This document shows positions 1-64,000 of a stretch of 64,000 bases of DNA, in pieces. Made by a program: the position numbers and the translations under genes. Below the pieces are notes generated by a model. It did no database searches. It was not told the origin of the DNA and saw nothing but the letters and a program-made list of their open reading frames with translations. This DNA comes from Opitutia bacterium (GTDB taxonomy: Bacteria; Verrucomicrobiota; Verrucomicrobiia; Opitutales; Opitutaceae): NCBI GenBank assembly GCA_947478395.1, contig CANJVR010000009.1, forward strand, positions 1 through 64,000, in the 5' to 3' direction. How positions within the stretch are numbered: the stretch's first letter is position 1; every line of letters starts with the position of its first letter.

Positions 1-644
1 GCGCCGAGGTCGTGGTGCAGGCGCTGTTTTCGCAGTACGACACGCGACACAATATCAACAATTTCGATTACATCCGCGGTGCGATCGATGTGTTTTTGTG
101 GACCGGCGACCTCGAGTTTATGCGGGCCGCCGCCGCCGTCACGCGCGGGCTCAATTGTATTTTGGCCACGCAGATCCTCGTCCAAGGCCGCCGCACCGTC
201 TGGTGTCAGCAACACGATCCCCTGACGCTCGCGCCCACCTCGGCGCGCAACTACGAGATGCCTTCTCAATCGAGCGGAGAGAGCGCCGGCCTCGTGTTAT
301 TTTTGATGGAGTTGCCGAACCCATCACCCGAGGTCGTAACCGCCGTGCATGCGGCCGCGGCTTGGTTTGAAAAAACCGCATTGCAAGGCGTGATCTTCAA
401 GCCCGCGCCCGACGGCAGCGGCCGACGGCTCCAAGCCGCACCGGGCGCGCCCTCACTGTGGCCGCGTTACGCTGAGATCGGCAGCGATCGCCCCCTTTTC
501 GGCGACCGCGATAAAACGATCCATGACGACGTGAATGAAATCTCCCAAGAGCGCCGCAACGGCTACGCTTGGTTTGGCGACGGCCCGAAGCGCGCCCTCG
601 ATCATTACCGCAAGTGGGCCCAAGCGCATCCGCGTGCGCGTTGA
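1..644 (+). CDS. pelA: Pectate lyase, polysaccharide lyase family 10 (PelA-like), 5' end outside window
   Basis: Motifs WCQQHD, P..AR.YE.PS.S.GES, W.RYAEIG..RPLFGDRD and I..ERRNGYAW are typical of PL10 catalytic domains; the frame is open from the window edge. Confidence 0.8.
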   Translation, partial: AEVVVQALFSQYDTRHNINNFDYIRGAIDVFLWTGDLEFMRAAAAVTRGLNCILATQILVQGRRTVWCQQHDPLTLAPTSARNYEMPSQSSGESAGLVLFLMELPNPSPEVVTAVHAAAAWFEKTALQGVIFKPAPDGSGRRLQAAPGAPSLWPRYAEIGSDRPLFGDRDKTIHDDVNEISQERRNGYAWFGDGPKRALDHYRKWAQAHPRAR

Positions 645-689
645 TTCCGAAAAAAATCCGCTCGAATTACGCGCGGGCGGAAAAAGCCG

Positions 690-720
690 TTGACAGTGCC
701 GACTGGGCGAGCGTTTCTCT
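690..720 (+). promoter_or_regulatory. Putative sigma70 promoter of the tRNA gene
   Basis: Perfect TTGACA at 690-695, about 40 nt upstream of the tRNA; the -10 element is weak. Confidence 0.45.
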
Positions 721-732
721 ACCTCCCGTTGT

Positions 733-809
<77 letters not shown>

Positions 810-815
810 ATTTAT

Positions 816-855
816 CTCCCTCGTAGACCTAACGGTTACGAGGGAGTATTGTTTT
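816..855 (+). terminator. Intrinsic terminator after tRNA
   Basis: CTCCCTCGTA (816-825) pairs with TACGAGGGAG (837-846), followed by TATTGTTTT. Confidence 0.7.
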
Positions 856-952
856 AGAAAGCTCCCCGAAGGGCGTCCGAAGTGGACGGCGATCGGAGGG
901 GTTCAGCAACGGCCGGTGCCCGCACCCTGCTAAAACTTCGTTGGCGGTTTGG

Positions 953-1023
953 GGAGCGGCCGGCGTCCCTGCCTGCCGGGTTCAGCGTCTTGGTTTCGGC
1001 AAGCAGGGGCACCTGCCGCGCAC
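953..1023. repeat. GTAG-type REP-like inverted-repeat element, degenerate copy
   Basis: GGAGCGGCCGGCGTCCCTGCCTGCC...GGCAAGCAGGGGCACCTGCCGCGCAC; same arms as 4841-4915. Confidence 0.7.
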
Positions 1024-1032
1024 GCGGCGCGG

Positions 1033-2292
1033 TCAGGGGACAAGCGGGTAGTTGAACACAAACTTGCCGGAGCTTTCCGGCAGAAGAAATTTCGTCTGGA
1101 TCGCCTCGATTTTTTCCCGTGGCTGGATCAGCTCTTCAAGTTTTCCCAACGCCGTATCGATGGATTTTTTTGGAGCGCCATCGTCCTCTGAGATGTAACT
1201 CAGCACGAAACTTCCGGAGCTGATTTCGTGCAGGCGATAGTGCACGAGGCCTTCGCCGCCGACAAAACACTGATCGACGTCACGGGTCGTAATGCGGCGT
1301 CCGTCCGGAGCCTTCAGCGTATCGGGCGCCCGACCGTGAAGAAGGTAGGTCGTGCCGCCGCCCCCCTCGCTCGCGTTCGAACGGGCCTCAACCAGATCGC
1401 CGATCCGGTAGTTCAAGAGCGGCATGTAATCGTTACTGAGGGTCGAAACTACGAGCTCACCGATCCCGCGATCGTCTTGGTTGATGACGTCAAGGTGGGC
1501 GACGTTCCTGCTGGCAACCATCCGGCCGGCTCCGTCCTCCATCAAGAGATGACCGGTCTCGGTCGATCCGTAGAGATTGTAGACGGGCACGCCGAATACC
1601 CGCTCCAGAATCCGTTGATGCAGGACACTCGTATACTCGTAGGTCGTGAGGACGAACTTGAGCTTGGGGAACTTAACTTTCCGGCGTTCGCAGTGGAGCG
1701 CGAAGACCACCGCGTAAACCGGATCGGTATCCAAAAATACGGGGTCCCAATCAACCGCCTCTTCAATCATCCGGTCCAAGTCGTCGCTGCTTAACAAAAA
1801 CGGAAAACGCGAAAGACTTAAAAAACGCGTGAGACCCAGTGTCCTGCGTTTGGCGGAAGGAGTCCCGTTATAGGTGATGTCACCGTTACAGGCCGGCGAG
1901 GAGATCGTCACGCGATGCGCACCAGGATTTTCCGCCAAAACCTGCGCGATGGGGGCATTGAGCGCCAACGCCCACATTTCCTGGCGCGCCCACCAACCCT
2001 GCTCGAGCAGCAGGTCCGCGCGGTTGTCCGTCGTGCCAGCCGTATGTTCGACCTCGACCAATTTTTTCGCCACGAGCTCGTCGAGCGACTGGCCCGCGCG
2101 AAGAAAGTTTCGGGGGAAATCCTGTTTGATGTCTTGCTTGTTGATGTACGGGAGCGCGGCCAGCAGCTCGGACCACGTTGCGCGGTCGCTCGCCTTGGTT
2201 GCCGCCCGATAAAGCGGCACCTCGCGAACGTATTCCCGCAGTTTCTCATCGCGGTTTCTCAACGCGGCCGGCACATGATCGATTTCACTCAC
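1033..2292 (-). CDS. Phenylacetate-CoA ligase (PaaK)/F390 synthetase-like adenylate-forming enzyme
   Basis: HTAGTT P-loop-like motif, YNLYGSTETG, GELVVSTL.N..MPLLNYRIGD, SSGKF; GTG start chosen 20 nt after the nifS stop. Confidence 0.8.
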   Translation of the reverse strand: MSEIDHVPAALRNRDEKLREYVREVPLYRAATKASDRATWSELLAALPYINKQDIKQDFPRNFLRAGQSLDELVAKKLVEVEHTAGTTDNRADLLLEQGWWARQEMWALALNAPIAQVLAENPGAHRVTISSPACNGDITYNGTPSAKRRTLGLTRFLSLSRFPFLLSSDDLDRMIEEAVDWDPVFLDTDPVYAVVFALHCERRKVKFPKLKFVLTTYEYTSVLHQRILERVFGVPVYNLYGSTETGHLLMEDGAGRMVASRNVAHLDVINQDDRGIGELVVSTLSNDYMPLLNYRIGDLVEARSNASEGGGGTTYLLHGRAPDTLKAPDGRRITTRDVDQCFVGGEGLVHYRLHEISSGSFVLSYISEDDGAPKKSIDTALGKLEELIQPREKIEAIQTKFLLPESSGKFVFNYPLVP

Positions 2293-2311
2293 GGTAATTG
2301 CTTGGTTTAAA

Positions 2312-3517
2312 TCACACCGCCTGAGCGACGGGTTTGGGATTAAAGGACCGGGCCGTAGCGCGCGGAGAAGCCGCCGCTCGTAAGGCCGCAACGACCGGTG
2401 GCAGATGGCTCATCAGATAGGCGATGTCGTCTTCTGATGTTTCGTAATCGAGACTGAAGCGCATCGTGCTGCGGGCGGCCGCCGGGCTTAGCCCCATCGC
2501 GGTCAAAACGTGCGAGGGCGCGACCGAGCCGGTCGTGCAAGCTGAGCCACTCGAAGCCAAGATATTGAGCTGATCCAGCATCATGAGGAGCGCTTCCGCT
2601 TCCACGCCCGCAAACGATATGCTCGTGGTGTTCGGCAAACGCGGCTCCTTCGCGCCGTTGCGGACGGTGTGCGGGATCCTGGCCAAGATTTCACTTTCGA
2701 GCCGATCGCGCCGGGCCGCGAGATTCTGCTGCGATGCAACCGTCACCGCACGGGCCAGCTCAGCCGCCCGGCCGAACGCCACGATGTAGGGCACATTTTC
2801 GGTCCCACCCCGATTTCCTTCTTCCTGATGCCCTCCGATGATCAGCCCGCGAAACGGAGTGCCTTGGCGAACGTAGAGCAGGCCGACGCCTTTTGGGCCG
2901 TGGAGCTTATGCGCGGAAAGCGAAAGCAAATCTACGCCGAGCTTATTGACATCGAGCCGCAATTTTCCCGGCACCTGCACGGCATCCGTGTGAATGAGAA
3001 TGCCACGCTCGCGGCAAATGGCCGCGATCTTTCGAATGGGAAACAGAACGCCGGTCTCGTTGTTCGCCCACATGATCGAAACGACCGCCGTGTCGGGCCG
3101 CAGCGATTTTTCGAACACCGTAAGATCGAGTGAACCGTCACTCTTCACGGGCAGGTAAGTGACTTCGTAGCCTCGCTCCTCCAAGGCCGCGCAGCAGTTC
3201 CTGGTCGCTGAGTGCTCGACCGCGGTCGTCACAATATGCCGCTTGGTCGGCTGGGAATAAAGGCAGCTCGTGATTGCGGTGTTGATGCTCTCCGTCCCGC
3301 AGCTCGTGAAGATGATCTCAGCGGAGTCGGCACCGATGAGCGCAGCTACAGATTCGCGCGCGGCCTCAATCGGTTTCACAAGGCTTTTGCCGATGCGGTA
3401 CGGGCTCGAAGGATTGCCCCATTTTTCGGTCAAATAAGGCAGCATCGCTTGCAGTACCTCCGGTGCGACACTCGTGGTGGCATTGCTGTCGAAATAGTAA
3501 GTCTTGGACGCGGTCAT
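2312..3517 (-). CDS. nifS: Cysteine desulfurase (NifS/IscS group I)
   Basis: YFDSNATT, GNPSS, HTDAVQ, SAHKLHGPKG (PLP Lys), SSGSACT (catalytic Cys). Confidence 0.92.
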   Translation of the reverse strand: MTASKTYYFDSNATTSVAPEVLQAMLPYLTEKWGNPSSPYRIGKSLVKPIEAARESVAALIGADSAEIIFTSCGTESINTAITSCLYSQPTKRHIVTTAVEHSATRNCCAALEERGYEVTYLPVKSDGSLDLTVFEKSLRPDTAVVSIMWANNETGVLFPIRKIAAICRERGILIHTDAVQVPGKLRLDVNKLGVDLLSLSAHKLHGPKGVGLLYVRQGTPFRGLIIGGHQEEGNRGGTENVPYIVAFGRAAELARAVTVASQQNLAARRDRLESEILARIPHTVRNGAKEPRLPNTTSISFAGVEAEALLMMLDQLNILASSGSACTTGSVAPSHVLTAMGLSPAAARSTMRFSLDYETSEDDIAYLMSHLPPVVAALRAAASPRATARSFNPKPVAQAV

Positions 3518-3867
3518 GGCGAAAACCTGGATTGAGGTGCGACGATAAGAGAAGGCGATGCGGTGAACGATGGGTGGGAACTCCGAACCGCGAAAGGGGA
3601 CTTCCGTTATTCAAAACCGTCAACTCTCCTGGCGAAAACCCCGTCGCGATACGTAATGTCGCCCGATCATACTCAGGCCGATGAGCGCGGCCACGACCGC
3701 TGGTTTGATCTCCCGGCGGTGAAACCGGCGCACCTCGGCCGGCACCCGACACGCGCCAGTCGCCTCGCGCCCCTAACGCAAGCGCGGCGGAAAGACTCGA
3801 CAGTTAAATTTGCGCGACAACCTTCGGTCGTTCGCTCCGTCAAGCGGAACTCAAACCCCTACTCAAA

Positions 3868-4716
3868 ATGATTCCTGCCCAGCGCTCCCATCCCTTCTCC
3901 GCCGCGGCCGTTGCGTGCGCGGGTTTACTGCTCGCGGTTTCCGCCGTGCCGCTCTGCGCCCAAGCCCCGGTGTTCACCGAAGACTTCGAGTCCGGCAGCC
4001 TGAACCAGGCCGTCTGGAAGACGACCGAGCTCGGCAACGCCACCGCGACGGTTCAGAAAACCCAAGTCGCGCACGGCAAGTCGGCGCTGCAAATCCACTA
4101 TCCCAAGGGCGAAAAAAGCTTCGCTTTTATCGTCGCCTCGCACCTGCCGGATTCGGTCCGCAACCACTGCTTCGGACGGGCCTATCTCTATATCACTCCG
4201 ACCATGCCCGCCGGCCACGACGTGCTGCTCAACGCCGGCACCGCCGGATATCCGATTTCAAACTTCCTCGAGATCGGCGCCTCCGGCGGGAAAAACGTGA
4301 TGGTGTCCTACCAGCAAAACGCGGCGGATATTCCGCGCAATGAAACGATCGCGCGCGGCATGCTCTATCCGGTGGGCCGCTGGTTCTGCCTCGAGTGGGA
4401 ATTTCAGGATCACCCCGATCGCGTCATGACTTGGATCGACGGCGAGCCGGCCGGTGAATTGAAGGATTTCGTCGTGAAGCCCCGCGCCCCCCGCGCGCCC
4501 AGGGCTGATCCAAATGCCCCGGCCGCCGCTGCCGCTGCGCCCGCTCCGGCGCCGGTCGCGCCCCCGCAGGCTGACGTCCCCGGCACCGATCTCGTGAAGG
4601 GTTTCGTCGATTTCTCGTTTGGCTTCCACTCTTGGGGCGCGGGCGCGAAAGAAGATTTTGATATCTATTACGACGACATCGTCATCGACACCAAGCGCGT
4701 CGGCCTCGTGAAGTAA
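3868..4716 (+). CDS. Secreted beta-sandwich (ConA-like/Cip1-like) protein
   Basis: Signal peptide; EDFESG...W, AHGKSAL, GRWFCLEW and DIYYDDIVI pattern; Ala/Pro-rich insert. Confidence 0.6.
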   Translation: MIPAQRSHPFSAAAVACAGLLLAVSAVPLCAQAPVFTEDFESGSLNQAVWKTTELGNATATVQKTQVAHGKSALQIHYPKGEKSFAFIVASHLPDSVRNHCFGRAYLYITPTMPAGHDVLLNAGTAGYPISNFLEIGASGGKNVMVSYQQNAADIPRNETIARGMLYPVGRWFCLEWEFQDHPDRVMTWIDGEPAGELKDFVVKPRAPRAPRADPNAPAAAAAAPAPAPVAPPQADVPGTDLVKGFVDFSFGFHSWGAGAKEDFDIYYDDIVIDTKRVGLVK

Positions 4717-4743
4717 CGGCGGCCCCTTTCGTTCTCAAAATGC

Positions 4744-4774
4744 AAAAGGCCCGGGAATTTTCCCGGGCCTTTTT
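4744..4774 (+). terminator. Intrinsic terminator, probably bidirectional
   Basis: AAAAGGCCCGGGAA-TT-TTCCCGGGCCTTTTT between convergent genes. Confidence 0.85.
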
Positions 4775-4840
4775 CGTCGGTCAAATTTGGCGCTGTTTTG
4801 AGCCTGTGGACGGTTTAACCCAAAGCTAGTCGCTCACGAC

Positions 4841-4915
4841 GTAGTGGCAGGCGTCCCTGCCTGCCTGCCCGAATCTACGAAGCCGAACCCGGCAGGCAGG
4901 GACGCCTGCCGCTAC
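4841..4915. repeat. GTAG-type REP-like inverted-repeat element, best-preserved copy
   Basis: GTAGTGGCAGGCGTCCCTGCCTGCC (4841-4865) versus the reverse complement of 4891-4915, GTAGCGGCAGGCGTCCCTGCCTGCC: 24/25 identical. Confidence 0.85.
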
Positions 4916-5032
4916 GCAAAACGGACCCATAAAACTTAACACGCCCGATCCCAAAAGCCCAACGGGCTGATCGGTGAAGGCCAGAGCGCTGACGCGCGCT
5001 GGCCCACGGTCGGAGGGTTATGCAGAACCCTG

Positions 5033-6430
5033 TTAAGCCAGCGAGAGCCGGCCCGTGCTGTCGCCGAGTCGGTCGAGCGGTGCGCCCACGCGGTCGAGCA
5101 TCGAGAGCCAAAGATTCGTGATCGGTTGCCCCTCGTAGCTGATGTGCCGGCCACCCGCGACGGTGCCGCCACCCTTACCGATCAAGAGCGTCGGCAGGTT
5201 GTCGTGGTTGTGGCGGTTGCCGTCGCTGTTGCCGGAGCCGTACGCGATCAGTGAATTATCGAGAATCGAGCCCCCGTTGCTCTCCTTAATGCCGTCGAGT
5301 TTCTTCAGCACGTACGCGAGTTGTTCGACGTGGTATTTGTTGATCTTCGCGAGCATCGCCTGCTTGGCCGGATCGCCCATGTGGTGGGACGTACCGTGGT
5401 GGGCAACGCCAGCGCCAGCCCACGCGTAGGTCTGGTTGCTCTGTTCATCGGCAAACGGAAACGTGATCACCCGCGTGAGGTCCGTCTGAAACGCGAGGAC
5501 GAACAAATCGAGCATCAGCGGAAGGTGCACGACGTAGTTGTCCTTCGTCGTCGCACCGCCGAGTTTGCGCGTGCCAGCGGTGTTGTCGAAATCGCTCGGG
5601 CGGACCGCACCGGCGGGAATTGCCGTCGGCGATTCAGCCGCCTGGCCGAGGCGGACTTCGATCTCGCGGATGGACGTGAGATACTCGTCCATTTTTTGTT
5701 TGTCGGTGTAAGTGAGATTTTTTTCGAGGCGGTGCGCGTCGTTGAGCACGAAATCGAGGATGCTCTTGCGGTTACCCTCGCGCCGGGCGCGCATCTCGGC
5801 GGTCTCGAGCGGATCGCCGTTCGCGAACATCCGGTCGAAAATTGATTTTGGGCTGCAGTCCTTCACGACCGGTGTCGTGTCACTGCGCCACGAGATCGTG
5901 TGCGAATAGGCGCAACTGTAGCCGCTGTCGCAGCGACCGATCTGCTGGCCTTCCTCGATGCCGAACTCGAGCGAGCGGAAACGCGTCAGGTGACCGATCT
6001 TATCGGCCGCGGCCTGGTCCGCGGAGCGACCGAGCTTGAGGTTGGCGCCCTCGGTCTTGCGCGGCTGCGTGCCGGTAAGATAAGCGGACATCGCACGCGC
6101 GTGGTCGCCGGGGCCATCGCCGTTCGGGTTGGCCTTGTCGCAAACGAGGCCGCTGACGACGGAGAATTTGTCCTTGAACGGCGCGAGCGGCATGAGCGTC
6201 GGCGTGAGTTCATACGAGGAGCCAACCGCGGCCGGCGTCCAGTTCTGCATGTCGATGCCGTTGGGCACATACATCCAGGCGACGCGCTTCGGCGCCGCAA
6301 CGGCCTTGGCCGCGGCCTTCGCCTCGGCGCCGAGGAGGCGCGTGGGAATCATCGAATCGAGCACGGGCAATGCGATTGCCGTACCGAGACCGCGCAACAT
6401 CGTGCGCCGCGAAAGAATAAGTTCACTCAT
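5033..6430 (-). CDS. DUF1552 family Tat-exported protein
   Basis: SRRTMLRG twin-Arg signal; YVPNG, CDSGYSCAY, FQTDLTRV, HHGTSHH and DGNRHNH motifs; 4-nt overlap with the upstream PSCyt gene. Confidence 0.85.
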   Translation of the reverse strand: MSELILSRRTMLRGLGTAIALPVLDSMIPTRLLGAEAKAAAKAVAAPKRVAWMYVPNGIDMQNWTPAAVGSSYELTPTLMPLAPFKDKFSVVSGLVCDKANPNGDGPGDHARAMSAYLTGTQPRKTEGANLKLGRSADQAAADKIGHLTRFRSLEFGIEEGQQIGRCDSGYSCAYSHTISWRSDTTPVVKDCSPKSIFDRMFANGDPLETAEMRARREGNRKSILDFVLNDAHRLEKNLTYTDKQKMDEYLTSIREIEVRLGQAAESPTAIPAGAVRPSDFDNTAGTRKLGGATTKDNYVVHLPLMLDLFVLAFQTDLTRVITFPFADEQSNQTYAWAGAGVAHHGTSHHMGDPAKQAMLAKINKYHVEQLAYVLKKLDGIKESNGGSILDNSLIAYGSGNSDGNRHNHDNLPTLLIGKGGGTVAGGRHISYEGQPITNLWLSMLDRVGAPLDRLGDSTGRLSLA

Positions 6431-9186
6431 ATGTCACCTGGTTTTTTTCTGCCGTTTCGTTTCTGGAAAGCGTCACTCTGCACGATCTCCTCGATCAGCG
6501 TAGAGAACTTGTAGCCATTTTGCTTCATCGCCGCGGTGATGGTGTCCGTCGTCCGGCGGTCATACGACTCGAGGCCGCGACCGAGGGCAAAGGTCATCAT
6601 CTTGCCCGTGAGGCAACTCACGAACTCGTCACTTTGCGATTTGATAATCTTCCGCAATTCGACCGGACCGTTGAACGACCGTCCGCCGGGCAAGGTGCCC
6701 GCCGCATCGATTTTTTCCGTGCCGTCCTGCGTACGCCACGCGCCGGTGGCGTCGAAATTCTCGAGAGCGAAGCCGATGCCATCCATCTGCTCGTGACAGG
6801 TGGCGCACGCCGGTTTCGCGCGGTGCTGTTCCATGCGCTGGCGGAGCGAGCCCGTGAGCTCGGCGGCTTTACCCTCTTCGAGCGCGGGGACGTTTGGCGG
6901 TGGTGGCGGTGGCGCAGCGTCGAGAAGATTTTCCAAAACCCACTTGCCGCGCTGCACCGGCGAGGTGCGGCCGGGATAAGACGTGATCGTGAGAATACTC
7001 GCCTGCGTGATGAGGCCGCCGCGCGCCTGGCCCGCGAGTGACACCCGTTGGAAGTCTTCGCCCGAGATGCCCGGCACCCCGTAATGCTTCGCGAGTCGCG
7101 CGTTCATGTACGTGAAATCGGCGTCGATGAAATCGAGCACGCTGCGGTTTTCCTGCACGATGGCGTTAAAAAAGAGCTCGGTCTCTCGCGTCATCGCTTC
7201 GCGCAGCGCCGGATCGAAGTCGGGGAAGCGCGTGGTGTCAGGCGTGACGTTTTGCATCGCCCGCAACTGGAGCCACTGGCCGGCGAAATTCTCGACGAGC
7301 GACCCGGACTTCGGGTCCTTCAGCATCCGGCGGACTTGTGCGGCCAGATTGGCGCGGAGTTTTCCCTTGTCCGCCAAGGCGAACAATTCGTCGTCCGGCA
7401 TGCTGCTCCAGAGAAAATAAGAGAGCCGCGAGGCCAGTTCATAATCGGTCAACGCGTGAACCGCGCCCTCCGCCGGCTGCGGCTCCTGTTCCATTCGGAA
7501 AAGAAACGGCGGCGAAGCGAGCACGGCTTGCAATGGAACCTCAATGCTCTGGTCGAACGGACGGCCGTCGCTGTCGGCTCGGGCCCAAAGCCCCATCAGG
7601 TTCGCCAGTTCCTCGTCCTGCACGGGGCGGCGATAGGCGCGCGTCGCGAACGTGCGGAGGATTTTTTCCGCCGCCTGCGGTTTCGTCACCGTCGCAGACG
7701 GTTGTGCGACCAGCACGCGACGGTAGCTCTCGGGCATCCGGTCGGGCGTGACCGCGAGGGGACCTTCCACTTCAAAAAATATAACGCCGGCCGTCGGCTT
7801 CGGTGGGGCCGGCGGACCGCCGCCACCGCGAGCGCCGGCCGCGCCACCGCGACCCGCCGCGCCGCCGCGGGCAGCTCCGGCGCGACCGCGAGCCGCGCCC
7901 GCTCCTGCGGCCGGCGCGGCACCATCGGCCGCAGCGACCTTGGGTGCAGCCGCCAGCGCAGCGGCCGCGGCCGCCTCGGCCGCATTTTCCGCGGCGAGCG
8001 TGGCTGCTTCTTCGGCGGCGATTTCAGCCTCGGTTTTGACCTTCGGCGGCGGAGTCTTACGCGCGTATTCCTCGGCTTCCTCCGGCGTTGAGCCGTTGAC
8101 CAGCGCGAGGGCAATGCGGTGTTTGCCCGCCGTCAGTTTGGTTTTTTCGAGCGCGTACACGGACGTGTTGCGCTGATCCTCTTTAATCGTGAGCGGTTTT
8201 CCGGCGGGCACGCCGTCGACGGTAAATTCCATCGCCGGGCGCTGCCGGTCCGCGCCTTGCGTGCCGTAAGCGCGAAAGCGGAACACATATTCGCCGTCGG
8301 CCGGCAACTCGTAATCGGCGTAAATCTGACCGTTGGAGTTAAAGAGCCGGCCGATGGGCATTGACCGGCGCGGCGGCACGCCCGGCGGCGGTTCGGGAGC
8401 ACCGGGCGGCGTCGTGCTTGCGACCGCCGTCGGATCGCCCTTCGGAATCGAGCCATCGGCGAGCGTCGCGTCCCAACGTTTCAGAGGTGCAGGCGCGATC
8501 GGGTCGCTGTGGATCGCCTTGTCGACGGCGAGTCCGGCCGCGGTGAGATATTTTTCCATCAGCACCGGTGCGATCGAGAGGACGTCGCCGTTGTTGTCGA
8601 AGCCGTAGCCGGCATCGTCCACCGGGAAAACGTCCGCCGGACGGATGTCGATCGCGAGCAAGTCGCGGATGGTGTTATTATATTCGGCGCGATTGAGCCG
8701 ACGAAGCGTGACGCGGCCGGGATTGATCGGGCCGTTCGGATCGCCCACGAGATACGTTTTCAACCAACCGACAACCTTTGCCCGCTCGGCCTCTTCGGGC
8801 TGGGGCTCGTCCTTCGGCGGCATCTTGTGGTTCGCCAGGTTCTTGAGCGCCTTTTCAAGCGATTTGCCGCCATCTTCCAGCGCGGCCGCATCGCGAATCA
8901 CGTCGAGCCGGAAGCCGTTCTCAGCGTTGGCGTCGCCGTGGCACTCATAGCAGTGCTTCGCCAGAAACGGCTGCACATTGCGATGGAAGTCTTCCCACGT
9001 GTTCGCGGGCTTCGCCGCAACCGCCAGCGCTACCTTCGCCGGCGTTTTCGGCTCGGCACTTTTCAGCGCGGCCTGCGGCGCGACCGCGGTGCTGGAGCAA
9101 GCGGCCAGGATCAAACCGACCCCGGACAATAAAAATGGCAGCCCCAACCTGGGGAGGGCGCGCGCAAGCAGAACGGTAAGTCTCAT
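6427..9186 (-). CDS. PSCyt/DUF1587-1595-1592-1588-1585 cytochrome c domain protein
   Basis: CYECH and CATCH heme motifs, LRRLNRAEYNNTIRDL, ELASRLSYFLWSSMPD, RTSPVQRGKWVL; possible lipobox LAAC; start placed at MRLTV. Confidence 0.85.
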   Translation of the reverse strand: MRLTVLLARALPRLGLPFLLSGVGLILAACSSTAVAPQAALKSAEPKTPAKVALAVAAKPANTWEDFHRNVQPFLAKHCYECHGDANAENGFRLDVIRDAAALEDGGKSLEKALKNLANHKMPPKDEPQPEEAERAKVVGWLKTYLVGDPNGPINPGRVTLRRLNRAEYNNTIRDLLAIDIRPADVFPVDDAGYGFDNNGDVLSIAPVLMEKYLTAAGLAVDKAIHSDPIAPAPLKRWDATLADGSIPKGDPTAVASTTPPGAPEPPPGVPPRRSMPIGRLFNSNGQIYADYELPADGEYVFRFRAYGTQGADRQRPAMEFTVDGVPAGKPLTIKEDQRNTSVYALEKTKLTAGKHRIALALVNGSTPEEAEEYARKTPPPKVKTEAEIAAEEAATLAAENAAEAAAAAALAAAPKVAAADGAAPAAGAGAARGRAGAARGGAAGRGGAAGARGGGGPPAPPKPTAGVIFFEVEGPLAVTPDRMPESYRRVLVAQPSATVTKPQAAEKILRTFATRAYRRPVQDEELANLMGLWARADSDGRPFDQSIEVPLQAVLASPPFLFRMEQEPQPAEGAVHALTDYELASRLSYFLWSSMPDDELFALADKGKLRANLAAQVRRMLKDPKSGSLVENFAGQWLQLRAMQNVTPDTTRFPDFDPALREAMTRETELFFNAIVQENRSVLDFIDADFTYMNARLAKHYGVPGISGEDFQRVSLAGQARGGLITQASILTITSYPGRTSPVQRGKWVLENLLDAAPPPPPPNVPALEEGKAAELTGSLRQRMEQHRAKPACATCHEQMDGIGFALENFDATGAWRTQDGTEKIDAAGTLPGGRSFNGPVELRKIIKSQSDEFVSCLTGKMMTFALGRGLESYDRRTTDTITAAMKQNGYKFSTLIEEIVQSDAFQKRNGRKKPGDI

Positions 9187-9331
9187 CAGAAGCGGTGGGG
9201 ATTGGTTGGGTCGAAATCTGGACTCGGGGCGAAGGACGCACCGCTGGAACAATCGTTGCAGCGACGCAGCCCCGGAACAAGGAAACCCCCGGCCACGATG
9301 GAGCGGATTTTCATGACAGTCTGAATTGGGG

Positions 9332-10831
9332 CTAACGCGTCCCAAACATCTCCGGATGCCGCCGCCGGAAAGTTTTCATCAAACCATCCCGTTCGGCGGC
9401 GGTCAGCGCCTGCAGGACGGAACCCGGCGCGACGCGCGACGACGAAGCGATTGCGGCAAACATCGCCACATCCTCCGTCGGCCAATCGGTCGGCGAAATA
9501 TCCCACAGGCGCGCCGCCTTGTCCCAGCAGGCCGTAAGGAGCGACCGGCCGTCGGGGCTGAACGCAACGTGCCGCACATTAAGGGCGTGGCGCAGCGGCG
9601 GCCCGAGCGGCCGGCCCGTTGCGACCTCCCACAACCGGGCCGTGTAATCGTCGCTCGCCGTCGCCACGATTTTTCCATCCGGGCTGAACGCCGCGTGGAC
9701 CACCGCGTCCTCGTGCGTCAGCGGCGGAGTAAGAGAGTCGCCCGTGGCCGCAACCCACAGTCGCGCGGTCGCATCGTTACCGGCGGTGACCACGACCCGG
9801 CCTTCGGGACTAAACGCCGCGAAATTCACGGCGTCGTCGTGCGCCAACGGCGGCGTGATCGGCTCGCCGGTCGCGGCCGACCAGACGCGCGCGGTCTTGT
9901 CCTGACTGGCGGTGACGACCGCGCGGCCGTCGGGACTGAAGGCCGCGCTGGTCACCCAGAATTTATGCTGGAGCGGCGGGGTTGCAGGCTGCCCCGTCGC
10001 AACATTCCAGACGCGCGCGGTGTGGTCGGAGCTCGCCGTGAGCACGAGGCGCCCATCGGGGCTGAACGTCACACTCACGACCGCACCCGCATGCGTCAGC
10101 GGCGGCACGAGCGACTTTCCAGTCATCGCATCCCAAAGGCGGGCCGCGCCGTCGTTGCTGGCGGTCGCGATGATTTTTCCATCCGGGCTGAACGCCGCCG
10201 AGCGCACCCGATCTTGCGCGAGTTCAGGCGGAAGCAATTTCCCCGTCGCGGCGTCCCAGACGTGAGCCGGGCTGACATAACTCGTCGCGATGACCGCCCG
10301 ACCATCCGGGCGAAACGCGACGAACTGAACTTGCTCGGGATAAGTCAGTGGCGGCACAAGCGGTTCGCCCGACTGCGTGCTCCACACCCGCGCCGTGCGG
10401 TCCCAACTCGCCGTCGCGATCGCCCGACCATCGGGACTGAACACGGCGTCCTCGACGGAATTGTCATGCGTCATCGTCCGCAGCAGCGCCCGGTTGGGCG
10501 GTCCATCATTGCCCGTGTCTGCTGCCGGCGCGACGGCCTGCAGCGGAATTTGCCGGATCAGATTTCCCGCCCGCCACCGCAGCAGCGCATCCTTGGGATC
10601 GCGCTTCATCGCCTCGGCCGTCCAGACCAGCGCCGTGGCAAAATCGCCCTTCGCCATCGCGTTGTCCGCCGCCGTCTCGTCCGCCGCGCCGGTCTGCGCC
10701 CGAGACAAACCGCCTGCTCCCGCGAGCCCAAGGCCGAGCGACACGCGCGACACGGCGCGACAAAACCGGCGAAAGAAAGAGCGGGAGGAAACGGCCAAAG
10801 CCACGCGGCGAGATTCCGAGCTTCGAACCAT
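9332..10831 (-). CDS. WD40-repeat protein (8 repeats) with N-terminal signal-like region
   Basis: Eight ~42-aa repeats of consensus H...V..aaFSPDGr.vvTAs.D.tARlW. Confidence 0.85.
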   Translation of the reverse strand: MVRSSESRRVALAVSSRSFFRRFCRAVSRVSLGLGLAGAGGLSRAQTGAADETAADNAMAKGDFATALVWTAEAMKRDPKDALLRWRAGNLIRQIPLQAVAPAADTGNDGPPNRALLRTMTHDNSVEDAVFSPDGRAIATASWDRTARVWSTQSGEPLVPPLTYPEQVQFVAFRPDGRAVIATSYVSPAHVWDAATGKLLPPELAQDRVRSAAFSPDGKIIATASNDGAARLWDAMTGKSLVPPLTHAGAVVSVTFSPDGRLVLTASSDHTARVWNVATGQPATPPLQHKFWVTSAAFSPDGRAVVTASQDKTARVWSAATGEPITPPLAHDDAVNFAAFSPEGRVVVTAGNDATARLWVAATGDSLTPPLTHEDAVVHAAFSPDGKIVATASDDYTARLWEVATGRPLGPPLRHALNVRHVAFSPDGRSLLTACWDKAARLWDISPTDWPTEDVAMFAAIASSSRVAPGSVLQALTAAERDGLMKTFRRRHPEMFGTR

Positions 10832-11099
10832 TTGGCAAGGCTACCACTTTTCACTTCCTGATTTTCGGGTGCCCGGAAGCCATCACGGGGGTTAGGTCCC
10901 CGCTCGCGCCCGGACTTTTTTTGCCCTTGTCGCAAGTTGAGACCTGCCCCCTTTTGCTACCGTCTGCCAACCGTTCCGTCTTTCCCGCCCCACCTTTCGA
11001 GGGTCTGTTTTGAATTCCCCGCGCGTTCGAGTCTGAGCGCTCCACGCGTGTCCCCGGTATTTTTCCATTTCCAGTTACCGCCCAATTTCGGAATTCCCC

Positions 11100-13853
11100 A
11101 TGACCACTCCTGCTATTTCACGTCGTGATTTTGTAAAAAACTCCGCGATCGCTGCCGCTACTTTTCAGCTCTCCGCCGGACTCGCCGCCCGCGCCGCCGC
11201 GGCCACCGCAGCAGCCCCGGCGATCCCGCGCCCCAACCCCATCGCCGCCGGCCCAGTCGATCTACACTGGATCGACGGAGGCGTGCCTCACGCCCTACCC
11301 GGCACCGCCTGGGGCGTGCCATGGCCGCGCGGTCACCTCGCGAAAAACACTTCGCTCGCGCTGCACACCGCCGCCGGCGAACCCGTGCCGCTTCAAACCT
11401 GGCCACTCGCGTATTGGCCCGATGGCTCGCTCAAGTGGACCGGCCACGCCATCGGGGCCGATGCCGGCGGCGCGGAAAATCTGAAACTCTCGCCCGGTGT
11501 TCCCGCTACGCCTTCGACGAACGCCGGCGTGATCGTCACCGAGGCGTCCGATGCGATCACGATTAGCACCGGCGTGATCGTCTGCCGCGTCGCTCGACGC
11601 GGCCCAGCCATCGTCGAGTCGATCACCCGCGACGGTCGCGAAATCGCGCGCGACGGCCGGCTCATCTGCCTACGCCAGGATCGCGAGAAATTTGCCGCGG
11701 ATGGAACGACGCGCCGCGAAACGTTCACCGGCGCGATTGCATCCGCCACCGTCGAACAAAGCGGACCGCTGCGCGCCGTCGTCAAACTCGAGGGCAAACA
11801 CGAAGGCCCCGGCGGCCGCGCGTGGCTGCCGTTTACGCTGCGGCTCTATTTTCACGCGGGCGGCGAAGCCGTGCGCATCGTGCACACGTTCATTTTCGAC
11901 GGTGAGCAGTCGACCGATTTCATCCAGGGCCTCGGCGTGCGTTTCGCCGTGCCGCTGCGCGACGAGATGCATAACCGCCACGTCCGTTTCGTCGGCGAAG
12001 GCGAAGGCATGTGGGGCGAGGCCGTGCGCAACATGCCGGGCTGGGCCGGGCGTTTTGGTTTCGCCTACGCCGATAAATTCACCGACCAGCTCGACGGCCG
12101 GCCTTGTCTCCCGCTCGCGCAATTCGATGCCGTGAGCCGACGCCAGATGGAAACCGTTCCCATCTGGAACGACTTCTCCTTGTTTCAATCCTCCGCCGAT
12201 CATTTCGAGGTGCGCAAAAGCACCGGCGCCCACAGCTCGTCCCTCCACGCGGGCCACGGACGTCGCTCCGCCGGGCTCGGCTACGTCGGCGGCATCACCG
12301 GCGGCATCGCCTTCGGCCGTCAGCATTTCTGGGAAATGCATCCGACGCAGCTCGACATCAACGGCGCGGCCACGGACCTCGCGCAATTCACGCTCTGGCT
12401 TTGGTCGCCCGACGCACCGCCGATGGACTTGCGCCACTACGATGACCACGCGCACGGCCTCGAAATTAATTACGAGGATTGGGAGGAGGGCCACAGCACG
12501 CCGCTCGGCGTCGCCCGCACCAACGAACTCATGCTCTGGGCGCTCCCCGCGACGCCCACGCGGGCGCGCCTGCTCGAACTCGCCGGTGCGCTCCGTTCGC
12601 CGCCGCGGCTCGTTTGCCCGCCCGCGCATTATCACGGCGCTCAGGTCTTCGGCGTCTGGAGTTTGCCCGACCGCTCGACGCCGGCGAAAGCCCGGCTCGA
12701 GGACGAACTCGTGCGGCTGGTTGAGTTTTACCAACGCGAGATCGAGCAACGCCACTGGTACGGCTTCTGGGATTTCGGCGACATCATGCACACCTACGAC
12801 GAACACCGTCACACGTGGCGCTACGACGTCGGCGGCTACGCCTGGGACAACTCCGAGATGGTGCCCGACATGTGGCTCTGGTATTCCTTTCTGCGCACGG
12901 GCCGGGCCGATATTTTCCGGATGGCCGAGGCGATGACGCGGCACACGAGCGAGGTCGACATGCACCACCTCGGGCCGTTCGCCCCGCTCGGCTCCCGCCA
13001 CAACGTCAACCACTGGGGCTGCGGTGCAAAGGAAGCGCGCATCAGCATGGCCGGCCTGCGGAGATTTTATTATTACCTCACCGCCGACGAACGCACGGGC
13101 GATTTGATGAAGATGACGGTGAACGCCGATTTCGCCACCGTCGCGATCGACCCGCTGCGAAAAATTCTTCCAAAGACGCCATACCCCACGCACGCGCGCA
13201 GCGGTCCGGACTGGTTCGCGTTTGCGAGCAACTGGCTGACCGAGTGGGAACGCACCGGCGACGCGAAGTGGCGCGACAAGATTGTCGTCGGCATGGACAG
13301 CCTCGCCGCGATGCCGCTCGGCATGCTCTCCGGACCGAACTTCGCCTACGATCCCGCGACGGGAAAACTTTTCGACATCCACGATATCGAGAAAGGAAAT
13401 TATCTCATGCTCGCCGTGTTCGGCGGCGCCGAGGTGGTCTTCGAGCTGTTGCAAGTGATCGATCACCCCGCGTGGGAAAAAACGTGGCTGCAATGCTGCG
13501 AACTCTGGAACGCCTCCGAGGACGAGCGCGCGAAAGTCACGGGCCGCAAATATTCCACGGGCGCTTATCCACTCTGGTACTCGCGGCTCACCGCTTACGT
13601 CGCGAACCGCCGCGGCGACACCCGCCTTGCCCAGCGCGCGTGGAACGAGTTCTTCCACGGCGTCACGCGCATGGACGGACGCCTGCCGCTCTCATCGCAG
13701 CGCGTCACCGGTCCCGCCGTCCTCAACCCGATCGACGAAATCGCCTGGATGGAAACCAATCTCGCGTCCCAGTGGTCGCTCAACCTGATCGAAAATCTCG
13801 CGCTCATCGGCGATCATCTGCCTGAGCTCGGGCCGGCCTGGAGCAAAACCTGA
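11100..13853 (+). CDS. Tat-exported exo-rhamnogalacturonan lyase-like protein (PL26/YetA-like), copy 1
   Basis: SRRDFVK Tat signal; WGVPWP.G, WPLAYWPDGSLKW, WYGFWDFGD.MH, GGYAWDNSE, GSRHNV.HWG. Confidence 0.8.
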   Translation: MTTPAISRRDFVKNSAIAAATFQLSAGLAARAAAATAAAPAIPRPNPIAAGPVDLHWIDGGVPHALPGTAWGVPWPRGHLAKNTSLALHTAAGEPVPLQTWPLAYWPDGSLKWTGHAIGADAGGAENLKLSPGVPATPSTNAGVIVTEASDAITISTGVIVCRVARRGPAIVESITRDGREIARDGRLICLRQDREKFAADGTTRRETFTGAIASATVEQSGPLRAVVKLEGKHEGPGGRAWLPFTLRLYFHAGGEAVRIVHTFIFDGEQSTDFIQGLGVRFAVPLRDEMHNRHVRFVGEGEGMWGEAVRNMPGWAGRFGFAYADKFTDQLDGRPCLPLAQFDAVSRRQMETVPIWNDFSLFQSSADHFEVRKSTGAHSSSLHAGHGRRSAGLGYVGGITGGIAFGRQHFWEMHPTQLDINGAATDLAQFTLWLWSPDAPPMDLRHYDDHAHGLEINYEDWEEGHSTPLGVARTNELMLWALPATPTRARLLELAGALRSPPRLVCPPAHYHGAQVFGVWSLPDRSTPAKARLEDELVRLVEFYQREIEQRHWYGFWDFGDIMHTYDEHRHTWRYDVGGYAWDNSEMVPDMWLWYSFLRTGRADIFRMAEAMTRHTSEVDMHHLGPFAPLGSRHNVNHWGCGAKEARISMAGLRRFYYYLTADERTGDLMKMTVNADFATVAIDPLRKILPKTPYPTHARSGPDWFAFASNWLTEWERTGDAKWRDKIVVGMDSLAAMPLGMLSGPNFAYDPATGKLFDIHDIEKGNYLMLAVFGGAEVVFELLQVIDHPAWEKTWLQCCELWNASEDERAKVTGRKYSTGAYPLWYSRLTAYVANRRGDTRLAQRAWNEFFHGVTRMDGRLPLSSQRVTGPAVLNPIDEIAWMETNLASQWSLNLIENLALIGDHLPELGPAWSKT

Positions 13854-13863
13854 GGACATTCGT

Positions 13864-13921
13864 GGAGCGGAAGCCGCGCGGCTTTCGCTGGTCCACCCGC
13901 AACACTCACGCGTTCCGCTAC
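13864..13921. repeat. Second-family GTAG-type REP-like hairpin
   Basis: GGAGCGGAA...TTCCGCTAC termini (reverse complement GTAGCGGAA) right after the PL26 stop. Confidence 0.45.
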
Positions 13922-14028
13922 GCAGAAATTCCGAACGCCGTTCACGGACTGGCCGGACCCCGCAGACGCGACGCTCGCCTCGCGGCCCGACACTTTCTCA
14001 ATTCCATTCGTTCCCCGCCCTACGCCGC

Positions 14029-14880
14029 ATGAAAACCATTCTATTCACCGCCTTCGTCGCCGTTACTTCTTCTCTCATGGCTCAAGCCCCTGCTCCTTCG
14101 ACCGCCGCACCCGCCGCCAAACTCGGCTCCAGGGTTTGGGTCTGGGAAGAGCTCGTCGCCAAAAACAACAACGTCGGCCAGCGCCGCGAAGTCGTCGATC
14201 TGCCGACGGCGACGTTTGAGAAATTTGAATCACACGTGACGACGTTGAATCCCGGCGTCGCTTCGCACCCGCCGCACCGCCACTCGCGCGAGGAATTTAT
14301 TCTGCTCAAGGAAGGCACGCTCGATGTCTTCATCGCCGGCCAAACCCGCCGGGCTGGTCCGGGCTCCGTTTTCTTTTTTGCGGCCAACGATCTTCATAAC
14401 ATGCGCAACGTGGGCCCGACGCCCGCGACCTATCTTGTCTTCAACTTCGACACTGTCGCCACCGCCGCGGCTTCGATCGAGGGCGCCACGGCCGTCGCCG
14501 CACCCGGGAAATTGGTCTCGACCGTGTTCGATTGGGAAAAATTTGTGGCGAAGCCGACGCCGACCGGCGCCCGCCGCGAGATCGTCGATTCTCCGACGAC
14601 CACCTGCAAAAGCTTCGAAGGTCACATCACCACGCTCAAGCCCGGCGAGGCCCCGCACGCCTCGCACCATCATCCCGACGAAGAGCTGATCGTTGTTAAA
14701 GAAGGCCTGATGCAGGCCACCATCAACGGCGTGGCGCAGCGCGGCGGCCCCGGCTCGATCTTCTTTTTCGGATCCAACGACGAGCATGGCCTGAACAACG
14801 TCGGCCCGACGGCCGCGACGTACTACGTCTTCCGCATCATCACCGACGCGACGCCGAAGGTCGCCGCCGCGACCAAGTAA
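14029..14880 (+). CDS. Secreted bicupin protein
   Basis: Signal peptide; two copies of RRE.VD.PT.T...FE.H.TTL.PG...H..H.H..EE. Confidence 0.8.
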   Translation: MKTILFTAFVAVTSSLMAQAPAPSTAAPAAKLGSRVWVWEELVAKNNNVGQRREVVDLPTATFEKFESHVTTLNPGVASHPPHRHSREEFILLKEGTLDVFIAGQTRRAGPGSVFFFAANDLHNMRNVGPTPATYLVFNFDTVATAAASIEGATAVAAPGKLVSTVFDWEKFVAKPTPTGARREIVDSPTTTCKSFEGHITTLKPGEAPHASHHHPDEELIVVKEGLMQATINGVAQRGGPGSIFFFGSNDEHGLNNVGPTAATYYVFRIITDATPKVAAATK

Positions 14881-15136
14881 GCCCAGCGCGCGTCCGACTT
14901 CGCCTCCCACCTTACGACCTGCCGCATTCCCGAAATTCAATCGGTCCGTCCAAAAAAATTGCGGGACCGGAGCAACGGCAGCAACGCGCCGGGCGGGACG
15001 ACTTCAACGACCTCTCGCTGCGACTGATGCCGCGATTTCAACCCCTCGTACTGCCAGCTTCAACTGTCACCCGTCCACGACGAGTCACGTAGCCTACCCA
15101 CTCCGGTCGGTGCCTTGTCGGATCCCTTTCGTCCCT

Positions 15137-16063
15137 ATGAAAAAAGCTCCTCCATCGTTCTTTGTTTTAGCACTCGCGCTCTGGGGCGCGGCGGCTGGGT
15201 TTGGCGCTGACGCCAAATCCGCGGCAAGCGCTGCTCCGCTTCTCGGTGCCGGGACACCGGGCGCGCCGGTTGTGCTGCCGGGCGCGCGGCAGTACGATTT
15301 TGTTTCGCAGCTCAACGGACGGCCTTACCGACTGATGATCTGGGCTCCGGCGGATGCCGGCCCGAACAAGGCCTATCCGGTCGTGTACCTGCTCGACGGT
15401 AACGAGTATTTCGCCGCGGCCGCGACCGACAGTTGGCACTATGAGAACGCCATCATTGTAGGGCTCAGTTATATCACCGACAGCGTGAACGAGTGGCGCG
15501 AGCGTCGTACGTTTGAACTTACACCCACCGCCGACCCTATTGGTGCCAAGAGTCCATCGGGCGGCGGCGATGCTTTTGTCCGCGTGCTACTTGAAGAAAT
15601 AAAGCCGTTTGTGGAGACGCGTTATCGTGTCGAACCGGGCCGCCGGGGACTCTTTGGGGTTTCGCTGGGCGGACTCACCGTTCTCAACGTGCTCTTCCAT
15701 CATCCGGAAGCCTTCGATGCCTACATCGCCGGCAGCCCCGCCATCTGGTGGAAGGACCGCGATGTGCTGAAGGGCGAGCAGGCCTTTTCCGACCGCGTTC
15801 GCGCCGGGGAACTCAAGTTAAAGGTCCTGATCACGTCCGCCGGCAACGAACAATATCGGGGCCAAGACCCCGCGCTCCTCGCGCAAGCGGCTAAGAACCG
15901 CATGATCGACAACGCCGCGGAGCTCGCGGAACGGCTCCGCGGACTCCGGCCGCAAGCTGTGCCAGTGGTCTTCACCATTTTCCCGGACGAGTCGCACGGG
16001 TCGGGATCGTACGCTGCGCTACGGCGGGGCCTCGCATTCGTCCTGGCGACGCCACCAAAATGA
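15137..16063 (+). CDS. Secreted alpha/beta hydrolase (IroE/BesA-like esterase)
   Basis: YPVVYLLDGN, GVSLGG nucleophile elbow, C-terminal ESH; signal peptide. Confidence 0.8.
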   Translation: MKKAPPSFFVLALALWGAAAGFGADAKSAASAAPLLGAGTPGAPVVLPGARQYDFVSQLNGRPYRLMIWAPADAGPNKAYPVVYLLDGNEYFAAAATDSWHYENAIIVGLSYITDSVNEWRERRTFELTPTADPIGAKSPSGGGDAFVRVLLEEIKPFVETRYRVEPGRRGLFGVSLGGLTVLNVLFHHPEAFDAYIAGSPAIWWKDRDVLKGEQAFSDRVRAGELKLKVLITSAGNEQYRGQDPALLAQAAKNRMIDNAAELAERLRGLRPQAVPVVFTIFPDESHGSGSYAALRRGLAFVLATPPK

Positions 16064-16112
16064 TCCGCGCTGGCGGAACTGACCCCTATCAATTGGACAC
16101 TCTTATTTTTAA

Positions 16113-17102
<990 letters not shown>

Positions 17103-17463
17103 GGCGGATCTTCCCCAAAGAATCCAAAACCGCGATGGAACCGCTGATCAGATTTCCCCCATCGGGAAAATCTTTGACCAGCGGCTCCGGCTAATCGCCT
17201 GCGCACCGAGTGGACGGAGTCCGCTGATCGCGTACGAGTTTTCCCCGGCGAAAATCGGCTGGTATGACCGGATTCAGTCATTGGGTCTGAAGGCGATGAG
17301 CCGCAGGGGTGCTCGTAGATTCGCCCGTTGGCGGACTCCATTAGCGCTTCAATAAGCTCTTTGGGTTTCGAAAACGCGGGCTAAACCAAACACGAATAGC
17401 GACCGCTCAGCGCACCAGGCCGGTGTATTCCGATCGATGAACCCCCGTGATCGCGCATAGAAT

Positions 17464-18750
17464 CTACTGCGCGTCGCGGTTGGCGATGCTCACGCGGAAA
17501 AGCGGCTTCGCTTTTTCCGACTCCTCCATCTCGTATTTTTGCCCGGTCTTGTTGGGGTCGTAATCCCGCCAGAGCCACGTCAGCGATTCCGGCAGATCCA
17601 TCGCGCCTTGCGCGATCGCGTGCATGCTCACGCCGAATCGGAAGTGGAAATCGTAGCCCTTCAACTTGAGGGAGTTTGCCAGCTGAATGTTGTTCAACGG
17701 CCAGCTGCCGGAGGCGGCTTCCTGATCGTCGGCGCCGTCAGACAACCACACGCGCAGATTTTTCTGCGCCTCGCGGCGGACTTTGACCGGCACGATGTAG
17801 CCGCCATCCAAGTTCCGCTCGGGATGCCATTGCAGCGCCGTGTAGCTGCCGATGTGCGAGAGCACGCGACTGAATTGCTCGGGAAAATACCAGGCCACGT
17901 TGAACGCGCAGATCGCTCCTGATGAAGCGCCGGCGACCGCGCGCGAATACGCGTCGGCGCGGACTTTGTAGGTCTTCTGCACGTCGGCCATGATTTCCTC
18001 GAGGAGATACTTACCGTAGCGGTCCGACACCGTGTCGTAGAGAATGCTGCGCATAGTCTGGCCTTCCGTGCCGCCGGTGCCCGGTTGAATCAACACGTGC
18101 ACCATCGGCGGAATGAGTTTCTTCGCGACGAGGTTGTCCGAAACGATCTGCAGACGCAGTCGCATCAAATCCTGATGACCGACGATGGTCTCGCCGTCCT
18201 GCCACACCATCAGTGGCGCGCCGCGCGTCGGGTCGATGCCGGGGTTGGTATAGACCCAGTAGTTCGTGGACATGCCGGGATAGATCGTGCTCTTCAGCGT
18301 TTTCTTTTCCGACAACGTGCCACGGGGCACGCCGGGCAGCGGATAGGAATCGGGATTGTAGCCGGCCACTTGGTAGGGCGCGGCGAACGGTTTTCCGTCG
18401 ACCACGTACTGGTGCTGGTGGGTCGTGCCGAGCCGCAACATTTTCCAGAGGTACCAATAATTGGTGCCGGGAACCTGTTTCATCGGGATGGCTGGTTCCT
18501 TGTCGATCGACACGGAGGCGGGCTTGGCGCTCTCCACCGCGAAGACGAATTCCTGTCCCCAGACCGCGACGCCATCGCGGCCGGCGAGTTCGGGAATCCG
18601 GTAGCCGAAGGAATCTTTCGCGCCGAGCAGCTCCTTGAGTTTGGGCGAATCGGTGCGGGCTGCATCGATCAATTCCTGCACGGGATTGATCTGGGCCAGC
18701 AGGCCGGTGACGAAAAACAGCGAGGCAAAGGCAATTTTGGGGAGGCTCAT
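17464..18750 (-). CDS. Secreted putative esterase (Fes/enterochelin-esterase-like)
   Basis: Signal peptide; YWVY.NP, MVWQDG, GASSG elbow, FSRVLSHIGSY. Confidence 0.75.
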   Translation of the reverse strand: MSLPKIAFASLFFVTGLLAQINPVQELIDAARTDSPKLKELLGAKDSFGYRIPELAGRDGVAVWGQEFVFAVESAKPASVSIDKEPAIPMKQVPGTNYWYLWKMLRLGTTHQHQYVVDGKPFAAPYQVAGYNPDSYPLPGVPRGTLSEKKTLKSTIYPGMSTNYWVYTNPGIDPTRGAPLMVWQDGETIVGHQDLMRLRLQIVSDNLVAKKLIPPMVHVLIQPGTGGTEGQTMRSILYDTVSDRYGKYLLEEIMADVQKTYKVRADAYSRAVAGASSGAICAFNVAWYFPEQFSRVLSHIGSYTALQWHPERNLDGGYIVPVKVRREAQKNLRVWLSDGADDQEAASGSWPLNNIQLANSLKLKGYDFHFRFGVSMHAIAQGAMDLPESLTWLWRDYDPNKTGQKYEMEESEKAKPLFRVSIANRDAQ

Positions 18751-19229
18751 TTCACAGGGGTTGAGTGATTACGGGATCGAAAATCAGGACCGGGAACGGT
18801 CGAAGCAATCGAGCGTGGTAGCGCGCAGAGCGGCGAGATCGTTCGGTCCGCGGGTTCGCTGAGATGGAACACTTCCGGCGGAAGTTTCAAGCAGCCGCTC
18901 GACGCAGAAGATTTTGAATCAGCCCGCGACGCTTTGTGCCGCGTCACGCCACCGCGTTGCTGCTGTGAGGGTGCGTATCCAGGCGCGTCGCAGGCCCCAT
19001 GCGTTTCACCCATCGCGGTCCCCGTGGTTTCTCCGTTGAGATCACGCTCGAGGGATAAGCCCCCATCGCGAAAACCGCCGATACCGCGAAGATAACTCCA
19101 ACGGAGTGGTCCCGCAACGGATTGCCCATGTATGTGCTATGCATCGGCGATAGACGTCGTATTCGCAGCAGCTCGCTTCTAAAATGACCGGCTCGTCGAG
19201 CACATCAGCCAATCTAACACCCCCCATAT

Positions 19230-19508
19230 ATGAGAAACGACTACATCCAAGGAGCCCTCAAAGTCATCGACGATCCCAACATCCTGGTAAACGTTGTCTC
19301 CCGCCGCGTGAAGCAGCTGAAGCAGGGTCATCGCGCCCTCGTCGAATCGCTGGAAAAACTTTCCCCCGAGGACATGGCCCTCCGCGAAATCGCCGAAGGT
19401 AAGATCACCTACGAACTCGCGACCCCGGCCGAAGTGGCTCGCAGCACGCGGGCAACGGTCAGAAATACCACCCGGCCGACAGCGTTTCAAGCCGCGAGAC
19501 CCGCCTAA
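19230..19508 (+). CDS. rpoZ: RNA polymerase omega subunit
   Basis: LVNVVSRRVKQL and ALREIAEGKI, PVC-type omega signature. Confidence 0.85.
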   Translation: MRNDYIQGALKVIDDPNILVNVVSRRVKQLKQGHRALVESLEKLSPEDMALREIAEGKITYELATPAEVARSTRATVRNTTRPTAFQAARPA

Positions 19509-19796
19509 GCGCACACGTGCTGCGTTTGCCGGCTCCGCCGGACACGAGCGTGGGTACTCCGCATCGAGGAATTTCTGGTTTGGCTTTGTTGCGCACCAGC
19601 GCAACCGAGTCCCTCCCCAGGGAGTAGATTCGACGCGGGCCGTTCATGAAAAGCGGTGGGCGAACGCGAGACGGGAGCGAAGCCGCCCCGAATCGCGAGT
19701 TTGAAGTGCCCCGCGTCCACCAACCTCGCCGAGTGGCGGCACCGACCGTCGTTCGATCGCGGATATTCTGTTACTCCGGGTGCTTCGCCCGGACCC

Positions 19797-19828
19797 AAAA
19801 AAAAGCGAAGCGCCGAAACGCTTCGCTT
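19797..19828 (-). terminator. Intrinsic terminator for the small basic ORF
   Basis: Minus strand reads AAGCGAAGCG-TTTCGG-CGCTTCGC-TTTTTTTT. Confidence 0.75.
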
Positions 19829-19913
19829 GATAAAAATGCGATCGAGTGAAAACCACCGATCACGGTTTGCGTGAGGGCGCAGTGCGCCGCACAGAAGGCC
19901 TGGCGCGAATCGC

Positions 19914-20006
19914 TTACTTCTTCGCCTTCTTGACCTGCCGTTTCTCCTTGGCGGTTTTGAGCGGGGCTTTCTTGGTCTGCTTTTTCGAGTTTTGTGTTTT
20001 GGCCAT
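19914..20006 (-). CDS. 30-aa Lys-rich small protein MAKTQNSKKQTKKAPLKTAKEKRQVKKAKK (not in ORF track)
   Basis: ATG at 20006 to TAA at 19914; host-like codons (AAG, GCC, ACC); followed by a terminator. Confidence 0.7.
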   Translation of the reverse strand: MAKTQNSKKQTKKAPLKTAKEKRQVKKAKK

Positions 20007-20353
20007 GGTACTTTCTGGTTGGGGTGATCGAGCGGGCGGAATGCCCGACTCGAGGTGCAGCGAGCGGAGAATCAACTGCCCGGTGCACCAGCACCGGATG
20101 GGTCTCCGAACTGAACGTTTTTAAATCCTGCGAAAGCCCAGCGCCGACCGCGATCTATTTCGTCGGCTCGATGCGCCGTTGCTTGCGGGCGTTTTTTCCC
20201 AACGGAAAAAACCGTTTGAACCGTGAAGCCGCATCAAATTCAGATCGCGAAGGCTGACCCACGAACCCCACGGCGCGGCCGGCGCAACGCCGCCAGAAAT
20301 GATTTCGAGCGCTTCGCGATTGACTCGGGCAGTCACTCGACCCCGTTGGATTT

Positions 20354-22276
20354 ATGCGTTTTCCAATCCCCGCCGCTGTCCTGCTCGTTCTACTCGCGCC
20401 AGCAATTTCCCCTCTGGCCTCAGCCGCTGCTTCCTCCCCGTCGACGGTGGCGCTCTCTGCTTTCGATACGAGCGAACTCGCGGTCTTTGAACGCAAAGCC
20501 ACGCTCGCGAAACGCCTCGGCGCCACTCACGTCCCGCTGACCGACGGTTTGCCCGTGGCCAAATGGCAGTTTCAGCCGGCGGACGATCCGTATCCCGCCT
20601 GGTTTATCCAGCGGCCCGATTTCCTGAAACTGTTTCCGCCGGCGGAGGTGAGGCCTTTCGTCGACACGAATTACGGCGATCGCATCGTCACGATTTTAGA
20701 GGAGCGCTGTAAAATCCTCCGCCGGCTCGGACTGAAAGCCCACTGGGGCTCGAATATTCCGCAGGTTTTGCCCGAGGCGTTTTTCACGGCCTACCCGCAG
20801 CTGCGCGGGCCGCGGGTCGATCAACCCAACCGCTCGAAGGTCGCTCGTTTCTCCCTGTGCGTCGACGAGCCGGAAACGCTGCGCCTCTACGGCGAAGCGA
20901 TGAAGGCGCTGCTGACGCGCTGTCCGGAAATCGAAACGTTCGCGTTTCTCACGCAGGACTCCGGCTCGGGTTTCTGCTGGGTGCCGGCGCTCTATCCCGG
21001 ACTCAACGGCAACAGCGAATGCAAAGACCGCCCCATGGCGGATCGCATCTCCTCGTTTCTCATCGCGCTGAAAGACGCGGCGAAGCAGGCCGGCCAAGAG
21101 GTTGAAATCAGCCTCAACCCGATTACGCCGCGCCAGTGGATGACCCCGTCGTTCTCGCCCGAGCAACTCGATGCCATCGCGCACAAACTCCCGCGCGGCA
21201 TCGCGGTGCAGGGCCGCGAAGGTCCCGATGGCCGACCCTATCAGCGCGTCGGCACCAGCGACGCCTACGCGCGCGGTGCATTTTATCCGGTTGTCGGTCT
21301 CGTCCTGCCCGACGTCCGCTGGCTTCGCACCGGCCGCGCGCCCGCACCGCGTGCGGCGACCGACGGCGCACCTGAGCGGCGACTCATCAGCCTGCGCTCC
21401 GAGGAAGCCGTGATGGAATTCAACGCGCGTGTGTTCGACGCCACCAAAACGAGCCTGCGCGGCAACGCCGTCGAACGGCTCACCGCGTTGCGCGCGTTTG
21501 CGGTCACCGAGGCGGGCGAAACGGGCGCCGACGATCTCGTCGAAGCGTGGCTCCTGCTCGACGACGCCGAGCGCCGCCTCGAGGCGCTCGATTTCGGCGA
21601 CATGCTTCAATTCGGCAGCGTACTTAACCGCTGGATCAACCGTCCGATGGTTCCGTTTCCGGCCGATCTCTCCGCCGCGGATAAAAGCTACTACCGTCCG
21701 TTCCTTTTTCAGGCCAAGGGTGAGGAGCAAGCCGAAGACCTGATCGATATTCAGGGCATGCGCATGTTCGAGGGGTACGGCGCCAAGCTCTTGTTTCAGC
21801 GCGTGATTGAAATCGTGGTGCCGAGCGTGGAAGGCGCATTGAAGCGGAGCCGAAAGATCCGCGATGCCGCGACGGACCCGGCCGTGAAGGCGCGCTGGGA
21901 TTTATTTGGCCGGAGACTGGAAGTCGCCATCTGCCTGCTGCACTCGGCCGACAACATGGTTTCGTATCAGGCGCAGCTTGACCGCGTGAAAGGGCTGGCC
22001 CCAAAACCCGAAGCCAACCCCGTGCTTGGCGTCCAGAGCAGTTGGGATCGCACCGACCTGATGGAAACGGCGCGCAAGGAAATCGACAACACCGTGCGAC
22101 TTTCCCGTTTATTGCAAAGTACGCCCCAGCCGATGCTCGATCTCGCGCCGATCGCGGAGGAGGAAACCATCATGCGACTCGGCCCTGACATCGTCGCCCA
22201 GCTCAAGCGCAAGGTGGACCTGATGAACGCGCACTGGAGGGACTACGACCGGCTCTTCACCGCACCGAATCCCTGA
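20354..22276 (+). CDS. Secreted hypothetical protein (640 aa)
   Basis: Long ORF with host codon usage and a signal peptide; no family recognised. Confidence 0.75.
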   Translation: MRFPIPAAVLLVLLAPAISPLASAAASSPSTVALSAFDTSELAVFERKATLAKRLGATHVPLTDGLPVAKWQFQPADDPYPAWFIQRPDFLKLFPPAEVRPFVDTNYGDRIVTILEERCKILRRLGLKAHWGSNIPQVLPEAFFTAYPQLRGPRVDQPNRSKVARFSLCVDEPETLRLYGEAMKALLTRCPEIETFAFLTQDSGSGFCWVPALYPGLNGNSECKDRPMADRISSFLIALKDAAKQAGQEVEISLNPITPRQWMTPSFSPEQLDAIAHKLPRGIAVQGREGPDGRPYQRVGTSDAYARGAFYPVVGLVLPDVRWLRTGRAPAPRAATDGAPERRLISLRSEEAVMEFNARVFDATKTSLRGNAVERLTALRAFAVTEAGETGADDLVEAWLLLDDAERRLEALDFGDMLQFGSVLNRWINRPMVPFPADLSAADKSYYRPFLFQAKGEEQAEDLIDIQGMRMFEGYGAKLLFQRVIEIVVPSVEGALKRSRKIRDAATDPAVKARWDLFGRRLEVAICLLHSADNMVSYQAQLDRVKGLAPKPEANPVLGVQSSWDRTDLMETARKEIDNTVRLSRLLQSTPQPMLDLAPIAEEETIMRLGPDIVAQLKRKVDLMNAHWRDYDRLFTAPNP

Positions 22277-22454
22277 GCGGCCTGACCATCGCGGCCGCCG
22301 TGAGGTTTACCCGTCTCCGGCGGCGCCCGAAGGCGACCGGGGCTTTCGGAGAGTTCTAACACGGTCGGGTCCCAAACACCCGGCGGCAAAATCGAACTCA
22401 AAATTCTGGCGGTAAGCTACGAGCGCGAAGTTAGGGATCTGGCGGACGATTGAA

Positions 22455-23303
22455 TCAACGAGCCCCACCAGGGGGCATCGTTTTCACGAGCCACGCCACC
22501 ACGCGGTCCTTGAAATCCGGCATGAGCGGGGGCCACGGCAGCATCCCGTGCGGTCCGTCTTTGATGGCGATGAGTTCACAAGGAACACCGACCGCCTTCA
22601 ACCGCGCCTGAAGATTGACCGACTGCTCGAAGGAAACGCTCTGATCCGCGGTGCCATGCACCAAGAGAAACGGGGGCAGGCCCGCTTTCACGAAGTTGAT
22701 CGGCGAAGCGTCATGCAGCAATTTCAGCGTCTGATCATCGAGGGTGTTGCGACCCACGAATGCGCTATAGCTCGGACTAAGCTCACCGCGTTTTTTTGTT
22801 TCGGCGACCAAGTCGGATGGGCCGTAAAATATCATGGTCGCCGCAATGCTGGTGTCGCCGTGAGCCCGCATCGCCACGAATGAAACGATCTGACCGCCCG
22901 CCGACTCGCCCGCGATGGCGATGCGACGTGGATCAATGTGATACTCTGCGGCGTGAGCTTTGACCCAGCGGATCGCCGTTTCCAAATCTTCCGCGGGCGC
23001 GGGATGATGAAATTTTGGACCGAGCCGATAGTTGATGGAGAACCACGCGTAGCCCGCGGCAGTCAGAGGATCCTGCATCGGCGCCATGTAGCCTTTCTTC
23101 GGCCCGCCGCTTTTGTCGCCAGCCGTCCATCCGCCGCCGTGAACCAAGATCACCGCCGGAAACAGACCCGGGCCGTCTGGCACCGCAAGATCGAGCTTTA
23201 GGCTTTCACCCGCAGCTTGGCCATATTCGACGTCAGTTTTGTTGGCGGCGAAGAGCATCGGAACGAGCGCGCCGGCCAGAATCGCGAGACGGAGGACTTT
23301 CAT
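22455..23303 (-). CDS. Secreted alpha/beta hydrolase (HSL-like/BD-FAE-like esterase)
   Basis: HGGGW, GESAGG, HGTAD..V and C-terminal HG; signal peptide. Confidence 0.85.
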   Translation of the reverse strand: MKVLRLAILAGALVPMLFAANKTDVEYGQAAGESLKLDLAVPDGPGLFPAVILVHGGGWTAGDKSGGPKKGYMAPMQDPLTAAGYAWFSINYRLGPKFHHPAPAEDLETAIRWVKAHAAEYHIDPRRIAIAGESAGGQIVSFVAMRAHGDTSIAATMIFYGPSDLVAETKKRGELSPSYSAFVGRNTLDDQTLKLLHDASPINFVKAGLPPFLLVHGTADQSVSFEQSVNLQARLKAVGVPCELIAIKDGPHGMLPWPPLMPDFKDRVVAWLVKTMPPGGAR

Positions 23304-23610
23304 GAGGAGAAGACTTTCTGAGGTTATCGATGGACAGGGATGGGGCCGACCACGCGTGGATGCGTTCGGCGCAAGAGAGCGGGACGAACGTGCTGAGCGC
23401 TTTTGCTGCGCTCAACCACTTTTCCCGGCGCCACGGAATCTTTGACGGCGTTGCGTCAGATCGCGTGAGGCTAATCGCCCGCCGGTTCGATGCGGACGAA
23501 ATCGAGCCAGGGCGCGTTAGCCCAAACGCGCCGGTTGAATATCGCTGATCCTGAGCGCGGGCGACGATGCCACGCCCGTGAAATAAAGATAATCAGCCCT
23601 ACCTTAATCC

Positions 23611-25011
23611 CTACGGCGTCTGAGCGCGCGATGCGGCTGGAGCTGCCGGCGCCGGTCCCCGCGCGCCACGGGTCGGCACACCGGGTCCGGGTGATTGCCG
23701 CAGGTATTCCGCCGGCGGTTCGGGATGCGCGGGATCCATCGGCTTGAAATCATCGACCAGGAACTTCGCGAGGGCTGGCACACTTTTCCTGATCCCAGAA
23801 ACCATGAGCTTCGCGAGCAAGTAACCGCCGTAACCGCTGAGGTGCGTCTGATCGCTGAACGCGGAGTTCACGTTTACTCCCATTGCGGTCCAGAGTTCCT
23901 TGCTCGCGGCCCATTGGTCGATGAGCGGGATGTTTTCCTGCGCGGCCAGTTCGCGCATCGCACGCGCCCAAGCGCCGACCGTGTCGCCGTTGGTGCGACG
24001 TTCCATCGGCGTCACCAACACCAGTGTGGCGCCGCGCCGGCGCGTCTCCTCAAGGAAAACCCGCAGGTAAGCTTTGAACGACGTCGCGGGATCGGTGTAC
24101 GTCTGCGGCCAGTTCGCCTTCGAGTCGTTGTGGCCGAACTGCACGAGGAAAAAATCGCCCGCTTTCATCTGACTCAAGACTTTGTCCATGCGCAGGCCGG
24201 TGACGAAGCTCTTGCTCGTTTCTCCGCCCTCCGCGCTGTTGCAGAGCGCGATCTCAGGTTTGAAGAACTGGCAAATTTGCGTCGGCCAGTTGCCGCCGGG
24301 CCCACGGCGCGGATCGCCGACCGTGGAATCGCCCGCCACAAAAATCGTGGGCAGGGCATTATCCTTCACGATCTCCATGGCGACGAGACACGGATGCGCG
24401 CCGTTAAACTCGATCGTAAGTTTTTCATCCCAGCAGCGCGCCTCCGCCTCGCCGGCGAGAAACATGTGCACCTCGGTTCCGCCCGGTGCGTTCTGCGGCG
24501 GAGCAGGGATCTGCGGCCGACGGACGTTCGCCACGATGGTGCGAGTTTCAAATTTTCCGGCCGTGGTCACGACCCCGGCCGTCATGAGATGACCCGCCTC
24601 GGTGCGCAGCGTGGTCGCTGAATCGCCCTGCGCATCGCCGAGCGTCACCGTGATGCGATAGTTGCCCTCGGGCACTTTCACGGAAAAGAAAAACGGCGAT
24701 TCGCTACCGGTCACATGACCCGCCCGGGCAGGATCGGCGCCGCCGCGCGTCACGCCGACGACCTTCGAGTTGAAATCGAATCCATAGCCGCGTTCCACGC
24801 TGTAGTTCAAGTCGGCGGCCACCGGCGTGAACCCCGGGCGCGCGGGACCTTGCGTGAAATCAAATTTGAACTCGGCGTTAACCGGCGGCGGAGGTGCCAG
24901 CGCCTGGTCTTCCGGCCGTTGCGCAGCGAGCCGCAGAGCGGAAACGGACAGCCAGCAAGCCAAGCTCAACGACGGGACCAAAGAGCGGAGAAAGCGAAAT
25001 GATGCATTCAT
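23611..25011 (-). CDS. Rhamnogalacturonan acetylesterase (CE12, RhgT/YesT-like)
   Basis: N-terminal beta-sandwich (KFDF...RGYGFD); SGNH motifs GDSTV, QFGHND, DQTH. Confidence 0.85.
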   Translation of the reverse strand: MNASFRFLRSLVPSLSLACWLSVSALRLAAQRPEDQALAPPPPVNAEFKFDFTQGPARPGFTPVAADLNYSVERGYGFDFNSKVVGVTRGGADPARAGHVTGSESPFFFSVKVPEGNYRITVTLGDAQGDSATTLRTEAGHLMTAGVVTTAGKFETRTIVANVRRPQIPAPPQNAPGGTEVHMFLAGEAEARCWDEKLTIEFNGAHPCLVAMEIVKDNALPTIFVAGDSTVGDPRRGPGGNWPTQICQFFKPEIALCNSAEGGETSKSFVTGLRMDKVLSQMKAGDFFLVQFGHNDSKANWPQTYTDPATSFKAYLRVFLEETRRRGATLVLVTPMERRTNGDTVGAWARAMRELAAQENIPLIDQWAASKELWTAMGVNVNSAFSDQTHLSGYGGYLLAKLMVSGIRKSVPALAKFLVDDFKPMDPAHPEPPAEYLRQSPGPGVPTRGARGPAPAAPAASRAQTP

Positions 25012-25055
25012 GGTTGATTACGATGGGGCGATGGGGGTGAAAACGACCGAGCGGT

Positions 25056-26531
25056 TTACTTGGCCGGCGGGGATTTGCTCGGATCGACCAAAGTGCCCGA
25101 GGCGCCGGTTTCGGTGGCGAGCGGCGCGGCGTTTGCCACTACAACCGGATGATCAAACTCGAGCGCCACGATTGAAACATCGGGATCGGGCGCCGCCGCC
25201 GGGAGGCTGAGCAGGATTCCTTCCGGCGTAACCGTCGCCGCAACTTTTTCCGAATTCGCCAGCAAACGCGCGGCGCGCGGCGCCTGCTTCAGGTCGGGCA
25301 AAATAATTTTTCCGTCGGCCGGCCAATTCCAAACGTGCACGTAGAGCGTCGTAGCCCCTCCGGCCCGCGCCTTCTGCGTCGTGCGACCCCAAATGAGCGG
25401 CTGCGGATAAACGCTGCCGCGTGTCGCGTAGATGGCCTCGCCGTTCACCTTGAGCCACCGGCCAATCGCGAGCAGGCGCTCCACTTCCGGCGCGGGAATC
25501 ACGCCTTCCGCGGTGGGGCCGACGTTGAGCAGATAATTCCCGTCCTTGCTCGTGATGTCGGAGAGATTGCGGATCAATTGCTGCGCGGATTTCCAGTTAA
25601 GATCGTCCGCGCGATAACCCCAGGAATTGTTGATCGTCATGTTGACCTCCAGCGCCCGGCCCAACATCGCGCTCGCTGGAATGCGTTGCTCCGACGTGCG
25701 AAAATCCCCCAGCACGCCGCCGCCCAGCCGGCTGTTGTGAATGAGATTCGGGTGCGCCACCACAAGGTCGAAAAACGGTCGCGCGCGCTCCGGCGTCATC
25801 TGGTATTCGGTGTCCCACCAGAGAATGTCCGGATGAAACTTGTCCATCAGCTCGCGGACCTGAGGCAGCGCGATCTTCGCGAGATACTCGTCGAATGAAC
25901 CTTTCTTTTGCTCCTCGTCCCACGGCGGCGTGTTGCCCTTCCCGCCGCCCAGATTCACCCAGTCCTGCGACTGCGAATAGTAAGTACCAAACTTCAGTCC
26001 CTTCGCCCGCACCGCCGCAGCCAGTGGTTGAATCAAATCGCGTTTCGCGCCGGATGCTTTGACGGCATTCCAATCGGAATACGCGGAATCGAAGAGCGTG
26101 AAGCCGTCGTGATGCTTGGTTGTGATGACGACGTATTTCACGCCCGCATCGGCGGCAAGCTGCGCCCAGGCGACGGGATCGTATTGCGCCGCCGTGAAAT
26201 CTTTCGCCAGCGCCTTGTAGTCGGCCATCGGAATCTTGCCCTGATTCATAATCCACTCGGCTCCGACCTTGCGCCCCTGCCACGTGCCGGCGGGCACGGC
26301 GTACACGCCCCAATGAATGAACAACCCGAAGCGCGCTGCGCGAAACCAGTTCAACCGCGCGTCCTGTTGCTCCGTCGATTCGTCCCGCACGACGGCCGGC
26401 AATGCCGGCAGACCAGCGGAAGCCGGAGCCAGGCGGATCACGGGAGGCGCCGCCAGCACCGCAGCATTTTCCGCCCACACCGGTGAGCCGGAAGAGAGTA
26501 AAATGAGACCGAGGCAGATTTTAAGGTTCAT
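25056..26531 (-). CDS. Alpha-L-fucosidase (GH29)
   Basis: RFGLFIHWG, TKHHDGF, LWWD nucleophile, SWGY, GNYLLNVGP. Confidence 0.9.
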   Translation of the reverse strand: MNLKICLGLILLSSGSPVWAENAAVLAAPPVIRLAPASAGLPALPAVVRDESTEQQDARLNWFRAARFGLFIHWGVYAVPAGTWQGRKVGAEWIMNQGKIPMADYKALAKDFTAAQYDPVAWAQLAADAGVKYVVITTKHHDGFTLFDSAYSDWNAVKASGAKRDLIQPLAAAVRAKGLKFGTYYSQSQDWVNLGGGKGNTPPWDEEQKKGSFDEYLAKIALPQVRELMDKFHPDILWWDTEYQMTPERARPFFDLVVAHPNLIHNSRLGGGVLGDFRTSEQRIPASAMLGRALEVNMTINNSWGYRADDLNWKSAQQLIRNLSDITSKDGNYLLNVGPTAEGVIPAPEVERLLAIGRWLKVNGEAIYATRGSVYPQPLIWGRTTQKARAGGATTLYVHVWNWPADGKIILPDLKQAPRAARLLANSEKVAATVTPEGILLSLPAAAPDPDVSIVALEFDHPVVVANAAPLATETGASGTLVDPSKSPPAK

Positions 26532-26578
26532 AAAAATTGAAGGACCAGACTCCCCGCGGCGGCAAGGAGCACGCGCAC

Positions 26579-26854
26579 TTATGTTTTTTCGGGTAACGGA
26601 GCGATGCGTTTCACCTCGAGCACGATGTCATCGCAATCAATATCGAAGGCTTCCGGCGTCGCGCCCCACCACCGAAATTCAAAATAAAAATCGTTGCAGG
26701 CACCGACAGGATTCGTCGAAGCCCCGGTGAACTTGGAAACTAAATCTGTCGCATAGGCCGGCTGGCGGTTGATCTCCACCGCGTTCACGCCACCCGTCGC
26801 TAAGAACGCGACCATCCGGATAGGGAACGATTGTAAGCCAGGTGACGGTTTCAC
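26579..26854 (-). pseudogene. C-terminal remnant of a paralogue of the 3868-4716 protein
   Basis: TNPVGACNDFYFEFRWWGATPEAFDIDCDDIVLEVKRIAPL aligns with TDLVKGFVDFSFGFHSWGAGAKEDFDIYYDDIVIDTKRVGLV; N-terminal two-thirds missing. Confidence 0.65.
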
Positions 26855-26895
26855 GAGGAACAGGCCATCAAAGCCAGCGCGGCATTAGCCCGCGC

Positions 26896-28086
26896 TCAAT
26901 TCTGGGCCGTCGCCAGCGCCGTCGCGGCCGATTGCACCAAAGCGCGGGCCGGCTCGTTCTCGAAATTATCCGGGAGATTCGCCCGCTGGATCATCAGCAC
27001 ATACACCCGGCCCTTTACCGGATCGACGATGAGCTCCGTGCCGCAGGCGCCAGGATGGCCGAACGAACCGGGCGAAAGCATCGCGGTGACGCCGTCGTGC
27101 GGCGCCCGCAAAACGAAAGCTCCCGCGCCCCACCCGAGCACCTGGTTAAACTGGCCCGTACTATAACCCGTCGATAGGTCGCCGGTGCACACTGTCGTCA
27201 AACGCTGATAGGACGCTTCGCTCAGGTAGCGCTTCCCGGCGACGACGCCACGATTGAGCAGCATCTGACCAAAACGCGCCAGATCGCTGGCGGTGGCGTG
27301 CAAACCCCCACCCGGCACCGGCGGAAATTGTCCGCGCACCGGCCGGCCGAACTGCAGCGCCCGAGGTTGCAGCTCCTTCGTGGCGTTGTTCGTCGCGTAA
27401 CAGACCGCGAGGCGGCCTTGCTGTTCGTCGCTCGTGTAGAACGTCGTGTCCTTCATCCCAAGCGGATCGAAAATCCGTTCCTGCAGGAACACGTCGTACG
27501 ATTTCCCACTGACGATTTCCACGATGCGGCCGGCGGTGTCGAAACCGAAGCTGGTGTATTTCCATCGCTCGCCAGGTTCGAAAAGCATCGGTGCGGCTGG
27601 AAAATAACTATCGATCGTCTCGGTGAGGTTTTTCTTCCCTGCATACGATCCGCGTTTGATTTCCGCGAGCCCGGAGGTGTGCGTGAGCAAATGCTGGATC
27701 GTGAGATTCGCCGGCTTCCCGGAGGGCGTTTTGAGTTCCGCGAACGCCGGGATGAATTTCGCGACAGGATCGGAGAGACTCAGCTTGCCCTCGTCGACCA
27801 GCATCAACACCGCCGTTGCCGTGATCGGCTTCGTCGAAGACGCCAGCCAGAACATCGCGTCGGTTTCCATCGGACGCTTGCTCGCGAGATCGGCCATGCC
27901 GGTGGCTTCGAGGTGCAGGATTTTGTCTTTCGTCGCGACCAGTGTAACGGCGCCAGCGACTTCATGAGCATCGACGGTGGCCTGCATCGCGGCGCCGACG
28001 CCGGCGAGTTTCGGCGCAGCCGCCATCGCCGCAATCGGGAGAGCTACCACCAAAGACAAACCGGCGAAAAAACGAGGACTGATCAT
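26896..28086 (-). CDS. Serine hydrolase, beta-lactamase/family VIII esterase fold, secreted
   Basis: ASSTK (SxxK), LLTHTSG, WKYT, FGHPG; signal peptide. Confidence 0.85.
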   Translation of the reverse strand: MISPRFFAGLSLVVALPIAAMAAAPKLAGVGAAMQATVDAHEVAGAVTLVATKDKILHLEATGMADLASKRPMETDAMFWLASSTKPITATAVLMLVDEGKLSLSDPVAKFIPAFAELKTPSGKPANLTIQHLLTHTSGLAEIKRGSYAGKKNLTETIDSYFPAAPMLFEPGERWKYTSFGFDTAGRIVEIVSGKSYDVFLQERIFDPLGMKDTTFYTSDEQQGRLAVCYATNNATKELQPRALQFGRPVRGQFPPVPGGGLHATASDLARFGQMLLNRGVVAGKRYLSEASYQRLTTVCTGDLSTGYSTGQFNQVLGWGAGAFVLRAPHDGVTAMLSPGSFGHPGACGTELIVDPVKGRVYVLMIQRANLPDNFENEPARALVQSAATALATAQN

Positions 28087-28194
28087 GGGGATAAATAAAT
28101 GAGAAAGAAAATTTCTAAGAATCACCGATGTCACTTAATAGGTGACATGTGGAGCGGGCCGGAATGCGTGCGTGCTCAGGGAGAAGAACCTCGA

Positions 28195-29022
28195 TCACTT
28201 CGCGGCGACGAAGCCGGTGGCGGTCAGCCAGCCGGTGAACAGCTTGGGCCACTCCGTGGTTGGCGTGCCTTTTTTGCCGAGCCCAAAGCCATGGCCACCC
28301 TTTGCGAACAAATGCATTTCCACCGGGACCTTCAGGGCCCGCACCCACGTGTACATCCGGATGCTGTCGTCGGTGTTGTCGTCGACCGCCTGCGCGATGA
28401 ACGTCGGCGCGATATCAGCGGGCAGCGGCGCGAGGCTTAGCGGAATCTGGGCGTAAATCGGCGCGAGGAAAGCGGGACGCGCCGCTTTGGGCGGCTTCGT
28501 GCCCGCAAGCGCGGTCAGGTTTCCACCCGCCGAGAAGCCCATCATGCCCAACTTCGCGGGATCGATACCCCACTCCGCCGCGTGCGCCCGCACTAACTCC
28601 AGGGCCTGCACCGCATCGGCCAACGGCTGATCGACCGTGTAAACATTACCGGGAGTTTTCGGCAGGCGGTATTTCAGCACAATGCCGGTGATCCCCTGCG
28701 TCGCGAGCCAGCGGGCCACGTCGTGGCCTTCCTTGTCGATCGTCACGTGATCGTACCCGCCTCCGGGCGCGATCAACACCGCGACGCCGTTGGCCACGGA
28801 TTTGTCCGCGCGGTGCACGGTGATCGTCGGGACGTGCACCTGTCGGACCGCGCGATCGACCACGCCATCTTTGCCGCGCTCTTCCCAAATTTCTTTTTCA
28901 TTTCGCCCTTCAGATCCGGGAGCGATTCCCGGCCAGACCGGCATTTCAAGCGGTTCTGCGGCACGCGCGATCCCGGCCAGCAACAACGCCACGACGACGA
29001 GCAAACGGGGTGATGAACTCAT
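28195..29022 (-). CDS. Secreted alpha/beta hydrolase (acetyl esterase-like)
   Basis: PGGGY, LKYRLP, GFSAGG, GGHGFG; start placed at MSSSPR. Confidence 0.85.
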   Translation of the reverse strand: MSSSPRLLVVVALLLAGIARAAEPLEMPVWPGIAPGSEGRNEKEIWEERGKDGVVDRAVRQVHVPTITVHRADKSVANGVAVLIAPGGGYDHVTIDKEGHDVARWLATQGITGIVLKYRLPKTPGNVYTVDQPLADAVQALELVRAHAAEWGIDPAKLGMMGFSAGGNLTALAGTKPPKAARPAFLAPIYAQIPLSLAPLPADIAPTFIAQAVDDNTDDSIRMYTWVRALKVPVEMHLFAKGGHGFGLGKKGTPTTEWPKLFTGWLTATGFVAAK

Positions 29023-29077
29023 GCGAGCAAAGATGCCGCCGGGATGCCACGCCGCCAGTTTCAAAATAGATGAAAAC

Positions 29078-29115
29078 AAAAAGGGGCGAGACCGGCCCGG
29101 CCTCGCCCCTTTTTT
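29078..29115. terminator. Intrinsic terminator after PL26 copy 2 (bidirectional form)
   Basis: AAAAAGGGGCGAG...CTCGCCCCTTTTTT. Confidence 0.85.
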
Positions 29116-29125
29116 CAGACCGACC

Positions 29126-31921
29126 TCAACGCGCAGGTGGGGCGGCCGGAGATGGCGCAGGTGCTGCGACCGGCGCCGGTGGACCGCCGCGGGCCGCGCC
29201 ACCACGTCCGCCGTCCCGCCCGCCACGCACCAGCGCAGCCGTCGGCAGCGCGTCTTTGCAGAGCTCCAGCATCTCAATAATCGTGAGCCCGGTCTGAGCC
29301 GCTTCGTTCGTGCTGATTTCAACGGCTTCATCGAGTGGATTCAAAACGTCGGATCCGGTCAGCAAATGCGGCGTGGCCGAGCTACCGGCGCGCGTCGCGA
29401 TATCGTTGATGGCGCGCTGGGCAAACGCCGGGTTCTTTGTCATCGCGTAAGCGTAGGCCGCAAGACGCGGTCCGCTTTGTTCGTTGAGAATGTACCGCGC
29501 GTCGGCGCCTTCGTTGCCGGTCGTCCGGTCCAAGGTCAGCACTTCGGCCGGCGCACCGCCGATGCGGCAGTATTGCAGCCACGCCGTTGCGAAATCTTTC
29601 CGGCCGAGCAGCGGCACGAGTTCAAACATGACTTCGCCGCCGCCTTGAATGGTCGCGAGATTGTAGCTCACGGGCATCGAGCCTTTCGTGATCGGATCAC
29701 GGATGGCGGTGAGCTTGCCGGTCGCGGCATCGTAGCCGACGAGTTGCGCGCCGCCGCCTTTCAGTTTGCCCATGCCGCCACCGGGGATGTCGGGATTGAG
29801 GCCATTGAGATGCCCGGTCTGCAGCCAGTACGGCATGCCCATGATGGAATCGACGCCGGCGATAATGCGATCGCGCCACTTCACGTTACCCGTGCGCTCC
29901 CACTCGGTCATCCAGTTGCCGGCGAAGGCAAACCAGTCCGGGCCGATGCGGATGCGCGCCGCGTATTGCGGTTCGCCCGGGATTTGCGGCGCGGCCAGAC
30001 GCATCGGGTCAAATTTCGCCGCTGCGATGTCGGATGTCAGCGATTCGCGCATCAGATCACCCGTGCGTTCATCCGTGGTGAGATAATAGAACGGCCGCCA
30101 GTGGGCGGCTTGGCTGACGCGCGCTTCCTTTGCGCCGTCGCCCCATTTCACGACGTTGTGGCGCGAGCCGAGGCCGGCCATTTCGCCGATGTGATAGACA
30201 TTGGTTTCGCTCGTGTTGCGGGTAAGCGCTTCCGCCAGGCGAAACACATCCGCGCGGCCCGTGCGCAAAAAGCTATACCACACCCAGAGCGGGGCCCCGA
30301 GTTCGGTGTTGTCCCAAGCATGCCCGCCCCAGTCGTAGTGCCACATGTGGCGCGGCGCGGAATACGAATGCATGAAATCGCCGAACTGCCAGAAGCCGTA
30401 CCAGTGATGTTGGTCGACCTGCTTTTCGTAGTACGCGAGGACGGAATCCAAACCGTCTTCGATCGTTTTCTTAAACGGCGTGGAACGGTCCGGCAGGCTC
30501 CATACGCCAAGGACGCCGGCGGAATGAATGTACTCCGGCGTGCACGCGAGCAAGGGCAGCTCGGCCCCGTTTTTCGCCATAGCCGCCGTTTCCGTGCGCG
30601 AGGGCAGCCCGGCGCTCGGATAAAAGGTCAACTCGCTGGTGCGGGAAACGCCATACGCGCGGCTCATGCCGGGCTGCACGTCTTCGTACGACGCAGTCAA
30701 TGTGTGCGCGACCAGATCGTAGTGACGCATATCCATCTCCGGGCCGTCCGGTGACCATAGCCAGGCGACGAGCTCCGCGGCCGGCTGACTCGCGTGCCGC
30801 ACCTCGAGTGAAGCCGGATACGACTGCCAGAAATTCTTAATGCTCACGCCCAATCCGCCCGTCAGATCGCCGACAAACGCGAGACCCGCGGCGCGCTGAC
30901 CGCCCGCGGAGGTGATCCAGGTGCTCTTCGGATTCGTGCGCTTGACGATGCTGAAGCCATCGGGATTGGGCTGCGTGAGTTTGAAATCATCCCAGACAGC
31001 GTTCTGCGTAAATCCACCCCGGCCGGCAAACGGCTGGCCGGTTTCCTGCGCGACATTGCCGCCGCCGGGCTGGAGCGGCTCCGACCACACGCCACCGTTC
31101 GCGCCGGCGAAGCGCACGGTGCGGTTGAACGCTTCTTCCCGCAGCGGCACGGCGAACTGCACGCCCAGCCCGCGCACGAAATCTTTTTCCTGATCACCGT
31201 CGAAGATGATGGTGTGCACCATCCGCACCGCGGTCTCACCGCCGTAGAAATAAAGCCGCACGGAGAACGGCAGCCACTCGCGGCCCGAGCCCGCGACTTT
31301 GTGCAAGCCGTCGAATTTCACCACGGCGCGCACCGGCCCGGATTGCTCGACCGTGACTTTTTGAATCACGCCGGAAAATTTAGTCCGCTTCGGCGCGTCC
31401 TCGGACGTCGTCGACGGACCATCCTGCAGGATGCCGACGAGCTTACCGGCCCGCGCGACCTCACGACCAGCCACCATCATCGACTCGATCAGATTTTCTC
31501 CGGTCATCGGCAGCGTGCAGACGAGTGCGCCGGTATCGACGACGATGGTCTTGCCGTCGTTCTTAACGCTCAACGAGCCCTTCGCCGGCGAGGCCACACC
31601 GGGCGTGAGCGTGAATGCGCCCGCGGTCAGACCCGTGCCGGCCGAAGCCGCGAAGCCACTCCATTTGATGGTGCCATCAGGCCAGTAGGCCAGCGGCCAC
31701 GTTTGTACCGGCAAAGCTTTCCCCTGTGCATCGGTCAGGTTAAAGGCCGTCTCACGCGGTACGGTGCCTTGAGGCCAGGGTACGCCCCAGCTCACACCAC
31801 GCGTGGAACCAGCCGGCGGCTGCTCCAACCAATGAAGTTGCACGGGCGCCGGCGCCGCGAGAGCGCCGAGCGTGAAAACCAGCGAGCACGTCGCGGCAAC
31901 GAGGGAGAGTGTATTTTTCAT
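29126..31921 (-). CDS. Secreted exo-rhamnogalacturonan lyase-like protein (PL26/YetA-like), copy 2
   Basis: Sec-type signal; WGVPWP.G, WPLAYWPDG..KW, WYGFWQFGDFMH, GGHAWDNTE, GSRHNV. Confidence 0.8.
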   Translation of the reverse strand: MKNTLSLVAATCSLVFTLGALAAPAPVQLHWLEQPPAGSTRGVSWGVPWPQGTVPRETAFNLTDAQGKALPVQTWPLAYWPDGTIKWSGFAASAGTGLTAGAFTLTPGVASPAKGSLSVKNDGKTIVVDTGALVCTLPMTGENLIESMMVAGREVARAGKLVGILQDGPSTTSEDAPKRTKFSGVIQKVTVEQSGPVRAVVKFDGLHKVAGSGREWLPFSVRLYFYGGETAVRMVHTIIFDGDQEKDFVRGLGVQFAVPLREEAFNRTVRFAGANGGVWSEPLQPGGGNVAQETGQPFAGRGGFTQNAVWDDFKLTQPNPDGFSIVKRTNPKSTWITSAGGQRAAGLAFVGDLTGGLGVSIKNFWQSYPASLEVRHASQPAAELVAWLWSPDGPEMDMRHYDLVAHTLTASYEDVQPGMSRAYGVSRTSELTFYPSAGLPSRTETAAMAKNGAELPLLACTPEYIHSAGVLGVWSLPDRSTPFKKTIEDGLDSVLAYYEKQVDQHHWYGFWQFGDFMHSYSAPRHMWHYDWGGHAWDNTELGAPLWVWYSFLRTGRADVFRLAEALTRNTSETNVYHIGEMAGLGSRHNVVKWGDGAKEARVSQAAHWRPFYYLTTDERTGDLMRESLTSDIAAAKFDPMRLAAPQIPGEPQYAARIRIGPDWFAFAGNWMTEWERTGNVKWRDRIIAGVDSIMGMPYWLQTGHLNGLNPDIPGGGMGKLKGGGAQLVGYDAATGKLTAIRDPITKGSMPVSYNLATIQGGGEVMFELVPLLGRKDFATAWLQYCRIGGAPAEVLTLDRTTGNEGADARYILNEQSGPRLAAYAYAMTKNPAFAQRAINDIATRAGSSATPHLLTGSDVLNPLDEAVEISTNEAAQTGLTIIEMLELCKDALPTAALVRGGRDGGRGGAARGGPPAPVAAPAPSPAAPPAR

Positions 31922-32300
31922 GAAGCAAGCAATGAAGGGTGAAACGTAAAACAGTCGGGGTATCGGATGTGTCCAGCAGAACCGTTAAACGAAATGACGC
32001 CGACTATCATCCGCGAGCAATAGCGACAGTCCGGTAAATCGCCTTTTGGTCGCGGAAGTGACGCGCGGCCTCGCCTGCGTTCCGGCATGCGCGAATCGGG
32101 CTAGCCCAAAAAATCAGACCTGAATCGACCCAAGACATCGGCCACCGAAGACGCGGAGCGCAGACGCAGGGCATAGAAGAATTCAGTTTCCCGTTTCATG
32201 AGATCTAGGTCCGAGCCCGGTGCGCTCTGGGGGCAAAGAAATCGCCCGGAAAGATATGCAATATACAGGCTGAAGCCTCCCGCTACGCGCACCACGGCGC

Positions 32301-33011
32301 CTACATCCGAAAGGCGATGATGGTACCCGCAACGCCCACGATCTCCGCGAAACGGCCGGCCTTCGTCGCCTCGAAAATTGCCTGCGAGACGCCGTGCGCC
32401 CGGCTGCCAAAATCGTGAAACGCCATCACGCCGCCTCGTTTCACGAACGGCGCCCAGGCCTCGATGTCGGCACAGCAGGCTTGGTAGGAGTGATCGCCAT
32501 CGATAAAAATAAAATCGACGGCGCCGCGCCGCGCCGCGAGTTGCCGCGCCGCCGCCAGCGAATCCGCGATCACGGGCTCGGCGCGGGCCGCAAAGCCCAG
32601 CGCCGCCATGTTGGACTTAAAAAAACCGAGCGTGCTGCCTTCACCGAGCGCCTGAAAATGCCGCTGATACCAAGCCGCGTCCTCGCCGCACGTCGACTGC
32701 CCGGCGAAATTATCCACCGCCTGGATTTTGGCCGAAGCGCCTTTTAATCCACCCGCGATGAAACAGGTCGACGCGCCCATCCACGAGCCGATCTCCACCA
32801 CGCTGGCGTCGGCCGGAAGATCGCTGGCCAGTTGAAAAAGATAACCGCGCTCAGCCAAACTGCCCATGTCGTCCCGCTTGAAGTGGCGCGCAATCCGCCG
32901 GAACTCATCCCAGTTCAAGTCCGGCCGACGTTTGTGCGCACCGCGCAGATAACGGCGCGATTTCAGGGTAAACCGGACATCTCGCACCAGGGGCCAGTGT
33001 TTGAAGACCAT
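32301..33011 (-). CDS. Class I SAM-dependent methyltransferase (Methyltransf_24-like)
   Basis: VEIGSWMGAS, FIDGDHSY, FHD. Confidence 0.85.
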   Translation of the reverse strand: MVFKHWPLVRDVRFTLKSRRYLRGAHKRRPDLNWDEFRRIARHFKRDDMGSLAERGYLFQLASDLPADASVVEIGSWMGASTCFIAGGLKGASAKIQAVDNFAGQSTCGEDAAWYQRHFQALGEGSTLGFFKSNMAALGFAARAEPVIADSLAAARQLAARRGAVDFIFIDGDHSYQACCADIEAWAPFVKRGGVMAFHDFGSRAHGVSQAIFEATKAGRFAEIVGVAGTIIAFRM

Positions 33012-33266
33012 CGAACAAAGGGAAGGCGTGACGCCCAAGGGGTGAAGCTTTTTTTCGTGCGCCACGGCGAAATCCCCGGAATCGCGACGAGAACCACAAA
33101 AAACGGGCCTTCATTCCATCCCGCTAGCGCCCAGAGGCGCGCGGGCTACATCACCCGAGACGGAGAAATTTTCGTGTGTTTCGAGGCCATCGTTTAAATG
33201 GGCTCGAACTACTTTCTCGGCGTTCGTCCGTGCAATCGGGAGAAAATTCTTTTCCGCTCTGGCCCG

Positions 33267-34316
33267 ATGTCCGCCGTTCGCCCATCGATTCTCATCATCC
33301 GTCGCCGCTATCTGGGCGACGTCGTTTTGCTGGGCTCGGTGTTCCGTAATCTCCGCCTGCATTGGCCGACGGCCCATCTTTCGGCTCTCGTCGAACCCGC
33401 CTACGCTCCCGTCCTCGCGCTGAATCCCGACGTTGATTTGGCGCTGACGCTGCCCACGCGCATCGCGGGCTGGCCAAGCTTTCTGCGCAAGCTGCGGCGC
33501 ATGCGCTTCACGCACGTCCTCGATTTCGACAACACCGAAAAGACGGCCGCGATCGCTCGACTGAGCGGAGCTCCTTTTCGCCTCGTGCTGAGCCACGGCT
33601 ACGGCGTGAAACTGCGTTCGTGTTATTCCCACCAAGTCGACGATCCGGCCGACGCCCATGAAACTCGACCGATCACGGACTACTATCTAAGTGCGTTGCC
33701 GCCCGCCGGCGTACCCATTGCAACGCGGGAAATTCGCCTCACGCCGCGGCCCGAGGATCTCGCCGAGATGCGCCGCCTCGTCGGCGCCGCCGGCCCCGTT
33801 CTTTTGGTTCATCCGGGAACGCGCAGCCCATGGCGCCGCTGGCCCGCCGAGCGTTTCGCCGCCGCGTGCGATTATGCGCAGGATGAACTCGGAGCCCAAG
33901 CCGTGCTCGTGGGCGGTCCGGGCGAGCAGGCGGTCATCGCGGAAATTCTCAGTCACACCCGCACGCATATCCTCACGCTCAGCGAACCCCCTTCGGTGGG
34001 GCGTCTCGCCGCCCTCGCCCAATTGAGTCGGGTGATTTTGTGCCACGACAGCGGGCCGATGCATGTTGCCGCCGCGGTCGGAACGCCCGTCATCGCCCTT
34101 TACGGTTCGCAAAACGCGGCGCTTTTCCGCCCGATGGGCGAAGGTCACACCGTCTTGCAGCCGCCACTGCCCTGCATCACATGCGTCAGCCCGGGGCGCT
34201 GCGTACCCGACGATTCCTACCGCAACCACTGCGTGCAAAATATCCCGGTTGCGACCGTGCGATCGGCCTTAGCGCGGTGCTTCCGCTCGGGATCCGAAGT
34301 TAAAACCGCGGGCTAA
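33267..34316 (+). CDS. Glycosyltransferase family 9 (heptosyltransferase-like)
   Basis: YLGDVVL, HPGT...RRWP, DSGPMHVAAAVGTP. Confidence 0.9.
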   Translation: MSAVRPSILIIRRRYLGDVVLLGSVFRNLRLHWPTAHLSALVEPAYAPVLALNPDVDLALTLPTRIAGWPSFLRKLRRMRFTHVLDFDNTEKTAAIARLSGAPFRLVLSHGYGVKLRSCYSHQVDDPADAHETRPITDYYLSALPPAGVPIATREIRLTPRPEDLAEMRRLVGAAGPVLLVHPGTRSPWRRWPAERFAAACDYAQDELGAQAVLVGGPGEQAVIAEILSHTRTHILTLSEPPSVGRLAALAQLSRVILCHDSGPMHVAAAVGTPVIALYGSQNAALFRPMGEGHTVLQPPLPCITCVSPGRCVPDDSYRNHCVQNIPVATVRSALARCFRSGSEVKTAG

Positions 34317-34337
34317 AGCACCGCGCTGCTCGAGCCG

Positions 34338-35258
34338 CTACGCTTTCTCCAACAAAAACACGCCTTGATCGCCTTCGCCTCGCGCGTTGGCCGCTTCCGC
34401 CCTCTGGGAGAATAGGCGTACTTTCTCGGGATCGTCCGCGGGCCGGCCGGTATAAGGCACATCGCGCCGGTAAAGTTCGCTCATTAAAAATCCGGTTTCG
34501 ATGCCGTCGAACTCCGTGTGCACCACCCGCAGGCCGCTGCGCTCGGCCAGCGCGATCATGCCGTCGCGGCTGGGCACGAGCAAATGGCGCGGGGGATCGA
34601 GATTGAACCAGTGCTCCCCATATATTTTGCAAGATTCGCTCCCAGACACGGGAATACGGACCAGCAATTTTCCGCGCGGACCCAGCCGGTCGCGGGCGTC
34701 TTCCAAGGCGCGCCGGGGATCCGGCAAATGCTCGAGGACGTGATGGAGCATCATCAGGTCGTAACCCCCACCGGCATCGGCGAGTTCAGCGCGGCGAATT
34801 TGAAAGCCTCGCTCATTCACCTCGAACGGCGTGTAGGGATCGATGCCGGTCAAATCGGAAAACCCGTACCGCTGCATCCGGCGCAACAACCCGCCGCTGC
34901 CACAGCCGAGATCGAGAATCTTCGAGTCCAGCTCGATGCCCGCCAGGCGACACCAGTTAAAGAAAGGATATTTCCGCCGCTGCCATCGCACGATACCGCC
35001 GGCAAACAGCGAGGACAACAGCCAGCGGGCCCAGATTTGCCGCGGCCACGACGCCTTTTTCGAACGCAGGGGAGGAAGCTGGAGCGAGTAATAATCCGGC
35101 GGATAGTAATCGCCCAAATTCTCCGGAATCCGGCGGATCTGGAGGCTCCCGCAATGCGCGCACTCCGTATAGTCCGCCGGATGGCGCCAGCCAAAAAGCA
35201 TCTCGCGTGTCCCGAACATCCGACACGTATCCTCCAAGCCACAGGCCCGGCATTTCAT
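34338..35258 (-). CDS. Class I SAM-dependent methyltransferase with N-terminal Zn-ribbon
   Basis: CRAC...CAHC, LDLGCGSG, HHVLEH, DPPRH. Confidence 0.85.
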   Translation of the reverse strand: MKCRACGLEDTCRMFGTREMLFGWRHPADYTECAHCGSLQIRRIPENLGDYYPPDYYSLQLPPLRSKKASWPRQIWARWLLSSLFAGGIVRWQRRKYPFFNWCRLAGIELDSKILDLGCGSGGLLRRMQRYGFSDLTGIDPYTPFEVNERGFQIRRAELADAGGGYDLMMLHHVLEHLPDPRRALEDARDRLGPRGKLLVRIPVSGSESCKIYGEHWFNLDPPRHLLVPSRDGMIALAERSGLRVVHTEFDGIETGFLMSELYRRDVPYTGRPADDPEKVRLFSQRAEAANARGEGDQGVFLLEKA

Positions 35259-35473
35259 CACGGCAATGATCCTGCTCGGCGGCTTTTGCTCTAGAACATC
35301 CATGACGAATGAAGACGCGCGTAAGAAAACGGACCAGAACCAATCATCCCGAGAATTCAGAAGCGGGTCTCCGCCTTTCGGCGAGCTAAACCTTGCTCGG
35401 TGCGATTGATTTTCGTCCGATCCGATCCGTGCCTCTCGATCGTTCGAATTTAGCGGCGGCTCCACCTGCGACC

Positions 35474-36352
35474 GTGCCGCTCGTGACGTTTGGCATTCCC
35501 GCCTTCAACCGTCCCGGATTGCTGGCTGAAACGCTCGCCAGCATCGCCGCGCAAGTCACGTCGGCGCACTACGAAGTTATCGTGTGCGACGACGGCGCGC
35601 AGCCCGAAACCGCCGCGATCGTCGCGCGTTTTCGAGCCGACCGATTTTTCTATCACCGCAATGTTCCAACCCTCGGCGCCATCGGCAACTGGAACGAAGT
35701 CATGCGCCGCGCGCGCGCGCCATGGGTCATGGTGCTGCACGAAGACGACACACTCTATCCGTGGTACCTGGCAACCGTGCTGCCCCGCCTGCGCGACGAT
35801 CTGGCTGCCGTCTGCACGCGCACGGTTTCTGGCGAGGTGCCGCCGGATCTGCCCACGCCCGCCGCGCCGGCAGACGCAAAACGGCGGACGTACGTCCCCC
35901 GGTATTTCCTGAAAAGTTCAATGACACCGTTTCCCGGCGTGCTCGTACGGCGGGAACTTGCATTGCGCCTCGGCGGCTTTCCCGAGCGCGCCGGCCCGAT
36001 CGCCGACTACGGTTTCTGGTACCGTCTCGCGTGCGCCGGCCGCATCGAGGTGATCCGCGAGGTTGCCGTATTTTACCGGGTCTCGGACGACCAGTGGACC
36101 GCCAGCGTGTGGCCGATGATGATCCGCCAGATGCATCTCTTGCGCCTGCGCATCGCCCGCGAACAGTTTCCCAAGTCTCCCCGCTGGGGACGCTGGCTCG
36201 CACGTTTTTTCACATACCGCAACGCACTCAGCTACGCCGCCCGCTTTCCCGAACGTCCCGCTTCGCTCCAACGCGCGTGCCGGCTCGGGCGAATTTGCGG
36301 CGCGCGCCTGCCGAGCGGCTGGGTGTGGGCGGCGTTGCAACTGAGTTCTTAA
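35474..36352 (+). CDS. Glycosyltransferase family 2
   Basis: IPAFNRP, VCDDG, LHEDD; start uncertain. Confidence 0.8.
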   Translation: MPLVTFGIPAFNRPGLLAETLASIAAQVTSAHYEVIVCDDGAQPETAAIVARFRADRFFYHRNVPTLGAIGNWNEVMRRARAPWVMVLHEDDTLYPWYLATVLPRLRDDLAAVCTRTVSGEVPPDLPTPAAPADAKRRTYVPRYFLKSSMTPFPGVLVRRELALRLGGFPERAGPIADYGFWYRLACAGRIEVIREVAVFYRVSDDQWTASVWPMMIRQMHLLRLRIAREQFPKSPRWGRWLARFFTYRNALSYAARFPERPASLQRACRLGRICGARLPSGWVWAALQLSS

Positions 36353-36428
36353 CTCGACCGACGATGACCGCCGAGATTCCCCGTGGACATCGCCGGGCCG
36401 TCGCGCTCGATTCCCTGTTCCGCTCCGC

Positions 36429-37382
36429 ATGAATCACCCCGGTCTCAGCTCTCCGTCGACGTTGCGTCTCACCGTCGCCCTTTGCACGTACAACCGGGCC
36501 GACTTCCTGCGTCAAACCCTGGCCGGTCTCGCGCGCCAACAGTTCCCGCACGACCAGTTCGAAGTGCTGGTCATCGACAACAACTCGTCGGACCACACCC
36601 GCGCCGTCGTCGCTGAATTCGCCGCCAGTAAGCCCAGGCCTCGACATATCTTGGAAACGCAGCAGGGCCTCGACTTTGCCCGCAACCGCGCGATCGCGGA
36701 AGCTCGCGGCGAGATCGTGCTTTTGGGTGATGACGATATTTTGGTGCAGCCGGACTGGCTGGCGCAGATGCACGCGCCGTTCGCGAGCGATGCCGCGCAC
36801 CGGGTCGGCGCCGTCGGCGGCGAAGTCGTCCCGGTATTTCCCGACGGATTGCCGCCGTGGGTGGCGGAATGGCACGCCCCGCTCGCCTTCCGCGCCGAGG
36901 CCGGCCCGTTGCCGGCGCGGCATTCGCCGATGGGGGCGAACCTCGCGATCCCGCGCCGGGTGTTCGCCCAAGTCGGATTGTTTCATACCGCGCTCGACCG
37001 CGCCGCGGGTAATTATTTTTCCGGAGGCGACAGTGAAATGATCCGTCGAATCCGCGCCGCCGGGCTCGAGGTGTGGTTTGCCCCCGCCGCGGCGGTGCGA
37101 CACCAGATGCCTGCGAACCGCACCACATTTCGCTATGCGGCCCGCCACGCATTCGACTCCGCACGTTCCCGGACCATCGACCGGGCCGGTCTACCCGGCG
37201 CAGTGGTATACCTGATTTCACGTTGGGTCGCGAATCTCCTGAAAGTCGCCGGCTTCGGCGTGCTCGCGTTGCTCGCGGCGCTTATTCTTCGCACCGGCGA
37301 CGCCAAGAAAGCCCTCGTGCGCGCGTGGCGCTCGTGCGGGTACCTTTACCAAATTCCGCGCTCACTTGTTGGAAAAACATAG
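36429..37382 (+). CDS. Glycosyltransferase family 2
   Basis: CTYNR, IDNNS, ARN, GDDD. Confidence 0.88.
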   Translation: MNHPGLSSPSTLRLTVALCTYNRADFLRQTLAGLARQQFPHDQFEVLVIDNNSSDHTRAVVAEFAASKPRPRHILETQQGLDFARNRAIAEARGEIVLLGDDDILVQPDWLAQMHAPFASDAAHRVGAVGGEVVPVFPDGLPPWVAEWHAPLAFRAEAGPLPARHSPMGANLAIPRRVFAQVGLFHTALDRAAGNYFSGGDSEMIRRIRAAGLEVWFAPAAAVRHQMPANRTTFRYAARHAFDSARSRTIDRAGLPGAVVYLISRWVANLLKVAGFGVLALLAALILRTGDAKKALVRAWRSCGYLYQIPRSLVGKT

Positions 37383-37454
37383 GAGCCTGCTTGCAGGCGA
37401 TTCGCGACTCGTTTGGGCTGGCGGCTTAAATCGCGCGCAAGTGTGCCCCTAACT

Positions 37455-38261
37455 TTGAATTCGACCGCCCCGCTTCCCCTCTCCGTCGTCATCGTTGCCC
37501 GCAACGAAGCGGCGAATCTTCCGCGCTGTCTCGCGAGCGTACAGGGCTGGACCGCCGAAATCGTCGTGGCGTTGAACGCGACCACCGATGCGAGTGCGGA
37601 GATCGCTGCGGCTCACGGCGCACGCGTCGTCACCTTAACGTGGCAAGGTTTTCGCGACACCAAGAACGCCGCCTTGGCGCTGGCCGCACAACCCTGGGCA
37701 CTCTGCCTCGATGCCGACGAAGAAGTCTCGCCCCCGCTGCGCAGCGCGATCACGGCATTTTTTGCGCGCGCGGATCTCGGCGCGTTCGCGGGCGCACGTT
37801 TTCCCCGCAAAGTATGGTTCATCGACCGCTGGATCATGCACGGCGATTGGTATCCCGATCTGAGCCTGCGGCTCGTCCGCGTGGACCGCTCGCGCTGGGG
37901 CGGCGACGAATTCGTGCATGAGAAAATGGCCTGCACCGGCCCCGTGGCCACGTTGGCGGGCGACTTGCATCACTACTCGTTTCCCACGCTTGCCAGCCAC
38001 GTCGCGAAAATAAATCCCTTCGCCGATCTGTTCATGCGGCAGCAGGAAGTCCGCGGCACGCGCTTCTCGCTGGGCGCCACCGTGGTTCGGCCCGGCTGGC
38101 GGTTCGTCCGCGCCTATATTTTGCGGCGCGGTTTTCTGGACGGGTTTCCCGGCCTCTACATCGCGTGGGCCACCGCTTTCGGCGCGTTCGTGCGCTACAG
38201 CCGGCTGTATGAGAACCAGCATCGAAAACTCCCGCCGGCTTTCGTCGCGGCGGACCAATGA
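37455..38261 (+). CDS. Glycosyltransferase family 2 (WaaE/KdtX-like)
   Basis: IVARNEA, LDADE, WYPD..LRL, VHE, GFLDG. Confidence 0.88.
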   Translation: MNSTAPLPLSVVIVARNEAANLPRCLASVQGWTAEIVVALNATTDASAEIAAAHGARVVTLTWQGFRDTKNAALALAAQPWALCLDADEEVSPPLRSAITAFFARADLGAFAGARFPRKVWFIDRWIMHGDWYPDLSLRLVRVDRSRWGGDEFVHEKMACTGPVATLAGDLHHYSFPTLASHVAKINPFADLFMRQQEVRGTRFSLGATVVRPGWRFVRAYILRRGFLDGFPGLYIAWATAFGAFVRYSRLYENQHRKLPPAFVAADQ

Positions 38262-38283
38262 TATTCTCTGCTTCGTCCCAGCC

Positions 38284-38697
38284 GTGAAATCCGTCGCCAA
38301 AAATTCCGGGGTCGCCGCCGAATCCCAAACTTTTAGTCGAATCGCCGAGGAATTGATTGGCGAACTCCGGGGCGTGCCGTTCGAAGAGCCGCGGAAATCC
38401 CGCAAGCGTCCGACTTTGCCGCTCGCCCAGCTGGTCGAATTGATTCTCGACGAACACCGGATTGGGCGCGAAGCGCCGGAGCACACCATTCGCGCCCATT
38501 GGCCCGCCCTCGTCGGGTCGGCCAACGCGGCCTATTCCCACGCCGTCCGCGTCGAACGCGACCGCAAGGTGGTGGTCCACGTCGCCCACGCGGTCGTGCG
38601 CAACGAACTCTTCATGCACCGCGCCGAGATCGTCGAACGGATCCAAAAATTGCCCGGTTGCGCCCAGATCAAAGAAATCCACCTGCGCGCGGGTTAA
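38284..38697 (+). CDS. dciA: DUF721/DciA family protein
   Basis: I...W..LVG...A.YSH.V......VVHV...V.RNEL...R..I...I pattern; start uncertain. Confidence 0.65.
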   Translation: MKSVAKNSGVAAESQTFSRIAEELIGELRGVPFEEPRKSRKRPTLPLAQLVELILDEHRIGREAPEHTIRAHWPALVGSANAAYSHAVRVERDRKVVVHVAHAVVRNELFMHRAEIVERIQKLPGCAQIKEIHLRAG

Positions 38698-38800
38698 AGC
38701 TGCTTGGATTTCGCTTCTCAGGTCCCAAATTCAAGATCGACCGCTCTAAATTTGCGCTTGCGCGCGGCGCCCTCGTTTTAGAACCTCCGCCCTTGCGTTA

Positions 38801-38958
38801 GTGAAAGCCCATCGGTTGTGGGCTCTCACCATGACCGGTCCGGCATTCCGCCGGATTAACAACGGTGACGCCGGCTCAACCTGGGTTTCCCCCGGGCTAG
38901 GCGGGTGGCACGGTGCCTGCAAAGGTGCCCTACAGTCGTGCAATCCAAACACTAAACC
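38801..38958 (+). promoter_or_regulatory. Structured rpsO 5' leader (candidate S15 autoregulatory RNA)
   Basis: Several hairpins, including GTGAAAGCCCA/TGGGCTCTCAC and TCCGGC/GCCGGA, directly upstream of rpsO. Confidence 0.45.
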
Positions 38959-39225
38959 ATGTCTACCACCGTCGTTAAACCCGATATCATCGCTCAGTTC
39001 AAAACCCACGACAAGGATACCGGCTCGTCCGAAGTCCAAATCGCGCTCCTCACCGCTCGGATCAATCACTTAACCGAGCATCTCCGCACCCACCGTAAGG
39101 ATTTCCATTCGCGCCGTGGTCTGCTCCAGATGGCGAGCCGTCGTCGTAAGCTTCTCGATTACCTCAAGAAGCACGAACTCAACAAATACACCGACATCCT
39201 CGCGAAGCTAAGCCTTCGCAAGTAA
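38959..39225 (+). CDS. rpsO: 30S ribosomal protein S15
   Basis: [31 protein letters not shown]. Confidence 0.98.
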
Positions 39226-39238
39226 CGCTTTAAATCGC

Positions 39239-39274
39239 ACGGGCGACCCGATCCGCGGGTCGCCCGTTGTCTTT
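39239..39274 (+). terminator. rpsO terminator
   Basis: ACGGGCGACCCG-ATCCG-CGGGTCGCCCGT followed by TGTCTTT. Confidence 0.75.
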
Positions 39275-39565
39275 ACCGACACTCGCTTCACGACCGGGAC
39301 ATTTCTGTTTGCCGCTAAAAAGGCAGGGCGCGTTATTCTTAGCGCTCCGCTGCTAAAACAGGCGCCAAACAGAAATCTCTCGAGACTGACCGAGATGATG
39401 AGAAAGCCCGGCCGGCCTTAGCGCCGACCGCAGCCGCACCCCGCCCCGCCTTAGCCGCACCTCGTGCGCGCTTCCGGCGGCGCGTTATTCGTTAATCGAA
39501 AATCAGAAACCCGTTAGTTCATCCGAAATCCGCGGTCTTTGTGCCGCATTGTCCGAAACTCAGTT

Positions 39566-41779
39566 ATGAATCAGAAACACTCCGTTACCGTGCCCGGCCT
39601 CGGGCTCACGTTCTCCGCCGGCTCCATCGCCCAACTCGCCGGCGGCGCCGTCAACGTCAACGTTGGCGAAACCAACGTCTTCGTCACCGCCTGCGCCGCA
39701 CAAACCATGCGCCCCGGCCAGGACTTCTTCCCGCTCACCGTCGACTACCGCGACAAATACGCCGCGGCCGGCCGTTTTCCCGGCGGCTATTTCAAGCGCG
39801 AGGGCCGTCCCTCCGAACGCGAAATTCTCATCTCCCGGCTTTGCGACCGTCCCTGCCGTCCGCTCTTCCCCGAGGGTTTCCTCAATGAAGTGCAGATCAT
39901 CGGCCAGCTGTTCTCCGCCGATTTGATCCACGACTCCGACATCGCGATGGTCAACGGCGCCAGCGCCGCACTCGCCATCTCCGACATTCCGTGGGGCGGC
40001 CCGATCGGCTGCGTCCGCGTCGCCGAAATCGAAGGCCAGTTCGTCGCCAACCCGACGATCGAACAAATGTACGCGTCGTCGCTCGACCTCATCTACGTCG
40101 GCAACGAAAAAGACATGCTGATGATCGAAGGCTCCGCCGACCAGATCGCGGAGGAACGCTTCATCGAGGCGCTCGCGTTCGGTCACCAAGCGATCCAGCC
40201 AATCATCGCGGCGATCAAGCAACTCGTCACGCTCGCCGGCAAACCGAAGGCCCACTTCGCCCTCGTCGGCGCCACCCCCGAGGCCCGCGCCATCATCGAG
40301 CGCGTCGTCCCGGCCGAGCGCATTTCCACGGCCATCTTCGGCCATGAAAAACACGTCCGCTCCGCCAATATCAAAATGCTCAAGGCCGAGGCGCACGCCG
40401 CCCTCACGACCGAGCTCGGCGCCGGCCGCTTCAGCGATGTCGACCTCAACGTCGTCTTCGAAGACCTCCAATACAAAGCCTACCGCGCGACCGTTCTCGC
40501 GAAGGGCGTTCGTTCCGACCACCGCGACGCCAAGTCGCTCCGTCCCCTGCAGGCGCAGGTCGGTGTGCTGCCCCGCGTGCATGGCTCCGCCATGTTCCAA
40601 CGCGGCGATACGCAGAACATCGCCATCGTCACCCTCGGGCCGACCAAGGAAGCCCAGGACATGGACGGCCTCACCGGCGGCCCCACGTCAAAGAGCTTCA
40701 TTCTCCATTACAACTTCCCGCCGTTCTCCGTCGGTGAAGCGGGCCGTTTCATCGGACCCGGTCGCCGCGAAATCGGCCACGGTGCGCTCGCCGAGCGTTC
40801 GCTCGTGCCGATTCTCCCCCCCGAGGACGCGTTTCCCTACTCGATCCGCGTCGTTTCCGAAATCATGGCGTCGAACGGCTCCACCTCGATGGCTTCCATC
40901 TGCGGCGGCTGTCTCGCCCTCATGGACGCCGGCGTGCCGATCATCGCGCCCGTCGCGGGCATCAGCTGCGGTCTAATGACGGAAATGGATTCCACCGGTG
41001 CCATCACGAAGTGGACCACGATCACCGACATTCTTGGTGAAGAAGATCACTTCGGCGACATGGACTTCAAAGTCGCTGGCACCACGAAGGGCATCACGGG
41101 CTTCCAGCTCGACCTCAAGATCAACGGTCTGCCCTTCGAGATCGCGAAGACCGCGATTTTCCAAGCCCGCGATGCGCGCATTGAAATTCTCAAGGTCATG
41201 CTGGGCTCGCTGCCCGCGCCCCGCGCCGGCCTGAGCCAGTACGCGCCGCGCATTCAGACGATCCAGATCGATCCCGAAAAGATCGGTCTGCTCATCGGGC
41301 CCGGCGGCAAGACGATCCGTCGCATCACGGAAACGACCGGTGCGCAGATCGACATCGCCGACGACGACTCCGGCAAGATCTTCATCTACTCCAACAATGG
41401 CGAGGCGATGGCCCGCGCTATCAAGGAAATCGACGGCCTCTGCGGCGGCGGCTCCGGCCCCGGCGGTGGTGGTGGCGGCGGCGGCGAACCGATCGAGATG
41501 GACAAGATCTACACGGGTCGCGTCACCGGCATCAAAGACTTCGGCTGCTTCGTTGAATGCACGCCCGGCAAGGAAGGTCTCTGTCACATCAGCGAACTCG
41601 CTGAGATGCGCGTCCGCCGTACGGAAGACGTCGTGAAGATGGGCGAGATGATCACCGTGAAGTGCATCGGCATCGACGAGCGCTCCGGCAAAGTCCGCTT
41701 GAGCCGCAAGGCCGCCATGCGCGACCTCGAGGCCCAGAAGCAGGGCGGCGGCGAACCCGCCGCGGCGCCCGCCAACTAA
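39566..41779 (+). CDS. pnp: Polyribonucleotide nucleotidyltransferase (PNPase)
   Basis: [43 protein letters not shown] (IGPGGK) and S1 domains. Confidence 0.98.
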
Positions 41780-41829
41780 TCCGAAAATGTGGGTGGGGTG
41801 CCCTCACCCCGTTCCGTCTCCGTTCTTCC

Positions 41830-41861
41830 AAGCCGCGGCGCCCAAAGCGCCGCGGCTTTTT
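41830..41861 (+). terminator. pnp terminator
   Basis: AAGCCGCGGCGC-CCAAA-GCGCCGCGGC-TTTTT. Confidence 0.85.
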
Positions 41862-41944
41862 CTTGCCCAATTTTCCTCGTCTGAGTTTTCCGTCTTCCCC
41901 TTTTCACCGCTTTCCGCGTGTTTCGCGGGCAACTCTTCCGCTTC

Positions 41945-42736
41945 ATGCGCCTGCTTCTCACCAACGACGATGGCATCGCCAGCGTTTTCCTCCACGAACT
42001 CGCCGCCGCGCTGCACCACGCGGGTCACGACCTTTGCATCGTGGCGCCGAAGACCGAGCAAAGCTGGATCGGCGCCGCCAAATCGCGTCACCGCCCCGTC
42101 GCCGTGCGCCGGGACGACGACACGCACGGGCTGAATTGTCCGACGTGGATCGTGGACGGCACCCCGAGCGATTGCGTGAACATCGCGCTCGCCCACCTCT
42201 TGCCCGGCGCGAAGCTTCCTGCGCCCGAGGCCGTCGTCAGCGGCATCAACATCGGCCTCAACGCGTCGCTCGCCTTCATCCTCGCGAGCGGCACCATCGC
42301 CGGCGCTTGGGAAGGCGCGACGCACGGTTTGCCCGCGGTCGCATTCTCGCAGGACCTCAGTTTCGCGGCCTTCGATAAACTGAAACACGAAAAAGGGGTG
42401 CCCGATGAATCGTTGTTCGCGTCGCTACGCGCCTCCGCCGCGCACGCCGCGCGCCTCGTGCCGTCCCTCGTCGCCGCCACGCCACCCCGCAGCTTCACCG
42501 TGCACAACGTGAATTTCCCGTTCCCGTGCGTCGCGACCGCGGAAGTCCGCCGGACGATTCCCGCGCGGGTTGTGGTGCCAGGCCTTTTCAGCCCGGCCGA
42601 CGACGACGGCACGCACCGTTTTGTCTTCAACCTCGGCGAAGATCTGTCGCCGCCCTCGCCGCTCTCCGACCGCGCCGCCCTCGCGGCCGGTTTCATCAGT
42701 CACACGGTTCTAGACTATCGAAATCTCGGCCAATAA
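41945..42736 (+). CDS. surE: 5'/3'-nucleotidase SurE
   Basis: LLTNDDG, GTPSDCV, VSGIN.G.N, SGT. Confidence 0.92.
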   Translation: MRLLLTNDDGIASVFLHELAAALHHAGHDLCIVAPKTEQSWIGAAKSRHRPVAVRRDDDTHGLNCPTWIVDGTPSDCVNIALAHLLPGAKLPAPEAVVSGINIGLNASLAFILASGTIAGAWEGATHGLPAVAFSQDLSFAAFDKLKHEKGVPDESLFASLRASAAHAARLVPSLVAATPPRSFTVHNVNFPFPCVATAEVRRTIPARVVVPGLFSPADDDGTHRFVFNLGEDLSPPSPLSDRAALAAGFISHTVLDYRNLGQ

Positions 42737-42835
42737 CACTGCGTTCTGTTCGGCGTGCTCGGTAACCCCCGTATTGCTCACACCCAAAACCGCCGCTCAA
42801 TCCGCCCAGCCCCACTCCTCAATCTTACCCCCACC

Positions 42836-43681
42836 ATGAAATTTGGCGTCAGCACCTGGCTTTGGACTTCTCCTTTCCGCACCGAAACCGTCGCGCTTTT
42901 TCCCAAGATCAAACGCATGGGTTTCGATTTCATCGAGGTCCCCGTCGAAGATCCCGCGCTAATCGACGGATCCGCCGTGCGGCGCGCGCTCGCCGATCAC
43001 GGACTATTTCCGGTCATCTGCGGCGCGTTCGGTCCCACGCGTGACCTGACGGCCGACGATCCCAAACTCCGCGACTCCGGTTTCGATTACATCACGCGCA
43101 GCCTCGATCTCGCCCACGAACTCGGCGGAAAGTTTTTTGCCGGGCCCATGTACTCCGCCGTCGGCAAAGCCCGGCTCGTCGCGCCCGAGCAACGCCGCAT
43201 CGAATGGCTCCGTGCCGTGGAAAATTTGCGCAAGGTCGCCGGCCTCGCGAGCGACCGTGGCCTGCAACTCGCCATCGAACCGCTCAACCGTTTCGAGACC
43301 GACCTCGTGAACACCGCCGCCGATGTCGTGCGACTCGTCGACGAAATCGCTCATCCGGCCGCGCGCGTGATGCTCGACTCGTTTCACATGACGATCGAGG
43401 AACGCGATCTCGAGGCGGCGATCCGGAGCGTCGGCCCGCGGCTGCTGCACGTGCAGGTATCGGAAAATTATCGCGGCACCCCCGGGACCGGACAGACGCG
43501 CTGGGACAGTTTCAAACGCGGCCTCGACGCCGTCGGTTATCAAGGCGGGATTTCGATCGAGAGTTTCACGCCCGAGATCAAGGAACTCGCCGGCGCCGTC
43601 TGCTTCTGGCGCCCTATGGCCGCAAGCCAGGACGCCTTCGCCAGTGATGGACTCGCGTTTCTAAAGCAGGCGCTGGGCTGA
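42836..43681 (+). CDS. Sugar epimerase/isomerase, D-tagatose/D-psicose 3-epimerase family
   Basis: EPLNRFE, LDSFHM.IEE, H.Q.SEN.RG.PG.G, IESF. Confidence 0.85.
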   Translation: MKFGVSTWLWTSPFRTETVALFPKIKRMGFDFIEVPVEDPALIDGSAVRRALADHGLFPVICGAFGPTRDLTADDPKLRDSGFDYITRSLDLAHELGGKFFAGPMYSAVGKARLVAPEQRRIEWLRAVENLRKVAGLASDRGLQLAIEPLNRFETDLVNTAADVVRLVDEIAHPAARVMLDSFHMTIEERDLEAAIRSVGPRLLHVQVSENYRGTPGTGQTRWDSFKRGLDAVGYQGGISIESFTPEIKELAGAVCFWRPMAASQDAFASDGLAFLKQALG

Positions 43682-43705
43682 ACTAAGTTTTTCCGTGGCC
43701 GTTAT

Positions 43706-43777
43706 GTGCCGCGGCCGGCGTCTCTACCCGCCAGGTTCAGTGTCCTCCTTTCGGCCGGCGGGGACGCCTGCCGCTAC
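43706..43777. repeat. GTAG-type REP-like element, degenerate copy
   Basis: GCGGCCGGCGTCTCTACCCGCC...GGCCGGCGGGGACGCCTGCCGCTAC; right arm matches 4891-4915; lies between convergent genes. Confidence 0.7.
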
Positions 43778-43788
43778 GTCTTTAGCGG

Positions 43789-44991
43789 CTACGCTTTTGG
43801 TAAAACCGCTCTAAACGTTCCGGCCGCCGCCCGAAATCCACTCGGGGTTTTGCCCGTTTCACGTTTGAAGACCACGCTCAAATATTCCACGTGCTCGAAG
43901 CCGGTGCGCTCCGCGATCAGGTACAGCGGAAGATCCGTGTCGCTGAGCAACTGGCGCACGCGGGTCAGTCGCACGTGCAAAATTTCCTCGCGCGGCGTCC
44001 GCCCCAGCAGCCGTTGAAAACGTTGCTCCAGCACGCGCCGTGACAGCGGCGCGGCGCGCAGCACATCGCTCACGTTGATCCCGTCGCACGCGTGTTCGCG
44101 GATGAACTGCACCGCCCGCGCCACATCGCGGTCGTCCACCGCGAGCACATCAGTCGACTGCCGTGCCGCCACCCCAAGCGGCGCGATCAAGCGCGCGTCG
44201 ACCGGCACGCGTTTGCCCGCCATCAACCGGTCGAGCAGCATCGCCGCTTCGTATCCAGTGCGATGCGCGTTGGGGATCACGCTCGAAAGCGGCGGTGAAG
44301 CTAAGTCACAAAGCAGCTCGTCGTTATCGACCCCGATCACCGCGACTTCGCCTGGCACCGCGAGCCCCGCACTGCGACACGCATCGAGCACCTGCTGCCC
44401 GCGAATATCGTAGCACGCCATAATCCCGATCGGCTTGGGCAACTCCCGCAGCCACCGGCGCAAGTCCGCGCTTTGCGCCGCCAAATCGCCAGACGCGGCC
44501 GCAGACGGTTGATAACAATGCACCGTCCGACCGGCCGCCGCCTGTACGTGGGCGCAAAAATGCTTCTCCCGCCAAACCGACCAGTTGAAACGGGCGTCGC
44601 CGCAAAATCCAAAAGTTTTGAAACCGCGCTCCAGCAAATGCTCCGCCGCCAGCTGCGCGATTTGCTCGTCGTCGGTTTCGACCCAAGGCAATTCCGGCAC
44701 AATGCGCGCCGCGCTTACGTCGACCGCGGGCACCCCCGCGCGTACCACCGCGGCCGCGATACGCGGCGTCTCGATGCGCGCGATGATCCCATCGCCATTC
44801 CACCGTTTCAGCCAATCGGGGGGGTCGTCGCCCCGGCCCTGCTCCATCAGGTGAAACGACCACGGCTTATGCTCCCGGATGTAGTGCACCACCCCTTGCA
44901 ACAGACCCCGGGCGTAAGCGTTCGACGTTTCGATCAGCAACGCCACTTGCCGACGGCGGGGCGCATGCGGGCGGATCGACGGAGACGGCAT
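43789..44991 (-). CDS. XylR-type transcriptional regulator (periplasmic-binding-fold sensor + AraC HTH)
   Basis: VALLIETSNAY.RG, VIGVDND, LSSV, ARQSTD and C-terminal AraC HTH. Confidence 0.9.
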   Translation of the reverse strand: MPSPSIRPHAPRRRQVALLIETSNAYARGLLQGVVHYIREHKPWSFHLMEQGRGDDPPDWLKRWNGDGIIARIETPRIAAAVVRAGVPAVDVSAARIVPELPWVETDDEQIAQLAAEHLLERGFKTFGFCGDARFNWSVWREKHFCAHVQAAAGRTVHCYQPSAAASGDLAAQSADLRRWLRELPKPIGIMACYDIRGQQVLDACRSAGLAVPGEVAVIGVDNDELLCDLASPPLSSVIPNAHRTGYEAAMLLDRLMAGKRVPVDARLIAPLGVAARQSTDVLAVDDRDVARAVQFIREHACDGINVSDVLRAAPLSRRVLEQRFQRLLGRTPREEILHVRLTRVRQLLSDTDLPLYLIAERTGFEHVEYLSVVFKRETGKTPSGFRAAAGTFRAVLPKA

Positions 44992-45179
44992 TCCGCGAGC
45001 CTTCGCCAGATTCGCAAAAAATCAACCCGCGAGCCACTTGACCCGATTCGGGGCCTTACTTTCATAGCGAAGGGACATTTTGAGCCCGGTGAGAAAACTC
45101 ATCATTTTTGCGTCAACTCTCATGGGCGCCCCGCCCGCACTGTGTTAACCTCAGGCTCCCCCCAACCCCGTCCGTGCCC

Positions 45180-48100
45180 ATGAATTCCTCCGTCCTGCCC
45201 TCACGTCGCCATTCTTCGATTGGCTTCATCGCTTTTGTCGCCGCCTTTTTCCTGGCTGCACTTTCCGCCGCCGCCGCGCCGCTGAAAGTTCTGTTCCTCG
45301 GTGATAGCGGTCATCACGCCTCAGCGATCCGACTGCGCGAACTGGCGCCCGCGATGATCGCGCGTGGCATCCAACTGGTCTACACCGAGGATGTCGCCGC
45401 GGCACTCACGCTCGAAAACCTGAAACGCTACGATGCGTTCATGATCTTCGCCAATATCGACACGATCACACCCGCGCAGGATCAGGCCCTGTTTGATTAC
45501 GTTTCCCAGGGCGGCGGGTTCGTGCCGGTGCATTGTGCCTCCTATTGCTTCCGCAACTCCGAACGCTACGTCGCACTGGTCGGCGGCCAATTTCAACGGC
45601 ACGCCGCGATCTCGAGTTTCAAAACCCGCATCGTAGCACCCGATCATCCGATCATGAAGGGCTGGGTGGGCGTCGAAAGCACGGGCGACGAACCGTATGT
45701 GCACACCAAGCAGAATGAAAAGGACCGCACCGTGCTCGAAGTGCGCGACAACGAGCCCTACACGTGGGTGCGCAACGAAGGCAAAGGCCGCGTGTTCTAC
45801 ACAGCGTGGGGCCACGACGAGCGCACGTGGATGAATGTTGGCTTCCAGGATTTGATCGAGCGCGGCATCAGATTCGCCGCAGGCCAGAAACTGCCCGACA
45901 CGCTTTCGAAACCCACCGCCGTGACGCAGTTCGAATACGAGGAAGGGCTCAAGGTCCCCTACTATTCCAACGAGCAGGGCGCAGCGGCCCGCGGCGGCAA
46001 TCCCTGGCCCAAAGTGCAAAAGCCGCTGACCGCGGCACAGTCGATGGAACACATCATCGTGCCTGCCGGTTTCGAGCTGCAGCTTTTTGCGAGTGAGCCC
46101 GACATCAAGAAACCGATCGCGATGTCCTGGGACGAACGCGGCCGCCTGTGGATCATCGAGACCGTCGATTATCCGAACAAGCTCCTGCCCGCGGGAGAAG
46201 CGGGCAACGATCGCATTGTGATTTGCGAGGACACGAATCACGACGGCAAAGCCGACAAGTTCACGGTATTCGCCGAGGGCCTGAACATTCCCACGAGCCT
46301 CACCTTCGCCAACGGCGGTGTGATCGTGCAGCAGATGCCGAACACGCTTTTTCTCAAAGACACCGACGGCGACGACAAGGCCGATATCAAGGAAGTGCTG
46401 ATCACGGGCTGGGGTCGCCGTGACACGCATGCGGGCCCGAGCAATTTGCAGTACGGTCCCGACAATTGGATTTGGGGCGTCGTCGGTTACTCCGGTTTCA
46501 ACGGCACCGTTGGCGGCAAGCCGTACACGTTTTCCCAGGGCTTCTATCGCTTCAAGTCCGACGGTTCCGCCATCGAATTTCCCCGCAACACGAACAACAA
46601 CACCTGGGGCCTCGGTATCAGTGAGACGGGCATCGTATTCGCGTCCACCGCCAACAACAACCCAAGCACGTACATGCCGATTCCCGCGCGTTACTATGAG
46701 CCCGCCGGTCTCACCGCCGGCGTGCTCGCCACGATCGCGGACACGTCGCGCTACCTTCCGATCACGACGAAGTTTCGCGAGGTCGACGTGTTCGGCGGCT
46801 ACACCGCGGGCGCGGGTCACGCCCTTTACACGGCACGTTCCTACCCCAAGGAATATTGGAATCGCATCGCGTTCGTGACCGAACCGACGGGCCATCTCGT
46901 AGGGGAATTCATCCTCGATGCCGACGGCGCGAACTTCCGCTCGCACAATCCGACCAACCTGATTTCGAGCGACGACGAATGGTGCGCCCCAATCATGGCC
47001 GAAGTCGGACCCGACGGCTCGGTCTGGGTCATCGACTGGTACAACTACATCATCCAGCACAACCCGACGCCGATCGGATTCCAAACCGGCGCTGGCGCCG
47101 CCTACGAAAACGAGCTGCGCGACAAACGTCACGGCCGCATCTACCGCGTCGTCTGGAAAGACGGAAAACCTTCGCCACAGCCGAATCTGCACAACGCCAC
47201 GCCCGAGGTGCTCGTGCAGGCGCTCACCAACAACAATCTCTTCTGGCGCCGCCATGCCCAGCGTCTGCTCGTCGAACGCGGCCGCAAAGATGTCATTCCC
47301 GCGCTGATCGAGCTCACCAAAAATCAGACCGTAGACGAAATTGGCCTGAACGCCGGGGCCACGCACGCACTCTGGACGTTGCAGGGATTGAACGCGCTCG
47401 ACTCAAGTCCGGCCGCCTTGACCGCAGCAACGGAAGCCTTGAAGCATCCTTCCGCCGGTGTGCGCCGCAACGCCGTCACCGTTCTCCCGCGCACCGCTGC
47501 CACGGTTAACGCCATGATTGCGGCGAATCTCCTGCAAGACCCCGACGCGCAGGTTCGTCTCGCGGCGCTGCTTGCCCTCTCGGAGTCGCCCGAAGTACCG
47601 GCCGCCGGACAAGCACTCCACGCCACCTTCGCGGCCCAAAAAGTTTCACTGGATCGCTGGTCAGCGGACGCGGCCAAGATGGCCGCAACGCGCCAATCGA
47701 AAGGGTTTCTCGCCGCCGCCACGCCGGAGGAAATCGCAGCCGCCCGCGCCGCCGAGAATCAAGGCACGCGCAGCTTGCTCTCCAGCGCTTCGCTCATGAC
47801 CAGCGGCACGGGACTTCCGGCCGATTGGACCCTGGCGAAAACCGCGGGGAACGTGGAGGCCACGCGAGCCAACGTCTCCCATGCCGGCCAGCAGAGCCTT
47901 CGGCTCACACTCGATGGCGAAGGCGCCGCCGGTGGCGTAAGCACCAAAATAAAATTGAAACGCAACTACCGCTACGAACTCACGGCGTGGATCAAAACCG
48001 AGGGACTACCCACTCTCCCCGCCGGCGGACGTGCCGGCGGCGGCGGTGGACGCGCCGGCGGCCCGAGTATCGGTGGCGCTTCATTGAGCGCGCCCGCTCC

Positions 48101-48800
48101 AGCTGGCGCACGCGCCGGCGCCCCGGCCGGAGCCGGCGGCGGGCCTCCGGCCTTCGTTCGCGGTACCACGGACTGGACGCAAGTCCGCCTGCAGGTCACG
48201 ACGACAACCGAAGAGCTCACCGTGCTCTGCTCGGTATCGTTGGGCGCGGCCGACAGCGGCACGACCAAGGGCTCCGCGTGGTTCGATGACGTTACGATCC
48301 GGGAGATCGGCCCCTCCGACGATAGCGTCGTCGAGCCGCTGAACGCCGTGCTGAATCATCTCAACGCCCGCACCGCTGCGCTCGGCAAGCCCGCGACGGG
48401 GGCTCCGGCGCTCGACAACACGATGTTCACCCTCGTGCTTGGCACCACGCCCGACGTGATGAAATACGATCGCACCGAGCTAACGGTGAAAGCCGGCAGC
48501 GTCACCCGCCTCGGTTTCCGCAACACCGATCACATGCAGCACAACGTCGTCATTCTTCGGCCGGGCACGATGGAAGCCGTCGGTCTGCTCGCGGACAAAA
48601 TGCTGACGGACCCACAGGGCCTCGCAAAAAATTATCTGCCGGCGACGCCCGATGTGTTGTTCAGCACGCCGCTGGTGAACCCAGGTGAAAACTTCGATCT
48701 CGTTTTCACCGCGCCTGCCGCGCCGGGCCGTTATCCGATCATCTGCACCTTCCCCGGCCACTGGCGGATTATGCAGAGCGTGCTCGTCGTGACACCCTGA
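45180..48800 (+). CDS. Secreted multidomain PVC-type dehydrogenase-like protein: ThuA-like + beta-propeller + HEAT + CBM-like + azurin/auracyanin-like domain
   Basis: GRVFYTAWGH (ThuA); FASEP...PIAM.WDERGRLW, ED...DGKADK, DWYN.I.QH (PVC propeller); C-terminal HN...CTFPGH...M type-1 copper ligands. Confidence 0.8.
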   Translation: MNSSVLPSRRHSSIGFIAFVAAFFLAALSAAAAPLKVLFLGDSGHHASAIRLRELAPAMIARGIQLVYTEDVAAALTLENLKRYDAFMIFANIDTITPAQDQALFDYVSQGGGFVPVHCASYCFRNSERYVALVGGQFQRHAAISSFKTRIVAPDHPIMKGWVGVESTGDEPYVHTKQNEKDRTVLEVRDNEPYTWVRNEGKGRVFYTAWGHDERTWMNVGFQDLIERGIRFAAGQKLPDTLSKPTAVTQFEYEEGLKVPYYSNEQGAAARGGNPWPKVQKPLTAAQSMEHIIVPAGFELQLFASEPDIKKPIAMSWDERGRLWIIETVDYPNKLLPAGEAGNDRIVICEDTNHDGKADKFTVFAEGLNIPTSLTFANGGVIVQQMPNTLFLKDTDGDDKADIKEVLITGWGRRDTHAGPSNLQYGPDNWIWGVVGYSGFNGTVGGKPYTFSQGFYRFKSDGSAIEFPRNTNNNTWGLGISETGIVFASTANNNPSTYMPIPARYYEPAGLTAGVLATIADTSRYLPITTKFREVDVFGGYTAGAGHALYTARSYPKEYWNRIAFVTEPTGHLVGEFILDADGANFRSHNPTNLISSDDEWCAPIMAEVGPDGSVWVIDWYNYIIQHNPTPIGFQTGAGAAYENELRDKRHGRIYRVVWKDGKPSPQPNLHNATPEVLVQALTNNNLFWRRHAQRLLVERGRKDVIPALIELTKNQTVDEIGLNAGATHALWTLQGLNALDSSPAALTAATEALKHPSAGVRRNAVTVLPRTAATVNAMIAANLLQDPDAQVRLAALLALSESPEVPAAGQALHATFAAQKVSLDRWSADAAKMAATRQSKGFLAAATPEEIAAARAAENQGTRSLLSSASLMTSGTGLPADWTLAKTAGNVEATRANVSHAGQQSLRLTLDGEGAAGGVSTKIKLKRNYRYELTAWIKTEGLPTLPAGGRAGGGGGRAGGPSIGGASLSAPAPAGARAGAPAGAGGGPPAFVRGTTDWTQVRLQVTTTTEELTVLCSVSLGAADSGTTKGSAWFDDVTIREIGPSDDSVVEPLNAVLNHLNARTAALGKPATGAPALDNTMFTLVLGTTPDVMKYDRTELTVKAGSVTRLGFRNTDHMQHNVVILRPGTMEAVGLLADKMLTDPQGLAKNYLPATPDVLFSTPLVNPGENFDLVFTAPAAPGRYPIICTFPGHWRIMQSVLVVTP

Positions 48801-48820
48801 GCGGCGCCTCGTGCGGCGCG

Positions 48821-48920
48821 GTTTTGGGTGAGGAGTTGCGCGTTTTAGGTTTCGAACCTTTCAACGCGAATTTCCGCAGACTGGATCCAACTCGAAACCC
48901 AAAACTCAAAACCAAAAACT
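48821..48920. repeat. Heptameric short tandem repeats in inverted arrangement
   Basis: GTTTTGG GTGAGGA GTTGCGC GTTTTAG GTTTCGA ... CCAACTC GAAACCC AAAACTC AAAACCA AAAACT. Confidence 0.6.
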
Positions 48921-48934
48921 TTTTCCGTCCTCCC

Positions 48935-50062
48935 ATGCCTCAGAAAAAAATCAACCTCGCGATTATTGGCCTCGGCTTCGGCGCCGAATTCATCCCCATT
49001 TTCCAAGCGCACCCCGATGCCAATCTCGTCGCGGTCTGCCAGCGTGACCCGAAAAAACTGAAAGCCATCCAGGACGCATTCGGCATTCCGAAGGGCTACA
49101 CCGATTACGACGAGCTGCTGCGCGATCCCGAGATCGATGCCGTGCACATCAACACGCCGATCCCTGATCACGCCGCCCAGTCCATCAAGGCGCTCAAGGC
49201 CGGCAAACACGTGGCGTGCACGGTGCCCATGGCGACTTCGATCGCCGATTGCCGCACCATCGTACAGCTCGTGAAAAAAACGGGGCTCAAATACATGATG
49301 ATGGAGACCGTCGTTTACGCCCGTGAATATCTTTACATCAAGGAACTCTACGACCGCGGCGAGCTCGGCAAAATTCAGTTTCTCCAGGCCAGTCACCAAC
49401 AGGACATGGATGGTTGGCCCAATTACTGGCCCGGACTGCCGCCCATGTGGTACGCCACGCACTGCGTCGGCCCGATGCTCGCGCTGACGGACGCCGTGGC
49501 GGAATACGTTTCCTGCTTTGGGTCCGGCACAATCCGGAAAGAGTTGATCGCGAAATACGGTTCACCCTTCGCGGTCGAGACGGCGCACATCAAGTTCAAG
49601 GATTCCGATCTCACGGCGCGCATCATCCGCTCCCTCTTCGACGTCGCCCGCCAGTATCGCGAAAGCATCGACGTGTACGGTTCGAAGAAATCTTTCGAGT
49701 GGACGCTCGTTGAGCACGAGGCCCACGTCCTCCACACCGCGAAGCTGGCCGAGGCCAAGATTCCGAAAAAAGTTCAGGTGCCCGACTACGCAAAACGCCT
49801 GCCGAAAGGCATCCAGAAGTTCACCACCAAGGGCGTTTACGATCTCGGCAAGAAAACGCATCTCAGCTTCACGCAAGGCGCCGGTCACGGCGGTTCGCAT
49901 CCGCACCTCGCGCACGAATTCCTGCGCGCGCTGGTCGAGGATCGCGATCCGATGCCCAACGCGGTCAAATCCGCGAACTGGACGTGCGTCGGTCTCTGCG
50001 CGCACGAGTCCGCCCTCGCCGGCGGGAAAATCGTGCGGCTGCCGGCGTTTACGCAGGGGTAG
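48935..50062 (+). CDS. Gfo/Idh/MocA family oxidoreductase
   Basis: AIIGLGFG Rossmann motif, DAVHINTP...H, AGKHVACTVP. Confidence 0.88.
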   Translation: MPQKKINLAIIGLGFGAEFIPIFQAHPDANLVAVCQRDPKKLKAIQDAFGIPKGYTDYDELLRDPEIDAVHINTPIPDHAAQSIKALKAGKHVACTVPMATSIADCRTIVQLVKKTGLKYMMMETVVYAREYLYIKELYDRGELGKIQFLQASHQQDMDGWPNYWPGLPPMWYATHCVGPMLALTDAVAEYVSCFGSGTIRKELIAKYGSPFAVETAHIKFKDSDLTARIIRSLFDVARQYRESIDVYGSKKSFEWTLVEHEAHVLHTAKLAEAKIPKKVQVPDYAKRLPKGIQKFTTKGVYDLGKKTHLSFTQGAGHGGSHPHLAHEFLRALVEDRDPMPNAVKSANWTCVGLCAHESALAGGKIVRLPAFTQG

Positions 50063-50147
50063 AACCGCGCTGGCGGAAAAACCCCGCCGTACTCTCTGCA
50101 AACTTCCCTTTGCATCACCGCGGCTTTGTCGTTCACTCGACGGCTCG

Positions 50148-51125
50148 ATGATCGAAGTTTCGCACCTCACCCGCGTTTTCCGCACGTATAAGAAGCAGCC
50201 CGGCTTTTGGGGCGGCGTGCGCGGACTCTTCAAACGCGAATTCGAGGAAACTGCCGCCGCGAAAGATATCTCCTTCACGATCGCCGAGGGCGAATTCGTG
50301 GGTTTTCTCGGGCCGAACGGCGCGGGCAAAACCACCACGCTCAAGATGCTCGCCGGGCTGATCTATCCGACCAGCGGCACCGCGCGTGTCGCCGGTTTCG
50401 ATCCAACCAAACGCGAAAACGCCTATCGCCGTCTCTTCGCGCTGGTGCTCGGCCAGAAAAATCAGCTCTGGTGGGATCTGCCGGCCATCGAGTCTTTTCA
50501 ACTGCTCCGGGCGATCTACGGAATCCCGCCCGCGAATTTCAAAGCGACGCTCCACGAACTGGTCACCCTCCTCGATGTGGAGAAAAAACTCAACGTGATG
50601 GTCCGCGAGCTTTCGCTTGGCGAACGCATGAAGATGGAACTCATCGCGGCGCTGCTCCATCGCCCGCGCGTACTTTTTCTCGACGAACCCACGATCGGTC
50701 TGGATGTGATTTCGCAAAAAAACGTCCGCCAGTTTCTCCGCGAGTACAACCGCCGGCACAAGGTGACGATCCTGCTCACGAGCCACTACATGGCCGACAT
50801 CAAGGAACTCTGCGAACGCGTGATCGTGATTCACAAGGGCTCGAAAATCTACGACGGCGCCCTCGATCGGCTCGAGGCCGGCTCCGGCAGCCGCAAAAAA
50901 ATCATCACGTTTCTCCCGGGCGACGGTTCGTTTCCCGTTGGCTGGAAATCGTGCCACGGCGAGTCGAAGCGCGATGACACGACGGGGAAATTCACCGTGC
51001 GTGTGCCAGCCGAAAATCTGGTGGCCGTGTCGCAGGAAATTCTCAGCACCGGCCCGGTCGCCGATATTACGATCGAGGATATTCCGCTCGAAGACGTGAT
51101 CGCCGAACTGTTCGCGGCCCAGTGA
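50148..51125 (+). CDS. ABC transporter ATP-binding protein (ABC-2 type exporter)
   Basis: GPNGAGKT, LSLGERM, LFLDEPT, TSH. Confidence 0.92.
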   Translation: MIEVSHLTRVFRTYKKQPGFWGGVRGLFKREFEETAAAKDISFTIAEGEFVGFLGPNGAGKTTTLKMLAGLIYPTSGTARVAGFDPTKRENAYRRLFALVLGQKNQLWWDLPAIESFQLLRAIYGIPPANFKATLHELVTLLDVEKKLNVMVRELSLGERMKMELIAALLHRPRVLFLDEPTIGLDVISQKNVRQFLREYNRRHKVTILLTSHYMADIKELCERVIVIHKGSKIYDGALDRLEAGSGSRKKIITFLPGDGSFPVGWKSCHGESKRDDTTGKFTVRVPAENLVAVSQEILSTGPVADITIEDIPLEDVIAELFAAQ

Positions 51126-51196
51126 ATCGCGCGCCGCCGCCTGCCGGCGGCGGCCCCACCGGCGCAAGCAGGGGCGGATCGCGTGTTCGCCTCAGC

Positions 51197-52045
51197 TCAG
51201 ACCAAGCGGCGCCAAGTCTCGCCCACGAGATCACGCATGAGCCGTTCGCACGTGGTCGCACTGTGATCGACCGCGGCGCGTAGTTGCCCTGCGTCGAGGG
51301 TGGCCCGGACGCAAACGGCCTCGAGTTCACGCGCGCTTGCCACACGTTCGATGCGCCGTCCCTCGGGAAAACTCCGCTCGCTGCGGCGGAGTTTCAGCTC
51401 ATGCAGCAGACGAAAATTAGTCTCGGCGAGTTCGCGGTGCAGCATGCGCTGGGCGGCGCTCAATTCGCCCCGCGCAATCTTGCGTAGCGTCCACAACTGC
51501 TCGCATGCGAACGCGTGCGCCAGGCCCCGCGCCGCCTCGTCGCTCAAGCGGAGATCCGGCACCTCGGCAACGACCTTCCGGTAAAACGGATCCCACGCTT
51601 CGCTGCCGTGCAAAAATCTCCAACCCGGCCGGATCACGATCGCGAGATCCTGCAGGCCCCGGCGTACTTTGCCTTCCATCCGATGCCGGCCAAGTAAGAC
51701 CAGCCATTTCAAAAGCCGCATCATGCCCGCCGACAGGATGACAAAATCGGTTTCCACGCCCGTGAATATGGCGTTCACCTTCGGCACACCCCCGATCCGC
51801 GCCACGCGCGAAGCGTAGGCGCGAATTTCGAAGTTTTTCCCAATTTCCCGGGTCCAATCCGAGTTGGAAAATCGTCCGGCTGCGCTCGTGATGATTTGAA
51901 AATCCCAGTCCGATTCCGGATCGGCGCGCCAGATTTCGTCGGTGGCTTTTCTTTCGCGCGAACCGATCAACACGAGCGCTTTCACGGCCGGCGTGCGCTG
52001 GGCCCAGGCAGTCATGGCTTCGCCAAAATCGACCGGGATACTCAC
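51197..52045 (-). CDS. Pol-beta superfamily nucleotidyltransferase (aminoglycoside-6/lincosamide NTase-like)
   Basis: LIGSR...D..SDWD motif, third acidic strand (ETDF) and helical C-terminal domain; GTGA overlap with the upstream gene. Confidence 0.65.
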   Translation of the reverse strand: MSIPVDFGEAMTAWAQRTPAVKALVLIGSRERKATDEIWRADPESDWDFQIITSAAGRFSNSDWTREIGKNFEIRAYASRVARIGGVPKVNAIFTGVETDFVILSAGMMRLLKWLVLLGRHRMEGKVRRGLQDLAIVIRPGWRFLHGSEAWDPFYRKVVAEVPDLRLSDEAARGLAHAFACEQLWTLRKIARGELSAAQRMLHRELAETNFRLLHELKLRRSERSFPEGRRIERVASARELEAVCVRATLDAGQLRAAVDHSATTCERLMRDLVGETWRRLV

Positions 52046-53823
52046 AGGCTGCGCAGTGAAATTAAAATTTCCGTGCCGTTCATACCCGGACCGGCGTGAA
52101 TTTCGCCGTGATGCAGACGTAATACCTCCTTCGCCAAAAATACACCGATACGGCCTTGATTGGGGACCAAGCCGTCAGCCGGCTCCGGCAGGATGCCTTC
52201 GAGCTCAAGGTGCTTGCCCTTGATCGACAGCATGGCGGTCAATTCATCCCCCTTACCAGCGGACCGCACCTGCAACGTCAGCTCTCCTCCGTTCAGGGCG
52301 AATCGGTTTTCAAGGACGGTGGCGATCAGCGAGCGCAGGGAGAATTCGATCAATTCCCTAGTGACCGAAAGTGGCACCGGGTCAGGGCCGACTTCGACGC
52401 GGAACCCAAGCACGGCGCCGACCCCCTGCGCGAGTTCGCGCAGATCAACGACCGAAGGCTTGGCCTCGTAGAGCGACTGCATGAGGCGGATGTTACCGTT
52501 CAGTGCCTCAAGTTTTGCGACGTCGCCCCGCGCCGCTTCGAGCAGAGGCGGTGGAATATTGTTTCCCGCTCCGGCCTGCCGGAACGTCGTGAGCGAGACC
52601 AGCGCGTTAGCCAATTCATGATTGAGAGTAAGACCGAGTTCGCGGAGCAGGGTCCGGCGATCAGCCCGCTCACGTTGGGCCATATCTTGCCGCTCGAGAC
52701 TCGCTTCCTCCCAAAACGCCCAGACTCCACCGGTTTCGACAATCGGACCGGAGCTCGCGCGAAAGGGTTGGCCCGGCTTTGGCGTGACGCGGCAGACGCC
52801 TTGGGCAACGCGCACATCCCCAATGAGCGCGCGCACGACAAGCGGGACCTGCCGTGGTGGATTTTCGTCGGGGCCCAAAATGAGAGTCCCCGGCAGATAT
52901 TTCGCCCCGAGTGTCGCCTGCTCCGCCAGATGGTGGAGACGCGCATATTGCCCACACTTCATCAGAAAATAGCGCAAGAGCCGCGCGTAATGGACCAGAC
53001 GGGTGCGATCGAACTCGTCGTAGGGCTGGCCATCATCGCGGACGCCGAGCGCAATAAGTCCCTGCAAGCGGCCGTTCTCGTGCATGGGTGCAAGCAACCG
53101 GGCGCCCCACAGCGCGAGCCGGTTGCGAATGGCCAGTTCCGCCACGGGATCGGCCGGGCCTTCCCACGACGATCCATCGACCACGATCGGATGAGTTTCA
53201 AAGAAAACCACCAAGGGATCATCGAGCCGAAAAAATGAGGTGCCTCGATCGGCGCGGAACCCGTCGGGCTCACGCAGAAAAAAAACCGCGTGCGACGCCC
53301 GCAGTAAATGGCGCGAGGCCCGGCGAAATTCCGCGATCAGCCGGTCGCGCGTATCCATCGTTTCAACTGCGGCCTCCAGGAAATCCCAAAGCTCAGCGGC
53401 GTCCACCAAAGGCTGCACTCGCGCGGTCGGCCGCACCGGCTCAGCGCGGCGGATCCGATCCGCCATTAGCTCAAGCATCGATTGTTTTTCTGCGACTTCC
53501 TCGACCAACGGCAGTAATTCCCGCAAGCGCACGGCGCTCTCTTCGTAGGAGAGATAAATTTTGGCGCGCCCTGACAGTTTCGCCTGCTCGTATGGCAGGC
53601 TGCGGGGTTCACCGACAAAAATAGTAGCACAACGCGCAAGCGCGGGCGGCAGGTCTGCTTCCGCCGCCGCATCCAAAACCACAACGGCTGCAAACCCCGG
53701 AGAAGTGCCGCTGGACAGCGCGTGCGGAATCATCCTCAGCGCCGTTTTTCCCGGCGCGACCTGTCGTTCCCACGCATCCCCCAAAGCGGAGTCCGACGTC
53801 GCGAGAATGATTAAGGTCGGCAT
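52042..53823 (-). CDS. Pseudo-receiver-GAF-HisKA protein with degenerate HATPase (pseudokinase/phosphotransferase)
   Basis: GAF-like LLAPM.ENGRL.GLIALG.R.DG.PY; H-box LNHELANAL; no N-box NA and no DxGxG; residual GRIGVFLAK...HHGEI. Confidence 0.65.
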   Translation of the reverse strand: MPTLIILATSDSALGDAWERQVAPGKTALRMIPHALSSGTSPGFAAVVVLDAAAEADLPPALARCATIFVGEPRSLPYEQAKLSGRAKIYLSYEESAVRLRELLPLVEEVAEKQSMLELMADRIRRAEPVRPTARVQPLVDAAELWDFLEAAVETMDTRDRLIAEFRRASRHLLRASHAVFFLREPDGFRADRGTSFFRLDDPLVVFFETHPIVVDGSSWEGPADPVAELAIRNRLALWGARLLAPMHENGRLQGLIALGVRDDGQPYDEFDRTRLVHYARLLRYFLMKCGQYARLHHLAEQATLGAKYLPGTLILGPDENPPRQVPLVVRALIGDVRVAQGVCRVTPKPGQPFRASSGPIVETGGVWAFWEEASLERQDMAQRERADRRTLLRELGLTLNHELANALVSLTTFRQAGAGNNIPPPLLEAARGDVAKLEALNGNIRLMQSLYEAKPSVVDLRELAQGVGAVLGFRVEVGPDPVPLSVTRELIEFSLRSLIATVLENRFALNGGELTLQVRSAGKGDELTAMLSIKGKHLELEGILPEPADGLVPNQGRIGVFLAKEVLRLHHGEIHAGPGMNGTEILISLRSL

Positions 53824-55814
53824 GGAAAGGTGACACGAAACGTCGCGCCCTGACCAAAGATCGGCTGGTCGGCCACAATCGTAGCATTAACATTGGCCAG
53901 AATGTCCCTACATATCGCCAGTCCAAGGCCAAAACCAGACGACTTGCTCGACTGAAAAGTTTCGAAAAGCCGCGGCCAAATATCCGGCGCAATCCCGGGG
54001 CCGCTGTCCGAAATCACTAACTCAATATTGTTTCCGACGTTGCGGGAAACGATTTTAATCCAGCGGTCGCCGGGCTGCGTTTCAACGGCTTGGATCGCGT
54101 TCAAGCAGAGATTGAGCACCACCTGCTTGACCGCGGCAGGATCCGTATAGATGGCATCGGGGGCGGCCAATAAGTCGGAGCGCAATGCGACATTAAAGCC
54201 TGCTGCTTTCGCCGCAACGAGATCAAGGCTCTCGCGTAGCACCGCATGGAGCTCCATCAATTTTGGGGAGTAAACCCTGGGCGCCGCCACATCCAACAAT
54301 TGTTCCGTCAGCCGATCTATGCGTCTAACTTCATCGCTGATGACGCGGAAAAATTTATCGCGGAAAGCCTGATCCTGATAGTGCTGCGGCAACAGTTGAA
54401 CAAAGGTCTTGATCGCAACGAGTGGATTTCTGATTTCGTGCGCCAAGCTGGCGCCTAGCAGGCCCACGGTAGCAAGTTGAGCAGCGTGCTGCGCCTTGGC
54501 GGAGAGGCTGGCCCGCTCGAGCGCGTTTGCTATAATCGCGGCAAGTTCCAGGAGCTGCAGAACCTGCGGGTAGGTGAACGGGCGCCTTGACGCAGCTAAA
54601 CCGACGCCGACCAACGCATTTAGCGTCGGCCCATCACAGGCGACCAAAATACCCAAATTTTGATCAGAGAGAAATTTCGCAAGAGCGACACGGGCAGGAC
54701 TAGGCCGTTCGCGAGCCAGCCGCTCAGGTGTCGCCCAGCGGATCTCCTTCATGAGCTGCGATTCGCTGGAATCCGCGGAAATTTCAATACCACCGCCTTG
54801 ATAAAAACCTGCAGCGCCGGAAAGCACTATCGCATGCTCGCTTCGTCCCCAACCCTTCAGGATGGAGAGAAATACACCTACAAGCTCTTCCATCTGAGCC
54901 TCCTTGCCAGCGGCAGAAAAAGCTGCCCGCCGAGCATTAATCACCTGAGGATAAGCTTGAAATGCGCGGTTGAGCCAGGCGTTCAATAAACCAGCAAACC
55001 ACAGCGTGAGAGCTGTCGTCGCCAGAAATTCAAGAGGGGGAGGAAAAATTGGACCCAAGCTCACGTTCAGCACCCATGCAAAAGCACAGCTCAGCAATAC
55101 CAGAACACTCTTTTCCGCGCATACTATCACTACTTGCCGTGCATCGAAGATGCGATGGGTGTTGATACCGATTACAGTAAATGCATACAGCACCAAAACA
55201 ATGATCGGCTGGAGCTGAATGGCAATACGCGCGTTAAAAACTGCACCGACAGCCATGAGTACTAAAACAGTTACAGCTACCGCACTACCGCCCAGCAAAA
55301 GGATTTGAAGCTCCAATCTAGCAGCGCCAGCCCGCGCTCGCATTTTAACAATGGTATCACTACAAAGACCGGCATAAAGTAACACAAGCCCGCCCATATA
55401 TGCGTAGTAACCAAAGCCGTAAATTTTATCACCTGCAGTAGAATGGGCCGGAACAAACCAGCCAGTAAAGCTGACGATCGCTAACGCCAGCGAACATAAA
55501 ACCCAAATCCACCCCCTGCATACAATAACTTTAATCCCCGGTGAACACTCAATAACAGCTTCTTTCAAAAGCCAAAGATGCAACGGGATAAAAGCTCCCG
55601 CAGCGGAAGATATTCGCACCCAAATAAGACCATTACTGCCTAGAGTTGCAATATAAACACAAGTAATCCACGCACTAACATGCACAGATAATGTGAAAAA
55701 CCATCGGTTTATTGCACGACGCGGATTAGCCCAGAAAGCAGCACAGCCGACAAGGAGAACGGCCACGGCAGCCAGCACCGCGGCAAAAGAACTTATTTGC
55801 TCATGACCAGACAT
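53811..55814 (-). CDS. Membrane sensor histidine kinase A (HisKA_7TM-like + GAF-like + HisKA + HATPase)
   Basis: About 9 hydrophobic helices starting W.NPRR.INR.F; AHEIRNPL, NLCLNA, DSGPGI, GFGLGL. Confidence 0.9.
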   Translation of the reverse strand: MSGHEQISSFAAVLAAVAVLLVGCAAFWANPRRAINRWFFTLSVHVSAWITCVYIATLGSNGLIWVRISSAAGAFIPLHLWLLKEAVIECSPGIKVIVCRGWIWVLCSLALAIVSFTGWFVPAHSTAGDKIYGFGYYAYMGGLVLLYAGLCSDTIVKMRARAGAARLELQILLLGGSAVAVTVLVLMAVGAVFNARIAIQLQPIIVLVLYAFTVIGINTHRIFDARQVVIVCAEKSVLVLLSCAFAWVLNVSLGPIFPPPLEFLATTALTLWFAGLLNAWLNRAFQAYPQVINARRAAFSAAGKEAQMEELVGVFLSILKGWGRSEHAIVLSGAAGFYQGGGIEISADSSESQLMKEIRWATPERLARERPSPARVALAKFLSDQNLGILVACDGPTLNALVGVGLAASRRPFTYPQVLQLLELAAIIANALERASLSAKAQHAAQLATVGLLGASLAHEIRNPLVAIKTFVQLLPQHYQDQAFRDKFFRVISDEVRRIDRLTEQLLDVAAPRVYSPKLMELHAVLRESLDLVAAKAAGFNVALRSDLLAAPDAIYTDPAAVKQVVLNLCLNAIQAVETQPGDRWIKIVSRNVGNNIELVISDSGPGIAPDIWPRLFETFQSSKSSGFGLGLAICRDILANVNATIVADQPIFGQGATFRVTFPCRP

Positions 55815-56995
55815 GCGTTTGTTCCTGAAAGACCGTGGGCATTTACTAGAGTAATCTGAGCCTGAAGTTTCCTGAAGTTTGAGCTCAAATTAAGGGCGCA
55901 TAGTGGATCAGGAAATTTCCAATTAACCGTTGGCGGCAGCAATCCATGGCGCAATCCAAGCGCGGAGCATGCTATTTGAATCGCACCGGCAGCGCCGAGA
56001 GGATTGCCGATTGCGCCCTTGATTGAGAAAACAGGGGTTTCCTCCACTCGTTCTCCCAACAAACGTGTGATCGCGACTGCTTCGGAGGCGTCGACCAAGC
56101 GATGCCCAGGACCCCATGCATTTACGGAATCAACATCAGAGACCTTATACCCACCGTTTGCGACCGCGAAGCGCATTGCGTCCATCATCCCTTCTCCGGG
56201 CATCTCAATAGAGTCGGTCGCGAATGCGTATCCATCAATAAATGCATAACCAGGGCGCGGACTGGAATCCGGTTCTAACACTAAAACACACGCCCCCTCG
56301 CCGATTACTCCAGTAGTTCGCCACAGGTCAAATGGTCTGCATTGGCGTTCCGGCCAATCCGAATTACCGGGCGCCAACCCAGCCATCTTCATTTCCAGCA
56401 TGGGGTGAAAGTACAACGGAGACTCCGTTCCGCCACAAATGGCTATATCCGTTCGGCCCTGAGCAACCATGTCGGCGCCATGGCCGATTGCATCAAGTCC
56501 CGAGCAACATGCACTTTGATACGCCATCGTACGAGTGGTGCCGCCGACAAGCTCACTGATAGTCCCAGCAATCGAGCTAACTGACGCAGAAAAAACCGAA
56601 GTTGGAAAGCCAATCACGGGCCCTTTTTTAACTATCATCTCAACTGTTTTGTTGATAGTCCCAAAATCCATTAGTGACGCCCCAACCAAAATAACAGCAT
56701 TTGTATTTTTAAGATCTTTTAATCTAAACCCAGCGTCCTTAGCTGCGAGTATTGCCGCAGCCACGGCTAGTTGCGTATGACGAGGCATACGTTTGTCGTG
56801 AATATCGGACACATAGTCATCTAATTTGAATGACTTGATTTCTGCACCGACGAATTGGCCCGCTTCTTCATAGAAACGGGTAATCGATCCGACGCGGCTG
56901 ACAGGCTCTAAGATACCTTTCCAGAAATTTTCCCTTCCAATTCCTGCTGGGGTAACCGGCCCGATACCCGTGATCTTTACACGTCGTCGCTTCAT
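55793..56995 (-). CDS. Beta-ketoacyl synthase (FabF/KS-alpha fold) with non-canonical active site Cys-Trp-Asn
   Basis: RRVKITGIG, SACCSG (Cys kept), RPFD...GEGA; NAWGPGH replaces NAHGTST; KGAIGNPLGAAG replaces KSMTGHLLGAAG. Confidence 0.85.
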   Translation of the reverse strand: MKRRRVKITGIGPVTPAGIGRENFWKGILEPVSRVGSITRFYEEAGQFVGAEIKSFKLDDYVSDIHDKRMPRHTQLAVAAAILAAKDAGFRLKDLKNTNAVILVGASLMDFGTINKTVEMIVKKGPVIGFPTSVFSASVSSIAGTISELVGGTTRTMAYQSACCSGLDAIGHGADMVAQGRTDIAICGGTESPLYFHPMLEMKMAGLAPGNSDWPERQCRPFDLWRTTGVIGEGACVLVLEPDSSPRPGYAFIDGYAFATDSIEMPGEGMMDAMRFAVANGGYKVSDVDSVNAWGPGHRLVDASEAVAITRLLGERVEETPVFSIKGAIGNPLGAAGAIQIACSALGLRHGLLPPTVNWKFPDPLCALNLSSNFRKLQAQITLVNAHGLSGTNACLVMSK

Positions 56996-57032
56996 CTAGA
57001 GCGAGCGGGGGGTGGGCGCATAACTCACGATT

Positions 57033-58184
57033 TTAAGCGCCCGGCTCCCGGGCCACGGGGACCACGATCCGAATCGTCGTCCCTTTCCCGTGTGCGGACG
57101 TCAGCTCGAACGTTCCGCCATGCGCACCTATTAGGTGCCGGCAGATGCTCAACCCCAACCCGGTTCCACCGGGTTTGCTGCTAAAACCTCCGCGCAATGC
57201 CCGCCTTACACGATCCGCGTCCATGCCAGATCCGTTGTCCACGATCAGAACTTCAAAATTATTTTCCTGGCGGGAAAAAGTTACCGTTAGAGCTGTCGCG
57301 CCCGCTTCCAAAGCATTCTTAAACGTATTTTGGAAAATCCGCATCAGCTCGTATTTCGAGCCGCGCACAACGGCGTTGGGTAGGCCCTCGTTGCGTATGG
57401 CGGGATTCCCGAAAAACAAAACCTGCCTCACATCCTCGGCCACGCTCACCAAATCCACCGGCCCAAATTCTGCAAGTTTCCTAAAGGACGATCTCCAATT
57501 CTCCGAGAGATGATGACAGTACTCCGCCGCTTTTTCGACAATTTCCGCGTAGCCCGTGAGCTTGCTCGCGATCTCCACTTCGTGCGCCGCAATCCTCCGT
57601 GCCTCCTCGGCCAGCAACGTCGCATAGCCAATCACGACCGTCAGCGGATTGTTCAAATCGTGCACGAGTTCGACCGATGCCCGCGCCTGCCAGATCTGCG
57701 GCTCGTTCCGCTCAATTTCTGACTTTAGCGCCACGTTCATCGCTTGCGCGTCCATCGCCAATTTCTCGTGAAGACGACGCATCCGCGTGGCCTCGACCTG
57801 CTGGCGGACCGCGTCGCGTAGTTCGGCTACGTCCGGCGGCTTGCGCAGGTATTGATTGGCTCCCGCCAGCATCGCCTGCTGGGCCGTCAGCAAAGTACCG
57901 TATCCGGTCAGCATGATCACCGAGACCTGCGAATCGATCTTACGCAGTTCCTCCAATGCGCGGATCCCATCCATCTCTGGCATGCGAATATCCATCACCA
58001 CCGCGGCATAGGAACGCTGCTTCAGCTTGGCTAGCGCCTCGCTCGCCCGTTCCGCCGTATCAACCGCAAACTCCGTCGACAACGTGAACGCAATCGACTC
58101 ACGCGGACCGTATTCGTCGTCGACCACTATAACCAGAGGCCGATCTGCCGACACAGCGGGAGCGGTAGATTTTTGCATCAACAT
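57033..58184 (-). CDS. Cytoplasmic hybrid receiver-histidine kinase (REC-HisKA-HATPase)
   Basis: VVDDE, MDIRMP, LTG, RKP; VHDLNNPL, NTFKNA, DNGSGM, GTGLGL. Confidence 0.9.
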   Translation of the reverse strand: MLMQKSTAPAVSADRPLVIVVDDEYGPRESIAFTLSTEFAVDTAERASEALAKLKQRSYAAVVMDIRMPEMDGIRALEELRKIDSQVSVIMLTGYGTLLTAQQAMLAGANQYLRKPPDVAELRDAVRQQVEATRMRRLHEKLAMDAQAMNVALKSEIERNEPQIWQARASVELVHDLNNPLTVVIGYATLLAEEARRIAAHEVEIASKLTGYAEIVEKAAEYCHHLSENWRSSFRKLAEFGPVDLVSVAEDVRQVLFFGNPAIRNEGLPNAVVRGSKYELMRIFQNTFKNALEAGATALTVTFSRQENNFEVLIVDNGSGMDADRVRRALRGGFSSKPGGTGLGLSICRHLIGAHGGTFELTSAHGKGTTIRIVVPVAREPGA

Positions 58185-58326
58185 TCTAAAGAGGCGCCCA
58201 AAAGAAACACGCCGAGCGCGAGACGGAGTTGTACCATGGGTAACGCGGGTTTGCAGTCTGCGTCGCACTCTGTCAAGGAGTGCGTCCCTCCGGTCGCTAC
58301 GCTGCCACGTCTTCATCTCTCACTCC

Positions 58327-59616
58327 GTGAATCTCGCCCTCGTTGTTCTCCTCTCAGCCTCTTCATCCAGCCTGTTCATCTGGCTCGTATTGCGGACCTA
58401 CTACGCACCCCGCTTTGAACGCCTGCGAGCGGCGGAGGAGAAGAATACCGGCTTGATTACAGAGTTGTCATCGCTGCGAAGCGCGCGTGACGAAATCGCC
58501 CTTCAGCTAACACGCGCCCAGAGCTATCTCGAGACCGAGCGAAGTGCTCATGAGCGCTTGGTCAGCGAATTCAAAGCGCTTTCGGCGGACGCGCTTCGCG
58601 CCAATCGCGCCGATTTTCTCGAGCAAGCCACCCAAGCATTCGCCCATCTCCAAACCCAGTCTTTGGGCGACCTCGAAAAGCGACAGCAGTCCATCGATGC
58701 TCTCGTCAAGCCCCTGCGCGAATCCCTCGAAAAAGTTGACGGCAAAATCGCCGACATCGAGAAGGCGCGCGCCACCGCCTATGGTGCGCTCGGCGAACAA
58801 TTGAAGCATCTCGGCGCGGCTCAACTTCAACTCCAAGCGGAAGCCGGGAAACTTTCGACCGCGCTTCGCTCCACTTCGTTTGCTGGCAGTTGGGGCGAAC
58901 TCCAACTTCGCCGCGTCGTAGAGATGGCGGATATGCTTCCTTACTGTGATTTCACGGAGCAAGAAACCGCCGCGGCCGGCGGCTTCCGCGCCGATCTTGT
59001 GGTCCGACTCCCCGGCGGACAACGCATCGTGGTTGACGCCAAGGCCCCACTTGAGGCGTACCGCGCCGCGGTGGATGCGACCGACGCCGGACTTCGCGAA
59101 ACCCGGCTTGCCGAACATGCCCAGAAAGTGCGTGGCCATATCGACGCGCTCGGCGCCAAGAATTACTGGGAGCAGTTCCAACCTGCTCCGGAATTCGTCG
59201 TTCTCTTCTTACCCGGCGATCACTTTCTCACGGCCGCGCTCTCCGCCGATTCGACATTGATGGACCGAGCCCTCAGCCGCCGCGTCTTACTCGCAACACC
59301 CACCACTTTAATCGCCCTCCTTAAAGCAGCTCACTATGGTTGGCGCCAGGAAGCGGTCTCAAAGAATGCCGACGAAATCAGCGCCCTGGGCCGGCAGCTG
59401 TATGATCGCGTGGTAGGATTCGCGGAAAACCTCGAAAAAGTCGGGCGCGGCCTCGACGGCGCGGTTAAAGGTTTCAATCAAGCCGTCGGCTCTTTCGAAG
59501 GCACCCTACTACCCGGCGCTCGGAAATTTGCTGAACTCGGAGCAAAGGGCACAAAAGACCTTATGACACCAAGCGGACTCGAAATCACGCCGAGAGAAAT
59601 CAATAAACGCAGCTAA
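58327..59616 (+). CDS. rmuC: DNA recombination protein RmuC
   Basis: N-terminal TM and coiled coil; GSWGELQL, D.VVRLPG...IVVDAK.P, PEFVVLFLP, TPTTLIALL. Confidence 0.92.
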   Translation: MNLALVVLLSASSSSLFIWLVLRTYYAPRFERLRAAEEKNTGLITELSSLRSARDEIALQLTRAQSYLETERSAHERLVSEFKALSADALRANRADFLEQATQAFAHLQTQSLGDLEKRQQSIDALVKPLRESLEKVDGKIADIEKARATAYGALGEQLKHLGAAQLQLQAEAGKLSTALRSTSFAGSWGELQLRRVVEMADMLPYCDFTEQETAAAGGFRADLVVRLPGGQRIVVDAKAPLEAYRAAVDATDAGLRETRLAEHAQKVRGHIDALGAKNYWEQFQPAPEFVVLFLPGDHFLTAALSADSTLMDRALSRRVLLATPTTLIALLKAAHYGWRQEAVSKNADEISALGRQLYDRVVGFAENLEKVGRGLDGAVKGFNQAVGSFEGTLLPGARKFAELGAKGTKDLMTPSGLEITPREINKRS

Positions 59617-59756
59617 CCCATCAACTGCTCCGTCCTTTTTTTACCTGCGTTTCTCTGCGTTCACCAAACCACGAAACATTTCGAACAGGATTTCGCGCAA
59701 CGCAGGCCGCGAAAACCGCCGCTACAAACTCTTTAGAAATCGCGCCCGATCGAATG

Positions 59757-59872
59757 CATTAACCATATTTCCATTTCCAATAAATTAAATAATTTCTAAA
59801 AACAAAACCCCACATATGCCAATACTATATTAAAAAATAAAATATAGATATATTTACAATAATAAATACCAA
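59757..59872. promoter_or_regulatory. Extremely AT-rich intergenic region upstream of sensor kinase B
   Basis: 59821-59870 has only 5 G/C in 50 nt; contains TATATT and TTTACA elements. Confidence 0.55.
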
Positions 59873-59952
59873 CTCCGCGTTCATTGCGAAGAGCGCCTAT
59901 TAAGGGCCGATCACGCCGCCAGCTCCAACGCACCAAGCAAAAGCACAAATCT

Positions 59953-62052
59953 ATGCCCATAATAATTATAGCCATCGCAATTTTCACCATAGCCCTGGGT
60001 GCTGTTGTCGCATGGGCAAACCCAGAGCGCTTGCTTAATCGCGCATTCTGTACCGCAGCCATCATCCAGGCCATCTGGCTCGGATGCGTCTATGCAATGA
60101 TTCTAGCAGGCTCTCGAGGCAATTTAGACGAGGTCGCTTTTTGGTTGAGGCTAAATGCAGCATTCTCCGCATTTTTTCCTCTTACACTTTGGTTAACCAA
60201 GGAACTTGTCTCAGTACCCAAGGACCACAAACGCCTGTTAATGAATTGTATCCCATGGATTCTCGCTGGCGTTCTATTAGCGTCGCTTGCGTACACACCT
60301 TCATTTGTTTTTCGAGGAACGAACCCTCAACGCTATGAGCGTGGACCTGGCTACTATTTATACGAGCTACTGGCGCTAACCATCTATTGCATTCTAGTAA
60401 CAGAAACGTTTCGAAAGATGCGAAGCCTAAGCGGCATGCGACGCATTGAAACTCAATTTCTCGCGATGAACCTAGTAATCGCCGGACTCATCGGAACACT
60501 TTTAACCGCAGTAGGCACTTATCTCGATAGCTCGGCATTAAAGAGACTGAGCATTGCCGCATTTTTCTGCGCTTACGCGGCCTCGGCTTGGGCCATAAGC
60601 ACACATCGCATATTCGAATTCCGTCAAGTTTTCACGTCGATTTCGCAACGGATTAGCGTCATAATTATATCTGGTGTTGGTGTAGCCAGCGCAACTTGGT
60701 TTCTCGATATTTTCCTACCCCAATATATCGCTCTTTTCATCAGTACATTATTTTTCGGAGCTTTAGCTTTTTTATTGGATCGCAAGTCGCGCGAGTGGCT
60801 CGACCTAAATAGGATGCGTCACCTTGCGAGATTTCGGCAGACTTTTATCGAGGTCGCGAAGCGCGAAGCGAGTCCGGACGAATTATGTCTGCGATTCTCA
60901 ACGTTATTGAGCGCCGAACATGGAACACTCCATGCCATGCTGCTGATCGATAAAGGTGTGGGAGTCCCTGAGTCGGCGCTAGAGATCTCCAAAAGCCGTC
61001 TTGGCTATTCCGCGCTCTGCCAGATGGGCTGGGCCACTCCTGAAAGTCTTGAGCGGCGACGGCCCGATCCAGCTTTGGCTGACTTGCAAGATTTCCTCTC
61101 TGAAAACAATCTCGGCGTGATTGTTACCAGTCCCCATGGCAGTGAAAGCCCCGCCTTGGTCGTTGCGTTAGGCAGGAAACCCAACGATTGGCCTTTCACT
61201 TACCCCGAGGTCCAGCGGCTTCAGAATATTGCCGAGCTGATGGATAGCATCCTCGCCCGCTCTCGCCTCGCCATGCAGGCCGCCATGCAGGTAAAACTGG
61301 AGCACATGGCGATGATGTCACGCGGCCTGGCCCACGATCTGAGCAATCTCATTACACCCATCTCGTCGTTTCTGATTTGCACCGATGGTAGATTCCCAGT
61401 CGGCACCACTGAAGCAGAGGTTCATTTCGCCGCGCGGCGCTCGATTCGGGTGATGGGCGAGTATGTCCGGGAGGCACTATTTTTTTCAGAGCGACTTTCT
61501 CCAAACTTCGAGCGCGTCGATCCTGGCGCGCTGTTTCGCGCGGTCCAAGACCTCACCACCGCCCAGGCCACCGAGCAAGGTGTCGTAATTTCGATCTCAT
61601 CCGATTATCATGACACGTTCCAAGGCGACACGATCCTCCTCCACCGCACGCTCGTCAATTTGGTGAATAATGCCCTCGACGCCTCAAAGACCGGTCAAGT
61701 TATTGAATTGTCCGCAACCGCTGGGCCCCTCGGCCGGGTCCTTATCAAAGTGAGCGATTGCGGCTCCGGCGTGCCGCCGGAAAACATTGCGCGGATTTTC
61801 GATCCTTATTTTACGACGAAACAGTTTGGCGCCGAAGTGCGCGGTTTTGGCCTGGGGCTGACTATCTGCCAAAAAATCGTGCATCTGCATCACGGGACCA
61901 TTTCGGTAAGTAGCAGGCCGAACCGAGGCACGACGTTCACCATCGACCTGCCCATTTCACCAGCCCCCAACGGTACTCGGATGACGCAAACCCGCGTTGC
62001 CCCCCAGCCGCGCGAGATCGCGATCGCAAGGCCTCAGCCCATCCTAACATGA
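59953..62052 (+). CDS. Membrane sensor histidine kinase B (paralogue of kinase A)
   Basis: WANP.R..NR.F plus multiple TM helices; WATPESL.RRRP and PFTYPEV shared with kinase A; AHDLSNL, NLVNNA, DCGSGV, GFGLGL. Confidence 0.9.
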   Translation: MPIIIIAIAIFTIALGAVVAWANPERLLNRAFCTAAIIQAIWLGCVYAMILAGSRGNLDEVAFWLRLNAAFSAFFPLTLWLTKELVSVPKDHKRLLMNCIPWILAGVLLASLAYTPSFVFRGTNPQRYERGPGYYLYELLALTIYCILVTETFRKMRSLSGMRRIETQFLAMNLVIAGLIGTLLTAVGTYLDSSALKRLSIAAFFCAYAASAWAISTHRIFEFRQVFTSISQRISVIIISGVGVASATWFLDIFLPQYIALFISTLFFGALAFLLDRKSREWLDLNRMRHLARFRQTFIEVAKREASPDELCLRFSTLLSAEHGTLHAMLLIDKGVGVPESALEISKSRLGYSALCQMGWATPESLERRRPDPALADLQDFLSENNLGVIVTSPHGSESPALVVALGRKPNDWPFTYPEVQRLQNIAELMDSILARSRLAMQAAMQVKLEHMAMMSRGLAHDLSNLITPISSFLICTDGRFPVGTTEAEVHFAARRSIRVMGEYVREALFFSERLSPNFERVDPGALFRAVQDLTTAQATEQGVVISISSDYHDTFQGDTILLHRTLVNLVNNALDASKTGQVIELSATAGPLGRVLIKVSDCGSGVPPENIARIFDPYFTTKQFGAEVRGFGLGLTICQKIVHLHHGTISVSSRPNRGTTFTIDLPISPAPNGTRMTQTRVAPQPREIAIARPQPILT

Positions 62053-63269
62053 GCCGGCGGATCGATCACCTCTTTACCCCTCGTATCCTTGTGGTGGATG
62101 ACGAGCAACAAATCCACGCCTCACTACGGCTACGATTGGCCAAGGACCACGAGATCGTTTCCTGTCTTGATCCCGCCGCCGCCCTTAGCGTGGTCGCCGA
62201 ATCCCAGTTCGATCTGTGCCTCGTCGACATCCATATGCCCGGAATGGATGGACTCACCTTCATCGAGGCCGCCCAAAAAAGCGATCCAGCGCTCGGCTTT
62301 GTGGTCCTCAGCGCGTTCGATTCAGCTGAAAATCTCCGCCGTACCATCCCGCTTCAGGTTTTTGAATTCGTGACGAAACCGTTCCCGGAACGACATGAAT
62401 TCGAGGCGCGCATCCCGGGCTGGGTCGACCGGACCCGCAAACAAAGGCAGGAGCAAAAACTCGCCCTAGACGCCGCCATCCTCAACCGCGAGCTCGAGTT
62501 CGCTCGTCAGGAACGCGAAATCGAGCTGGTTGCCTCGGAAACAGCCCGGGATGCGTTGCTCCAAACGACCAACCTGCTCACCACCGTCAACGCCCACCTC
62601 GACACAGCGGTGGCTCTCGTTGCCACAAAAGCCAAGGCTGACCTAGGTTCCGCCCCGCTGCTGCGGAATTTGGACGTGGCCCGAAAAACCGCCGACGCCG
62701 CGGTCACGGTGGCCGAAAAATTCTTCGGCTCTGCCTACGCCAACCGCGACTCTGCGCCAGCCTTCATCGATTCAGGCCTTCAGCATGCCATCCAGATTGC
62801 GCTGCGCATGAATATCGCCGGGATCGAAAGCAAAGCCGTGGATTTCTCCCCGGCCGATGGACGTTCGTTGGTGCGTGGGCTATCCGGCATCGATTTTCTC
62901 CTCATGATGATCCCGCTCGTTAGCCTCGCATTGATGGTGACCGAGCCGAACACCACCGTCGGCCTGCGGGCGGAAACGATCGGGCGACTCGACGTTGTTT
63001 CAAAAGACTCCCGGTTTCGGAACTATCTTTGGATCAACCGTCGCAACGCGCTCAGCAGCCAGCCGGGTGTCATGATTTCGCTGGCCGCAACCGCGCCGGC
63101 ATTCGCCCGTGCGGCGGCGGTAAGTTGGCTGAACGGGGACGATGGCCCGCTCGCCTCCAATACGCCGCGCGGGCTAGTTGCCGGCCTCCAAAAAAGCCGC
63201 GGCCTCCTAGGTCTGAGCATATCACCTCTTTGCGATCAGTTTCGAGTCTGTCTCGCTCTTCCCGGATAA
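62049..63269 (+). CDS. Response regulator: intact REC + coiled coil + degenerate kinase-like output domain
   Basis: VVDDE, VDIHMP, LSA, TKP; C-terminus has no recognisable H-, N- or G-boxes; ATGA overlap with kinase B. Confidence 0.8.
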   Translation: MSRRIDHLFTPRILVVDDEQQIHASLRLRLAKDHEIVSCLDPAAALSVVAESQFDLCLVDIHMPGMDGLTFIEAAQKSDPALGFVVLSAFDSAENLRRTIPLQVFEFVTKPFPERHEFEARIPGWVDRTRKQRQEQKLALDAAILNRELEFARQEREIELVASETARDALLQTTNLLTTVNAHLDTAVALVATKAKADLGSAPLLRNLDVARKTADAAVTVAEKFFGSAYANRDSAPAFIDSGLQHAIQIALRMNIAGIESKAVDFSPADGRSLVRGLSGIDFLLMMIPLVSLALMVTEPNTTVGLRAETIGRLDVVSKDSRFRNYLWINRRNALSSQPGVMISLAATAPAFARAAAVSWLNGDDGPLASNTPRGLVAGLQKSRGLLGLSISPLCDQFRVCLALPG

Positions 63270-63296
63270 GCCGAAGCGAAACCCTCACTGATCATC

Positions 63297-64000
63297 GTGC
63301 TCACGATCATCTCCAGTGTCGCACGGGAACGCGCTGCCTTCGCCGCGTTAAGCGACGCCCGCCGATGGGGCTACTCGGAGTGCGACAGCATCCGCGCATT
63401 CAAGAGGCTGCTGCAACACACCCGACCTGGAATTGTCTTAGTCCGACAGAAACTGAGCGATGGGTACTCGGATGACGTGATCGCGCTCTTGAAGGACAAC
63501 GGGGCTTCCGCCACGAAAATCGTGGTCCTACTTCCCGCCGGTTCACCGTCGGCGCTGGAGGCCCGCCAAATCGCGCTGGGCGCACATTGCGTGCAACGTG
63601 ATCCCGTTCGCACTGACGTGCTGGTCGAATATCTCAACCAATACCGCGTCCATTCGAAACACACCGCGAAAGCCTCTCCGGCGGCAGCGCCCACGTTCCC
63701 ATTCGCCGGCGCCACCATTCATTTCGTCGATCGAAAAATTGAATCAAAAGGAAAATCGGCGAGCCTGACCCCGCGCGAGCTCCAGCTCGCCGGGCTGCTT
63801 GGCGAATCCGCGGGGGCCGTGCTTTCATACGAAACTTTGTATAGCGAAATTCTCAGCCAGAAATTTCGGGGCGACACCAGCAACCTACGCGTGCTGCTCG
63901 GCAAGCTCGATGTTTCCGCGCGCCGCGCCGGCATCGCGCTCCGCAGCTGGGTCGAGGTGATTCCAAAACTGGGCTATCGGTATCGCGCCCCTTCATCCGA
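63297..64000 (+). CDS. OmpR/PhoB-type winged-helix regulator with pseudo-receiver, 3' end outside window (not in ORF track)
   Basis: Manual translation: MLTIISSVARER...PGIVLVRQKLSDG...GAHCVQRDP...LTPRELQLAGLL...VLSYETLY...TSNLRVLLGKL...EVIPKLGYRY; no stop before 64000. Confidence 0.8.
   Translation, partial: MLTIISSVARERAAFAALSDARRWGYSECDSIRAFKRLLQHTRPGIVLVRQKLSDGYSDDVIALLKDNGASATKIVVLLPAGSPSALEARQIALGAHCVQRDPVRTDVLVEYLNQYRVHSKHTAKASPAAAPTFPFAGATIHFVDRKIESKGKSASLTPRELQLAGLLGESAGAVLSYETLYSEILSQKFRGDTSNLRVLLGKLDVSARRAGIALRSWVEVIPKLGYRYRAPSS

Follow-up and report, generated by a model that had tools for sequence, protein, structure and literature searches.

A stand-alone ketosynthase (KS) adjoins the 7TM part of a sensor kinase in the 64,000-nt stretch of DNA from an Opitutia bacterium analysed here (the window) and in many environmental relatives. 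It is apparently exchanged together with that part between close relatives, which likely points to a kin-specific chemical signal to be read by the kinase. Given the pairing with the kinase and the congruence of KS and sensor, the best reading of the region is that the 7TM kinase would perceive a signal derived from the KS. We regard a quorum-sensing-like system, in which the KS would make an acyl-derived signal for its neighbour, as rather probable. What was observed is the order of the genes, their overlaps, their residues and their joint occurrence and divergence; the steps of the mechanism are inferred. A literature search found no description of a KS-7TM kinase system, and a cell-to-cell communication system of this make-up is likely undescribed. 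If the reading holds, it would provide cell-to-cell signalling for Verrucomicrobiota, none of such kind having been found in the literature search, a ligand for HisKA_7TM sensors, met in the searched literature only for archaeal and eukaryotic kinases, and a new chemistry for a KS clade annotated merely as FabF.

Operon organization and distribution

The operon is located on the minus strand and encodes, in this order, a soluble REC-histidine kinase hybrid (REC-HK, 57033..58184, 383 aa; Pfam REC, HisKA and HATPase), the KS (55793..56995, 400 aa), kinase A (53811..55814, 667 aa), a half-dead kinase (52042..53823, 593 aa) and a nucleotidyltransferase (NT, 51197..52045, 282 aa). Every gene was found where the sequence-only reading had placed it, and on recount the last four genes overlapped by exactly 22, 13 and 4 nt. 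Corrected gene edges are 58184 for the REC-HK start, about 58327 for rmuC, 59953 for kinase B, and 64079 in the contig for the end of an OmpR-like gene. Motif scan and gene annotation bore out the absence of an ACP and of fab/PKS genes from the region. The single ACP of the genome by motif scan is located on contig C2 and adjoins the true FabF, a separate gene of this genome. Near the KS, two short ACP-like motif matches occurred in 150 loci, neither of them ACP-looking. The core operon has no DNA-binding output protein, and a LuxR-type receptor was absent among the genes of the region and the conserved neighbours.

The KS is present in one copy each in 150 of 401 genomes of the same family. 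Tabulation of the adjacent gene, proposed in the sequence-only reading, revealed kinase A next after the KS in 143 of the 149 other loci, an arrangement far beyond chance; three loci were exceptions and three lay at contig ends. In a distant KS clade the same pairing was present in 75 of 80 metagenome loci, and the remaining five end within 300 nt. A location of KS homologues away from kinases or inside fab/PKS clusters, named beforehand as the pattern that would speak against the proposal, was thus not the usual case in either set. The same housekeeping neighbours occur across 27 of 63 genera, so that a recent island comprising the whole operon was rejected.

Residues of the ketosynthase

The KS-like gene product is FabF-like (Pfam 1e-30 and 2e-19; TM 0.95 to B. 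subtilis FabF), and its structure model (pLDDT 93.9) has a thiolase/KAS II fold (TM 0.95 to PDB 4ls5). The score against TIGR03150, 249 bits at a cut-off of 494, is below the FabF family threshold. Residue alignment showed Cys163 in 148 of 148 aligned family KSs, an alignment that leaves out two low-scoring loci, one of them Cys-less; the Cys is also kept in 80/80 KSs of the distant clade. Shared with FabF/KAS II are furthermore the equivalents of Lys335, Asp311 and Glu314 in FabF numbering. In contrast to FabF, the site of His303 is occupied by Trp294 and that of His340 by Asn331 in the window, and the motif NSFGFGG is changed to NAHGLSG. Across the 148 KSs the first site carries Trp (143), Cys (2), Ser (2) or Val (1), and the second Asn, Thr or Ser, with a His in none of them. 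His298 is a new invariant residue of the KS. Thus the window KS has neither the Cys-His-His triad of elongation nor a Cys-His-Asn triad, but Cys-Trp-Asn. Cys-His-Asn is found in 17 of 80 distant-clade loci, where the Asn was preset by the search pattern.

Elongation by the KS is unlikely because both histidines are lost. Judged by its residues, a KS with Cys163 and without the two histidines would be unable to elongate and is likely a non-elongating acyltransferase. For the same reason, condensation of the PpyS/DarB type, the precedent in the sequence-only reading, or of the FabF type cannot be assumed. An ordinary FabF paralogue or a broken fab cluster was ruled out by the triad, the context and the separate FabF with its ACP. 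The KS is likely the signal synthase.

Co-divergence of the ketosynthase and the 7TM sensor

Kinase A is composed of a HisKA_7TM sensor, a GAF-like domain assigned via homologues, HisKA and HATPase (Pfam, Atlas, structure). The assignment of the N-terminus to HisKA_7TM was confirmed by Atlas features (0.94) and structure matches, and the position of the 7TM domain before HisKA is that of PF16927 kinases. Pfam HisKA_7TM (PF16927) itself had no match in the window kinase A and matched 5 of 90 homologues. The label 7TM rests on the family match, since a simple hydropathy scan detected only 5-6 helices at its cut-off. The H-box AHEIRNPL is present in 138/138 sequences and the N, G1 and G2 boxes are intact. 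Kinase A is likely the receptor.

The KS and the 7TM-coding part of kinase A constitute a variable cassette of low GC (55080..56995, minus strand), defined by GC3, identity profiles and dS. The GC content is 0.505 in the KS gene and 0.472 in the 7TM part vs about 0.61 in the genome, the GC3 values are 0.475 and 0.419 vs 0.68-0.72 in REC-HK, half-dead kinase and NT, and within the operon the low GC is confined to this block in the window. The congruence of KS and sensor, which the sequence-only reading had recommended to examine, was found. Over 110 loci the partial r of KS and 7TM was 0.47, a correlation inflated by linkage because the two regions are adjacent, vs at most 0.14 for other parts. 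Residuals of sister pairs gave a Spearman coefficient of 0.83 (31 pairs) and 0.76 (27 pairs) for KS and 7TM, and of -0.13 and -0.12 in the same test for the equally adjacent upstream kinase. Among relatives, identity profiles are mosaic across the KS-7TM block, and a rise in dS is limited to it, e.g., in the pair L123/L153 with 0.43 for REC-HK, 1.36 for KS, 1.92 for 7TM, 0.59 for the kinase core, 0.54 for the half-dead kinase and 0.53 for NT. A diverged 7TM was present in 29 of 56 close pairs, by divergence cut-offs set after the identity profiles were seen, and all 29 also had a diverged KS (25) or NT (4). Between three of the cassette types, the kinase cores are 95-99% identical. On these alignments, KS and 7TM appear to be swapped between close relatives as one block. 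Counter-evidence came from the trees, where of 63 supported KS splits just 26 are shared and 29 conflict, from four close pairs with KS at 82-86% but 7TM down to 40-45% identity, and from a fast divergence of the 7TM in KS-less lineages too.

The relay and its occurrence without the ketosynthase

REC-HK was found in 144/149 loci, with Asp65 and His175 in 137/137 aligned homologues. The half-dead kinase comprises by alignment a degenerate receiver, GAF, a PAS-like part, an H-box and a degenerate ATPase. Its former description as a pseudokinase was half right: the ATP-binding N, G1 and G2 boxes are degenerate in comparison to ZraS, but the H-box His402 (132 of 134 rows) and the receiver Asp51 (131 of 134) are kept, the remainder being gaps. 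Distant homologues are intact GAF-PAS kinases. The half-dead kinase is likely a phosphotransfer protein. The nucleotidyltransferase call was borne out, the NT being ANT(6)/Adenyl_transf-like (Atlas 0.96-0.98, TM 0.82). The fold and the GS/DxD motif of ANT(6) are present and Gly28, Asp46 and Asp48 are kept in 123/123 aligned sequences, at a score of 10.8 bits against PF04439, below its cut-off of 22. NT is present in 126/149 loci and absent from four; 19 were not assessable. It likely acts on the KS product.

The three kinases persist without the KS in 11 loci. Hence they form the core and the KS an addition to this relay; its role as an obligate part was rejected. The KS-less loci are from four genera, and the number of independent losses behind them may be small. 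L173 and L185 carry a KS of full length that lacks the Cys and evolves under purifying selection (dN 0.41, dS 1.9; dN/dS about 0.21); its retention points to a non-catalytic role. NT is missing from 11/11 KS-less and 2/2 Cys-less loci, and genome-wide from 4/4 KS-less or Cys-less genomes tested, but G460, whose KS is intact, kept it.

These loci bear on the main rival, in which the KS would be a cytoplasmic accessory subunit bound to kinase A that reports the acyl-ACP/acyl-CoA state via acylation of Cys163, with no diffusible signal. Such a subunit would agree with the loss of both histidines, the retained Cys-less KS and kinases that seem to function without KS in the 11 loci. A gap of at most 30 nt between KS and kinase A in 135/137 loci suggests stoichiometric production, and direct contact would equally yield the co-divergence of KS and 7TM. 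Left unexplained are the repeated cassette exchange, the oxidase, FadL and methyltransferase neighbours and the loss of NT alongside the Cys, and L041 and L086 keep the KS without an adjoining kinase A, which counts against the preferred reading as well. We consider the accessory subunit rather unlikely, and even then a condensing-enzyme fold as the acyl sensor of a kinase would be unusual.

Proposed mechanism

In the preferred reading of a KS-made signal, the KS would draw on the housekeeping pool of acyl-ACP or acyl-CoA to acylate its Cys163 and, without the decarboxylating histidines, hand the acyl chain to an acceptor without elongation. Lineage-specific enzymes (FAD oxidase, O-methyltransferase, radical SAM) may tailor the product, and NT may modify or inactivate it. 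Binding to the 7TM domain of kinase A would change the phosphorylation of His459, and the phosphate would pass through REC-HK and the half-dead kinase with its retained His and Asp. The output would likely be the kinase B/OmpR arm in the window and lie elsewhere in most relatives. Exchange of KS and 7TM as a unit would give rise to signal types; lineages that lack the KS would only listen. The system is amenable to testing: the enzyme is a single protein of 400 aa, a dead variant of it exists in nature, and three cassette types are available for comparison.

Candidates for tailoring or passage of the product are encoded nearby in relatives. An FAD oxidase immediately precedes the KS in 19/149 family loci and four distant loci, a methyltransferase joins the cassette in some lineages, and a FadL channel is present in 10 of the 17 Cys-His-Asn loci of the distant clade. 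The presence of FadL channels and of enzymes that tailor small molecules suggests a diffusible hydrophobic compound and speaks against an acylation of a cell-bound target, be it a surface lipid, a glycan, a protein or the kinase itself, for contact-dependent kin or envelope sensing. The operon also has no conserved surface-structure gene. A Cys-only KS would suit such an acyl transfer (KS0 logic, PMC4661987), cassette exchange suits any kin label, and kinase A is weakly similar to PrsK of a PEP-CTERM/exopolysaccharide system (TIGR02916, 75 bits at a cut-off of 300); on balance a cell-bound target seems improbable.

The NT fold is that of antibiotic-inactivating adenylyltransferases and NT disappears together with the active KS. 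Producer/immunity pairs are known to diversify as cassettes. The KS pathway might thus make an antagonistic metabolite, with the ANT(6)-like NT for self-protection and the 7TM kinase as monitor of the compound. We judge this very improbable: neither an exporter nor a larger biosynthetic cluster is conserved beside the operon, NT had no match in the 80 distant loci, and one enzyme per three kinases looks regulatory.

More speculative than a signal read by the neighbouring kinase, and possible rather than probable, is a quorum-sensing language shared across the phylum Verrucomicrobiota and based on a new class of autoinducers. A non-elongating FabF descendant would write the acyl signal, NT or oxidase edit it and HisKA_7TM read it, with dozens of signal types through swaps of synthase-sensor cassettes and listener-only lineages without the synthase.

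Comparison with known systems

In agr and comQXP, the signal gene and the sensor N-terminus vary as a block, comparable to the KS-7TM cassette, but their signals are peptides, unlike the acyl-derived signal proposed here. ChpT-type phosphotransferases, kinases with an H-box and a dead ATPase, relay phosphate as proposed for the half-dead kinase, which in addition bears receiver, GAF and PAS-like parts. ANT(6), the counterpart of NT, is an adenylyltransferase with Pol-beta fold. The consulted part of PMC5199041 contained no support for the comQXP comparison.

Close in arrangement is the phcBSRQ quorum-sensing system of Ralstonia, in which the gene for the synthase of a fatty-acid-derived signal is directly 5' of the sensor kinase, as is the candidate synthase here, and the soluble receiver/kinase proteins that come next lack DNA-binding domains (PMC8578825). 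The sections consulted describe a grouping by signal type for PhcB and PhcS, whereas PhcR and PhcQ follow the phylotype (PMC8578825); synthase and sensor thus co-vary apart from the downstream proteins. The candidate synthase is likewise linked to a membrane sensor kinase (143/149 and 75/80 loci) and varies together with it, under the caveats of linkage and the 29 conflicting splits. PhcB is a methyltransferase, whereas the candidate here is a KS of FabF fold with a sensor of the HisKA_7TM-GAF type, and a half-dead kinase and a nucleotidyltransferase are added.

In the consulted part of PMC4578411, the photopyrone synthase PpyS and DarB are described as stand-alone ketosynthases; their signals derive from fatty-acid pools, and no malonyl is decarboxylated. 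The Cys-His-Asn triad of PpyS (C129, H281, N310) is shared by part of the distant KS clade. OleA served as template for the PpyS model, and PpyS uses Glu105 and acts via the LuxR-type PluR (PMC4578411), whereas the KS here has a FabF scaffold (TM 0.95), a Cys-Trp-Asn triad and a membrane kinase as partner.

PrsK is likewise a transmembrane kinase with an uncharacterised sensor; its stimulus was called obscure, and the consulted part of the PEP-CTERM account mentions no KS (PMC1569441). The kinases here reach 75 and 82 bits against the TIGR02916 cut-off of 300. An NtrC-type sigma-54 regulator, as PrsR, closes 4/80 distant loci; as for a tandem PrsR, an NtrC-like match was found in 1 of 162 fetched family loci.

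Kinase B/OmpR arm and flanking region

The plus-strand arm consists of kinase B (59953..62052, 699 aa; Pfam), a protein of REC and degenerate kinase (62049..63269, 406 aa; Pfam REC) and an OmpR-type regulator with a pseudo-receiver (63297..64000, to 64079 in the contig, 260 aa; Trans_reg_C 1e-6). As claimed, kinases A and B are paralogous over their entire length (28% identity, E 2e-67). Kinase B has the H-box His in 16/16 sequences and a GC of 0.479 in its TM part. The second protein keeps Asp60 in 14/14, and its apparent H-box site holds Gln in 14/14; in the regulator, the apparent phospho-Asp site holds Arg in 13/13, both sites being placed by eye. By eye, no shared motif was visible 5' of kinase B in 16 loci. 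The arm is optional. Since it occurs in only 25 of 381 genomes, it was rejected as the general output. Of the sequence-only proposal, a KS-derived signal feeding a relay via 7TM kinases thus stands as the best reading on pairing and congruence, with the KS as an add-on, and the branched relay does not stand as the general form.

Upstream of the operon, a putative promoter-like motif (TTGACA, 16-nt spacer, GCAAAC; 58249..58276, minus strand) had one match in the window vs 0.02 expected. A generic promoter and terminator scan of the region gave a chance-level result, and a sigma-54 promoter 5' of REC-HK was found in 0/137 loci. A looser form of the motif is located 5' of REC-HK in 88/137 loci and 5' of no internal gene. 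The adjacent rmuC (58327..59616, plus strand; Pfam RmuC) was not seen among metagenome loci with listed ORFs. It is present in 123/149 family loci at varying positions and is probably an old neighbour outside the signalling system.

Operon structure and distribution

All genes that the sequence-only reading had listed for this region were recovered, and its gene overlaps (22, 13 and 4 nt) are exact. On the minus strand, a REC-histidine kinase (REC-HK, 57033-58184) is followed by a FabF-like ketosynthase (KS, 55793-56995), kinase A (53811-55814), whose N-terminus has an Atlas match to HisKA_7TM, a half-dead kinase (52042-53823) and a nucleotidyltransferase (NT, 51197-52045; ANT(6)/Adenyl_transf fold match). 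On the plus strand, past rmuC, lie genes for kinase B, for a REC protein whose kinase part is degenerate, and for an OmpR-type regulator. A promoter-like motif upstream of REC-HK (58249-58276) recurs in 88 of 137 loci and precedes no internal operon gene in these 137 loci, thus co-transcription of the five genes is predicted as likely.

Within the family of the window, 150 of the 401 genomes had a KS, one copy each. At E 1e-90 none was found beyond this family: 17 of 401 genomes in a sample of the phylum matched, all belonging to it. The tally proposed in the sequence-only reading, a HisKA_7TM kinase as KS neighbour, was borne out: kinase A directly followed the KS in 143 of 149 other family loci (not in three; three at a contig edge), and a 7TM kinase did so in 75 of 80 distant loci, the remaining five ending within 300 nt. 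REC-HK accompanied the KS in 144 of the 149 loci, the half-dead kinase in 137 (no call possible in 10) and NT in 126 (absent from 4, no call possible in 19). The distant loci represent a sister KS clade that takes in proteins labelled Kiritimatiellia and Pontiella desulfatans; they are the 80 best among at least 530 matches in metagenomes, 49 being distinct at 90 %. Their KSs share only 33-40 % identity with the window KS but group with it at a support of 0.96. Against this clade, 40 more genomes from the phylum reach 494 bits or above.

Some loci deviate from the common arrangement. In six (L103, L104, L132, L142, L145, L168), a second kinase A-like gene, upstream of REC-HK and divergently oriented, takes the place of rmuC. 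L171 and L172 are decaying copies with a split REC-HK; L171 also has a fragmented kinase A, and L172 a split KS and no kinase A. A 4.9-kb contig under the title Polyangiaceae (L004), which may be misbinned, shows the common arrangement; its KS and that of the window are 61 % identical.

The ketosynthase

The KS model adopts the FabF fold (pLDDT 93.9, TM 0.95). When aligned with 4ls5 and the FabF of the same genome, the KS has Cys163 at the position of the catalytic cysteine, and Trp294 and Asn331 in place of the first and the second histidine, respectively. Cys163 and a new His298 are kept in all 148 aligned family KSs, and none has a histidine at either FabF site. By membership the KS is not a FabF. 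This alignment left out two low-scoring loci, L172 (broken) and L173 (lacking the cysteine). In the distant clade all 80 KSs have the cysteine; at the first histidine site, 62 have Tyr, 17 His and one Trp. The Asn of this clade was a requirement of the search pattern. The retained cysteine and the lost histidines suggest that the KS likely serves to load an acyl chain and pass it on. Absence of the first histidine is a mark of non-elongating KS domains (PMC4661987).

We consider a putative quorum-sensing-like system the probable function, in which the KS would make an acyl signal and the 7TM domain of kinase A would read it. The main rival, a rather unlikely one, is that the KS binds kinase A and senses acyl pools. 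It draws on the tight junction of KS and kinase A in 135 of 137 loci and on two full-length KSs lacking Cys163 and His298 (L173:10992-12188, minus strand; L185:8117-9301, plus strand). These are 55 % identical to each other, still precede kinase A and are kept at a dN/dS near 0.21; NT was found in neither genome. Signal synthesis and acyl sensing can both hold in part.

Co-divergence of KS and sensor domain

Across the 110 loci that have all five genes, distances in the KS follow those in the 7TM part of kinase A once the signal of the kinase core is removed (partial r 0.47; at most 0.14 for other parts). In core-tree sister pairs the residual Spearman correlation was 0.83 (31 pairs) and 0.76 (27, near-identical pairs removed), compared with -0.13 and -0.12 for the upstream kinase domain, which is equally close to the KS. 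Sliding-window identity drops within the KS and recovers past the 7TM region, with flanks staying high. Synonymous divergence is raised over KS and 7TM only in some pairs (e.g., L123/L153, L123/L158, L129/L151), and in matched pairs, e.g., L037/L158, both are under strong purifying selection, which together indicates that the block was probably replaced rather than drifting fast. The window's own cassette fits such a replacement: GC3 is 0.475 in the KS and 0.419 in the 7TM part, and the nearest relative by core (81 %) shows 50 % identity in the KS and 44 % in the 7TM. Among 56 overlapping pairs whose cores share 85 % identity or more, compared with cut-offs set after the list was seen, all 29 with a diverged 7TM differ also in KS (25) or NT (4). 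L050/L051 is not a clean swap.

The KS/sensor congruence raised in the sequence-only reading is seen in the distances but only partly in the trees, which have 26 of 63 splits in common and conflict in 29. Together with four pairs in which the 7TM changed and the KS was kept, and with a 7TM that is fast-evolving in KS-less lineages as well, these conflicts count against a simple one-to-one code. NT and 7TM correlate at 0.60-0.65, which may partly come from both being fast-evolving.

In Ralstonia phcBSRQ, the groupings of synthase and sensor reflect signal type, and those of the downstream proteins reflect lineage (PMC8578825). The pattern is alike here, candidate synthase and sensor varying together and apart from the downstream proteins; by analogy the KS-kinase system likely works as Phc does, of which it is not a member. 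Nor does it belong with PpyS (PMC4578411) or PrsK (PMC1569441). The literature searched, which leaves out most subscription journals, gave no Opitutaceae quorum-sensing/histidine-kinase system of such kind, no description of ketosynthase, autoinducer and histidine kinase in Verrucomicrobia, and no account of such a FabF-like ketosynthase in Kiritimatiellota. HisKA_7TM turned up there in two papers on archaeal and eukaryotic kinases, one of them PMC5847659. Further comparison systems are agr, comQXP, ChpT and ANT(6).

Putative relay kinases and optional arm

Kinase A and REC-HK have retained their phosphorylation and ATP-binding motifs across practically all homologues. In the half-dead kinase, His402 and Asp51 are conserved but the N, G1 and G2 boxes have degenerated; the distant homologues of this protein are intact kinases. 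These residues would suit a phosphotransfer role, with ChpT as an analogue, in which phosphate would be passed on via His402/Asp51. Of 13 fetched loci with strong kinase A matches and no KS match at E 1e-75, 11 retain all three kinases and have neither KS nor NT; another has a Cys-less KS and no NT, and the last is cut off by a contig edge. The 11 belong to four genera and are not independent. Five of the KS-less loci (L174-L176, L179, L180) adjoin genes whose products, judged by eye, resemble a sugar transferase and a membrane protein linked to polysaccharides.

The divergent kinase B arm of the sequence-only reading exists in the window but is not the general form, being found in 25 of 381 genomes. 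Seventeen of the 24 others have a KS match; the remaining seven are assemblies of 130-630 contigs. The arm falls within the fetched region at 13 of 149 loci, in differing positions, so it is linked to the KS locus but optional. An A+T-rich gap 5' of kinase B (59617-59952, GC 0.41) is likely its putative promoter region.

Accessory enzymes

NT was not found in the four tested genomes without an intact KS and had no match in the 80 distant loci. It was found in genome G460, whose KS is intact; there the half-dead kinase directly follows the KS (locus L041), and NT is at a distance of 1.9 Mb, immediately 5' of a different 7TM kinase gene. A FAD-linked oxidase directly precedes the KS in 19 of 149 loci and is near it in four distant loci, with no match in the window's genome. 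The 17 distant loci with Cys, His and Asn at the FabF Cys-His-His sites (C-H-N) include a FadL-type channel in 10, an O-methyltransferase in 4 and a B12 radical SAM enzyme in 3; Sinorhizobium FadL imports long-chain AHL signals (PMC9938287). Within the C-Y-N clade, where 36 of 62 loci have at least 1.5 kb upstream, a protein of ~810 aa follows the REC-kinase in 34 of 62, e.g., L207:3959-6409 and L265:4003-6468, both on the minus strand. It matches the lantibiotic dehydratase N-terminal domain only and may be another tailoring enzyme.

Follow-up and report, generated by a model that had tools for sequence, protein, structure and literature searches.

Genes for acyl-using enzymes stand beside those for multi-helix membrane kinases with a phosphorelay in the CqsA/CqsS, LqsA/LqsS and RpfF/RpfC pairs. 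The CqsA, LqsA and RpfF types are PLP enzymes or crotonases, and RpfF, besides making a signal, binds its sensor kinase. To our knowledge, none of the synthases of these pairs is a ketosynthase, and neither a nucleotidyltransferase nor a degenerate kinase belongs to the pairs. PpyS is a ketosynthase whose product is a cell-cell signal and which condenses or transfers acyl chains non-decarboxylatively (PMC4578411). For the elongating ketosynthase FabF, PMC9006962 states that the Cys and an oxyanion hole are required for transacylation and the two His for decarboxylative condensation, that Thr305 and Thr307 bind pantetheine and that Phe400 is the gate; Asp265 and Asn404 are given as its gating pair in PMC7138838.

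The window analysed here, a stretch of 64,000 nucleotides from an Opitutaceae genome, contains at 55793..56995 on the minus strand an intact ORF encoding a 400-amino-acid-residue FabF-derived ketosynthase-like protein, here called KS*. Source annotations name it 3-oxoacyl-ACP synthase II. Like FabF/KAS II (TIGR03150; B. subtilis 4LS5/4LS8 and E. coli FabF), to which it is about 30% identical, KS* has the ketosynthase fold: only elongating-ketosynthase Pfam domains pass (PF00109 and PF02801), and its structure model (pLDDT 89.7) matches B. subtilis FabF 4LS8 with a TM-score of 0.95 and an rmsd of 2.0. Its TIGR03150 score of 249.3 bits is below the cut-off of 493.75. Unlike FabF, KS* lies in a kinase operon and not in a fab cluster; the canonical FabF and ACP of the same genome are together on another contig, away from the KS* operon.

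In the alignment with B. subtilis FabF, QSACCSG of KS* stands opposite TACATG and supplies Cys163 (codon 56507-56509). NAWGPGH stands opposite NAHGTST, with Trp294 at the site of the first His (codon 56114-56116) and with His298 aligned to the second Thr of that motif, not to its His. SIKGAIGNPLG is opposite STKSMTGHLLG; Lys326 is kept and Asn331 occupies the second-His site (codon 56003-56005). The last catalytic loop, NAHGLSG opposite NSLGFGG, has gained a His, His387 (codon 55835-55837), and has Leu389 at the gate Phe. The ORF call and this alignment confirm the original prediction of a full-length protein that is changed at both His sites and keeps the catalytic Cys and Lys.

KS* is present as a single copy in 109 of 301 genomes of the source organism's family. 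We aligned 80 orthologues from other genomes with the query (n=81). Cys163 and His298 were found in 81/81 rows, Trp294 in 80/81, His387 in 79/81 and Cys164 in 78/81, and neither elongation-His site held His (81/81 or 80/80 readable rows). Among the best 120 homologues, Cys163 and His387 were present in 120, His298 in 119 and Trp294 in 117. Another alignment of 38 rows was selected by the His387 motif, so that the invariance of His387 there is circular, and we relied on the other alignments. Asp261 (78/81) and Asn393 (80/81), which correspond to the FabF gating pair Asp265/Asn404, were retained, while the positions of Thr305 and Thr307 held Pro (80/81) and His (81/81) and the gate Phe400 was replaced by Leu, Val or Ile. 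Lys or Arg occurred at the six FabF ACP-contact positions in 9, 68, 58, 43, 0 and 10 of the 81 rows, which suggests that no more than two or three positions are kept and that half of these charges are lost; the positions follow E. coli numbering and were carried over by aligning KS* with FabF of B. subtilis and of the window's own genome. The catalytic loops are nearly invariant, and the pocket and dimer helices (residues 111-159) form the variable part. Median dN/dS over 26 close pairs was 0.14, indicating purifying selection.

KS* is thus a conserved subfamily, and the strain-specific changes under relaxed selection that were named as a test of the original prediction were not what we found; strain-specific decay was rejected on these grounds. 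The proposed Cys-Trp-Asn triad held for Cys163 and Trp294 and failed at position 331, which was Asn in 58 rows, Thr in 14, Ser in 7, Ala in 1 and missing in 1. Because this position varies, the active site is better given as a Cys with both His lost. A chain-length factor (KS-beta) was rejected, since Cys163 is invariant and no partner ketosynthase was matched beside KS* in the 80 family loci. A FabH-type Cys-His-Asn triad, the mark of the FabH-like non-decarboxylating synthases PpyS, OleA and DarB, was also rejected, with only elongating-ketosynthase domains matched, the His absent and the Asn variable.

KS* resembles thiolases in the non-decarboxylative acyl-Cys chemistry proposed for it and in a GxP motif in its third loop. 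His387 precedes the oxyanion-hole residue by two positions, which would put it in register with the thiolase acid/base (CxG) Cys (PMC6790690, PMC9006962); this register rests on counting from the oxyanion-hole residue, as hhalign stops before or misaligns the last loop. In contrast to thiolases, KS* has no NEAF, GHP or CxG motif, its TIGR01930 score is 24.3 bits (cut-off 240.55), and its model gives structural Z values of 25-30 with thiolases and of 59 with ketosynthases. The photopyrone synthase PpyS with PluR is, along with DarB and OleA, among the nearest known systems, and PpyS offers the precedent of a ketosynthase as signal synthase. PpyS keeps Cys-His-Asn, uses a Glu base, is modelled on OleA and has a LuxR protein as its receptor, whereas KS* is FabF-derived, has no His there and is paired with a membrane kinase.

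The operon order is receiver-kinase, KS*, 7TM kinase HK1, degenerate kinase pHK and nucleotidyltransferase, all on the minus strand. The first gene (57033..58184) encodes a cytoplasmic hybrid kinase (Pfam Response_reg, HisKA and HATPase_c), the likely start of which, judged from homologue lengths, is the ATG at 58184, giving 383 amino acids; it is present in 79/80 family loci, and its acceptor Asp and His are invariant (80/80). HK1 (53811..55814), the start of which overlaps the KS* stop by 22 nt, has a HisKA_7TM-like N-terminus with two further helices, followed by GAF-like, HisKA and HATPase regions. Its members matched Pfam HisKA and HATPase in 65/65 cases and HisKA_7TM in 4/65, the membrane helices being assigned by hydropathy, and His459 is invariant. 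pHK (52042..53823) overlaps HK1 by 13 nt and is present in all 80 family loci. It has a receiver-like N-terminus assigned by position with no Pfam match, a GAF domain (33/48 members), HisKA (15/48) with His402 (79/81) and a C-terminal domain with no HATPase match in Pfam among 48 members. The nucleotidyltransferase (51197..52045) overlaps pHK by 4 nt and occurs in 77/80 family loci. It is a Pol-beta-type enzyme akin to streptomycin adenylyltransferase (AadK), and its GS and DxD motifs and its third Asp are intact; its members matched Adenyl_transf (31/57) and Polbeta (26/57), and G28, D46, D48 and D100 are invariant.

A possible accessory unit on the plus strand, at 59884..63998, encodes two response regulators and another 7TM kinase, which shares 29% identity with HK1, and extends beyond the window; its regulators adjoin the module in only 5/80 loci, and it is therefore not core. 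No ACP, acyl-CoA ligase or second-substrate gene was fixed in the module across the 80 family loci and the wider-class loci. A promoter and terminator scan at the locus gave counts near shuffled expectation (6 vs 5.8; 24 vs 18.4).

Many Verrucomicrobiota conserve the arrangement in which the KS* gene immediately precedes that of a membrane sensor kinase. As the threshold of our phylum search also catches ordinary FabF (382/401 genomes), only top-scoring matches were examined; of about 40 high scorers, 30 short loci served to read the motifs and 20 long ones the gene context. Like the CqsA/CqsS, LqsA/LqsS and RpfF/RpfC pairs, the module has a conserved enzyme-receptor adjacency: a 7TM kinase lies directly downstream of KS* in 79/80 family loci and follows it in 19/20 top-scoring loci from other families. 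With the co-variation described below, the link of KS* to the kinase is real and stronger than the original prediction could show. A FadL family protein was encoded in 17 of these 20 loci, and FadL was not found in the genome of the window. O-methyltransferases and FAD oxidases occur in the wider-class loci, some of which also have radical SAM, N-acyl amino acid synthase-like or acyltransferase genes. None of the 30 motif matches, which were picked by profile, held both elongation His. His387 was present in 28 of them, and His298 was often Asp, so that of the two relocated His of the original prediction one persists and the other does not. Since Asn331 is variable and His298 is not retained across the wider class, His387 is the better new catalytic candidate.

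Distances were correlated after removal of kinase-core phylogeny. Over 74 loci, the KS* distance had a partial r of 0.52 with the 7TM domain, 0.11 with GAF, 0.14 with the kinase core and 0.04-0.23 with pHK parts. In the 53 loci of canonical order, the partial r was 0.60 with HK1 residues 1-115, which hold its first membrane helices, and the near end of the gene upstream gave 0.00; alongside the former value, a summary comparison gave 0.03-0.09 for the kinase core. The signal sits in TM1-3 and TM6 of HK1, not in loops; the cytoplasmic loops and GAF co-vary weakly with KS* (r up to 0.2), and the strongest co-variation is at HK1 columns 26, 35 and 39, on either side of the first cytoplasmic loop. 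Two members of one genus share 52% identity in KS*, where synonymous sites are saturated (pS 0.83), and 78% in pHK (pS 0.56), a pattern as for a swapped KS* allele. The co-variation weakens further away from the KS* stop, and tracts of shared recombination can therefore account for part of it. It also leans heavily on a few two-state columns (position 39) and on non-independent sequence pairs, and the KS* and 7TM trees conflict in about half of supported splits.

All 14 inspected loci with a deleted or dead KS* lack the nucleotidyltransferase as well; this co-loss represents about two events because 13 of the loci form one clade. In 13/14 of them, sensor-domain conserved residues fell to 0.38-0.62 against a mean of 0.88, the kinase core being unaffected. 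In 12 genomes the three kinases are still adjacent and KS* is cleanly deleted. One genome (G246) retains the nucleotidyltransferase in a broken module without KS*. Another (G081) has an intact KS* (68% identical) and has lost HK1 from the locus; its sole 7TM kinase of the HK1 kind is elsewhere, beside a nucleotidyltransferase. Two genomes (G056 and G101) have a KS* copy without Cys and His387 in an intact ORF (dN 0.41, dS 1.9), which implies that KS* is selectable without catalysis.

The reading we prefer, at about even odds, is that KS* is a non-elongating acyl-cysteine enzyme making a lipid signal for the adjacent kinase. KS* would load an acyl chain on Cys163, be unable to decarboxylate malonyl-ACP and hand the chain on to a different acceptor, be it a further acyl thioester, a hydroxyl or an amine, with His387 probably as acid/base. 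The product would be a small membrane-soluble lipid that is released and binds the membrane helices of HK1, which would feed a phosphorelay with pHK and the receiver-kinase. The nucleotidyltransferase may tailor or inactivate the signal, a task that in other families may fall to a radical SAM enzyme, a methyltransferase or an FAD oxidase. FadL, where encoded, may move the signal across the outer membrane, as it imports long-chain AHL signals in rhizobia (PMC9938287). The KS* pocket and sensor helices would co-vary as a specificity cassette. This reading is favoured by the retained Cys163 and gate residues, as transacylation needs the Cys and an oxyanion hole, by the contrast between near-invariant catalytic loops and a variable pocket, and by the kinase adjacency, FadL in wider loci, sensor co-variation, the swapped-allele pattern, co-loss with the nucleotidyltransferase, sensor decay where KS* is gone and the PpyS precedent. 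Against it stand the persistence of the dead copy, the lack of a fixed ACP, ligase or second-substrate gene, the apparently few ACP-contact charges kept, the limits of the co-variation given above, the small number of co-loss events, G246 and the absence of FadL from the window's genome; sensor decay after KS* loss also fits eavesdropping on the signals of others poorly.

That dead copy, which two genomes maintain by purifying selection, together with sensor decay, the KS*-HK1 translational overlap in nearly all loci and the position of columns 26, 35 and 39 beside a cytoplasmic loop, would suit a KS* that is an input subunit of the kinase, binding or acylated by a cytoplasmic acyl thioester or lipid, controlling HK1 through direct contact and releasing nothing. 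Loss of both His and a Trp in the malonyl pocket also suit a dead-end acyl-Cys. We consider this reading, the main rival, rather doubtful in view of G081, the 12 genomes with clean KS* deletions and the weak co-variation of cytoplasmic loops and GAF; FadL and tailoring enzymes in wider clusters suggest a small molecule that crosses the envelope. A hybrid of synthase and subunit, like RpfF, is possible. It is improbable that FadL and the 7TM kinase serve to sense a lipid-like compound from outside (a signal or antibiotic made by other microbes) and that KS* and the nucleotidyltransferase, methyltransferase or oxidase degrade or trap it by retro-Claisen cleavage, hydrolysis or adenylylation. The biosynthetic genes of some loci (radical SAM, N-acyl amino acid synthase-like, acyltransferase) speak against this, and one translationally coupled message would favour a constitutive pair over an induced detoxifier. 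In its favour, the nucleotidyltransferase resembles antibiotic adenylyltransferases, FadL works in import, hydroxylated compounds can be inactivated by O-methyltransferases and FAD oxidases like those of the wider loci, cleavage requires no more than a Cys and one base, and enzyme-sensor co-variation is equally expected. Least credible by far is that KS* acts as one more normal elongase whose active site has been rearranged, or is a FabF paralogue in decay, with the kinase a bystander. The FabF fold, the annotation and Lys326 agree with it. The exchange of the two His, of the pantetheine-binding Thr pair and of the gate Phe, the finding that none of the 30 wider-class hits has both His, purifying selection, the canonical FabF and ACP elsewhere and kinase linkage across many families do not, and the original prediction that KS* is no normal elongase is supported.

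We found no paper on this module in searches of the literature outside subscription journals. On sequence evidence, KS* and its kinase point to an undescribed lipid-signal system. A widespread ketosynthase class is labelled FabF in databases though probably incapable of FabF chemistry, which leads us to predict a hitherto unknown reaction for the thiolase fold. For Verrucomicrobiota, the module also supplies a specific candidate enzyme and receptor of a likely lipid signal, and as cultured carriers exist (Opitutus sp. GAS368 and Pontiella desulfatans), a direct search can be made for the product and for the ligand of a HisKA_7TM-type sensor. More tentatively, KS* may represent a new class of signal synthase, a FabF with its two His swapped for one at the thiolase acid/base position, making strain-specific lipid signals, with a co-varying seven-helix kinase as their reader and adenylylation as the off-switch. 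If true, this would be cell-cell signalling with exchangeable dialects in a phylum for which we found none tied to such an enzyme.

The FabF-derived ketosynthase-like protein (KSL; 55793-56995, minus strand) is encoded by an intact ORF of 400 amino acids and has both ketosynthase Pfam domains. Its FabF family score is 249 bits versus a cut-off of 493.75, and its structure model (pLDDT 89.7) gave a TM-score of 0.95 and a Z of 59 against FabF. Alignment to B. subtilis FabF confirmed the original prediction that the Cys-His-His triad is changed to Cys-Trp-Asn. Cys163 and Lys326 are retained, Trp294 and Asn331 occupy the first and second His positions, Pro296 and His298 replace two Thr behind the first His, and NSLGFGG reads NAHGLSG (His387, Leu389). 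As one account describes the elongating Cys-His-His site, Cys and the oxyanion hole carry out transacylation and the two His decarboxylative condensation (PMC9006962); on this division, chain extension by KSL is predicted to be lost and acyl loading would be possible. The FabF gate residues, given as Asp265 and Asn404 in PMC7138838, are retained as Asp261 in 78 and Asn393 in 80 of 81 sequences (80 family loci and the query). Membership in FabF, chain-length factors, FabH-type synthases or thiolases was rejected by the features tested. Closest in its proposed working is PpyS, described as a non-decarboxylating ketosynthase producing a signal (PMC4578411). The window's genome has four other ketosynthases, each with both His; one of these lies in a fab cluster and adjoins an ACP.

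Among the best 120 of 1759 matches (60-100% identity, about 400 aa, Opitutaceae or Verrucomicrobia wherever a name is given), Cys163 and His387 were present in all 120, His298 in 119 and Trp294 in 117. KSL is single copy in 109 of 301 Opitutaceae genomes, in 26 of 63 genera. We fetched 80 of these 109 loci, picked for long contigs, and added the query to give 81 rows. Cys163, His298 and Asp302 were found in 81/81, Trp294 in 80/81 and His387 in 79/81, the exceptions being one Arg and one truncated sequence. Position 331 varied (Asn 58, Thr 14, Ser 7, Ala 1): Cys and Trp of the predicted site held, and Asn331 proved not to be fixed. The substitutions are family-wide, not strain-specific, with a purifying-type median dN/dS of 0.14 (range 0.04-0.44, 26 close pairs), resembling that of the kinases (0.10-0.13). 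The catalytic loops are near-invariant; residues 111-159, which we take from the FabF structure to be the acyl pocket and dimer face, are highly variable.

When 50%-identity representatives were searched with a profile, many free-standing proteins came up that carry Asn in place of the second His and HG in the final loop; the best 150 proteins included 25 Cys-His-Asn-His and 7 Cys-Trp-Asn-His domains. In a 141-sequence tree, one clade (support 0.91) united 15 family members with 30 hits from elsewhere in the phylum and contained no Cys-His-His-Phe sequences. In these 30 hits the first site is His (24), Asn (4) or Tyr (2) and the second Asn (24), His (4) or Cys (2), with His at both simultaneously in 0/30. 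Because His387 is kept in 28/30 while other site residues differ, it is, judging from the sequences, the diagnostic residue of the wider class; of the two relocated His proposed originally, the other, His298, is often Asp there. By counting, His387 precedes the oxyanion-hole residue by two positions, as the acid/base Cys does in thiolases (Cys413 and Gly415 in PMC6790690); profile alignment to thiolase did not confirm this match. One subgroup (L168, L178, L181, L184) has Asn first and His second, the thiolase arrangement, and keeps His387. Another family (L188:4998-7430, L191:11951-13927) has Tyr, Asn and Arg at the three sites and no FadL, and a lantibiotic-dehydratase-like gene adjoins its receiver-kinase.

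KSL is the second of five overlapping minus-strand genes: receiver-kinase (a cytoplasmic hybrid kinase), KSL, the 7TM sensor kinase HK1, the degenerate kinase pHK and a Pol-beta-type nucleotidyltransferase. Across the 80 family loci, a 7TM kinase lies immediately downstream of KSL in 79, and pHK, receiver-kinase and transferase occur in 80, 79 and 77. Within the 301 genomes, KSL, pHK and transferase occur together in 105 and none of them in 165; 16 have pHK alone, eight pHK and transferase without KSL, and seven other patterns. Of those eight, seven lie at contig ends and one (G246) is a broken module. The pHK-only genomes comprise 12 clean KSL deletions with the three kinases adjacent, two with dead KSL, one wholly frameshifted module and one contig end. 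Four genomes with KSL and no transferase match are fragmented, and the two inspected are contig ends. In G173 (L141:7962-11769) all five genes are frameshifted or truncated together.

The operon is flanked by an RmuC-family gene and an ABC ATPase (58027-59616 and 50148-51125); the ATPase was matched in 66/80 loci, so the pair marks the chromosomal site. Behind an AT-rich intergenic stretch lie a second 7TM kinase (29% to HK1) and two response regulators (59884-63998), a unit adjoining the module in 5/80 loci. GC is 0.52-0.56 at 54001-62000, over KSL, HK1 and the second kinase, versus about 0.62 elsewhere in the window, a possible sign of a cassette that was acquired or swapped.

Among 20 loci from further families of the phylum (gene families were defined by BLAST clustering, with Pfam checks on one or two members of each), a 7TM kinase follows the ketosynthase in 19, the exception being a contig end. 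Nearby genes include a receiver-kinase (19 loci), a FadL-family gene (17), a sigma-54 regulator (10) and an FAD oxidase (8); methyltransferases, radical SAM enzymes and an N-acyl amino acid synthase-like gene occur in 2-3 each. The transferase profile had no match in these 20 loci. In Sinorhizobium, FadL is described as mediating the uptake of long-chain AHL signals (PMC9938287). Further genes in clusters L189, L204 and L205 encode a fusion of a FeeM-like GNAT with a class V aminotransferase-like domain, a glycerol-3-phosphate acyltransferase and an FAD oxidase.

Co-variation was assessed in 74 of the 81 rows, those complete in every part, with pHK and receiver-kinase distances regressed out. 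The partial correlation of KSL was 0.52 with the 7TM domain, 0.11 with GAF, 0.14 with the kinase core, 0.04-0.23 with pHK parts and 0.14 with the transferase. In the 53 canonical-order loci, the HK1 segments gave r values of 0.60 (1-115) and 0.22 (116-228), the core 0.03-0.09 and the end of the upstream gene that touches KSL 0.00; within KSL, the middle third correlated more strongly (0.61) than the third nearest HK1 (0.44). The signal is located in TM1-3 and TM6, is weak in loops and leans on few columns, and its permutation p of 0.001 overstates significance since sequence pairs are non-independent. Of the supported splits, 70% conflicted between KSL and core trees and about half between KSL and 7TM trees, the core parts agreeing mutually. 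KSL and the start of the sensor thus look, from these alignments, like a swappable cassette; hitch-hiking in recombination tracts is a possible source of the co-variation.

We give an even chance to the whole mechanism in which KSL is an acyl-Cys enzyme making a lipid signal for an HK1 phosphorelay. An acyl thioester would load Cys163, Trp294 and the loss of His would by established chemistry block malonyl decarboxylation, and His387 would be the acid/base that transfers the acyl group onto another substrate. The HK1 helices may bind the lipid product, as linkage, FadL and co-variation suggest; the receptor is likened to the CqsS or RpfC kind. Phosphate would pass, in no implied order, through HK1, pHK His402 and receiver-kinase, where conserved residues are observed. 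The transferase, with its active-site residues observed, may adenylylate the signal or a precursor as candidate substrate.

Several observations argue against KSL as a signal synthase. KSL of G056 and G101 (L130:7147-8298 and L131:11222-12373, ahead of the 7TM kinase) lacks the Cys loop as well as Trp294, His298 and His387, yet is an intact ORF (55% identity, dS 1.9) with dN/dS about 0.2; it is a ketosynthase pseudoenzyme under selection and has a non-catalytic role in these two genomes. Thirteen of the 14 loci without working KSL form one clade, so its co-loss with the transferase represents only about two events; where working KSL is gone the sensor domain decays and the kinase core stays. 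The module also has no fixed substrate-supplying gene. That KSL is instead a subunit of the kinase is conceivable, though rather doubtful: 12 genomes retain the kinases without it, and G081 retains it with 7TM kinase and transferase together elsewhere. There (L148:8689-12842) these two lie far from KSL, followed by a sulfotransferase-family gene. It is improbable that the module serves detoxification or signal breakdown, and very unlikely that KSL is an ordinary elongase or decaying copy.

The module is real and conserved, and literature searches found no description of a KSL-kinase module, which is apparently undescribed so far. What this analysis newly contributes is the use of His387 as diagnostic residue, the counts of FadL linkage, the co-variation resembling that of a cassette, the pattern of losses and the dead copy under selection. 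The enzymes added in L189, L204 and L205 are good leads to the module's product.
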